The notes under the pieces were generated by a model. The model was not told the origin of the DNA, ran no database searches, and saw only the letters and a list, made by a program, of their open reading frames with translations. Shown piece after piece: positions 1 through 36,357 of a stretch of DNA of 36,357 nucleotides (its first letter is position 1; every line of letters begins with the position of its first letter). Made by a program: the position numbers and the translations under genes. Source of the DNA: a virus (Duplodnaviria; Caudoviricetes); IMG/VR virus record IMGVR_UViG_3300030433_000071, positions 1 to 36,357 of that record; one strand, written 5' to 3'.

Positions 1-153
1 AATGTCATCACGGCGTCCAGCAGGTTTTTGGTAGCTAGGCTTGAATCAGCAAGCATTCCAGACTCACCTGCCCTCTGAATCGCTGACAGCGCATCCTCAA
101 GGGTGCCGCCATTCCTAATGGTATTGGCAATGATCATGCCTGCGCCGGGTGAC
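1..153. repeat. Terminal direct repeat, left copy (contig overlap indicating a circular or permuted genome)
   Basis: 1-153 is identical to 36205-36357 except T at 76 versus C at 36280. Confidence 0.97.
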
Positions 154-854
154 ACGTTTAACTTTTTTGATATTTCTTTGATTGCTGCGTCTGTCTGCTT
201 GCTGCTTGTTGCGCCCCTTGTGAGAAGCGATGCCGCGCCACTGAACAGCCCGCCCAAGGTAAGACCAAGAGTCGCGTCTCTTACTGCTTGTGGAAGCCTG
301 TCTAAAAACCCCCCCTCTGCCGCACCGAAACCAGAAACGCCAGCTTCTAGTCCGGCTAGGCCAGCGCCACGCATAGTTTGATTTGCTAGTGATCCGCCAA
401 CGGCACCCGGGGCAAAAACCGCAGCTGGAGCAGATCCTGCGACCCTTGCAACCAAGCTGGCACCCGGAGCCTGCTCTTCCGTAGCTCTCTGGATTGATTC
501 CATTTTCTGTCTAGCGTCAGGACTTACCGCACCAACCATTTCTGGGATGTACTCACCAATAAATGGAATGCCCTGCGATGCCTTGAGCGCAGCGGCTGTC
601 AGCGGTGACTCACCAATAAGGCTGATGTTCTCGAACTCTCTGCGCTTTTCCGCAGTAGGGTCTACGGAGCCAAACGACTCCATAATGCGCTGGATTTCAT
701 CTTGATCGGTCGTTGAGTAGCGCGGCGAAACGAATGCAAGCCCCTTCGCGGTTTTCACGACCCTGCCACCGTCCGGCGTATTCATCAGGACCACATCAGC
801 CTCTGACGGCTGATTTTCCCTGTTCTTGATTACCGCTTCTAAGATTGACGCCAT
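1..854 (-). CDS. 5' part of large internal virion/ejection protein; continues across the junction into 34914..36341 (about 714 aa total)
   Basis: ATG at 854 overlaps the upstream TAA (TAATG). My translation MASILEAVIKNRENQPSEAD...KKLNVSPGAG is open and in frame with MIIANTIRNGG at 137 (=36341); 717 nt = 239 codons. Missing from the ORF track because it runs off the end. Confidence 0.9.
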   Translation of the reverse strand, partial: MASILEAVIKNRENQPSEADVVLMNTPDGGRVVKTAKGLAFVSPRYSTTDQDEIQRIMESFGSVDPTAEKRREFENISLIGESPLTAAALKASQGIPFIGEYIPEMVGAVSPDARQKMESIQRATEEQAPGASLVARVAGSAPAAVFAPGAVGGSLANQTMRGAGLAGLEAGVSGFGAAEGGFLDRLPQAVRDATLGLTLGGLFSGAASLLTRGATSSKQTDAAIKEISKKLNVSPGAGMIIANTIRNGGTLEDALSAIQRAGESGMLADSSLATKNLLDAVMT

Positions 855-2035
855 TAGTGTAGCTGTTCCCACTCTCTGAGGATTTCACCAATAGACTTGC
901 CTTGACCCTTCCCTGCGTCTAAAAACTCATTAAAAAGGATCGGCCCTCCATCAACGTACACAACAGCGCCCAGCGTATTGGATGCAAGATCCAAGGTGTT
1001 CCGCAGCGTGTTCATTTGGTTGAAGTCTGTTGACCGCGACCCAGCGGCAAGCTCACCAAGGGCAGCGGCTAGGCTGTTGCGTGACATCATGTAATCAAGG
1101 ATCGCCTTGTTAGCCGCCATATCTTTTCCTAGTGACGGCATGTAGCTTTGTGCATACCTAGCGTCGAAGTCTGTCTGCGGACCCTTGTTCCGGCGTAGCT
1201 CTTCTGCAACCAGCGTTGCTGTAAACGCCTCTAGTGTTTGCGCGTCAGATATCGCCTGCTCATCTACATCCATGCCTAGTGACTGAGCAAACGACCTCAC
1301 GCGATTCTTGGTGTCTTCAAACCGCCCGGTTGGTACGCCCCTCTCAAACAATCCTTGTATCTGTCGCAGCTGAGTGTTTTGGCTTCTCGCCAGCTTGCCA
1401 GCCTCAGTGTACGCGCTAATTTGCTCTGGAATTTGCTTTGCCATTGCGGTCAAAAACGGTTCTTGCCCCGTGTTGACAGTAATGCCACCAGCCTTGCCTG
1501 CGGCCTCAACAGCTTGCACATCGGTGTATCCAATGCTTTTATAAAATGCCACTTTCTCGCTGAATGCTGATGGCTTTTGGGTCAGCGCGCCTACCGCCAC
1601 CTTAGCCAAAGAAGGGTCCGCCTCCACCAAGTCAGCAAGGTTCCCATGACCAGCCTTCCGCAGCGCCGCAGCTGTAGCGTTGCCCTGCTGTGCCGCCAAC
1701 CGCTGACCTTGGATGTTGTTAATTTGATTTTGCAGTGACGCCAGCATTGCTGGGTTAGGGTTGCTGCTCATGCCCGACAGACCGATAGCAAGCTGCTTGC
1801 GCTTTACCGGGTCGCCAAGATAGTCCAGCACACCGCGTCCCATTCTAGATAAGAAGCCGGGCTGTTGATCCGCTGGAATTGATCCCGGGCCAGACGTTGG
1901 CCCGCCGGAAACTGATTGCAGTTTCGGTGCCTTTTGCATGGCAATAATCCGCTGGACCATAGGATCAGACATATCAATCTGATCTTCCTGTTGCTGACCC
2001 GGCTGAGTAGCCATCAAACTGTTAAGAATACCCAT
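854..2035 (-). CDS. Putative ejection (DNA transfer) protein, P22 gp20-like position
   Basis: 393 aa, Ala/Gln/Gly-rich and helical-looking; lies in the series of ORFs after the nozzle and GNAT-like genes. Confidence 0.6.
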   Translation of the reverse strand: MGILNSLMATQPGQQQEDQIDMSDPMVQRIIAMQKAPKLQSVSGGPTSGPGSIPADQQPGFLSRMGRGVLDYLGDPVKRKQLAIGLSGMSSNPNPAMLASLQNQINNIQGQRLAAQQGNATAAALRKAGHGNLADLVEADPSLAKVAVGALTQKPSAFSEKVAFYKSIGYTDVQAVEAAGKAGGITVNTGQEPFLTAMAKQIPEQISAYTEAGKLARSQNTQLRQIQGLFERGVPTGRFEDTKNRVRSFAQSLGMDVDEQAISDAQTLEAFTATLVAEELRRNKGPQTDFDARYAQSYMPSLGKDMAANKAILDYMMSRNSLAAALGELAAGSRSTDFNQMNTLRNTLDLASNTLGAVVYVDGGPILFNEFLDAGKGQGKSIGEILREWEQLH

Positions 2036-2048
2036 TTGTAGGCTCCAA

Positions 2049-2414
2049 TTACATTACGCCAAGCGCGACGAGTAAATCTAGCAGCCCGCCTTGCTGTTTT
2101 TGACCACCTGCCGGATTGATGCCGCCCATCGGCATTGGAGAACCGGGCGGAGGCATTCCGCGAATACGATTTGCAAAGGCATGAACCTTATCGAATGCGT
2201 CCGGCTGTGTATTGGTCTGCTGCTGTAGCACTGGTGACATTTGCGGCATTGGCTGCGACAGCGGTCCACCAGACACTGGAGACATTTGCGGCTGACCCAT
2301 AGATCTCTGCATTCTCTCTGCCGCTGCTTTTTTCTGACGCGTTGCCATGCTGTCCCTAACGCCAGCTTGCTCCATCCCGAAGCTAATCAAATCCATTAGC
2401 CCACCCAGAGACAT
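2049..2414 (-). CDS. Small Gln/Pro/Met-rich putative internal virion protein
   Basis: 121 aa, translationally coupled (TAATG) to the upstream gene; low complexity. Confidence 0.55.
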   Translation of the reverse strand: MSLGGLMDLISFGMEQAGVRDSMATRQKKAAAERMQRSMGQPQMSPVSGGPLSQPMPQMSPVLQQQTNTQPDAFDKVHAFANRIRGMPPPGSPMPMGGINPAGGQKQQGGLLDLLVALGVM

Positions 2415-3625
2415 TAGATAGCCCCCAAGATGCCAATAAGTGTGTTAGCCCAACCCGGCTGATTCTTAGTCGTAGTAGTGCTGCCTGCAGCGCCGCCAAC
2501 ACCTAGTGCAGACCCTATGAGATTTTGCCCATACGCCCCGGCATTTCTGAACAGATCGAACTCGTTCCGGTATCTATCAATGATGGCCTGATTAGTGTCT
2601 CGTGCTAGGCCGCCTGCAGCGCCGAGCCGATCTGCCATGCTGCCAGCCATGTTGAACCCTAAATTGCCAAGGCTTCCAAGCTGATTTGCCGCATTCAGCC
2701 GGAACTGTGCGCCCGTCAAGTCTGCGCCTTGATTTGCCATCTGAGCGGCAAAATCTTGGCCCAATCCAAACTGTTGCGCCATATTAGCTGCGTTAGCGTT
2801 TGCCAAACTAGCCTGCGTAGCAAGCCGCGCATTTGTCATGCCAGCCTGTAGGTCGCTGCTCTGGTTTGCGAGGGATGCCTGCAACTGATTGCGTGCATTC
2901 TCCGAAAGTGCATTCTGACGCCGCGCAACGTCTTGCTGACCCATCTGCGAGGCGAACTGGAAGCCTTGATTACGGAGGTTAGCCGCTGTGCTTGCTGACT
3001 TATCAAGTGCATTGCGCGCTATCTCTGCTTCCATCAGCGCACCGCGTGAGCCACCAAATGCACCTGCCGCTTGTGCCTGTGCAGCCGCTTGGTTGGCCTG
3101 CATCAGCCTACCACGCTCAATATCACCCATTGACTGATCTATTACATCCCGGGTGTATGGATTCATAAATTTATCAAGATCAGACTGCTGAAATTGCGCC
3201 GCCTTGTAGTCTGTTGCGTTAGGATCAAGCATCATTGCGTTGACGCTACCTGCGCTCGCCATAGATGGATTGTATGAACCACCGGAAATCATCATGGGGC
3301 TATACCCCATTGCGTCACGCGTGCCGCTATATGCGTCATTCAACGCCTGTGCTGAAAGAGCAAATTGATTAGGTGGCTGCGGACCTGCGGGCTGCGCTGA
3401 CCTACCGCCACTTTCATCTGGCATGTAAGGCCCGCCTTGCAACTGCGCCTTGTCAACCGACCCAACAAATGCCGGAAGATTCTGATAGCCGCCTGAATTA
3501 TTCGGCGGAGATACGTTTCCGCCACCTTTTCCGCCTGCCCCGGGCGGCGTAAAGGTTCCGGGGGTAGGTGGTTGATAACCCCCGTCTATAGTTGGTCGAC
3601 CGCCGCCAAATGCTGGACTGCCCAT
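2414..3625 (-). CDS. Putative ejection/pilot protein
   Basis: 403 aa with YMNPY-like motif (FMNPYTRDVI), AGAFGGSR and Gln/Ala-rich repeats typical of podovirus ejection proteins. Confidence 0.7.
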   Translation of the reverse strand: MGSPAFGGGRPTIDGGYQPPTPGTFTPPGAGGKGGGNVSPPNNSGGYQNLPAFVGSVDKAQLQGGPYMPDESGGRSAQPAGPQPPNQFALSAQALNDAYSGTRDAMGYSPMMISGGSYNPSMASAGSVNAMMLDPNATDYKAAQFQQSDLDKFMNPYTRDVIDQSMGDIERGRLMQANQAAAQAQAAGAFGGSRGALMEAEIARNALDKSASTAANLRNQGFQFASQMGQQDVARRQNALSENARNQLQASLANQSSDLQAGMTNARLATQASLANANAANMAQQFGLGQDFAAQMANQGADLTGAQFRLNAANQLGSLGNLGFNMAGSMADRLGAAGGLARDTNQAIIDRYRNEFDLFRNAGAYGQNLIGSALGVGGAAGSTTTTKNQPGWANTLIGILGAI

Positions 3626-3638
3626 ATCTCTCTATCCT

Positions 3639-4145
3639 TTATACTGGAAATTGACCACCGCTCATTCGCCGAACGTACTCGGCAAACTCAGGCGTACCAT
3701 AGGGCGGGATGTTGCCCGGGCCATACGGCATACTAGAATCGTAATTTGGGTTTGTTTCTGGAGTCCCATAGGGAACAAAATGCTGGGCGAGCGTCTCTGC
3801 CTGCATGGGGTTTTTAGCCTCAAACTCTGCTCGGGCCGCCTCAAACGTAGGTGCGGTGCTGTAACCTCGAATTCCGCCAGCAAACACCTGCTCTTCCGGC
3901 AGTCCCGCAAGGGCGTCACCACCTACAGGAGCCAGCCCAAAAGCTGCTGCACCATCATATGTTGATTGCATCATCGCCTTCTGCATTGGGTCCAGCGCAG
4001 CAACGGCAGGGCCATAGTCCACGATGTGGCCTACAGAAGCTAAATCTTCTGCCCTTCCTAAATTTCTTTCCAAACCCCTCTCCAGAAACTCCGGTATCTC
4101 TACCGTTTGCTGCGAGCCTCCGCCTTTTCCACCAGATCCTGACAT
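3639..4145 (-). CDS. Putative small ejection protein with N-terminal GGKGG motif (P22 gp7-like)
   Basis: Start moved to ATG 4145 (MSGSGGKGGGSQQTVEIP), with AAGGA upstream, which removes the overlap with the previous gene. Confidence 0.65.
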   Translation of the reverse strand: MSGSGGKGGGSQQTVEIPEFLERGLERNLGRAEDLASVGHIVDYGPAVAALDPMQKAMMQSTYDGAAAFGLAPVGGDALAGLPEEQVFAGGIRGYSTAPTFEAARAEFEAKNPMQAETLAQHFVPYGTPETNPNYDSSMPYGPGNIPPYGTPEFAEYVRRMSGGQFPV

Positions 4146-4147
4146 AA

Positions 4148-4516
4148 CTAGATATCCTTTCCTAAGCTGGTTAGAACAGGGGTGTAACCCCTCCCTTCTA
4201 AAACTTTTTGCCACCCTTTGCGGCCCGCTACAGTAACCGCGTTACAATCGTTCAGCTTGGCGAAATATACAGCGGACTCATCCATGCTCACTATTGTCTC
4301 TATGTTTCCGCCTGCCAAAAAAATGTGGAGAACCTTTTTGCGCGGATAAACCACGATTTCCGTAACAGCGCAGGCATCATCAGCAGGCCAGAACTGCATC
4401 GTTCCTGCCTTCACCGCACTCACTACATCCTCAAACAAGTGCGTGTTGCCACCGCGATCCAATGCCGCCTCAATCCACGGCCTGCAACGCTCTAACTCAG
4501 CGTCCAATTCCTCCAT
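4148..4516 (-). CDS. GNAT-fold-like virion assembly protein (P22 gp14 / T7 gp13-like position)
   Basis: 122 aa with LHIFLAGG and GRKGWQKVL motifs; sits between tail and ejection genes. Confidence 0.6.
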   Translation of the reverse strand: MEELDAELERCRPWIEAALDRGGNTHLFEDVVSAVKAGTMQFWPADDACAVTEIVVYPRKKVLHIFLAGGNIETIVSMDESAVYFAKLNDCNAVTVAGRKGWQKVLEGRGYTPVLTSLGKDI

Positions 4517-4523
4517 TATATCA
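4515..4523 (-). promoter_or_regulatory. Extended -10 element TGATATAAT
   Basis: Exact TGnTATAAT in the intergenic gap at the head of the ejection-protein block. Confidence 0.5.
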
Positions 4524-4527
4524 CCCC

Positions 4528-4818
4528 TTACGACACCTTTAGAGTGCCACTATCATTCCATATAACCCCTGATTCTGATGGCAGCGTTGTGGGCAGACTG
4601 TTTCCCTTAGCGAGCAGAATCTGCACAAACTCATTACTGACCGACACCACCAAATACCCATTATCAGCGTCATACAGAAGGATGCCATTCTCTGCGGCTA
4701 CGTCTGACGTTTGCTTCTGTGGGATCAACGCTCGTACCCGGGTTAGGTAGTCATTCAGATCCTCAGCCCACAGATGTGGCGTCTCTCTGGAGTAGGGTGG
4801 TGGTAGCTCTTTACTCAC
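4528..4818 (-). CDS. Small tail-associated protein
   Basis: 96 aa, coupled to the nozzle gene; C-terminal LPTT..SGVIWNDSGTLKVS resembles fibre repeats. Confidence 0.55.
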   Translation of the reverse strand: MSKELPPPYSRETPHLWAEDLNDYLTRVRALIPQKQTSDVAAENGILLYDADNGYLVVSVSNEFVQILLAKGNSLPTTLPSESGVIWNDSGTLKVS

Positions 4819-6716
4819 CGTCTACCCCCGCTGCTGACGCGTAGCCGCACATCTCCGACTCGCCAGTTAGCCTCTGCATCACCCTCGATTCGCACCCTTA
4901 CCTGACGCCCGGTCATCCGCACATTGGTCGGGTTAGCCGGGTCAAATGGGCCATGCTCTGTTTCATCGCCGTTAGGGTAGAACCGCGTCTTAAACTTAAT
5001 TGATACCTCGCCCTGCGTATCCTCTTCAGGAATCATCTCCGTAATACGCATCACGTTATCGCCGTCAGCAATGTTCAGCGGCCCACTCTCCACAAACACT
5101 GAGCTACCCTCATGCCCGTAACCTGACTCGTGGCGATATACAGAACCATCTGTGGCAATCCACATGGGGTCAACAAATACGCCGGAGTCTACGCCAGAAC
5201 AGCGGTCTAGCTCCCCGACAAGCCAGTGATTCTCGTTGTAGTCGTAGGCCACATAGCGGGTGTTTTCATCTTCACCTACACCCGGGTAGAACCACCACAC
5301 TTCGTTGTACTTCTGATTGGCTACCGCAAACCCGTGGCTGACGCGGTTTAGGTTCATCTCGGTAAATACCTTGTCATGCACCTCGCAGGGAAGAACTCGT
5401 GCCGTTGAACCGTCATATACAAAGAAGTTGCGCTCACCCATCCAGAAGGCTGTCGGGCCTACAGATGCGAGCATATTCCTGCCTACCAGACCGCACGAGT
5501 TACCGATCTTCTGGAAGCCGAACACTGTCGGTGGACCCTGATATGTTGCGACCCACGCATCAATATCCGTACAGATTAGCGTCCTACCTCGGACCCTAGC
5601 CCCAGCAACAATCTGGCCTGATGTCTGAAGCTCAATATCACCAGCTTCGTTTGTAATAGCTGGTTGCCACTCGTACAGGTTCTCACGATCACACCACTGT
5701 ACCTTACGGGTATTGCCGCCTGCGCCAAGGCAGAATACAAATCGCTCTGCCGTCACCACAATCGCCTTGTTGGATGTTGGCACCTCGGTTGACACAGAAA
5801 CTAGTGAGTTAGCAGATACAAGTGTGGCTACCGTAGTCGTGTCGGCTGCGAACGCTGATATATCAAGCTCGTATAGATTGCCCTCAGCATCAGATAGCGC
5901 GATCAAATCCTCGCCCCAGTTATCGAGCGACCAGTTGGTAGCCGCAGCCACAGAGTAGTCACGCTCCCGGGGTACACCGTAGGCACCAGATCCGTAGTTT
6001 TTGCCGCCATATCCAAGGTTCTCTGACGCCTCAGCGATGCCAGCGGTAAATGATGCTGGGGTAACGTCATAGACAACATCGTTACCGTCTACGACAGCAA
6101 GCCTGTTATATGACCCTGCCGCTAGGTATGGTGAGCCATTGTTGGATGCCCATGCGTGCATACCGCGAGACTGTCGGCCCTTCTGCCGCACATCAATCTC
6201 AGTAAGCGTAATCGTATCTGTTTCGCCGCCCGTGGCTGAGTCAAGCTCAATCACAAGGTTTGTGTTGGGCAGTGACGCGCCCGTGGTGATCTCAAACGAA
6301 CTGCGGCCTGTTGACTCGATATTGCTAGACGCAGCCACACCGCCCAGCGTAATTGTCGCTGAGGCTCCCGTAGAAAGCTCTGTGACGTTGACATCAACAA
6401 CGTAGTCCGTAGACACCGCTAGGACGCTAGAAAGGCTCTGCGTGATGCTGGAAGCCGTACCAGCGACATTCTCCATCTCAATGGTGTCGATGTCGGCGTC
6501 ATAGTTTGTGTTTACCTGCGTCCAACTTGCAGAATCTTCCAGATGCGGGTCATCGCTAATCGTCTCAATGTTAGCGGCCTGTACCCAGCCACCTACTGGC
6601 TGCGGGGCGTTGTTGGTCCATCGCACAAGGCTAGAGTCAAGCCAGCGACCCTTGGAATCCAAGTCTACGCCGTGACTGTAGACGCCTGCGGGTATGTCTA
6701 GCTTGATTAAGGCCAT
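4815..6716 (-). CDS. Tail nozzle / tail tubular protein (beta-propeller; P22 gp10 / T7 gp12-like)
   Basis: 633 aa with WSLDNWGEDL, VQWCDREN..W.P..TNEAGD, NEVWWFYP and YVAYDYNENHW motifs. Confidence 0.8.
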   Translation of the reverse strand: MALIKLDIPAGVYSHGVDLDSKGRWLDSSLVRWTNNAPQPVGGWVQAANIETISDDPHLEDSASWTQVNTNYDADIDTIEMENVAGTASSITQSLSSVLAVSTDYVVDVNVTELSTGASATITLGGVAASSNIESTGRSSFEITTGASLPNTNLVIELDSATGGETDTITLTEIDVRQKGRQSRGMHAWASNNGSPYLAAGSYNRLAVVDGNDVVYDVTPASFTAGIAEASENLGYGGKNYGSGAYGVPRERDYSVAAATNWSLDNWGEDLIALSDAEGNLYELDISAFAADTTTVATLVSANSLVSVSTEVPTSNKAIVVTAERFVFCLGAGGNTRKVQWCDRENLYEWQPAITNEAGDIELQTSGQIVAGARVRGRTLICTDIDAWVATYQGPPTVFGFQKIGNSCGLVGRNMLASVGPTAFWMGERNFFVYDGSTARVLPCEVHDKVFTEMNLNRVSHGFAVANQKYNEVWWFYPGVGEDENTRYVAYDYNENHWLVGELDRCSGVDSGVFVDPMWIATDGSVYRHESGYGHEGSSVFVESGPLNIADGDNVMRITEMIPEEDTQGEVSIKFKTRFYPNGDETEHGPFDPANPTNVRMTGRQVRVRIEGDAEANWRVGDVRLRVSSGGRR

Positions 6717-7222
6717 TACGATGTATATCCGATAAATGATCCGTACAGGTTGCCGCCCACGTTCCAGATTTGAATCCAGTTAGTGGCACCGACCTCTAGC
6801 TCTGGGATGTTGCCAAACAGCCACTCCATCGTGGGCCATGTGACATCATCATTTGAGCCAACAGAAGTGAAGCGCAAGGTCACAAACTCGCCCGAACTGA
6901 GGCTGGATGTGATCGTTACGTCACCCGCCATCGCACACGTTTGCACCGTCCCGTTAGCCGGGTCAACATCCACCGTGCCAGATGTTCCAAGCGTGTGTAC
7001 CTGCTCGGTGATCTTGCCGTCTACATCAAGCGCAGCGACCTCATTTAAGGTCATGCCCGTAGTGGTGTAGTCATTAAGGTTAATTAGCGTCCCAGAACCG
7101 CCACCGCCTGCGTACAGCAGGGTGTCGAGGGATGTCCAGTTGTTGTTGAGTTTCGTACCCCACGCATCGGAATCGCCGCCGATAGCAGGGAGATTGAAAC
7201 TGAAGTTAGTCGTAGTAGCCAT
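6716..7222 (-). CDS. Tail fibre/needle-associated protein
   Basis: N-terminal TTTNFSFNLPAIGGDSDAWGTKLNNNW is a recurrent fibre-attachment motif. Confidence 0.65.
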   Translation of the reverse strand: MATTTNFSFNLPAIGGDSDAWGTKLNNNWTSLDTLLYAGGGGSGTLINLNDYTTTGMTLNEVAALDVDGKITEQVHTLGTSGTVDVDPANGTVQTCAMAGDVTITSSLSSGEFVTLRFTSVGSNDDVTWPTMEWLFGNIPELEVGATNWIQIWNVGGNLYGSFIGYTS

Positions 7223-7248
7223 ATCTGCTCTCGCTCAATTCCTATATT

Positions 7249-8154
7249 TTACTGTGCCACGTTCTGTGATGGGTAGCGTCTTGCTCTGCCGGGCCACACA
7301 ATTCGCACCGCACCCTGCTTTCCCGAATAGCCAGAAAGACCGCCATTGATGGCATTTGCACCACCGGGTGAGGGCGCGCCTCCGCCGTACTCTTGGTCAT
7401 CCTGATACTGATCTGTGCCTTTGTTGTGCGATCCCGGGCCGCCCATGTTGTCATCGTAGTTGGGTGCTTGTGAATCATAGATGCCGCCAGCACCGCTAGT
7501 GCCTTCACCGTATAGGCTTACACCGCCGCCAAATCCACCTTGCCTTCTATATGGGCTAAAGTTAGAACTTAGCCACTTTCCGCCGCCGCCACCGCCTCCA
7601 GCGCCTCCAGTACCCGCAGCGCCATCACTCTGTGAGCCTGCGCCGCCATTCCCAGAATAGCCTGCAGCACCGCCGCCGCCCGGACCCCTGCCGTCAAATC
7701 TGTCGCCGCTTGTGGCACCAGCGCCGCCCGTATTAGATCCCTTCCTGCTAACCTCAGCGGCAAGTATGTTTACGTTGCCTGCGTCTTGTGTATTGCCGCC
7801 GCCTTTTCCACCATGCGCTTGTATAAGTTTTGTACCGCTACGACTGATATATGATGGGCCGCCGTTGCCTCCGGCATTAGAGCCACCGGGGTTATATGGC
7901 CCGGCGCTACCGCGATCTCCCACAACAACCGTAAGAGTTTCCCCAGCGGTGACCTTGATGGTGCCATAGGCCAAGCCGCCGCCTTGCCCGGCATTCGGGG
8001 CGTAATTTGAGGCACCTCCGCCGCCTGAACCAATACAGACACAAGCGATGTACTCGACGTTGTCAGGAACCGTAAAGGTGTGTGTGCCTATTGTTCTAAA
8101 CACCTCTTCGCCATACGCAGACATACCCTTGGCTTTTACCATCGCCCTAAACAT
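7249..8154 (-). CDS. Glycine-rich tail fibre tip/adhesin-like protein
   Basis: GTHTFTVP...CIGSGGGGA, multiple polyglycine runs and terminal GAVRIVW. Confidence 0.75.
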   Translation of the reverse strand: MFRAMVKAKGMSAYGEEVFRTIGTHTFTVPDNVEYIACVCIGSGGGGASNYAPNAGQGGGLAYGTIKVTAGETLTVVVGDRGSAGPYNPGGSNAGGNGGPSYISRSGTKLIQAHGGKGGGNTQDAGNVNILAAEVSRKGSNTGGAGATSGDRFDGRGPGGGGAAGYSGNGGAGSQSDGAAGTGGAGGGGGGGKWLSSNFSPYRRQGGFGGGVSLYGEGTSGAGGIYDSQAPNYDDNMGGPGSHNKGTDQYQDDQEYGGGAPSPGGANAINGGLSGYSGKQGAVRIVWPGRARRYPSQNVAQ

Positions 8155-8675
8155 TAGTAATTACTCCATGTGTCGCCGGGTTCTGGCCTGTCGGCCCAGA
8201 TACCTGATACCTCTGGCCTGCTTGTCCATGTGTCGCCGGGTTCTGGCCTGTCGGCCCAGATACCGGAAGGCTCTGCTCTGTTGGTCCATGTATCCCCGGG
8301 TTCCGCCTCATCTTCCCACTTGATCCGCCCTGATATTTTGAGAGAGCCAACAGCCGCAGACTTAGCCCCCGTAGCCATGTTTACGCCAACAGCCGCAAGA
8401 GCCGACCCATCAGCGGACATCAAGTTGCCCACAAACAGGTCTAGACCCACGCCAATATCAGTATCTGAATCTGTCGTGACTTTAGCCGCGCTATGCTGCA
8501 CGCGATAGGGTCCAAGCAGCGTAGTAGATGTTGCAGCTGGTACGGCTGCGGTTGAGGCTAAAAATCCTGCCGCAGTGACCGTGTCAGATGATGCGTCAGC
8601 CGACAATGCGGCATTGACGTAATCACCTTCGGCATAACCCTTTACCCAATAGTTTTTAACGTAATACTGACTCAT
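8154..8675 (-). CDS. Tail-associated protein with C-terminal Trp/Pro 10-aa repeats
   Basis: 173 aa ending in WEDEAEPGDT/WTNRAEPSGI/WADRPEPGDT/WTSRPEVSGI/WADRPEPGDT/W. Confidence 0.7.
   Translation of the reverse strand: MSQYYVKNYWVKGYAEGDYVNAALSADASSDTVTAAGFLASTAAVPAATSTTLLGPYRVQHSAAKVTTDSDTDIGVGLDLFVGNLMSADGSALAAVGVNMATGAKSAAVGSLKISGRIKWEDEAEPGDTWTNRAEPSGIWADRPEPGDTWTSRPEVSGIWADRPEPGDTWSNY
8165..8318. repeat. Coding tandem repeat, 60-bp period built of 30-bp subunits
   Basis: tccatgtgtcgccgggttctggcctgtcggcccagatacc occurs at 8165 and 8225; a diverged third copy starts at 8285. Confidence 0.9.
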
Positions 8676-9139
8676 ACCGACCTTATCACGCTAACTACGC
8701 CACCAATCACTGATGCCATGACCGCGAACCCAACCGCCACAATTACAATATCTAGCATCATCTGCTTCCGCTTGCGCTGCTTATATATTGCCTCTTCTCG
8801 CTGCGCCTTAATCTTCCGCCGCAACATAATCATTTCTTGATATGTTTCTACGCCGTAAGCCCACACGATTAACTCTCTAATTTGTTTTTCCTGCTCTTCT
8901 AGTTTTTTCTTTGCGATAACGCTGTTAAGTGCTTGCTGCTCTACCGTGTTTCCATCAAACAGTTTTTTAAATACTCCGGGCTTTTCTGCCTCTTTTTCTG
9001 CTTGCTTTATGTCCGCAGCATAACTGTACCACGACCCTAACTTTTGAGCCACGGCTTCAATTTCAGCGCCTTGATTAACTAGCGTCTGTATACCCTTGAA
9101 GGTAGTAGACGCCATGGCGATCATGGATAAGGGGTCCAT
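8672..9139 (-). CDS. Hypothetical coiled-coil protein with C-terminal transmembrane helix
   Basis: 155 aa; a Lys/Arg patch precedes hydrophobic IVIVAVGFAVMASVIGGVVSVI. Confidence 0.75.
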   Translation of the reverse strand: MDPLSMIAMASTTFKGIQTLVNQGAEIEAVAQKLGSWYSYAADIKQAEKEAEKPGVFKKLFDGNTVEQQALNSVIAKKKLEEQEKQIRELIVWAYGVETYQEMIMLRRKIKAQREEAIYKQRKRKQMMLDIVIVAVGFAVMASVIGGVVSVIRSV

Positions 9140-9143
9140 TATG

Positions 9144-9344
9144 CTATTCCGGAATTATGGCTGGCGGGGATTCCTCACCATATACCGCCGTCAAAATAGC
9201 GGTTTCCGTGGCATTAAAATCCACTACGCCATTTGACATTATGGTGCTGACAGTGACGGTGCTTTCCACTCCGTCATCCGTATATGAGACCGCCACACTG
9301 GTGTCAGCGTCTCCGTAGTTATATTTCACCAATTCAATCGCCAT
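9144..9344 (-). CDS. Small acidic hypothetical protein (tail region)
   Basis: 66-aa ORF that fills the gap exactly, on the coding strand. Confidence 0.65.
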   Translation of the reverse strand: MAIELVKYNYGDADTSVAVSYTDDGVESTVTVSTIMSNGVVDFNATETAILTAVYGEESPPAIIPE

Positions 9345-9346
9345 AA

Positions 9347-10111
9347 TTACGACTTAACGAATGACCAAATGCGCTGTTCACTGCCCGCGGTTGCTACGCT
9401 TACAGATGCGGTTGCCGCCGTTCCGCTTTGGACGAGGTGACCGACCCAAACGTGCATATCTCGGTTAAACGTAGTTTCAAAATCAACCCCATTTAGATTT
9501 GGCATCGCATAAGCATTATCGGTGTAAGCACTCCCCAAAACTATTGCGCCATCCTCGCCCGTGTCTACCGTCAAGGTTCCTGTCCCTGTGTCGGTGTCAC
9601 TGTGGGTTGCCCCGCCGCCTATGAGCCATGCGTAAACGTACATTCCCTGCCTGTTGCTTGATCCTTCACTACAGGCCACAGAGATTGATGACGCGGCAGA
9701 CGTTGCCGTAAATTTGAAAAATTGTTGATGTCCGTAAACTGGGCTGTACCAATCCCTTGTGGATGACAGCGTAGTTGGCGTCGAACTTTGGATTGTCGTG
9801 GTGCCGAAAGCGTAGTCACCAAACCCTGTGGTTTTTGCTATCACGATCAAGTCGCCAACCGCTACGCTTGCAGACAGACTGCCGCTGTAGCTGGTGGAGT
9901 TTGCGTTTGTGTCAATAACCTTTCCGTAGGTTTTGAGCGTTATAGCCGCTGACGCTCCGTAAAATTCATTAAAAGCAGACTGCGCCCCTGATGTTTTGCT
10001 AATCAGTGCGCGAATATCGGAATCGTTTAGTGCGGCCTGCGTTCCCGATGTACCGCCAGCCTCTACATGAATATCATTGAGGCTTATCTGCCCGCTAGAC
10101 TGAAGCGCCAT
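9347..10111 (-). CDS. Putative receptor-binding / fibre-tip protein
   Basis: N-terminal MALQSSGQISLNDI motif typically follows S74-chaperone fibres; Ser/Thr-rich beta-type remainder. Confidence 0.65.
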   Translation of the reverse strand: MALQSSGQISLNDIHVEAGGTSGTQAALNDSDIRALISKTSGAQSAFNEFYGASAAITLKTYGKVIDTNANSTSYSGSLSASVAVGDLIVIAKTTGFGDYAFGTTTIQSSTPTTLSSTRDWYSPVYGHQQFFKFTATSAASSISVACSEGSSNRQGMYVYAWLIGGGATHSDTDTGTGTLTVDTGEDGAIVLGSAYTDNAYAMPNLNGVDFETTFNRDMHVWVGHLVQSGTAATASVSVATAGSEQRIWSFVKS

Positions 10112-11876
10112 TCTTCAACGCCTCCACCTCTGCTCGTAGCTCAGAGACCGCATTGATCAACACAGCGCATAGCTTTTCGTAGTCCACCGTCTTGTAGACA
10201 GTTTCCTCGTCGCCCAGCAATGGCATCGTGGTGTCGTGTACGATCTCCGGAATGACCTGCTCGACTTCTTGAGCGATCACACCATAATCACGCTGTCCCT
10301 CACGCGAGCCTGCATTCCATGTGTACGTTACGCCACGCAATGCGTCTACAGTGTCTAGTGCGCCTGTAATGTCCTGTACGTCATCTTTTAGGCGCTCGTC
10401 TGATATGGTTGTGGAGTATGCAATTACGTTGCCGTCAACGTGTAGATCGCCGTCATTTTCCAGACGCATCTCCTCAGACGCTCCGGTCCAGAAGCGCATG
10501 GTGTTGCCGTTGTGGTGATAAGAGATTCTGCCAGCATCAGCATCGCCGCTGTCACCAAACTGGATAATACTGTCGGCTGTGGCTCCTCCAATAGACAAGC
10601 GCAGTATTGCATCGTCACCAGAGCCTGTATGCTGATTGTGAACGCGCAATACCGCATCACCACTAGACGGCGCTCTTATATCAAGCGGGAAAGATGGCGC
10701 TGATGTCCCAATTCCTACCTTACCATCGCTATCAATACGCATCCGCTCTGTGCCAGCAGACCAAAAACCCATTGAGTCGTTTGAGTGGGTATATCGAATC
10801 AGGCCGCGATAGCTAGCGTTACCTGTAGTGCCATCTGCAAACTGAATGTCGCCTGTTCCTGTAGTGGTGCTGTGGATTGTCATTCCAGCAGAGCCAGAGC
10901 CAGAGCCAATCTGCAGCTCATCACCATTGCCGCCACCAAGCGTTGATGTTGTGCGACCTAAAAGCAAGCGACCAGAGCTATCAATACGCATACGCTCTGC
11001 GGCATTAACATTAAAATACATAAGGTCAGTAGAATTGTCGTAACCAATTCGACCGGCATCAACGTCAGCGCTATCGCCAAACATCAGAATAGATGAGTTA
11101 GAAGTACCGGACGTAATTGCAACATTTGTTCCAGCAGAGCTTGAAACGTGAAGTTTTTGACCGGGGCTCGTAGTACCAATACCTACGTTCTGTGACGAAT
11201 CAATCGTGATAGCGGTGCTCGTCCCGTTATCGTCGATGCCTGTAGAGGTGAACGTAGTAAATGTACCTGCGGCGGCTGTAGTGCCACCAATAGTCGCACC
11301 ATTAATAGTCCCGCCGTTAATATCGGCTGATGTGATTGTCAGTGATGCGGCTGTGTCGCCAGACGATAAATATCCAGCCGCACCGTGGTCTCCCCAGCCA
11401 TAAGCTGTATTCCAGTTTGTGCTGTTGCCGCCTGTGGTTACAATCTCACCAGTTATGGTGATGCCGGTATTTGTGGTCTCTAGCTTGACGTTGTGATTGT
11501 AGTAAAGGCGCACTTCTTGGTTATCATGGAAAAACGCCATGTTGTTGCCGCTGGCATCCTCGATAACAACATTATGGCCCTGTATGTGCAGGTTGCCTGT
11601 GCCATCTTCTTTGATATAGCTATGCGAGCCATCATGGTAAATCTGTAGATCATCGCCGTCACCAAACACCGCTTTGCCGCTGTCACCAAAGTCAATGTTG
11701 CTGCCGTTAGTGTCTAAAGCGCCGCCTAGCTGTGGAGAAGTATCGTCAACAATATCACTTAGCTTATCGCTATTAAGGTTGATAAAGTTGGCGTCTAACT
11801 CTGCGTGAGTAAGCTCCGAACCTTTGGCGGTTGTGCCATCAGGCTGGTCCGTTGTCCGGGTTACTAGTGTAGCCAT
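10095..11876 (-). CDS. Tail fibre with C-terminal intramolecular chaperone (peptidase S74 domain)
   Basis: SDERLKDDV...GVIAQEVEQVIPEIV...VDYEKL; repeated ERMRIDS.G.VGIGT modules. Confidence 0.9.
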   Translation of the reverse strand: MATLVTRTTDQPDGTTAKGSELTHAELDANFINLNSDKLSDIVDDTSPQLGGALDTNGSNIDFGDSGKAVFGDGDDLQIYHDGSHSYIKEDGTGNLHIQGHNVVIEDASGNNMAFFHDNQEVRLYYNHNVKLETTNTGITITGEIVTTGGNSTNWNTAYGWGDHGAAGYLSSGDTAASLTITSADINGGTINGATIGGTTAAAGTFTTFTSTGIDDNGTSTAITIDSSQNVGIGTTSPGQKLHVSSSAGTNVAITSGTSNSSILMFGDSADVDAGRIGYDNSTDLMYFNVNAAERMRIDSSGRLLLGRTTSTLGGGNGDELQIGSGSGSAGMTIHSTTTGTGDIQFADGTTGNASYRGLIRYTHSNDSMGFWSAGTERMRIDSDGKVGIGTSAPSFPLDIRAPSSGDAVLRVHNQHTGSGDDAILRLSIGGATADSIIQFGDSGDADAGRISYHHNGNTMRFWTGASEEMRLENDGDLHVDGNVIAYSTTISDERLKDDVQDITGALDTVDALRGVTYTWNAGSREGQRDYGVIAQEVEQVIPEIVHDTTMPLLGDEETVYKTVDYEKLCAVLINAVSELRAEVEALKNGASV

Positions 11877-12289
11877 TAGTCAAGAGTCACCTTCAGATTG
11901 CCAGCGTTGATCCGCAGCACATCGCCAGTGCTTACGGTCTTAGACAGTGCAGTAGTGAAATCAGAGGGATCTGTTAACTGTGCATGAGCCAGCATATTGC
12001 CGCCTGTAAGCGCGTCAAAGACACCGGCATGGGTGATCGTACCCCACGAGCCAGTAGCCTCTGGGAACTCAATAGCGGCGCTTGTGGCGGCTGTGGTAGG
12101 TGACGTACCTGATACCGTAAATGCGGCAGTCTGACGCGCATACCCGCTACCAGATAGCTCAGTACCTGCAGCGGAATCGCTGGCAGCTGACGTAAACAGC
12201 CCAACGTAGAGTGTGGACGGCGCTGTATACGCTGTGCCGCCGAAAACGTGATCGAGGATCTTATCCTCTAGATAATCTGAAAAGCTCAT
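11876..12289 (-). CDS. Conserved phage structural protein (tail/fibre associated)
   Basis: MSFSDYLEDKILDHVF..YTAPSTLYVGLFT...SGSGYARQ...FPEATGSWGTITH...DALTGGNML family motif. Confidence 0.75.
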   Translation of the reverse strand: MSFSDYLEDKILDHVFGGTAYTAPSTLYVGLFTSAASDSAAGTELSGSGYARQTAAFTVSGTSPTTAATSAAIEFPEATGSWGTITHAGVFDALTGGNMLAHAQLTDPSDFTTALSKTVSTGDVLRINAGNLKVTLD

Positions 12290-12909
12290 CCTAGCCCCTT
12301 AACTTTTAGTGTCAGACCAGACCCGGAATACGATGCGAGGTCTGCGCTCTGATTAACTCTGTCCCGGGCAGCAGAATACAGCTGCGCCCAGACGGTAACC
12401 CGCTGGTCTTCTGCAAGGTATGGCGCTGAATGCAGCAGAGAGCCATACAGGTAAACATCCGGGTGGTCGGTTAGCAGCCAGTTAGTGGCATTGCTAGATG
12501 ACAGCGCCGGGATCTTCTCGTAATACAGCAGTTCGACCTCATATGTGCCGTCCGGGGTAGGGAACACTTCAAACGCTCTCTCAGCGTGCCGGTAGAACTT
12601 AGGCTCTCCCGTAGTGTTCTCTGTACCCGCACGTTTGTCTGCCATTGATGCAGCTGACAAGTATTCCAGATGACGTGTGCCGCCACTGGTGATATTCATG
12701 CGGATCGTCTCAAGCCAATCTGACGGTCGGTCCAGATACTGCTGGTCTAAGTCAGCCGTTGCCCGGTTCTCCATCTCATAGTGGCGGATATCGCGGTTAA
12801 TCTGTGCCTCAGCCAGCGTGATGAAGTCGGGAATGACCGTAGTCAGGTCATCACGGTTCAGAAAGTCAGCGATCGACGCCTTTAGCTCAGTGTAGTTGGA
12901 CAGTGCCAT
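12286..12909 (-). CDS. Head-tail adaptor protein
   Basis: YTELKASIADFLNRDDLT..IPDFITLAE, PTPD..YEVELLYY and NWLL..PDVYLYGSL motifs of podovirus adaptors. Confidence 0.85.
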   Translation of the reverse strand: MALSNYTELKASIADFLNRDDLTTVIPDFITLAEAQINRDIRHYEMENRATADLDQQYLDRPSDWLETIRMNITSGGTRHLEYLSAASMADKRAGTENTTGEPKFYRHAERAFEVFPTPDGTYEVELLYYEKIPALSSSNATNWLLTDHPDVYLYGSLLHSAPYLAEDQRVTVWAQLYSAARDRVNQSADLASYSGSGLTLKVKGLG

Positions 12910-13071
12910 TTACTTTTTCTTCCGCTTCTTGGCAGTCTTAGCTGACTGCTTGAACGCCTTAGCCGTTGGCGCACCCTTAGACCCGGGCTTACGCATCTTC
13001 TCTTTTGAGCCAGCCTTGATGCGCTTACGCTTGGCGTGAATGTTCGCGTACAGCCCCTTTTTACTTGGCAT
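12910..13071 (-). CDS. 53-aa highly basic protein (not in ORF track)
   Basis: MPSKKGLYANIHAKRKRIKAGSKEKMRKPGSKGAPTAKAFKQSAKTAKKRKKK*; its stop abuts the adaptor ATG (TAAATG). Confidence 0.85.
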   Translation of the reverse strand: MPSKKGLYANIHAKRKRIKAGSKEKMRKPGSKGAPTAKAFKQSAKTAKKRKKK

Positions 13072-13186
13072 ATCTGCGTCTCGCTTTTGTCTTGGTCTTG
13101 GCCTTAGCCTTGCAGCGACCGGCCTTCTTGCAGCCTGCCGGAGTAGGGCATCCCTTACACGCCTTAAAAGCCGCTTTACTTGCCAC
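13061..13186 (-). CDS. 41-aa basic four-cysteine microprotein (not in ORF track)
   Basis: GTG start; MASKAAFKACKGCPTPAGCKKAGRCKAKAKTKTKARRRYAK*. Confidence 0.7.
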   Translation of the reverse strand: MASKAAFKACKGCPTPAGCKKAGRCKAKAKTKTKARRRYAK

Positions 13187-13220
13187 GGCGCTTCTTTCCC
13201 TTACCTTTACATCCAGCCAT
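13176..13220 (-). CDS. 14-aa basic micropeptide (not in ORF track)
   Basis: MAGCKGKGKKRRGK*; ATG overlaps the upstream TGA (TGATG), with AAGGAG upstream. Confidence 0.5.
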   Translation of the reverse strand: MAGCKGKGKKRRGK

Positions 13221-13453
13221 CACTTACTCCTTGACTTAGTACCAGAACACTTCCACCGCTTACGGGATAGCCGCAGCGGTGAGTTTGGATCTTTTGCAGC
13301 CTTCGGGTGGCTCTTCATCTGACCCGCTGACCGGGCGCAATATGAGTTGCCTTTCTTAGTCCCGGGCTTAACCTTCGCGCCCTTCTGACCGTAGCTGACC
13401 TTCTTGCCGGACGCGGTGCGCTTGGCTCTTGCCTTACCTTTCGCTGGCTTCAT
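13220..13453 (-). CDS. 77-aa highly basic protein
   Basis: KKVSYGQKG...SYCARSAGQ...AAKDPNSPLRLSRKRWKC; GAGG RBS. Confidence 0.85.
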   Translation of the reverse strand: MKPAKGKARAKRTASGKKVSYGQKGAKVKPGTKKGNSYCARSAGQMKSHPKAAKDPNSPLRLSRKRWKCSGTKSRSK

Positions 13454-13465
13454 CTGTGACCTCGT

Positions 13466-13471
13466 ATTATA
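13466..13471 (-). promoter_or_regulatory. Possible -10 element TATAAT ahead of the basic microprotein cluster
   Basis: Consensus hexamer in a 22-bp intergenic gap; no clear -35. Confidence 0.35.
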
Positions 13472-13475
13472 CCTG

Positions 13476-14876
13476 TTACCGCTGCCTTTCTATATATGAC
13501 ATCAGCCCATCAAGCCACTGCTGATCAGGAACGATGTAGCCGTCTTTGCGCTTATTCATAGCGTCGATAGCCTCGGTGTGCGTGAATGGTCTTGGTACGC
13601 TGCCACCCGTCATTCTCTGCCTCGCAGCTTGGTAGTAATCGGGGAACATCACTGAAAACGGCACCGTCTGCTCCAGCGACCCAAAATAGCTGCCCGGCAT
13701 CACGGTGTCATATGACTGATGCCTGCTACTTGGGAACACGTCCCGAGACACGTCCGGCAGCAGCATTGTGAATCCAGACTCACCAAGTTCTGCTTGGCGC
13801 AATGCAGGAAGCGTAGACGCCTCAAGCACCTGCCCATAGGACGGGAAGCCTCTGTCCCTGTATTTCGCCATACCCATCAGTGTGGTGAATTTAGTGCGGC
13901 GCTTGCCCTCATTAGGGAAGTCGCCTCGACCGAGAATCCAATCGATTGCGTCTGGACTGTCCAGCCCGGGCCAATCTTTGTATGTTGCTTTCAGGTCTTT
14001 ATCAAACGCTGCCTTGTCTTTTTTGGGGATGTTGATGTTCTTGGTCTGCAAAAACATCACCTCTGCTGGCGGCGTTGAAAAGTTTACTGATTCCAGCCCC
14101 ATCGTGTTATAAATCCCTATGGGCTGCCTGCCTGTCTCATCAGCAATTCTCTTGAACTTGTCATGCTGGGATTGGGCTACCGCAAGGTTTGATTGCCAAG
14201 CCTCTGGGTTAGCCTGCGGGTATTGAGCGCCACCCTGAACGGGAACCGACCTGCCGGTTGGAACTCCGCCCACCATATCTATCAGTCCGATAAATGATCT
14301 GTCTCCACGCACTGGCGTTAATGCGTAATCACCAGATGCCAGCACCTCTGGACTAATGTATGTCTGCGGAAAATCTTGTATCTCCCTGATAGTCTCACCT
14401 TGATTGGCTATCGCAATCGCCTCCCTGTCAGCAAAGCCTTTGCTGCCGCTCATAGCCTTATCGTAGCTTGTCTCAGCCCTTTTGATCTGGGTTGGGTTAT
14501 CAAGGTACTCTGGACTAAGAAAGCCCAAATCAAGAAGCCTGTCCTCTTTGCCTCCGCGCCGAGCTATCCCCATCAGCACCGCAGATGCAGCGTCACCTAG
14601 CACTGGCACAACGCCTGCAGCGGTCGCAGCGCCCATGAGTCCAGCGGTCGCGTAATCACCCTTCTTCGCGGCGTCTACGGTTTCTGCAGCGCCTTTCGCG
14701 TCACCTATGAAGGGCAGTAAGTCCACAACCGACAGCAGCCCCTCAGCGGCCCTATACGCGGCATACGGGTTGTCTTCATATAGGCCCAGACCTATCAAGC
14801 CAGATGCGATCTTGTCTCGTGCTGACTCAATGAAGCCCGGCTCGTATGGCTGCAGCTGCGGCATATCCCTGCTCAT
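13476..14876 (-). CDS. Protein with pre-toxin-like N-terminal domain and C-terminal domain of unknown function
   Basis: First ~100 aa are paralogous to 14873..16201 (DLLPFIGDAKG..E...G.Y..VPVLGD); the remainder is unrelated to it. Confidence 0.8.
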   Translation of the reverse strand: MSRDMPQLQPYEPGFIESARDKIASGLIGLGLYEDNPYAAYRAAEGLLSVVDLLPFIGDAKGAAETVDAAKKGDYATAGLMGAATAAGVVPVLGDAASAVLMGIARRGGKEDRLLDLGFLSPEYLDNPTQIKRAETSYDKAMSGSKGFADREAIAIANQGETIREIQDFPQTYISPEVLASGDYALTPVRGDRSFIGLIDMVGGVPTGRSVPVQGGAQYPQANPEAWQSNLAVAQSQHDKFKRIADETGRQPIGIYNTMGLESVNFSTPPAEVMFLQTKNINIPKKDKAAFDKDLKATYKDWPGLDSPDAIDWILGRGDFPNEGKRRTKFTTLMGMAKYRDRGFPSYGQVLEASTLPALRQAELGESGFTMLLPDVSRDVFPSSRHQSYDTVMPGSYFGSLEQTVPFSVMFPDYYQAARQRMTGGSVPRPFTHTEAIDAMNKRKDGYIVPDQQWLDGLMSYIERQR

Positions 14877-16201
14877 TGCTTCTTTTCCCAGCTTTCTGTT
14901 AAACGCTCAATAATTCCCAGTAGGGCAGGCTCTCCGTCTGGGCCTTCAAACTTTAAGTAACCTTCCGGGTCTTGGTTAAGGAACCGGCTGCCGGTCTCTG
15001 ACAAATCGACTATGCCCCTTTGCGGGTCATAAGTGCGACCGTAAACGTGCTGCATTGCATAAGGCGCAGAATTGCCTCTTCTAGCTGCGGGCAGTCCCAT
15101 CTCATATAAGCCCTTCGCGTTTTTGAACCTCATAGCCTCTGTTAAGAATGCCTCAGACTCTCCAGCAGAAAGCAGATAGTTCCTGTAATCGGGCAGCTTT
15201 CCAACGGACTGAATACGCCTGCTCGCAAGATCGTATGGGTCTAACTGTTCACGCCCAACCAAGGCAGGAAACAGATCATCCGATTGATCATGATCCCTAA
15301 GCCATCGCTTCTCGTTCCAGAACGCATCTCGCGCTTTTTGGTTAGCGTTATTACCTGCTCCACGGTTCAGCCCCTGCAGATCCTGTACCGCGTGCTGAAG
15401 CTCATGCACTGTTGTTGACGCCATATCATCAAGCATATCTGGCGATCTTGTCCCAACGCCGATAAAAGGAACCACATATGGCTCATCTGGGTCGCGGACA
15501 ATATTTAGCAGGCCGTCACCTTCACTGTAATATCCCGCCATATCTTCTTTGCGTAAATCTTCAAACGACAGATCCAGCATCTCAAGATCAGGCAGCGTCT
15601 CAAACAGCCTGTCGTGCCTATACATATCGGTAATAGGCTCTCGTACCCTTGGCATACTTCGATTCGTATCTGAGAACGTGTCCCTGATAGCGTCATAAGC
15701 ACGCTGCGTGAACTGCGCCTCATTGTCAGGTAGCTCGGTTCTCCACTGACCATCTGCGCCCCTAAAGAACGCCGTTTGGTTATAAATCTCAGAAGGCGTC
15801 ACACCCTTCTCTTCAAGCTCCTGCGCCTTAGCGTAATCGTCCGCATCACCCAGCGTGTGCTTAAACGTAGCGACACGGGCTGGGCTGACAAACATTGATT
15901 TAAGTGCGCCTGCTGCAACATCGCCAACGCCCGGGATTGCCCCTAGCGCGGTAAGCAGGCCAGTGACTGCAGCCTCACCGTAGTTACCCTCTGCTGCAGC
16001 GTCAGCGGTTTCTGCGCCGCCCTTCACATCACCGACAATAGGGACAAAGTCCAGCAGGCCAGAAAGGTTTTCTGCCATCCTGTATGCGCGGTATGGGTTG
16101 TTTTTGTACAGACCTAGACCGAGCAGCCCCTCAGCAATGCTGTTGGTTGCAGTGTCTACAAGCCCCGGCTCATACGGGGCTAACTGAGGATTAGTAGCCA
16201 T
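14873..16201 (-). CDS. Polyvalent-type protein: pre-toxin-like N-terminus, LPD23-like domain and HExxH zincin-like metallopeptidase
   Basis: IYNQTAFFRGADGQWRTELPD (LPD23-like), TTVHELQHAVQDLQG (HExxH) and downstream YLLSAGESEA. Confidence 0.75.
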   Translation of the reverse strand: MATNPQLAPYEPGLVDTATNSIAEGLLGLGLYKNNPYRAYRMAENLSGLLDFVPIVGDVKGGAETADAAAEGNYGEAAVTGLLTALGAIPGVGDVAAGALKSMFVSPARVATFKHTLGDADDYAKAQELEEKGVTPSEIYNQTAFFRGADGQWRTELPDNEAQFTQRAYDAIRDTFSDTNRSMPRVREPITDMYRHDRLFETLPDLEMLDLSFEDLRKEDMAGYYSEGDGLLNIVRDPDEPYVVPFIGVGTRSPDMLDDMASTTVHELQHAVQDLQGLNRGAGNNANQKARDAFWNEKRWLRDHDQSDDLFPALVGREQLDPYDLASRRIQSVGKLPDYRNYLLSAGESEAFLTEAMRFKNAKGLYEMGLPAARRGNSAPYAMQHVYGRTYDPQRGIVDLSETGSRFLNQDPEGYLKFEGPDGEPALLGIIERLTESWEKKQ

Positions 16202-16206
16202 CCCCC

Positions 16207-16215
16207 ATTATACCA
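16207..16215 (-). promoter_or_regulatory. Extended -10 element TGGTATAAT, 5 nt upstream of the ATG at 16201
   Basis: Minus strand reads TGA TGGTATAAT GGGGG ATG directly after the TerL stop. Confidence 0.55.
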
Positions 16216-17496
16216 TCAGGCGATGCCTTGTAGGTTACGGCGTATCGGGTCGCCCCAGTTACTGGTCTCACGGTGACCGACCGCCAGATACCGGAATGCG
16301 TCAGCACTGTGGCTCGACCAATCGTGTGCCGGTCTACCCTTCCACACCCGGTTATTGTCATCGTACTCACGGTGATACGCTCGTAGCGCGTCAATCAGAT
16401 GGTTGCACTTCTCAGCGTCAAACCAGCACGTTGCCAGCAGCGACCGGGACGCCTGTATCCCGTCATCCACGTTTAGCTGCGGGGCGATCTGGATGTTGTT
16501 AAGGCCCAGACTCTGCAGCGTCTCTAGCCGTGACTTGCCCGATCCTAGCTCCCGGACCCGGACATCATGCGGCAGGATATGCTGATCGTAGATGTAGCCC
16601 TTCTGCTGCAGCACCCTAACGTAGTGGTCTAGACCCACGCCAGAAGCCTCGTAGTGGTCGATTACCCGGGTCTCTGGGCCTACCTTCTGGCAGAACACTA
16701 TCGCCGTTGTATCGCCTATACCTAAGTCCCACGCCGTGATCACTGGCACCCGGGTCTCATACGGCACTGCGGTGATCCTGCCTTGTGCGTTAGCGTCACG
16801 CATCTCTAACGAATAGTACGCGCCCTCATGGTGGGTCAGAAATGCGCCTTCCCAAATGTGATCGTAGTTGTCTGGGCGCTTCTCAAAGTCATTGCGCCGG
16901 ACTAGGTCCAGCACTTTGGGGAAGTAGGGATTGTCGCGCCAGTTGATCTCTACGATCTTGCTGCTCTCTGGCGGGTCTTTGCGGAACCGCTGGTGCGTAG
17001 CTGATAGGTTGCTCTCCGGGTTCCACGATACCCATAGCTCAGAGCCTTCCTCGCGGATCGTAGGGTCCAGCTTGTCCCATGCGGTGCCTGACACCGTCTC
17101 TGCCTCATCAACCCAGCAGAGCAGGATACGGGCCTTTGACTTGATACTGTCTAAGTTGCGCCGCAGCCCGGAAAAGGTGAACTCGATATTCCCGTCCCGG
17201 GACCGTATGTACCGCTCACCGACCTCGTAGTAATCAGCCAGCCACTCGTAGGATGATATAGCGCCTGACACCTCTTCAAATGAGCTATCAGACAGGCTGT
17301 TCATGAACTCACGAGCGCAGAGGATCTGGCCCGACCTGCCCTGATTACCCCAGATGTATCCGCGTACAGCAGCCATGATTGCAAAAGAGCGGCTCTTGCC
17401 AGAACCACGCCCACCATAAGCACAACGGTAACGCGCCTCGCCACTGAACAGGTCTACCAGCTTCGGGGGTAGTTCAATCGTCGCAATATTCGTCAT
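16216..17496 (-). CDS. terL: Terminase large subunit (PBSX/Terminase_3-like)
   Basis: Walker A YGGRGSGKS, Walker B CWVDEAE, nuclease motifs AWDLG and HSADAFRY. Confidence 0.97.
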   Translation of the reverse strand: MTNIATIELPPKLVDLFSGEARYRCAYGGRGSGKSRSFAIMAAVRGYIWGNQGRSGQILCAREFMNSLSDSSFEEVSGAISSYEWLADYYEVGERYIRSRDGNIEFTFSGLRRNLDSIKSKARILLCWVDEAETVSGTAWDKLDPTIREEGSELWVSWNPESNLSATHQRFRKDPPESSKIVEINWRDNPYFPKVLDLVRRNDFEKRPDNYDHIWEGAFLTHHEGAYYSLEMRDANAQGRITAVPYETRVPVITAWDLGIGDTTAIVFCQKVGPETRVIDHYEASGVGLDHYVRVLQQKGYIYDQHILPHDVRVRELGSGKSRLETLQSLGLNNIQIAPQLNVDDGIQASRSLLATCWFDAEKCNHLIDALRAYHREYDDNNRVWKGRPAHDWSSHSADAFRYLAVGHRETSNWGDPIRRNLQGIA

Positions 17497-17782
17497 CTGG
17501 CAGCCGGGGGATTAACTCAATAACCGTAGGCGACATACTGCCGTCACTGGTCGTTAGATCAACCTCAGTAGCCTTCAGCTTCGGCTCAGTGTACGCAGCG
17601 ATCTTGTCCCATGCGTCGATACTGGCCTTGATATCAGCCGTCTCACCGCTCTTAGCGATCTCGTGCAGCCTATCTGCCTGCTCTGCCATACGCATGATTG
17701 GGTGGAAGTCATCGCCGTACATATCCTGTAGCCGGGACAGTAGGAACTTCTTGTTGCGGTTTGGTACGCCTCGCCTGCTCAC
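17474..17782 (-). CDS. terS: Terminase small subunit (putative)
   Basis: 102 aa overlapping the TerL start; R.GVPN..K N-terminus and Y..PKLKA.EVDLT motif. Confidence 0.7.
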   Translation of the reverse strand: MSRRGVPNRNKKFLLSRLQDMYGDDFHPIMRMAEQADRLHEIAKSGETADIKASIDAWDKIAAYTEPKLKATEVDLTTSDGSMSPTVIELIPRLPDDEYCDD

Positions 17783-18021
17783 TCTGAGATCAACTCACTG
17801 ATATCTAACATTAAATCCGACCGCTCTGGGTGCGGTATGCCGTCTGCCCACCACTCCCCTACGGTGCTGCCACAGTGTATCTCGCCGTCCTGTATGTCCT
17901 TAGCGTCCATAGGATAACTCTCTACACTACCGTCTGAGAATGCGACCAGATACGTTCCCTCGACCTCTGGCATCTCGCCGTAGGCTACCGGGTACCACTG
18001 TATGCTCAACAGCTGCTGCAT
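17779..18021 (-). CDS. DUF551-like small protein
   Basis: W.PV...MPE..GTYLV....G...W...P.P pattern; GGGGAG RBS. Confidence 0.6.
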   Translation of the reverse strand: MQQLLSIQWYPVAYGEMPEVEGTYLVAFSDGSVESYPMDAKDIQDGEIHCGSTVGEWWADGIPHPERSDLMLDISELISE

Positions 18022-18037
18022 CGCACTCTCCCCAATA

Positions 18038-18138
18038 GGTGACGCAGACGGTCAAATACTACTCTCTATGAGTTAGTTGGCCCCTTTCGTATCTGACCTA
18101 TAACGATGCTGCGCCTCACCGCCGGAGGGAGGGGCCGG
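18038..18138 (-). ncRNA. Candidate structured RNA (nested stems plus possible pseudoknot) upstream of the terminase operon
   Basis: 18038-18047 pairs with 18109-18120 (2-nt bulge); 18050-18059 with 18089-18098 (one G-U on the minus strand); 18061-64 with 18070-73; loop 18079-18085 is complementary to 18130-18136. Confidence 0.55.
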
Positions 18139-18163
18139 AGTAAAGATTCTCCCATACCCTATA

Positions 18164-18361
18164 TTATCTCCCATTGTCCGGCTTCTTGAAAGCTGCAGGG
18201 CAGCGCACGATCTCAAGCGGTGGGGTGTCAGCGTCTTTTAGTGGCCTAACAGACAGATCCGTCATGATCGCCATGTCTTCTCCCCATCGTTCCGCCATCT
18301 GCATTGCAGCCTGCAGTGCGATCTTCACGTCTTCATCCTGCCACGGTGAGACGTAGTTCAC
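18164..18361 (-). CDS. Hypothetical protein
   Basis: 65 aa, coupled to the upstream gene. Confidence 0.65.
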   Translation of the reverse strand: MNYVSPWQDEDVKIALQAAMQMAERWGEDMAIMTDLSVRPLKDADTPPLEIVRCPAAFKKPDNGR

Positions 18362-18543
18362 TTACAGTCAGCCTCTTTGTAGTCGGGCCACGCACCACTG
18401 GCCACGTTATCGCAGTACACCTGTTGCGCCTTAACAGCCTCAGCGTAGTCGCCGTTGCCCATGTAGTTGTAACTCAGCGCGATTGCAGCGACCGCAAACA
18501 GCCAAAACCAATGCTCTGGTAACTCACTAAATATCTTCATCAT
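18358..18543 (-). CDS. Small membrane-anchored hypothetical protein
   Basis: Hydrophobic WFWLFAVAAIALSY followed by YC..V..G.WPDY....C; GGAGG RBS. Confidence 0.7.
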   Translation of the reverse strand: MMKIFSELPEHWFWLFAVAAIALSYNYMGNGDYAEAVKAQQVYCDNVASGAWPDYKEADCK

Positions 18544-18775
18544 GCCCTCCGTCAGACATCTTGCAGATCAAATCCCGGTACTCCCGGGCCGCTTGTTTAT
18601 GCTCTAACGACTCACTGATGAACTCAAACTGCTTGCCCATCAAGTAGCGCAGCCGCATTACCTCAACCGCCAGAGACATCTGCTCGTGTGGCAGCAGTGA
18701 CTTCCAGTGAAACTTGCCGCTGATGAACGTCTCTAGACGCTCGTCTGTTACCGGGTCAGTCGAATGGGATGCCAT
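18527..18775 (-). CDS. Hypothetical protein
   Basis: 82 aa in the overlapping minus-strand series. Confidence 0.6.
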   Translation of the reverse strand: MASHSTDPVTDERLETFISGKFHWKSLLPHEQMSLAVEVMRLRYLMGKQFEFISESLEHKQAAREYRDLICKMSDGGHDEDI

Positions 18776-18956
18776 GCTGTTCTATCCACCTCTGGTCTCT
18801 GTACTCTGGTGACTGTTGAAGAGTGCGGAACTCTTGTATCAAGTCCCGCATCAGGTACTCATCATCCTCTAGCCGGGTGATGAGAGAGAAACACAGGGCG
18901 CGATACGCTTTGTACTTTGCCCTGTAGTGGTCAGCTTCTGTCAAGCGATCCGCCAT
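18756..18956 (-). CDS. Hypothetical protein
   Basis: 66 aa in the overlapping minus-strand series. Confidence 0.6.
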   Translation of the reverse strand: MADRLTEADHYRAKYKAYRALCFSLITRLEDDEYLMRDLIQEFRTLQQSPEYRDQRWIEQHGIPFD

Positions 18957-19183
18957 ACCCGCATGGTACCACCGTCGAGGGTGCGGCGGGACAGCTTGTA
19001 CCCGGCTGGTAAATGACCGCCCTGCAGCATCTTCCGATAGGCTTGGTCCAGTTTCTGGACCGCAGACTTCGGCGCAGTGAACGACTGACCGACCTCAATT
19101 TCCGCCAACCACTTGTACTTGTGGCACCGCCCTCGATCTGCAGCGGGACGCGGTACGTTACTTTCAATTACAGGTTTTCTCAT
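18941..19183 (-). CDS. Conserved small phage protein, possibly DNA-binding
   Basis: IES.VP.P...KY.W...EVGQSF...G.MRVWR motif; GGAGG RBS. Confidence 0.75.
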   Translation of the reverse strand: MRKPVIESNVPRPAADRGRCHKYKWLAEIEVGQSFTAPKSAVQKLDQAYRKMLQGGHLPAGYKLSRRTLDGGTMRVWRIA

Positions 19184-19229
19184 TTTGTGCCTCCATTGGC
19201 ATAGTTGTGCAGCTGTCGCTGCGGGTTAT

Positions 19230-19249
19230 GGGCCGCTTACGCGCAGCCC
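19230..19249 (-). repeat. Stop-codon hairpin, variant copy (GGGCUGC-GCGUAA-GCGGCCC)
   Basis: gggccgcttacgcg at 19230-19243 is identical to 19473-19486. Confidence 0.75.
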
Positions 19250-19452
19250 GAATAATTGACTTGTGGGTAAGGGATGCCGCGTTGCTTCAGCATGGCAAGC
19301 CGAGCGCCGTGGTCACGCTTGCGGATGATGGCAATGTCATCCAGCGTGTCCTCTAAGGTGTCGATGCCAGCGCGGTAATCAGACCACGCTTGATCGACTA
19401 GCGCCCTACGGACGGCGATTGCCTCAATGATCATAAAGTTGCAGTTTCTCAT
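19237..19452 (-). CDS. Hypothetical early protein
   Basis: 71 aa; GGAGGG RBS; stop lies inside a hairpin. Confidence 0.75.
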   Translation of the reverse strand: MRNCNFMIIEAIAVRRALVDQAWSDYRAGIDTLEDTLDDIAIIRKRDHGARLAMLKQRGIPYPQVNYSGCA

Positions 19453-19474
19453 ATCTATACCCTCCGAGGTACGG

Positions 19475-19494
19475 GCCGCTTACGCGGCCTTGTC
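19475..19494 (-). repeat. Stop-codon hairpin GCCGC-GUAA-GCGGC, copy 1
   Basis: 20 bp gccgcttacgcggccttgtc, identical to 27314-27333. Confidence 0.9.
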
Positions 19495-19935
19495 CAAAAC
19501 TTTTGCTACTTCGTAATAACAGAGACCCGGGCCGAGATACCGAGGCAGCCTGTTGGTCTCAATCCATACGTCATTCTTAACAAAGATGCCGTCATCCCAG
19601 TAGCCAGCGGGCGAGATCAAGCCCTTGTCATCATCGGTGATCAGGTAGCGAGTGCTGCCGATCTTGGCGAGGGGAAGAGTCAGCGTCTCTTTAAGATCAG
19701 CAAGCTCTGGAAGCTCTGACACCAGACGGTAGCTAGGATCTTCGATGTAATCGCCCTGCTCTACTAGCTCTTCGTAGGCAGACTCATCACCCTCGACAAT
19801 GCGATCAAAGATAGCCGCTACACGCTCTTGGATCTCCTTACCCTTCGCCTCATCTGCGCCTGCAGCACGATAGCCAGCGATGTTAGCTTCTAACTCAGCG
19901 ATCTTTGATTCAGCTTTAGCGTACAAGTTGCTCAT
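19480..19935 (-). CDS. Acidic hypothetical early protein (first gene after promoter P1)
   Basis: Start moved to ATG 19935 downstream of GGAGGG; 151 aa ending DKAA. Confidence 0.8.
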   Translation of the reverse strand: MSNLYAKAESKIAELEANIAGYRAAGADEAKGKEIQERVAAIFDRIVEGDESAYEELVEQGDYIEDPSYRLVSELPELADLKETLTLPLAKIGSTRYLITDDDKGLISPAGYWDDGIFVKNDVWIETNRLPRYLGPGLCYYEVAKVLDKAA

Positions 19936-19979
19936 ATCCATACCCTCCAAGGTATTAATTAATTGAAACTACAATACGA

Positions 19980-20016
19980 ATAGTACACTAATCTGTGTGC
20001 GGTGCAACACTTTTTT
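19980..20016 (-). promoter_or_regulatory. Sigma70-type promoter P1 with overlapping inverted-repeat operator
   Basis: A-tract, then TTGCAC (20002-07), 16 nt, TACTAT (19980-85); GCACAC-N6-GTGTAC at 19983-20000. Confidence 0.7.
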
Positions 20017-20017
20017 C

Positions 20018-20401
20018 TCAATTAAATGAAATTAATTTGTAGTCGGGGTTTTCCTCTAGTTTCTTCAGTTCCTCCCTATAGTGCTTGGCTATTTCTCGAC
20101 GCAGCTGCGCGTTGGTTTTCATATGGCCCCGGGCCTTCTCACGCAGTATCGCCATATGTCCCTCACCCAGCGCCTGTTCCAGCCAATCGGCAAATGCCAA
20201 TGGATTTTCTGTGAAGTGACGGTGGCTGCTATGAGTTAGCGTGACTGCATTATCAAGGGACCATCTCAGGATCTTAGACCTGCGCCCATAGATGTGGGCG
20301 CACTCTAATGCGTCAGTCCTGCCAGTGTGCAGGCACTTGCCGTCCCTCGCCCTAACAGCCTTGCTAAACCAGATGTCCGCAGCGTCTCTCTTTACAGCCA
20401 T
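20018..20401 (-). CDS. NinG/Rap-like recombination nuclease
   Basis: D.WFSKAVRARD..C...G....LECAHIYGR....RW...N motif. Confidence 0.75.
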   Translation of the reverse strand: MAVKRDAADIWFSKAVRARDGKCLHTGRTDALECAHIYGRRSKILRWSLDNAVTLTHSSHRHFTENPLAFADWLEQALGEGHMAILREKARGHMKTNAQLRREIAKHYREELKKLEENPDYKLISFN

Positions 20402-20658
20402 CAGTGAACCTCCGAACTGACTTCACCAACAATAAACTCCATCTCGCCCTCTAGCTCTTCAAGCTCGCAGCAGAGACACGTCAGCCACACCCGGGTAAAG
20501 TCCTCTAGGTTCACATCGACCGTTATGCCATCAGGCCATGTGTCGGTGTACACGTCAGTCAGGTTTCTGTTAGTCGTGTTAGACATTGCGCCGCCGACCG
20601 TCTCAGTCAGGATCGCAACCTCGCCCTTGCCCATCGGCATCTTAAACACTGGAATCAT
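20401..20658 (-). CDS. Hypothetical acidic protein
   Basis: 85 aa, coupled at both ends. Confidence 0.65.
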   Translation of the reverse strand: MIPVFKMPMGKGEVAILTETVGGAMSNTTNRNLTDVYTDTWPDGITVDVNLEDFTRVWLTCLCCELEELEGEMEFIVGEVSSEVH

Positions 20659-21815
20659 ATTCGCGGCCTCACCGTGATCCGGGCCACCTCGCCCTCAGTC
20701 TTATGGTAGGTGATCGCCTTTGCTCCCCGGCGTGACACCCAGCCGCCTCGTGCAGCATACGCATCCCTACCGCTCAAGGTCGGGTGCATCTCTGCGACAG
20801 CCCCGCCGTCTTCCACGACACGCTCATGGTGGTAATGCCCGGTATGGATATAGGTCGTAGTGGCTGACCCCCACATCTCGCGGAACCGTGGCTCACTAGC
20901 GAACAGCTTGTGCAGGTTAGCCAGCTTGACCTTGTGACCGTGATGGAATCCCAGCATCGTCTCGCCATGTAGATATGCGTAGTAGGGGAAGTCGTTGTCG
21001 ATCACCTCAAGCCGTGGCTCATTTGCGAACAAATGCTTGATGTGCTTCCGCAGCCAGATGCTGCCCGAGATGTCATGGTTGCCCTCAGCGGATATCACCA
21101 CCACCCTCTCGAACTTCCGCAGCATCATCTTGACGGCCTCAGTCATGACCGACATCACCATCTCTACCAGCTTCCCGTAACGGGTGTCCGCGTCCAAGAT
21201 GTGGCCCGACTGCGGCGTGACACTCAGGATGCCGTCCCAGTGCAGAAAATCACCTAGCTGGCACAAGACTCCAGTACCAGACTTTGGTGACGCCTTAATC
21301 ATATCGCTGATGGAGTTGAGGAATACATCCCGGGCAATACGCATATCCCAATCATCTCCGGTCTCCGCCTCGTATGCGTACATACCGAGATGGAAATCCG
21401 TAATTGTAAGCAGCGTCAGCAGATCGTCATCCGCAGCCTTCGGTGCAGCAACACGCTTGAATGGCTTTAACCCTTCTTGTGCAGCTTCCAGCCGCTCCAC
21501 AAGGATCTCAAACTGACGTTCCTCATCAGTCTGAGACTTGACCCACTGGCGCACTGGCAAGCCAGCTTCATCGTAGAACGTCGAGACGCCCTTAATTTTA
21601 TGACCGTCAGGTACTGGGTTTTTCCAATCGTGATCTGGGCTATAGCCGCGCCGGGCCGCTTTATTTTTTACGGCATTTAAATGACTTCTTACCGCATCAC
21701 GGCTTGTGCCTAGCTTATCTGCAGCTTGATACTGCGACATACCTTTAACCATACAGAGCGTAACGACCTTTAGCTGTTTTTCTGTGTCGCAAAACTCTAG
21801 CAGCGGATGTTTCAT
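20655..21815 (-). CDS. N-terminal HTH fused to calcineurin-like metallophosphoesterase
   Basis: SQYQAADKLGTSRDAVRSHL (HTH); TDFHLG, LGDFLH, GNHD, HHGH, GHYHH. Confidence 0.85.
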   Translation of the reverse strand: MKHPLLEFCDTEKQLKVVTLCMVKGMSQYQAADKLGTSRDAVRSHLNAVKNKAARRGYSPDHDWKNPVPDGHKIKGVSTFYDEAGLPVRQWVKSQTDEERQFEILVERLEAAQEGLKPFKRVAAPKAADDDLLTLLTITDFHLGMYAYEAETGDDWDMRIARDVFLNSISDMIKASPKSGTGVLCQLGDFLHWDGILSVTPQSGHILDADTRYGKLVEMVMSVMTEAVKMMLRKFERVVVISAEGNHDISGSIWLRKHIKHLFANEPRLEVIDNDFPYYAYLHGETMLGFHHGHKVKLANLHKLFASEPRFREMWGSATTTYIHTGHYHHERVVEDGGAVAEMHPTLSGRDAYAARGGWVSRRGAKAITYHKTEGEVARITVRPRI

Positions 21816-21818
21816 CCG

Positions 21819-22709
21819 TTACCCCCGTTTTAGTGTCATGTACTCCGAGTCTTGGGGACAGGTGAGTTTCACGCCGTGATCCAGCGCCCACTCCATTACA
21901 CCGTCCATGAATTCCATCATTTCCCCACGATCCAACCCGCTAGTCTCCCGGACCTGCCCGGGGATCACCGTGTTGTTGATCTGCCTGTCTTCCGTACCTA
22001 ACAGCTTGTATTTTATCAGCTCTTTCATTTTCGATTCAGTGATATCCGCACCCTTCGATTTAAAGTGTTCAGACATCTCCCGGCACCAAACATGAAACAG
22101 CGCATTCTGGGATAGCGACCGCTTCGGTATGTACCGCTTTACCTTCCACTCGACCGCGTACTCCCAGTTCCACTCACTCTCTAAATACTTCTGGAAAAAC
22201 TCAAGCCGCTGCCGCAGCTGCTGTTTATCCTTGACTAGCCAAAACTCACTCATAGCTTCCCTCATTCCCTCTATCGGTCTTAATAGATAGTGTTTGATCT
22301 TGAACGCATCCGCCCTCTCCCGGAACGGACCATCAGGATCACCTTTTCTCACCTTTCTGCATAGCCGGTCAAGGTCGTGCTTCCACGCCCAACCAACCAT
22401 CTCAGTCTTGCCTGACTTCATGTTGCTGCTGCAGAAAACATAAGCGTCTACCGGGTAGTCAATCTGCGATGCCTCAATATGCGCGTCATGGTGTGCTTGC
22501 GGTGCCACGTTACGCTGCTTGGTTTTGACATCAATCGTGATACCGCAAAACTCCAAGTCCCATAGGCACCCGACATTCGACTCCGACACCCTGCTCGCAC
22601 CTAGCTCATCCCTGACAAGTAGCTCTGCCGCTTTAGCGGTCTCATGACGCCCGGGATCATCTGCCGCGATCGACGCGCTGTTGCTCCAGTTACGCACTGG
22701 CCTGCTCAA
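21819..22709 (-). CDS. PD-(D/E)xK-like nuclease domain in frame with a NinB/YbcN-like recombination protein (internal start at 22253)
   Basis: N-half WDL..CG.TIDVKTK; C-half KRSLSQNALFHVWCREMS...TS.LD..EM..FMD.V..WA...GV.L; GAGGGAAG precedes ATG 22253. Confidence 0.7.
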   Translation of the reverse strand: MSRPVRNWSNSASIAADDPGRHETAKAAELLVRDELGASRVSESNVGCLWDLEFCGITIDVKTKQRNVAPQAHHDAHIEASQIDYPVDAYVFCSSNMKSGKTEMVGWAWKHDLDRLCRKVRKGDPDGPFRERADAFKIKHYLLRPIEGMREAMSEFWLVKDKQQLRQRLEFFQKYLESEWNWEYAVEWKVKRYIPKRSLSQNALFHVWCREMSEHFKSKGADITESKMKELIKYKLLGTEDRQINNTVIPGQVRETSGLDRGEMMEFMDGVMEWALDHGVKLTCPQDSEYMTLKRG

Positions 22710-22896
22710 TTAAAATGTCGATGTAGTGCCGAGCCTTCTCCAAATCCTGTATACCGCCCTTCATCTTCCACCGCGACACATACTTAACCACTGCGTGTTC
22801 GCATATTCCCAAGCCATTCTGCAGCGCGTAATCCAGCGGCTGTATCTTCATGGTCTTGTAGTGACTCCCCCCGACCTGCTCCGATTCCCATTTCAA
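22690..22896 (-). CDS. DUF3310 family protein (T7 gp1.7-related putative nucleotide kinase)
   Basis: QVGGSHYK...IQP.DY...VKYVSRW..KGG.QDLEKARHY. Confidence 0.85.
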   Translation of the reverse strand: MKWESEQVGGSHYKTMKIQPLDYALQNGLGICEHAVVKYVSRWKMKGGIQDLEKARHYIDILIEQASA

Positions 22897-23045
22897 TGCA
22901 CTACCCTCCTTGCCTCTGCACCGAGTACCTCAAAATACTCCAAGTCACCACCGACCTTCACCTTGGGCGCTGGCTTTTTTAATGGTGGTATGCGCTGGAT
23001 CTTTCCCCCTCGTAACAGATACTGCAGCACTGTTTCTTTTCTCAT
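22893..23045 (-). CDS. 50-aa SutA-like peptide, copy 2 (not in ORF track)
   Basis: MRKETVLQYLLRGGKIQRIPPLKKPAPKVKVGGDLEYFEVLGAEARRVVH*; TGATG coupling and GGGGAGG RBS. Confidence 0.75.
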   Translation of the reverse strand: MRKETVLQYLLRGGKIQRIPPLKKPAPKVKVGGDLEYFEVLGAEARRVVH

Positions 23046-23197
23046 CACTTGAACCTCCCCTTAGTCCCTGTGCTTGTTCTCTGCCAATTCTTAACGCGGC
23101 CTTTAGTCTGCTTTGTATGGGCCGGTTCTGGTTCTGGGGATAATTCCTGTATTTTTCCCCCGCGCATCAAATACTCTTCCACACTCTCCTTTTTCAT
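23045..23197 (-). CDS. 50-aa SutA-like peptide, copy 1 (not in ORF track)
   Basis: MKKESVEEYLMRGGKIQELSPEPEPAHTKQTKGRVKNWQRTSTGTKGRFK*; ATGA overlap with the helicase stop and AAGGAG RBS. Confidence 0.75.
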   Translation of the reverse strand: MKKESVEEYLMRGGKIQELSPEPEPAHTKQTKGRVKNWQRTSTGTKGRFK

Positions 23198-24156
23198 CGC
23201 TGACTCCTTGGTATATCGACTCTTATGTTGTTAGCTGACTCCGACCGCTTAAACGTCTGTCCCGGGCCATCGAACAGGGCTATGGTGCCTTCCCAATGGT
23301 GGTGACGTTGCTTGGCTACTACCAGACGCTGATCCACGCCCTCTGCCAACTCAGCCATCTCACGGTCTGTTAGTGGTATGCCATCCTCGTGCTTGCGCTT
23401 TGCCATGGCCCGTAGCTTGTTGTGCCATGTGATGCACAGGACGTGCGCCTGATCTGTGATCGTGCTGCCGCCCCGGACATCAAAACGGGTAGGGATGTAT
23501 TCATCGCCACCCTGCGGTGGCTTGCGGACGTGATGCACAATGGCGATGTGGATCTTTAGCGCCTCAGCCAGCGATATAAGCTGATTGAAGAACAACCTTT
23601 CACGCTCCGGGTCATCAGTCACGCCCATGAACTGTAGGTTATCCAATGCCACCAGCTTAACGCCGCGCTTCGCCATAGCTGACACGCAGCCCAATGCCTG
23701 CAGCGGGGTCACCGAGCCTAACGCCCTGTACCACCAGATCCGGTCGCGGCTCCACTTAATAAAGTCTTCCGCAAAGTGCTGGGCCACACGATCGACCGCA
23801 GCGGCCTGCTTGCACATCATCTTGGCGGTGTCCTGTAGCCGCATCTCAAACGATGCCAAGCCAACCGGGTGGTGCTGTGCAGCGTGTACCAGTATCTGAC
23901 TCAGCAAGGTGCTTTTCTTATGACCATTGATCCCGGCCCAGACCGATACCTCTGCGTCCCGTAGGCGCAGCTTGTCATCAGTGTTAGGGAACGGCAGCGG
24001 CGTACCCGCCACGTCACTCTGCACCTCGATGCTCTGTAGAAACTCATCCTTAAATGAGTCGATGCCTACAACGTCTAGCTCTTCGACCTGCGCGTAGATG
24101 CGCTGCAAGTCCTTATCTGTAAAGTCTTCGACCTCCCTCCGAGGAATCCGATTCAT
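23194..24156 (-). CDS. DnaB/T7 gp4-like SF4 helicase (RecA-fold domain only)
   Basis: VWAGINGHKKST (variant Walker A), ASFEM, VALDNL, IVHHVRK, DVRGGSTITD, VAKQR. Confidence 0.85.
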   Translation of the reverse strand: MNRIPRREVEDFTDKDLQRIYAQVEELDVVGIDSFKDEFLQSIEVQSDVAGTPLPFPNTDDKLRLRDAEVSVWAGINGHKKSTLLSQILVHAAQHHPVGLASFEMRLQDTAKMMCKQAAAVDRVAQHFAEDFIKWSRDRIWWYRALGSVTPLQALGCVSAMAKRGVKLVALDNLQFMGVTDDPERERLFFNQLISLAEALKIHIAIVHHVRKPPQGGDEYIPTRFDVRGGSTITDQAHVLCITWHNKLRAMAKRKHEDGIPLTDREMAELAEGVDQRLVVAKQRHHHWEGTIALFDGPGQTFKRSESANNIRVDIPRSQR

Positions 24157-24824
24157 ACGATGTACTCCACTTGTTTGTTACCTCGCTGGCGCTTTTTCTC
24201 CCGGGCATTCCACCCAGCAGCCGCCTGCACCCAGTTGCTCATTTTGCTTCGACCGACCATCCAGTTCTTAGACTCGTAGAAGTGAAAGAATGACTCTGGA
24301 TCTACGAACAGATAGCCGCGCTCCCTACAAACATCGGCAATCTCTTCCAGAGACGGCGGGACAAATCGTTTCGATTTGGACCCTTTATCTTCTTTGCTAG
24401 TCTTTTCTGATCTAGTCTTGCATGACTCAATCATGACGGGGTCATGACTCTTGTGAGAATCCGCATCACCTACGTCCTTCAACCTACTGATTAGCTTCCG
24501 CATTTCTGGGTTGCTAGTCATTGATGAGTCCAGACGCTTGGCGATTTTCATGCAGGTGATTACGCCGCCGTCATTCTCAAACAAGCGCAGGTCCACCATG
24601 AATGCCATCATCTCGTTTACCTTGGTGACTGAGATCCCGGTGTCATGACTAATGATCTCCGCGTCATGCTCTAGCTCAAACGTGTATTTATCTGAGCTAA
24701 CGTCACCAGCGATCAACTCAATGCAGTACCAGTACAGACCAAACCCTTCCATCCCGTAGGCCAGTACCAGCTTCCGCAGCCGAGCGTCTCTATGACTGTC
24801 AGTATCGTGCTTTACCCACTTCAC
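24153..24824 (-). CDS. Replication initiator protein (lambda O-analogous; DUF4373-like N-terminus)
   Basis: MKW.KHD....D..L..L....G..G.GLYW..IE; C-terminal FVPPSLEE...FF.FYES..W.VGR.KM..W. Confidence 0.8.
   Translation of the reverse strand: MKWVKHDTDSHRDARLRKLVLAYGMEGFGLYWYCIELIAGDVSSDKYTFELEHDAEIISHDTGISVTKVNEMMAFMVDLRLFENDGGVITCMKIAKRLDSSMTSNPEMRKLISRLKDVGDADSHKSHDPVMIESCKTRSEKTSKEDKGSKSKRFVPPSLEEIADVCRERGYLFVDPESFFHFYESKNWMVGRSKMSNWVQAAAGWNAREKKRQRGNKQVEYIV
24381..24450. other. Candidate replication origin (iterons) inside the initiator gene
   Basis: CATGAC at 24421, 24432 and 24443 (11-bp period), next to a strand-asymmetric tract with two CTAGTCTT copies. Confidence 0.5.
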
Positions 24825-25233
24825 CGCTTGCCCCCTTAACTACCGTATCCACAAACTGGTTTGGACGCCCGCCTCTTTTCAGGGCTTTGGCATACCGCAG
24901 CTTGTCCTCCCGGGACAGTTGCTGCCCGGTCTTCTTGGCGTGTTCTGCCAACTCGACTACAAAGTCCTCTACAGAGGCTTCTGATGGCCTTCTGAGCGAT
25001 TTGTAGTGCTGATCGGTGTCAGGGTATAGGGTCTGCCAATCTAGCCCTACGGACGCTAAAACGTCGATTGCGCCGCAGCCAGCGTAGCAGTTAATCAGAA
25101 CCCTCCCGTCTTCCAGTTCTGTAACTGACAGCGATGGTGATAGGTCACCGTGTGCGGGACACGTTGCCATCCACTTTCCGCTGCCAGTCTTCTTGTACTT
25201 CTGGACGCGGTCCAGTAAGTCTTGTGCCGCCAT
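24799..25233 (-). CDS. Stand-alone primase-type zinc-binding domain protein
   Basis: CPAHGDLSPSLSV...VLINCYAGC; only 144 aa, no TOPRIM domain. Confidence 0.8.
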   Translation of the reverse strand: MAAQDLLDRVQKYKKTGSGKWMATCPAHGDLSPSLSVTELEDGRVLINCYAGCGAIDVLASVGLDWQTLYPDTDQHYKSLRRPSEASVEDFVVELAEHAKKTGQQLSREDKLRYAKALKRGGRPNQFVDTVVKGASGEVGKARY

Positions 25234-25241
25234 AGATCCCC

Positions 25242-25454
25242 CTACAGATCGTCATAGTCCGAAAAGAAATCTGGCAACTCCAACTCCATCGCCGCGCAGA
25301 AATCTTCCACAACGCTGACCTTCACGGTCTTTGCGTTTCTCCATCGCACAACCTGATTCGGGTGTGCATCCATGATCCGGGCAAGTGCGCGGGTGCTAAC
25401 CCCGCGCTGATCTTGCAACTCCCGGATGCGCTTACCTACATCCATTCGTTCCAT
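25242..25454 (-). CDS. Cro/CI-type HTH regulator
   Basis: VGKRIRELQDQRGVSTRALARIM....QVVRWRN...FC.AM.....DFF. Confidence 0.85.
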   Translation of the reverse strand: MERMDVGKRIRELQDQRGVSTRALARIMDAHPNQVVRWRNAKTVKVSVVEDFCAAMELELPDFFSDYDDL

Positions 25455-25461
25455 AGCTACC

Positions 25462-25725
25462 TCAAAATGGGATGTCTTCCGACACCGGCTCAGACTTGGG
25501 TTCCTCTTTGCTCTCAGGTTCCCAAGTGTCTAGTTTCGCGTAGCCCTTGCCAGCCTTGCTGACCAACATATCAATGTTGACCCACTCGCCGCCCGGGTTG
25601 GCCTTGAGATACTCAGCCATCCACTCGCGGAACTGCGCTACGTTGATTGACAGCTTGCCGATAACAAAGTCCGGCTGACCGTCACGCTTCTTAGGGTACA
25701 GACCCCCGATTAACTCACTATCCAT
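25462..25725 (-). CDS. Putative single-stranded DNA-binding protein
   Basis: 87 aa with acidic tail ending EDIPF; follows the putative annealing protein. Confidence 0.65.
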   Translation of the reverse strand: MDSELIGGLYPKKRDGQPDFVIGKLSINVAQFREWMAEYLKANPGGEWVNIDMLVSKAGKGYAKLDTWEPESKEEPKSEPVSEDIPF

Positions 25726-26332
25726 TGATGATCTCCTTTCTTGCTGCGTTTACTTCATTTGAGCGCAGGTACGCTCGCTCTTCAGTAGTGAAAACACCAC
25801 CCTTAGTTGGTGCTAGGTACAGCGCCTCTTTTACCTGATCGCTGTCTAGCTCCAGCCATGCCTCAGCAAATGCCAAGGCATCCTCAGCTATGAACGCCTC
25901 CTTCATATAGGCGACCGTAGCCCAGTTCTCTCTGACGGCGGCATTATGCGCCATCAGCCTATCGACCTGCTCCTTTACTTGCTCGTCAATGTTCTGCTGT
26001 GCGATTGCATTGGCAACCTCATCTGCGCTGGCGAACTCAGTACCCGCGAAACCGCAGGCAGCGAGGCTTCTGCCAATCGCTGACGTTTCTGCATTTTCCA
26101 TCGCACTCGTCCGGTTGATTTTTGACGCCGATCTCTTTTCCTCCGCATAGCCGGTCCCTCTTATGCGCTGGTCTTGATCTAGCACCAGCGCCTTCATTAC
26201 CACTGTCTCATCATCAGCGGAGACCAGTTCAGTCACGATCGACCACTCTGGATGTTGCTCCTTAAACTCCGCCACCCGTAACGCTACGGTCTTGTACTCA
26301 CGACCGTGAATCTTTACCACCCCATCTGTCAT
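25718..26332 (-). CDS. Putative single-strand annealing protein (Rad52/Sak-like)
   Basis: IHGREYKTVA.RV..F...TGYAEE...IN.TSA.ENAETSAIGR.LA..G; located before the SSB gene. Confidence 0.6.
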   Translation of the reverse strand: MTDGVVKIHGREYKTVALRVAEFKEQHPEWSIVTELVSADDETVVMKALVLDQDQRIRGTGYAEEKRSASKINRTSAMENAETSAIGRSLAACGFAGTEFASADEVANAIAQQNIDEQVKEQVDRLMAHNAAVRENWATVAYMKEAFIAEDALAFAEAWLELDSDQVKEALYLAPTKGGVFTTEERAYLRSNEVNAARKEIING

Positions 26333-26532
26333 ACCATCGTCCTCCGATCTTGCTCTTGCTCATGCCAGTACCTCGCGCCGTAACCGGCAACGTATGCGCG
26401 GTCCTCGACGTTAGCTGGCTTCCCTTCCTTACAGTCCTGCCAGCCCAGCACAAACTGGCTGACATCGAACAGCGGTCTGTTGCGGTAGTAGCTATCGACG
26501 TACTCCTGCAACTCAGAATCTAACTCAGGCAT
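26329..26532 (-). CDS. Hypothetical protein
   Basis: 67 aa; F..GW.DC..G......AY..GY motif. Confidence 0.7.
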   Translation of the reverse strand: MPELDSELQEYVDSYYRNRPLFDVSQFVLGWQDCKEGKPANVEDRAYVAGYGARYWHEQEQDRRTMV

Positions 26533-26809
26533 ACATTTCCTCCAGCGTGTCTACAACATCATCAGCGTTCAGAATCTTGTGGCCCATCCATGTGCATTTG
26601 CGGATGGTGTACTCCACTTCTTCCACCAGCGTCTTGTTACCCCAAAACTCATCAATGTAACAGCCGCCGTTGATGTCATACTTAGCGTCGATGTCAGACA
26701 CGTCAGCCATGACCCAGCAACCGCGCTCTTCAATATCAATGATGCGAGCGCCGTCGATGATGTCCTGACCCTCGGACACCGGCTCGTAGTCGATCCAGAT
26801 AGCAATCAT
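26525..26809 (-). CDS. Acidic hypothetical protein
   Basis: 94 aa; AAGGAGGG RBS. Confidence 0.7.
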   Translation of the reverse strand: MIAIWIDYEPVSEGQDIIDGARIIDIEERGCWVMADVSDIDAKYDINGGCYIDEFWGNKTLVEEVEYTIRKCTWMGHKILNADDVVDTLEEMYA

Positions 26810-27111
26810 GATTGTCCCTCCTTAAGAAAATCACGCAGACGGTAAAGGTGTTCCAGATCCAGCTTGCGAGCGTTGAGGTAGCCGTCGAAATACTGCCACT
26901 GCTGCGGCGACCGCTCACGGTCGATGGTGTTCATGAAGTCACCATCCGTCTGGATGGATTCTTGAACTAGGTCGATGATGTGCGCGAGCAGCTGACGCGC
27001 ACCTTTGAGTTGGGCGATGGCAACCTGCCCATCCTTGAGTGACTCGTTATTATGCAGCGCCTTCTCTGTTGCCTTGCGTGCTGCTTCTTCAAATGCATTA
27101 GTAATTTTCAT
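26806..27111 (-). CDS. Hypothetical protein
   Basis: 101 aa; GGGAGGT RBS. Confidence 0.7.
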   Translation of the reverse strand: MKITNAFEEAARKATEKALHNNESLKDGQVAIAQLKGARQLLAHIIDLVQESIQTDGDFMNTIDRERSPQQWQYFDGYLNARKLDLEHLYRLRDFLKEGQS

Positions 27112-27295
27112 ACGTTGGCACCTCCCTCTCGTCTGCGCCGATCTTCCGCCGTAGCTGGTTGCTTAACTTTTGCAGTTGCTGCATTACCTTTCTGCCATGC
27201 GCTGTTTCTGATAACCAATCATCGTTGTCGTAAATATGCATTTCGATTGCTTGCACAGCCATATCTATGGCCTGCTGTCTTGGTGTTAATTTCAT
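27098..27295 (-). CDS. Hypothetical early protein
   Basis: Start moved to ATG 27295 (MKLTPRQQAID) after GGGAGGG. Confidence 0.7.
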   Translation of the reverse strand: MKLTPRQQAIDMAVQAIEMHIYDNDDWLSETAHGRKVMQQLQKLSNQLRRKIGADEREVPTYENY

Positions 27296-27313
27296 GTTGT
27301 TACCCTCCCTTGA

Positions 27314-27333
27314 GCCGCTTACGCGGCCTTGTC
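27314..27333 (-). repeat. Stop-codon hairpin GCCGC-GUAA-GCGGC, copy 2
   Basis: Identical 20-mer to 19475-19494. Confidence 0.9.
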
Positions 27334-27495
27334 TGTTTGTTGATCTTCCACCAGTGAAGCGGCCCACGCGCCTAGCGCCTCTACCACTTTCATCGCCTCC
27401 GCGTTAGCGTAGTTAACGCCGCAGTTGTAGAACGCTACTTGCGCGATGCAGTGTCCGTCATGTGCAATGATGTTGTACCTATGCTGTGGTGTCAT
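27319..27495 (-). CDS. Hypothetical early protein (58 aa, ends DKAA)
   Basis: Start moved to ATG 27495 after GGAGG. Confidence 0.7.
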   Translation of the reverse strand: MTPQHRYNIIAHDGHCIAQVAFYNCGVNYANAEAMKVVEALGAWAASLVEDQQTDKAA

Positions 27496-27632
27496 TTTGT
27501 TATTTCCTCCACTGTTTTTTTCGCTTCCTCTAAGGTGGAGCATTCGTACCACTGTCCGTCCTTAGACCGAAAAGAATACTTGTTGAACCACTGCTGAATT
27601 TGAACGTGGTTGTGGGTGTGTACCATAATCAT
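27492..27632 (-). CDS. 46-aa hypothetical early protein (not in ORF track)
   Basis: MIMVHTHNHVQIQQWFNKYSFRSKDGQWYECSTLEEAKKTVEEITK*; AGGAGG RBS; ATGA coupling to the next gene. Confidence 0.7.
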   Translation of the reverse strand: MIMVHTHNHVQIQQWFNKYSFRSKDGQWYECSTLEEAKKTVEEITK

Positions 27633-27644
27633 CTGATAAGCCTC

Positions 27645-27842
27645 CTAGCCTCGCTTAGATTTAAAAGGGGTGAAGTAACGCTTTTCGGAAAGCGGCTTGC
27701 GGCTGCGCTCGCCCGTAGCGAAACGGACGTACATCCACTTGCGGCCTTCCTTCTCAATCCACGCCACACGGGTACCGTGATCGGTGTTATACCAGCAGGG
27801 CTGGAAGCCCCGGTTGATTACCTTGCGGTAAGTCCACTGCAT
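27645..27842 (-). CDS. Basic hypothetical early protein (65 aa)
   Basis: Start at ATG 27842 within GGAGGGAATGACTATG. Confidence 0.7.
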   Translation of the reverse strand: MQWTYRKVINRGFQPCWYNTDHGTRVAWIEKEGRKWMYVRFATGERSRKPLSEKRYFTPFKSKRG

Positions 27843-27856
27843 AGTCATTCCCTCCT

Positions 27857-28240
27857 TTATGCGGTGAAGCGGTAGGCGTGAGTCACACGCTTGCGTGACC
27901 ACTTGCAGTCGGCGGGATCTGCACCATCAAACCAGTTGTCATAAACCTTCTGGTTTTTGATGGCGATAAAGTGACCGCCGACCCTCAGAAAGTAAGTGCC
28001 TGACTTGGTCGTGTGCTTTTCGACGAATGATTTGAGCGATCCGCGCTCTGCCATTTCGTCAGCCTTACCATGCTTATTCAGCACGTTGACGCAGTCGGTA
28101 ACGTAGCTATACCCCTGCCAACGCTTGCCACCGTAACGCTTGGGGTTGGCGGCAGCAAACTTGCTCATGCTTTCCTCGACACTAACGCCGATAAGATGAG
28201 CTACTGAACTAGGACCGCAATTTGGCTTTACTGATTTCAT
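27857..28240 (-). CDS. Small papain/C39-like fold protein (first gene after promoter P2)
   Basis: Start at ATG 28240; NCGP...GHFIAI.....YDN gives a Cys-His-Asp order. Confidence 0.6.
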   Translation of the reverse strand: MKSVKPNCGPSSVAHLIGVSVEESMSKFAAANPKRYGGKRWQGYSYVTDCVNVLNKHGKADEMAERGSLKSFVEKHTTKSGTYFLRVGGHFIAIKNQKVYDNWFDGADPADCKWSRKRVTHAYRFTA

Positions 28241-28277
28241 AGTCATTCCCTCCGTAGGAATATTTACTACAGAACGA

Positions 28278-28320
28278 ATGATTGCACACTTCGATGTGTG
28301 CGTCAACACTTTTGTGTGCG
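28278..28320 (-). promoter_or_regulatory. Sigma70-type promoter P2 with inverted-repeat operator
   Basis: TTGACG (28301-06), 17 nt, AATCAT (28278-83); perfect GCACAC-N6-GTGTGC at 28284-28301; extra half-site at 28314-28319. Confidence 0.65.
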
Positions 28321-28323
28321 GTA

Positions 28324-28340
28324 TGTAGCGTGACGCTACA
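28324..28340. other. 7-bp perfect hairpin/palindrome after the endolysin stop
   Basis: TGTAGCG-TGA-CGCTACA; no U-tract. Confidence 0.5.
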
Positions 28341-28342
28341 GG

Positions 28343-28705
28343 TCAGTATGACCAGATGGTGGGGCCGGGCCTTGTGTAGTCCCAATCAAGGTGAATAAAT
28401 CGTGCGCCGCCTTTTTGATTTATGCCGATCCGGGGGCAATCACTGAGAATTGCTAGTGCGACCAGCCTGTGGGCGTCTTTGCCCTGCACCCCTATATCAA
28501 CAGCAAGCCCGGTTGAGTGCGCCCCGGGTCCAGACTCCTTGCGAGATTCAATCGGATGATCCGGGCATCGGTAGCCAGATGTGACCGGCAGCGGCTTGCC
28601 CATTTGCTCGCGTAACTCATCCAGCTTTGCGCGGACGCCGTCATCAAACTTTAGTTCGCCGCAGCCGCACTGACATCGCAATTCATCGTCTGAGAAGTAT
28701 GTCAC
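28343..28705 (-). CDS. Endolysin, peptidase M15 family
   Basis: YF...EL.C.CGCG, TSGYRC, H..G.AVDI, FIHLD. Confidence 0.92.
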   Translation of the reverse strand: MTYFSDDELRCQCGCGELKFDDGVRAKLDELREQMGKPLPVTSGYRCPDHPIESRKESGPGAHSTGLAVDIGVQGKDAHRLVALAILSDCPRIGINQKGGARFIHLDWDYTRPGPTIWSY

Positions 28706-29100
28706 GTTTCTCGTTGCACCCCTTTTGACTTTTCAAAGCTACGCATACCAGACAGGCCAAGCATTCCGATAAGCACGGGCATGAACGTCTCTAGGTCGAT
28801 GAGAGGAACCTGTATTTCATTTCCAGATAGAGCAAGACCAAAGTTAGCAAAAGGAATGATGATGTAATTACCGGCAATGCCTGCGACAAAACACCAGCCA
28901 AGTGCCGGACGCCATCCCGCAATAAAGATGCTTTTATGTGCGGCCTCTGTTTGGTTGACCGCCAGCTGCGCTTTGTTAATTTCATGGGCGTGTCGCTCCG
29001 ACATCGTAGCGATTTCATGGGCGAGCCTGTTCCGCTCATCTGCGTCTGGGATAAATTTGTCCAACAGTGAGCTTACGGGTCCAACCAATAGATCAATCAT
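28702..29100 (-). CDS. Holin (GTA-type 3TM holin family)
   Basis: LLDKFIPD, FIAGWRPALGW, GMLGLSGMRSFEK; directly upstream of the endolysin. Confidence 0.9.
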   Translation of the reverse strand: MIDLLVGPVSSLLDKFIPDADERNRLAHEIATMSERHAHEINKAQLAVNQTEAAHKSIFIAGWRPALGWCFVAGIAGNYIIIPFANFGLALSGNEIQVPLIDLETFMPVLIGMLGLSGMRSFEKSKGVQRET

Positions 29101-29351
29101 TTGTCTGCCTTGCCGTCTAGCTTTTCTTCGATGGCGTCCAGCTTATCGAACAATCGTTGCATATCGCTCTTCCACTCTTCGCGTTTGAGATACTCGCCAG
29201 CAACAGAAACCTCCAGCTTGCCCACCTGCTGGTCTAAGTTGCTCAATGAGTCCCACATACTTTTCAGTATGAAAGCATAGCCGCCAGCCGCAATGCTGAT
29301 CACAAGATTAATCATTGACTGATCCACGGTCATCTCCATATCTCGTGCCAC
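29097..29351 (-). CDS. Membrane-anchored coiled-coil protein of the lysis region (start uncertain, 29327-29351)
   Basis: N-terminal hydrophobic INLVISIAAGGYAFIL, then YLKREE...LFDKLD.IEEKLD.KADK. Confidence 0.7.
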   Translation of the reverse strand: MARDMEMTVDQSMINLVISIAAGGYAFILKSMWDSLSNLDQQVGKLEVSVAGEYLKREEWKSDMQRLFDKLDAIEEKLDGKADK

Positions 29352-29509
29352 ATTTGCTTTGCAGCCCTTTTTGTTTTCCGCACCCTGATCTTGGCGCTTA
29401 CATAAATGGAATAGAGAAAACCATCAACACGGGTAACAGCAGAACGGATATCACGCCTAATACCACGGCGTACTCTATCCAACTCGTCTCTGAATTCTTC
29501 ACGATTCAT
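29330..29509 (-). CDS. Arg-rich hypothetical protein (59 aa)
   Basis: Start moved to ATG 29509 after GAGG. Confidence 0.55.
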   Translation of the reverse strand: MNREEFRDELDRVRRGIRRDIRSAVTRVDGFLYSIYVSAKIRVRKTKRAAKQMWHEIWR

Positions 29510-29519
29510 TCCAGCCTCG

Positions 29520-30329
29520 TTACGGTGTGCAGATGACCGACGATGTCCCATCAGCATTGTTAGTGATTGTGCAACTCAATTGCGGCACGTTAGTCATGAT
29601 CTCCGAAATCGCCGTAGTGTACTGAGTCCAGACGCCATCCAAAAGAGCGTTGTTTCCAGCGTCCATGTTCAGCATGGTGTCGAATCCAGCAGCGCCCAGC
29701 GTGACGGTCGAGTCGAGTCCCGCAGTACCGAGGCTAGTCAAAGACGTAAACCCAGAGGTGCCGAGTGTGGTTAGGTTGTCCATTCCGGTCGTGGCGATGG
29801 TGGTGTTGGCGTCGAAGCCTGCGGTGCCGAGGTTGGTCAGGTTATCCATGCCTGTCACCCCGAGGGTTATCATGCCATCCACGAACGGCGTGTAGTCGAT
29901 GTTGCCTGCTACCTCACCCATGCTGACAAAAGAGCCGTATAGCGCCTGCTGGGTCGTGGCGTCAGCGGATATCCGGGCTAGGTCAACATCTGCCGAATAC
30001 TTAGCCATGGTCTTAGCTGAATCTGCCTGCATCCACATCATGCCCAATGACGTTACCGGGGTAGCCAGAATACTTGCCCACTGCAGCGCCTGAGATTGCT
30101 GCGGGATCGGGTTTACCGTAGGTGTCTGAGTTAGGGCTAGGGCCATTACCGCTGCGCTTGCAGCCTGACCATCCCCAGCCGCCGCAATAGCTGACAACGC
30201 CTCAAACTTTGCCCGGGCTGCAGCAGAGTTTGCCTCTGCAGCCTTCTGCACCGCCTCGTAATACTGGCTGTTGCTGGACGCGCAGCCAGTGATTGATACC
30301 GCAAGAAGTAGAGCAATAATCGCTTTCAT
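29520..30329 (-). CDS. Lipoprotein with 11-aa repeats
   Basis: Signal peptide MKAIIALLLAVSITG/C (lipobox, Cys16); six hendecad repeats at residues ~154-219. Confidence 0.85.
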   Translation of the reverse strand: MKAIIALLLAVSITGCASSNSQYYEAVQKAAEANSAAARAKFEALSAIAAAGDGQAASAAVMALALTQTPTVNPIPQQSQALQWASILATPVTSLGMMWMQADSAKTMAKYSADVDLARISADATTQQALYGSFVSMGEVAGNIDYTPFVDGMITLGVTGMDNLTNLGTAGFDANTTIATTGMDNLTTLGTSGFTSLTSLGTAGLDSTVTLGAAGFDTMLNMDAGNNALLDGVWTQYTTAISEIMTNVPQLSCTITNNADGTSSVICTP

Positions 30330-30622
30330 ATCTTACCCTCGACAATCCGTAGTTTTTTAAAGTTGGGATCGTTCAGCTTCTTAATGATCAGCTTCTGCAT
30401 CCCGTCATGGTCTTCCCACGACACGCCCTCTTCCTTCATCCACATCGCCAGAAGGTGCATCGGGATATCACCCACATACCATGAGTCTGACAGCATATCG
30501 TCCTTGCCGATCCCGGCAGACCGCAGCTGCTGATTGCGCTCAAGGTATGGCGTGTTGTCGTACTCAGTGTGGATGCCAAACTTAGTGCCACCCAGATCGA
30601 CAAACTTCTCTTTTACCTTCAC
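30326..30622 (-). CDS. Conserved hypothetical protein downstream of the capsid gene
   Basis: 98 aa; VG.IP.....W.KE.G...KKLNDP....LR...G motif; GGAGG RBS. Confidence 0.75.
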   Translation of the reverse strand: MKVKEKFVDLGGTKFGIHTEYDNTPYLERNQQLRSAGIGKDDMLSDSWYVGDIPMHLLAMWMKEEGVSWEDHDGMQKLIIKKLNDPNFKKLRIVEGKI

Positions 30623-30635
30623 GTTACCTCCAGTG

Positions 30636-30657
30636 AGAAAAGGGGGCCGTAGCCCCC
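30636..30657 (-). terminator. Rho-independent terminator after the major capsid gene
   Basis: Minus strand GGGGGC-UACG-GCCCCC-UUUUCU: UNCG tetraloop and short U-tract. Confidence 0.85.
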
Positions 30658-30664
30658 GTCAAAC

Positions 30665-31612
30665 TTAGCTAGTGGTGCAATCGTAAACCGCGCCAGAACT
30701 TTTCTCGTTCTTAGCGACCAGAGTCAGCTCGGTTAGCACCTGTCGCTTCTCGTAGTCGCCGTCTTTCGCCAAGGCTTCGTTCTTGGTAGGACGCAGTACG
30801 GCTACCTCAAACATATCGTCTTGGATGACAAAGACATCAGAGCCACGCTGCTCACGAGACGGTACGAACTTCACAGTACCCCAAGGGGTGACGTAGACGC
30901 TCATATGCTTGATGACCTTCTCAGACTCAGCGGTGATGTTGCTACGCTGATTGTTATTTCCATCAAATGCCAGTGCCTTGTTCATCTGGAATGCTGACAG
31001 GTAAACCGTGTCGGGGTTACCGCCTGATTCCCAGATTGACTGCATAACACCGTCGAAACGGGTCTGCGAGAATGCAGCAGCCGTACCGTCAGTGCGAGCA
31101 TCAGTGCCATTACCAGTAGCAACGGTAGCGTCAGACGCTTCGTCGATGTTGGTGATGATCCATGAAGGCAGACCAGCAAGCTCACGCGCAGTTGAGCTAT
31201 CGCCAGCAACGCGAGCGTTGTTGTCAAACAGTGCCTTTTCGATATCAAGCTTTTGTTCTTTGGCGATTCTGAGGGTCTGGTACGCCATCTCTTTGGCGCG
31301 ACCGGCCTTTTCAAGACCTTCGTCAGTGCCGGGGATGATCACCGCATTTTTAAAAATCTGGGTGTAGTTCCCGAGGCGCGTAGTCGCCGTGCGAGCCTCA
31401 GCAGTAGTCGCGTCACCTTCAATGTGTGCGTTAGCTGCTGATGCGCGCAGCGAATCCGTCATCCACTCGTGATAAGTGTTGCGAGCCTTGCTCTTTCCAC
31501 AGGCTGAATAAAATGGAGTTTCTTCGGGCGAGACATCATGGATGATATCGCTCAAATCTTCTCTAATACCGACAGCATCATAGCTGTCAAAAGTGTTGGA
31601 TGGCTGTGCCAT
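30665..31612 (-). CDS. Major capsid protein (DUF5309/SU10-type)
   Basis: GIREDLSDII.DVSPEETPF, HEW.TD.L, RLGNYTQIF, LAK.GD..KRQ...E.TL. Confidence 0.93.
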   Translation of the reverse strand: MAQPSNTFDSYDAVGIREDLSDIIHDVSPEETPFYSACGKSKARNTYHEWMTDSLRASAANAHIEGDATTAEARTATTRLGNYTQIFKNAVIIPGTDEGLEKAGRAKEMAYQTLRIAKEQKLDIEKALFDNNARVAGDSSTARELAGLPSWIITNIDEASDATVATGNGTDARTDGTAAAFSQTRFDGVMQSIWESGGNPDTVYLSAFQMNKALAFDGNNNQRSNITAESEKVIKHMSVYVTPWGTVKFVPSREQRGSDVFVIQDDMFEVAVLRPTKNEALAKDGDYEKRQVLTELTLVAKNEKSSGAVYDCTTS

Positions 31613-31623
31613 GATTAATTACC

Positions 31624-32586
31624 TCATTTAAGGATTAGTGATAGAGCGTCATCAATGCTTCCGCTCTTCTTCAGTTTTTGTCGAGTTTGTCGCTCGGCGT
31701 CTTTGTTGGATCGCGTCTTCTTAGCACCTGCCTTCACTGTGCGCTTGGCCTTTGGCTTCGCCTTAGTGACTGCCTTCTGCTTTCCAGACATTAGTTCTTG
31801 GTACTTAATGGCGTCATGCAATACTCGGATTGCACGGTGGTCCATTACTGCACCAATCTCACCCGGGTCATAGCCGTAAATCTCTTGCCCCATCGTCACA
31901 AGACGGTCCCGGGCTTGAGCGGCTGTGTCTGGCTCTGCAAACTCTGGTACTACAGCTTTCAGCGTTTCCATCTCACGCTCTAAATAAGCGCGCTGGGCGT
32001 ACTGCTGTGCTTGAGACTGCTGTTCAGCAACCTGCTGAATTTGAGCAATCTGTCCGTCATAAGCAGTCTTCGCCTCATCGTATTGCAGCTTTGCTTCCAT
32101 ATATCCTATGGGGTCGCTATCGAACTGCTCTCTTGATGGGGCCACTGGTGCCTGCGGCAGACCGCTCTGTGCTTGTTGCAACAGGTTGCTAATCTGCTCG
32201 CGCTCACTCATCAGGTGTGCGTAAACCTGCTCCGCCTGCTTTCGCAGGTTGGCGGCTTCCTGCATACCCTTCTGGACATACTTTTGACCACTGTATCCTC
32301 GCTTGAGATCCTCAAGGCTTACCTCTTCTTCCTTGCCGTCTACTTTGACGGTGTATAGCGGAGGGGCCGGGACATCATCGTCTTCTGGGCCTTCGTATTC
32401 GTCCGGTGCGATGGGTTCCTCTTCTTCGCCATCAGGCTCTTCAGATTCTTCCACCTCTTCCTCAAGCTCCACCTCTTCGGCTTCGCTCTCTTCCACTGCC
32501 TCGGCCTCCACCTCTTCGGCTTCTGGTTGCGGGGCAAGTAAACCTTCTACGGCGCTATCAAAACTACTAAGTTCAGTCGTATCCAC
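31624..32586 (-). CDS. Capsid scaffolding protein
   Basis: Acidic N-terminus, YTVKVDGKEEEVSLEDLKRGYS, DHRAI..L.DA..Y, C-terminal LKKSGSIDDA. Confidence 0.88.
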   Translation of the reverse strand: MDTTELSSFDSAVEGLLAPQPEAEEVEAEAVEESEAEEVELEEEVEESEEPDGEEEEPIAPDEYEGPEDDDVPAPPLYTVKVDGKEEEVSLEDLKRGYSGQKYVQKGMQEAANLRKQAEQVYAHLMSEREQISNLLQQAQSGLPQAPVAPSREQFDSDPIGYMEAKLQYDEAKTAYDGQIAQIQQVAEQQSQAQQYAQRAYLEREMETLKAVVPEFAEPDTAAQARDRLVTMGQEIYGYDPGEIGAVMDHRAIRVLHDAIKYQELMSGKQKAVTKAKPKAKRTVKAGAKKTRSNKDAERQTRQKLKKSGSIDDALSLILK

Positions 32587-32598
32587 GGTACTGAGTCC

Positions 32599-32829
32599 TC
32601 ATTTACGTTTTTTGTCGTAGATCGCTTCATCCTGTAGGATTTGGGCCATACGATCTTCGATTTTTCCAAGCGCCCGAATAATCGTGTGCGCCTCCGCCCG
32701 GTCATCGTCTGATGAGTACGGGTTAAAAAAGACATCGCCCTGATCTTTTTTAATCTTTTCCACTAGGTAACTAAACGCCTCGTCACCCTGTAGCCGCCTG
32801 ATGCCAGCCGCCAAATCCTTTATATTCAT
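32599..32829 (-). CDS. Small conserved protein between portal and scaffold
   Basis: 76 aa, coupled to the portal stop. Confidence 0.75.
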   Translation of the reverse strand: MNIKDLAAGIRRLQGDEAFSYLVEKIKKDQGDVFFNPYSSDDDRAEAHTIIRALGKIEDRMAQILQDEAIYDKKRK

Positions 32830-34913
32830 CTAGGTACTGCTTGCATCTGCTTAATACGCTCGACATCTACGGCGGTGCCGTACTTGCCAAGAATTTCTGC
32901 GGCGCTAACAAGTAGATCCTGATCCATCTTGTCGCGCTCTCTATCGTCATCCGCAGCGGCCTTCTGCGCCTCCAGCTGCAGCTTGAACTGATCCTTCTGA
33001 GCCTGCGCCTGCAGCTTCGCCATGTCAGTTTGAGCTTTAGCTTGCGCTTTCATCTGCTCTGCTTGGAGGAATGCTTGTGCCTGCGGATCTCCCTGTTGAC
33101 CTTGTTGTTGTGACGCCTGCTCCTGCTGCTGAATCAGCTGCTGCTCAGTCTCTGGGTTCATCGGGTTGAAGTAGCGGGTGCTATTGCGAATACCATTAAG
33201 GGCAAGCATATCTGCCAGCGTGTTGCGGACCTGAGTCAGCGTCACGATACCATTCTGAGGCCCGTACTGACCCAGTATCTGCTGTTGAACTTGGAACGCT
33301 TGCATTAGCGCCGCCAGCTTCTGCTCTTCCTGACCAGTACCCAGACCCACGTTCACGGTCACGTCCATGGTGACGTTCCAAGAGCGCGGATCTACCGGGA
33401 CATAGTCGGCACCAGCGATACGCATCATCTGCTGCTCTTCCACATTCTCGTGCATGACCTTCAGCATCAGCGTGAACATCTGGCGCATACCGCCTTCTGC
33501 AAGGTTGCGAGCCATGACCTCAATCTGACCGGCTTGCGCTTGTACAGTAGCCTGTACCGCAGCGGCTGTAGTGTTCTGCAGCGCGTCTGGTGACAAGCCG
33601 GTAGACGCCCGGGTAACGCCGGTCTTGTCTTCGATCTCCTGATCCATGTACTGCAACGCAGCCAATGTCTGCCCAGCCACAAATGGGATAGCCTGCGGAA
33701 CGATGGCGTTGGGTTGCTTAACGCGGATGACGCCGCCAATCTCATTGTTTAGCAGGTCATCAATGTTAACCGCCCCATCTAGGATCTCCATTCTGGGGTT
33801 GTTGGTTAGGGCTACGTTATCCAGAACGCCACGCAGCATAGCCGTAGATGCGTCCTGCTCATTGATGATCAGGTCGGCTACTGATCGACCGTAGAATGTG
33901 TGTGGCTCCGGGTCTACCTCAAACGCGGCAAATGGGATGTGGCTGCACGCCATGTAGTCCAATAGCTTGTGCTGCGCACCACCTAGTGTGATCTTCTGCA
34001 GCGTTGGGATTCCGCTACCGCTGACATCTACCTTCATGTAGACCTCAGTGACCGCTACCAGACGCATTGCGGGATCTTTGATGTCCTCGTCTGAGTAGTC
34101 CTCTTCGTAGCCACGGCGCTCAAACTCTTCTACCTCTGAGAAGGTGTCTGCGTGCTGCAGCCCGGTCAGGTCTTTAACATCCTCATAGTCGTAGCCCATG
34201 CCAATCAAGTCACCTATCCGCATCTCTGTGCGGTGGCAGACGGCGTATGCGTCATCTAGGCTTCTGGCGTTACGGTCTACAAAAAACTCCTCTGGCGGCA
34301 CCGACTCGATGCACATCTTCCCCACATCTTTATAACGCGCAATCTTGAGATCGTAGACTGTCGCCTCGGTGTCGAGGCCCATATCATCAACCTCTATGAC
34401 AGTGCGCGTCACCGACTCTAAAACCTCAACATCGTCATCCATCGTGATGACTCGGTACTCCATCTCGTTGAGGTTCTCAAAGTCGTATGTTTCTTGCTCT
34501 TGGTAGTTATCCCAATAGACCTTAACGATGCCGACCTTCTTGACCATAGCATCGTGGAATGCGTCATTTAGAACTCGGTAGCCGTTATGCTCATTGAAGA
34601 CGTAGTGCATATATTCGGTGGCCTGCTCTGCCGCTTGCACATCTTCTGGACCCCGGGGTACATACTCAACAGGCTTATCCGTAGACAAAAACACGCGCAT
34701 GAGAGACGGCTTAATGGCGCGGATGGTGTCACGCACCTTGGTGGCGACAACCTTCGACCGGCCCTCTTCCTCACCGATATCTACTTCACCGTCAAAGTAT
34801 CGCTGCGCCTTGATGCGGTCTTCCGCAATCTCAGACTCAACAAAATCTACGGAGTCGCTGACAGCTTCTCGGGCGATTGACTCAATCTCTCGCTCTGTCA
34901 TTGGTTTAAGCAT
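32826..34913 (-). CDS. Portal protein (P22/SU10-like with Gln-rich C-terminal barrel)
   Basis: 695 aa; RYFDGE...GRSKVV, VPPEEFFVD, P.PH.FYGRS, NVGLGTG; Gln-rich tail. Confidence 0.93.
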   Translation of the reverse strand: MLKPMTEREIESIAREAVSDSVDFVESEIAEDRIKAQRYFDGEVDIGEEEGRSKVVATKVRDTIRAIKPSLMRVFLSTDKPVEYVPRGPEDVQAAEQATEYMHYVFNEHNGYRVLNDAFHDAMVKKVGIVKVYWDNYQEQETYDFENLNEMEYRVITMDDDVEVLESVTRTVIEVDDMGLDTEATVYDLKIARYKDVGKMCIESVPPEEFFVDRNARSLDDAYAVCHRTEMRIGDLIGMGYDYEDVKDLTGLQHADTFSEVEEFERRGYEEDYSDEDIKDPAMRLVAVTEVYMKVDVSGSGIPTLQKITLGGAQHKLLDYMACSHIPFAAFEVDPEPHTFYGRSVADLIINEQDASTAMLRGVLDNVALTNNPRMEILDGAVNIDDLLNNEIGGVIRVKQPNAIVPQAIPFVAGQTLAALQYMDQEIEDKTGVTRASTGLSPDALQNTTAAAVQATVQAQAGQIEVMARNLAEGGMRQMFTLMLKVMHENVEEQQMMRIAGADYVPVDPRSWNVTMDVTVNVGLGTGQEEQKLAALMQAFQVQQQILGQYGPQNGIVTLTQVRNTLADMLALNGIRNSTRYFNPMNPETEQQLIQQQEQASQQQGQQGDPQAQAFLQAEQMKAQAKAQTDMAKLQAQAQKDQFKLQLEAQKAAADDDRERDKMDQDLLVSAAEILGKYGTAVDVERIKQMQAVPR

Positions 34914-36357
34914 TTAGCTGTCTCCATCCATAAAGGCACCGATTGACGTGGCACCCTCTGCGGTAATTGGCAGGCCAGCCCTTTGAGCTACCCCATTGAT
35001 AAAGGATGCCTTGGCGTCAGATAGCGACCCTTTATCCATAGCCTCTTTGATGTATCTCAGCGCGGCCTCCGCTTGTGTACCCCTCTGCTGCGTCAGACCT
35101 CTAGCGATGTCGGCAAGAATCCTTTGCCGCTGCGCCTCTGTCACCTCATTTGATGCACCAGTAATTATACTGACAACACGCTTGGTTGCGCTTAAAGGTT
35201 CGCCGCGAGCTATCGAACCAAGAAACCCGGGTTCCAGCATCTCATCAATCTGCTTGCCCACCTCTCTGCGCCGGGCTGTTGCGCTATTAGGCGCGACTGA
35301 CGCCAGCAGCTCTAGTGATGACCTGACCTCTTCCAGTTTTCTGCTAAGTTGCTTGTAAGCCGCTGGGGTAAGTATTGCCTGCAGCTTTCGGCGGCTGGCT
35401 ACAGTGCCAAGTTCCATCACAGCCTTTCTAGCAGCGGTAACACCCTCGTCACCGCCAGAGCTAATAAAGTTTCTTGCGTTGGTCATTAGCTCTTCAAGTT
35501 GGTTTCTAGCGCCAAGACGCATGGCGGCAAGCTGGTCAGCAGAAGCCTCTCGTGTCGCGTACAGCACTTCTTCAACAGTAGTTGACGGGCGGAATAAGGC
35601 AGACCCCATCTCTGCGGCTTGACGCTCAAGGATGCTGTCACCGCCAAGTTTCACGGCCTGATCATACTGAGGCACAGCCTTACCTAGTGCAGTGCGTAAC
35701 TGACCCGCAACCCTATCTAGAGATAGACCTACGCCCTTTGGCCTTTGTGTGATCGGGTCAAAGAACTCAGGTCCGTATGCGATGTTTTGCAATCCGCGCT
35801 TCAAGAAATCTAGCTGTATGACGTTAGGCTGCTCTTCAAATACCACTGACCCATCATCCGCTACGGTAGCCTTAATCTGGCGATCCGTAATCTCTTCAAG
35901 CTGCATCAAATCGTTGGCGTCTTTTATGGCCTTCTTTAGGTGCTGGCTTGGTATCCTGTTCACAAGACTTAGGATGGCCTCGCCTGCCGGTGACGTGTAA
36001 TCAATCGGGCTAGAGTAAGCGGCTTTGTACGCAGCGTTCCTTGCAGGCGCAGATCGACCCGTAATAGTCTCAATGATTGTTCTCTTGCCGGTAGGTGCGG
36101 CCCCCAGAACCTCATCCATCATCTGGCCTAACTGCACAGACATCTCTGATGCGCGACCTTCTACAGCCTCTCGACCTATGGACGCAGCCTCGCCAGTTGC
36201 TCCCAATGTCATCACGGCGTCCAGCAGGTTTTTGGTAGCTAGGCTTGAATCAGCAAGCATTCCAGACTCACCTGCCCTCCGAATCGCTGACAGCGCATCC
36301 TCAAGGGTGCCGCCATTCCTAATGGTATTGGCAATGATCATGCCTGCGCCGGGTGAC
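34914..36357 (-). CDS. 3' part of large internal virion/ejection protein (true start at 854 across the junction)
   Basis: The frame stays open to the window end and joins 1..854 through the terminal repeat; its stop abuts the portal ATG. Confidence 0.88.
   Translation of the reverse strand, partial: SPGAGMIIANTIRNGGTLEDALSAIRRAGESGMLADSSLATKNLLDAVMTLGATGEAASIGREAVEGRASEMSVQLGQMMDEVLGAAPTGKRTIIETITGRSAPARNAAYKAAYSSPIDYTSPAGEAILSLVNRIPSQHLKKAIKDANDLMQLEEITDRQIKATVADDGSVVFEEQPNVIQLDFLKRGLQNIAYGPEFFDPITQRPKGVGLSLDRVAGQLRTALGKAVPQYDQAVKLGGDSILERQAAEMGSALFRPSTTVEEVLYATREASADQLAAMRLGARNQLEELMTNARNFISSGGDEGVTAARKAVMELGTVASRRKLQAILTPAAYKQLSRKLEEVRSSLELLASVAPNSATARRREVGKQIDEMLEPGFLGSIARGEPLSATKRVVSIITGASNEVTEAQRQRILADIARGLTQQRGTQAEAALRYIKEAMDKGSLSDAKASFINGVAQRAGLPITAEGATSIGAFMDGDS
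36205..36357. repeat. Terminal direct repeat, right copy
   Basis: Matches 1-153 at 152 of 153 positions. Confidence 0.97.

Follow-up and report, generated by a model that had tools for sequence, protein, structure and literature searches.

What lies in the 142-base gap ahead of the terminase genes of this phage, and what could it do? The window, that is, the whole stretch of 36,357 bases that we analyzed, is a complete-looking phage record with nearly all long open reading frames (ORFs) on the minus strand. Behind a replication and nin-like set of genes for a primase/helicase, NinB, an exonuclease and NinG lie small ORFs and then the gap, and beyond the gap come an 80-aa ORF and the terminase genes, first the probable small and then the large one. 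The capsid and portal are SU10-like, and the closest annotated large terminase is 51% identical to that of the window. An earlier note had listed several short strings in the gap, all of which are present on its minus strand, and had proposed a conserved pseudoknotted RNA on the transcribed strand, outside the known tRNA, riboswitch and ribozyme families. Covariation in relatives and the absence of an Rfam match uphold that proposal, and the comparative analysis argues for a real, uncatalogued family of double-pseudoknot RNAs in phages (Table 1).

Elsewhere in the window, the large terminase is followed at 13476-16201 on the minus strand by two large ORFs of 466 and 442 aa that resemble each other at the N-terminus, one of them with an LPD23 polyvalent-protein domain. 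On the same strand, an identical 16-base leader with a Shine-Dalgarno (SD) sequence and a start codon precedes two successive small genes, at ~28253-28238 and ~27854-27839.

Table 1. Features of the element and its surroundings in the window
Feature	Position	Strand	Remarks
Whole structured element, 98 nt, predicted double pseudoknot	18039..18136	-	71.7 bits with model R2
Upstream 65-aa ORF	18164..18361	-	no family match; relatives both with and without element
Downstream 80-aa ORF	17779..18021	-	no family match; relatives both with and without element
102-aa ORF, probable small terminase	17474..17782	-	assigned from position; no PHROG or Pfam match
Large terminase	16216..17496	-	phrog_3717, E 2.8e-64
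Putative sigma-70-type late promoter, TTTCAA-17 nt-GATAAT	18163..18191	-	overlaps upstream stop codon; from reading the sequence
SD-like GGGGAG of the 80-aa ORF	18028..18033	-	8 nt after P1
PK 5' strand, GGCCCCU	18130..18136	-	pairs with 18085-18079, 7 bp
PK 3' strand, AGGGGCC, in apical loop	18079..18085	-	fixed-window pairing tests
Conserved pyrimidine tract CUCC	18124..18127	-	YUYY-type tract before P0 in 34/37; no cis partner shown
P0 5' strand, GGUG	18117..18120	-	newly found helix with invariant G-U pair; covariation
P0 3' strand, CAUC	18105..18108	-	covariation
P1 5' strand	18109..18115	-	7-bp core with 18047-18041; one-base loop A (18116) before it
P1 3' strand	18041..18047	-	followed by conserved A (18040); covariation
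P2 5' strand	18089..18098	-	family P2 8 bp, window P2 10 bp; covariation
P2 3' strand	18050..18059	-	pairs with 18098-18089, one G-U
Conserved loop trinucleotide CAU	18068..18070	-	YAU in 31/37

Collection of the family

Relatives of the probable small terminase led to 59 loci; in 23 of these the gap is present at high identity, and another 7 have a diverged form. Pattern scans, together with scans with the two flanking protein families, gave 54 distinct cores (24 clusters at 85% identity) among 286 matches, many of which are the same contig recovered again. One member (L257) was recognized by eye, two scans without a specified 5' strand added 5 and 7 diverged members, and a model search found three further tandem copies in L601. 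The early search patterns fixed several core bases, so that the conservation of those bases is biased upward. Altogether, phage, prophage and metagenome contigs yielded about 70 distinct family sequences. The units are ~95-125 nt long and mostly single, and 13 of 20 records searched with model R1 gave exactly one match each.

Model R2, run without filters, returned 37 matches in 93,695 bases and no others up to E = 1. Loose patterns produced mostly chance matches, with at least 17 true members among the 120 metagenome loci listed and none among the 120 genome loci listed from GTDB contigs. Model searches of 151 + 151 bacterial genomes, with 25 candidates scored per genome, gave one weak match that looks spurious. 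Comparison of the window region and four homolog stretches with annotated phages and plasmids by blastn returned nothing useful.

A double pseudoknot supported by covariation

Folding of the single sequence was rejected as evidence, as it gave no significant z-score: the energy is unremarkable for 166 nt (z = -0.33), and the gap itself has z = -1.09 on the minus strand vs -2.21 on the plus strand. The architecture is much rarer. With thresholds taken from the window's own element, a P1 of at least 7 bp, a nested P2 of at least 10 bp and a crossing pseudoknot helix (PK) of at least 7 bp occurred together in none of 2000 dinucleotide shuffles; of 1035 minus-strand windows of the genome, 3 had the combination, one being the element site and two falling in one coding stretch near 28.0 kb. 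A stable fold in a coding region at 27880-28027 on the minus strand (z = -3.05, 0/200 shuffles) also passed the nested-stem and pseudoknot test.

Covariation in the relatives supports P1, P2, the 7-bp PK and an added helix, P0, in the predicted fold. In a plain MAFFT alignment of 45 sequences, in which L257 is out of register at the 3' end, P0, P1 and P2 are paired in 100%, 98.7% and 96.7% of cells, respectively; none of 500 shuffles reached such pairing, and slid controls gave 32-49%. Two-sided changes were found at 4 of 7 pairs in P1 and 7 of 8 in P2, RNAalifold finds both helices unprompted, and together they are 98.2% paired in 51 model-aligned matches. P0 consists of GGYG paired with CRUC directly after the P1 5' strand. 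Its variable pair in the 54 cores is U-A in 26, C-G in 25, U-G in 3 and C-A in none, and its other three pairs, the G-U included, do not vary in the 45 sequences. Both P2 and P0 include G-U intermediates, which indicates that the RNA has the minus-strand sequence.

The PK is only 82% paired on the MAFFT alignment, where the 5' pseudoknot is poorly aligned, and for that reason we tested it sequence by sequence with fixed windows. Among 24 cluster representatives, 0 of 50,000 partner permutations equaled the native pairing. For 15 members recovered by patterns that did not specify the PK, the native duplex scored -17.7 kcal/mol vs -11.7 for swapped partners, and 0 of 100,000 permutations were as good as native; since the sequences are related, neither permutation count is a true probability. 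One member (L602) has a full strand swap, with a G-run in the 5' strand and a C-run in the loop.

Along the unit, the strand order is PKa, CUCC, P0a, A, P1a, P0b, P2a, PKb, CAU loop, P2b, P1b, AC. Judged by covariation, P0 and P1 cross as a predicted H-type pseudoknot with a one-base first loop, and the pairing of the apical loop with the 5' end forms a second pseudoknot. With these two crossings, both ends of the unit would be locked in helices. The long loop of the P0/P1 pseudoknot holds P2 and, in most members, P3, a helix of 3-7 bp reaching up to the PK; P3 has only 2 bp in the window's lineage, where GAA stands opposite AGUA above P2, which we take to be a loop-E-like motif. The model alignment of 37 members has 7 invariant columns and another 12 conserved at 90% or more, and P1 is followed by C and then A in 34 of the members. 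The CUCC tract is relaxed to UUCC or CUUU in some members and lost in L705.

These results refine the helices named in the earlier note. Its 7-bp GGCCCCU/AGGGGCC pseudoknot and its nested P2 with a single G-U both pair in the window, the former being supported by covariation and permutation tests in the relatives and the latter by covariation. The 7-bp core of its P1 likewise pairs and covaries, but in 25 of 54 cores the proposed GGUGA/UCACC extension could form only with a C-A mismatch. A CCGG...CCGG hairpin exists in only 9 of the 54 distinct cores and is dropped. The inner ACUC/GAGU hairpin holds for the window's lineage and was seen only there, with UUUC at its place in L018 and L053. An overlapping 29-codon ORF was not borne out, as 3 of 9 close relatives tested have the in-frame ATG and the length differs. 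We also rejected a CUC/GAG hairpin (H0): the sequences allow it, but none of its pairs changes on both sides and it conflicts with P0 and P1. Most members could also form 3-7 bp between AUG and CAU, a pairing that would compete with the upper part of P2 and shows only partial covariation.

Variants, a tandem array and another candidate RNA

The most elaborate arrangement was found in L601:826-1301 (G026:C1:15953-16428), where four back-to-back, sequence-diverged copies, each with its own PK sequence and separated by spacers of a few bases, lie ahead of a helicase gene. Copies 2 and 3 represent a sub-type without the one-base loop and have the closing pair of P0 swapped to C-G. The same genome has a reverse transcriptase (RT) gene at G026:C1:43457-44029, 27 kb from the array. 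Three members (L033, L036 and L037) are a long form whose P2 arm is ~45 bases longer and contains additional hairpins.

In some relatives of the 65-aa gene, the slot after the gene holds a different candidate RNA (L219:~810-880, also L220 and L223), possibly a three-way junction. A 7-bp loop-to-downstream pairing can be drawn for it, plain folding is not significant, and it had no Rfam match.

Genomic context of the copies

The element is spread across many unrelated phages and is independent of the downstream genes. Neighbors named by eye from translations include an ssb-like gene (L395), capsid-region genes (L645, L667), ninG/ninB (L687), a Cro-like gene before the element (L672), a primase-like gene (L705) and the helicase gene of L601. 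Two prophage-like records also carry suhB/mmgR-like and SorX-like small RNAs (L672:999-1073 and L705:1815-1892) at most ~600 bases from the element. The genome GC of the compared carriers ranges from 48 to 66%. No protein was common to all 7 element-bearing genomes compared by blastp, and hence no phage-encoded partner is evident.

The element is optional in its gene neighborhood. A model match was absent from 41 loci with the upstream or downstream gene family, among them L257, a member that R1 missed. Where the same gene pair lacks the element, the gap often holds a hairpin, a U-run and a promoter-like box, as read by eye in 11 of the loci listed (L249, L253, L261, L327-L331, L333, L335, L336, L338).

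The PK begins close behind a same-strand stop codon: in 25 of 34 loci its 5' strand starts at -6 to +15 nt relative to the stop (median 3). Such closeness is expected in compact phage genomes and stands without a null; the automatic distances for L082, L275 and L620 look mis-assigned. In four loci (L143, L257, L625, L663) the next gene is convergent and the element ends the operon. On the 3' side, at least 6 U in the 12 nt after P1 were found in 13 of 37 members vs 1 of 37 in an upstream control window, which is mostly coding DNA and therefore inflates the contrast. The U-rich tail is missing in the other 24, the window included, and U-runs begin 1-5 nt past the stem, not at it. A terminator scan called none at the element site of the window.

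Promoter-like sequences occur on both sides. Of 33 representatives, 13 have an extended -10 box 4-15 nt upstream of the PK, and a promoter-like box with a start codon follows the element in 3 of 33 by score and ~8 more by eye. The putative late promoter of the window was not picked up by a consensus promoter scan; its GATAAT box is retained in close relatives. An SD sequence after the element is missing in many members. In ten loci (L069, L082, L119, L167, L266, L268, L272, L284, L294, L412), an extended -10-like box lies just after the element and 6 nt before an SD-less start codon, which suggests leaderless late messages.

A recoding signal was looked for, and no frame is kept through the element: frames 0, +1 and +2 are open in 3, 6 and 6 of 34 members. 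Expression data gave no usable signal. In one run (X1), a single 178-nt contig covers 17976-18153 at a depth of 6.5, but it does not stand out from similar single-read contigs elsewhere at a depth of 4-5; abundant free RNA from the element left no sign in the two runs, which are uninformative on this point.

What the element may do

The reading that we prefer, tentatively and with less than even confidence, is a self-contained RNA knot that would form or protect phage transcript ends at operon boundaries. Several features lead us to favor end formation or protection: the slot resembles that of a terminator, about a third of the members have U-rich tails, some copies end operons, one phage has a tandem array, and both ends of the unit are predicted to be paired. 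A self-contained unit is what fits all placements. In such a mechanism, 3'-to-5' exonucleases would stall at P1 after downstream transcription or cleavage, leaving a stable 3' end on the upstream message, and P1 may double as a terminator stem where a U-rich tail follows. With a late promoter just 5' of the element, as putatively in the window, it would cap the 5' end of the late message. Degradation of the flanks on both sides would leave behind a stable free RNA of ~100 nt. The window's element would then lie in the leader of the late transcript, ~20 nt downstream of the putative start, and the SD, 8 nt past P1, would remain free. Several points count against a transcript-end knot. A plain hairpin is enough to protect 3' ends, so that the 7 invariant and 12 highly conserved columns may point to catalysis or specific binding. 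In the 13 representatives with an extended -10 box before the PK the element heads a transcript, and the offset U-runs and the 24 members that lack a U-rich tail speak against it as well.

Strong conservation of the core keeps a ribozyme and a decoy close behind end protection. A new class of small self-cleaving ribozymes, in which the P0/P1 core with its invariant G-U and conserved A would cut near a border of the unit (such as the conserved C-A step that follows P1) and separate the upstream and downstream messages, is on balance unlikely. The size, the two pseudoknots and the invariant core bases fit a rule of thumb for "biochemically sophisticated" RNAs given in the accessible part of PMC5737381, the element is independent of its neighbors and of any phage protein, the C and A after P1 are nearly constant, and in the long form the next start codon lies 8 nt past P1 with no SD. 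Yet no Rfam ribozyme model matched any member scanned, no known ribozyme occupies the same slot in element-free relatives, and a cut between the L601 copies would have little to separate. The freely varying PK strands also differ from the conserved cleavage-site helix of glmS (PMC11602151, as far as accessible), and the accessible part of PMC5737381 judged downstream terminators to be at odds with self-cleavage for other motifs.

Somewhat more doubtful is a trans-acting cargo RNA, which host nucleases would free and which would bind a host protein or complex, either as a decoy for an RNA-binding defense sensor or nuclease or as a ribosome-binding mimic, its place in the genome setting only dose and timing. 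Consistent with this are the tolerance of the element on either side of a late promoter, its frequent position after genes expected to be highly expressed (the capsid-region and ssb-like neighbors), the dose that a fourfold array would add, its optional presence and the single match in most records searched with R1. The exposed CUCC presumably resembles an anti-SD, but its relaxation or loss argues against base-pairing to host messages. We hold it possible, though short of probable, that the family represents either a new natural class of catalytic RNA or a folded RNA used against a host protein, across unrelated tailed phages and prophages.

An antiterminator or anti-pause element that would load onto RNA polymerase where late or early operons begin is very improbable. 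The nearby extended -10 boxes and the position after a Cro-like gene in L672 agree with it, as does the precedent of HK022 put, a ~65-nt cis RNA acting without a phage protein (accessible part of PMC8632103); such an element fails where nothing lies downstream on the same strand, as in the four operon-end loci, elsewhere the promoter-like box and start codon come after the unit, and the double hairpin of put is another fold. We give even less credence to the switch or riboswitch of the earlier note, in which the pyrimidine tract would alternate between the pseudoknot and the downstream ribosome binding site (RBS). In the window the tract could pair with the SD region at -10.6 kcal/mol, vs -14.1 for the PK, but in several members the PK sequence is no pyrimidine tract. 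A switch acting through an RBS fails on genomic context, given the convergent neighbors of four members and the frequent lack of a downstream SD. Its tie to the terminase operon is undone by downstream genes that are unrelated to one another and by a phage with four tandem copies, and a packaging-associated RNA is unlikely with many copies away from terminase genes. Riboswitches and translational switches as a class were rejected, as we found no consistent 5' UTR position, expression platform or related downstream genes.

Small double-pseudoknot RNAs with invariant core bases across distant lineages have often proved to be ribozymes, riboswitches or specific binders. The short element, its many natural variants and its covariation-backed fold make self-cleavage, nuclease blocking and termination testable at once.

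Comparison with known systems

Rfam 15 gave no match on the element, whether the whole window was scanned at the gathering threshold, the region at E-values up to 10, or 31 other loci by E-value (13 + 6 + 12). Its self-cleaving families (hammerhead, HDV-like, twister, twister-sister, pistol, hatchet, glmS) likewise had no match on the element. Compared by hand, the strand order did not fit the folds of these ribozymes, apart from a loose likeness to glmS. Literature searches by words, not by sequence, found no paper describing the motif, and it had no match in the four text supplements of Fremin et al. 2023 (PMC10690425; ~10,000 candidate alignments), the rest of which may hold a prior listing. 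We consider the fold and the family categorically new; the function may be of a known kind, and the motif may sit in unpublished or unsearchable candidate lists.

In glmS, the 5' end pairs with a strand inside a long loop, as in the element. Both have two crossing pseudoknots (for the glmS core P2/P2.1/P2.2, see the accessible part of PMC11602151), whereas the element is not upstream of glmS, its 5' helix is not conserved in sequence, and an extra P2/P3 arm carries the 5' partner. Membership in put or in the RNA arrays of UG27 RTs was rejected. The element shares with HK022 put a short cis RNA near phage promoters that needs no phage protein, but put needs downstream genes (PMC8632103, as far as accessible) and the element also ends operons. 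UG27 arrays are, in the accessible part of bioRxiv 10.64898/2026.09.22.753630, phage-borne, sequence-diverse and structure-conserved pseudoknotted units that may form arrays, as here; those units are ~135-167 nt beside a three-gene RT locus, whereas the element is shorter and mostly single with no adjacent UG27 RT locus. The RT profile PF00078 matched in 1 of 5 element-bearing genomes, that of the tandem array, and in none of the other four.

Two further parallels are intrinsic terminators and xrRNAs. The element shares with the former the slot after a stop codon, a GC-rich closing stem and, in 13 of 37, a U-rich tail; in contrast, its "loop" is a structured domain of 60-90 nt, its U-run either starts away from the stem or is missing, and many copies lie at the head of a transcript. 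The xrRNAs of flaviviruses and plant viruses are described in the accessible part of PMC8374639 as compact protein-free folds with one or two pseudoknots that lie after a stop codon, are commonly tandem and also block bacterial RNase J1. The element resembles them in its compact pseudoknotted fold, its position and its tandem copies in L601. However, xrRNAs belong to eukaryotic RNA viruses and form a 15-16 nt ring around the 5' end (same source), whereas the element occurs in DNA phages, has another strand order and a 5' end paired in a freely varying helix, and its secondary structure does not make such a ring evident. If a phage xrRNA-like roadblock proves true, bacterial viruses would join those known to use this mechanism; the result would be larger still for a ribozyme or a decoy. 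If the transcript-end reading is right, the element would act like an xrRNA or a reinforced terminator, a likeness of action and not a shown membership in either.
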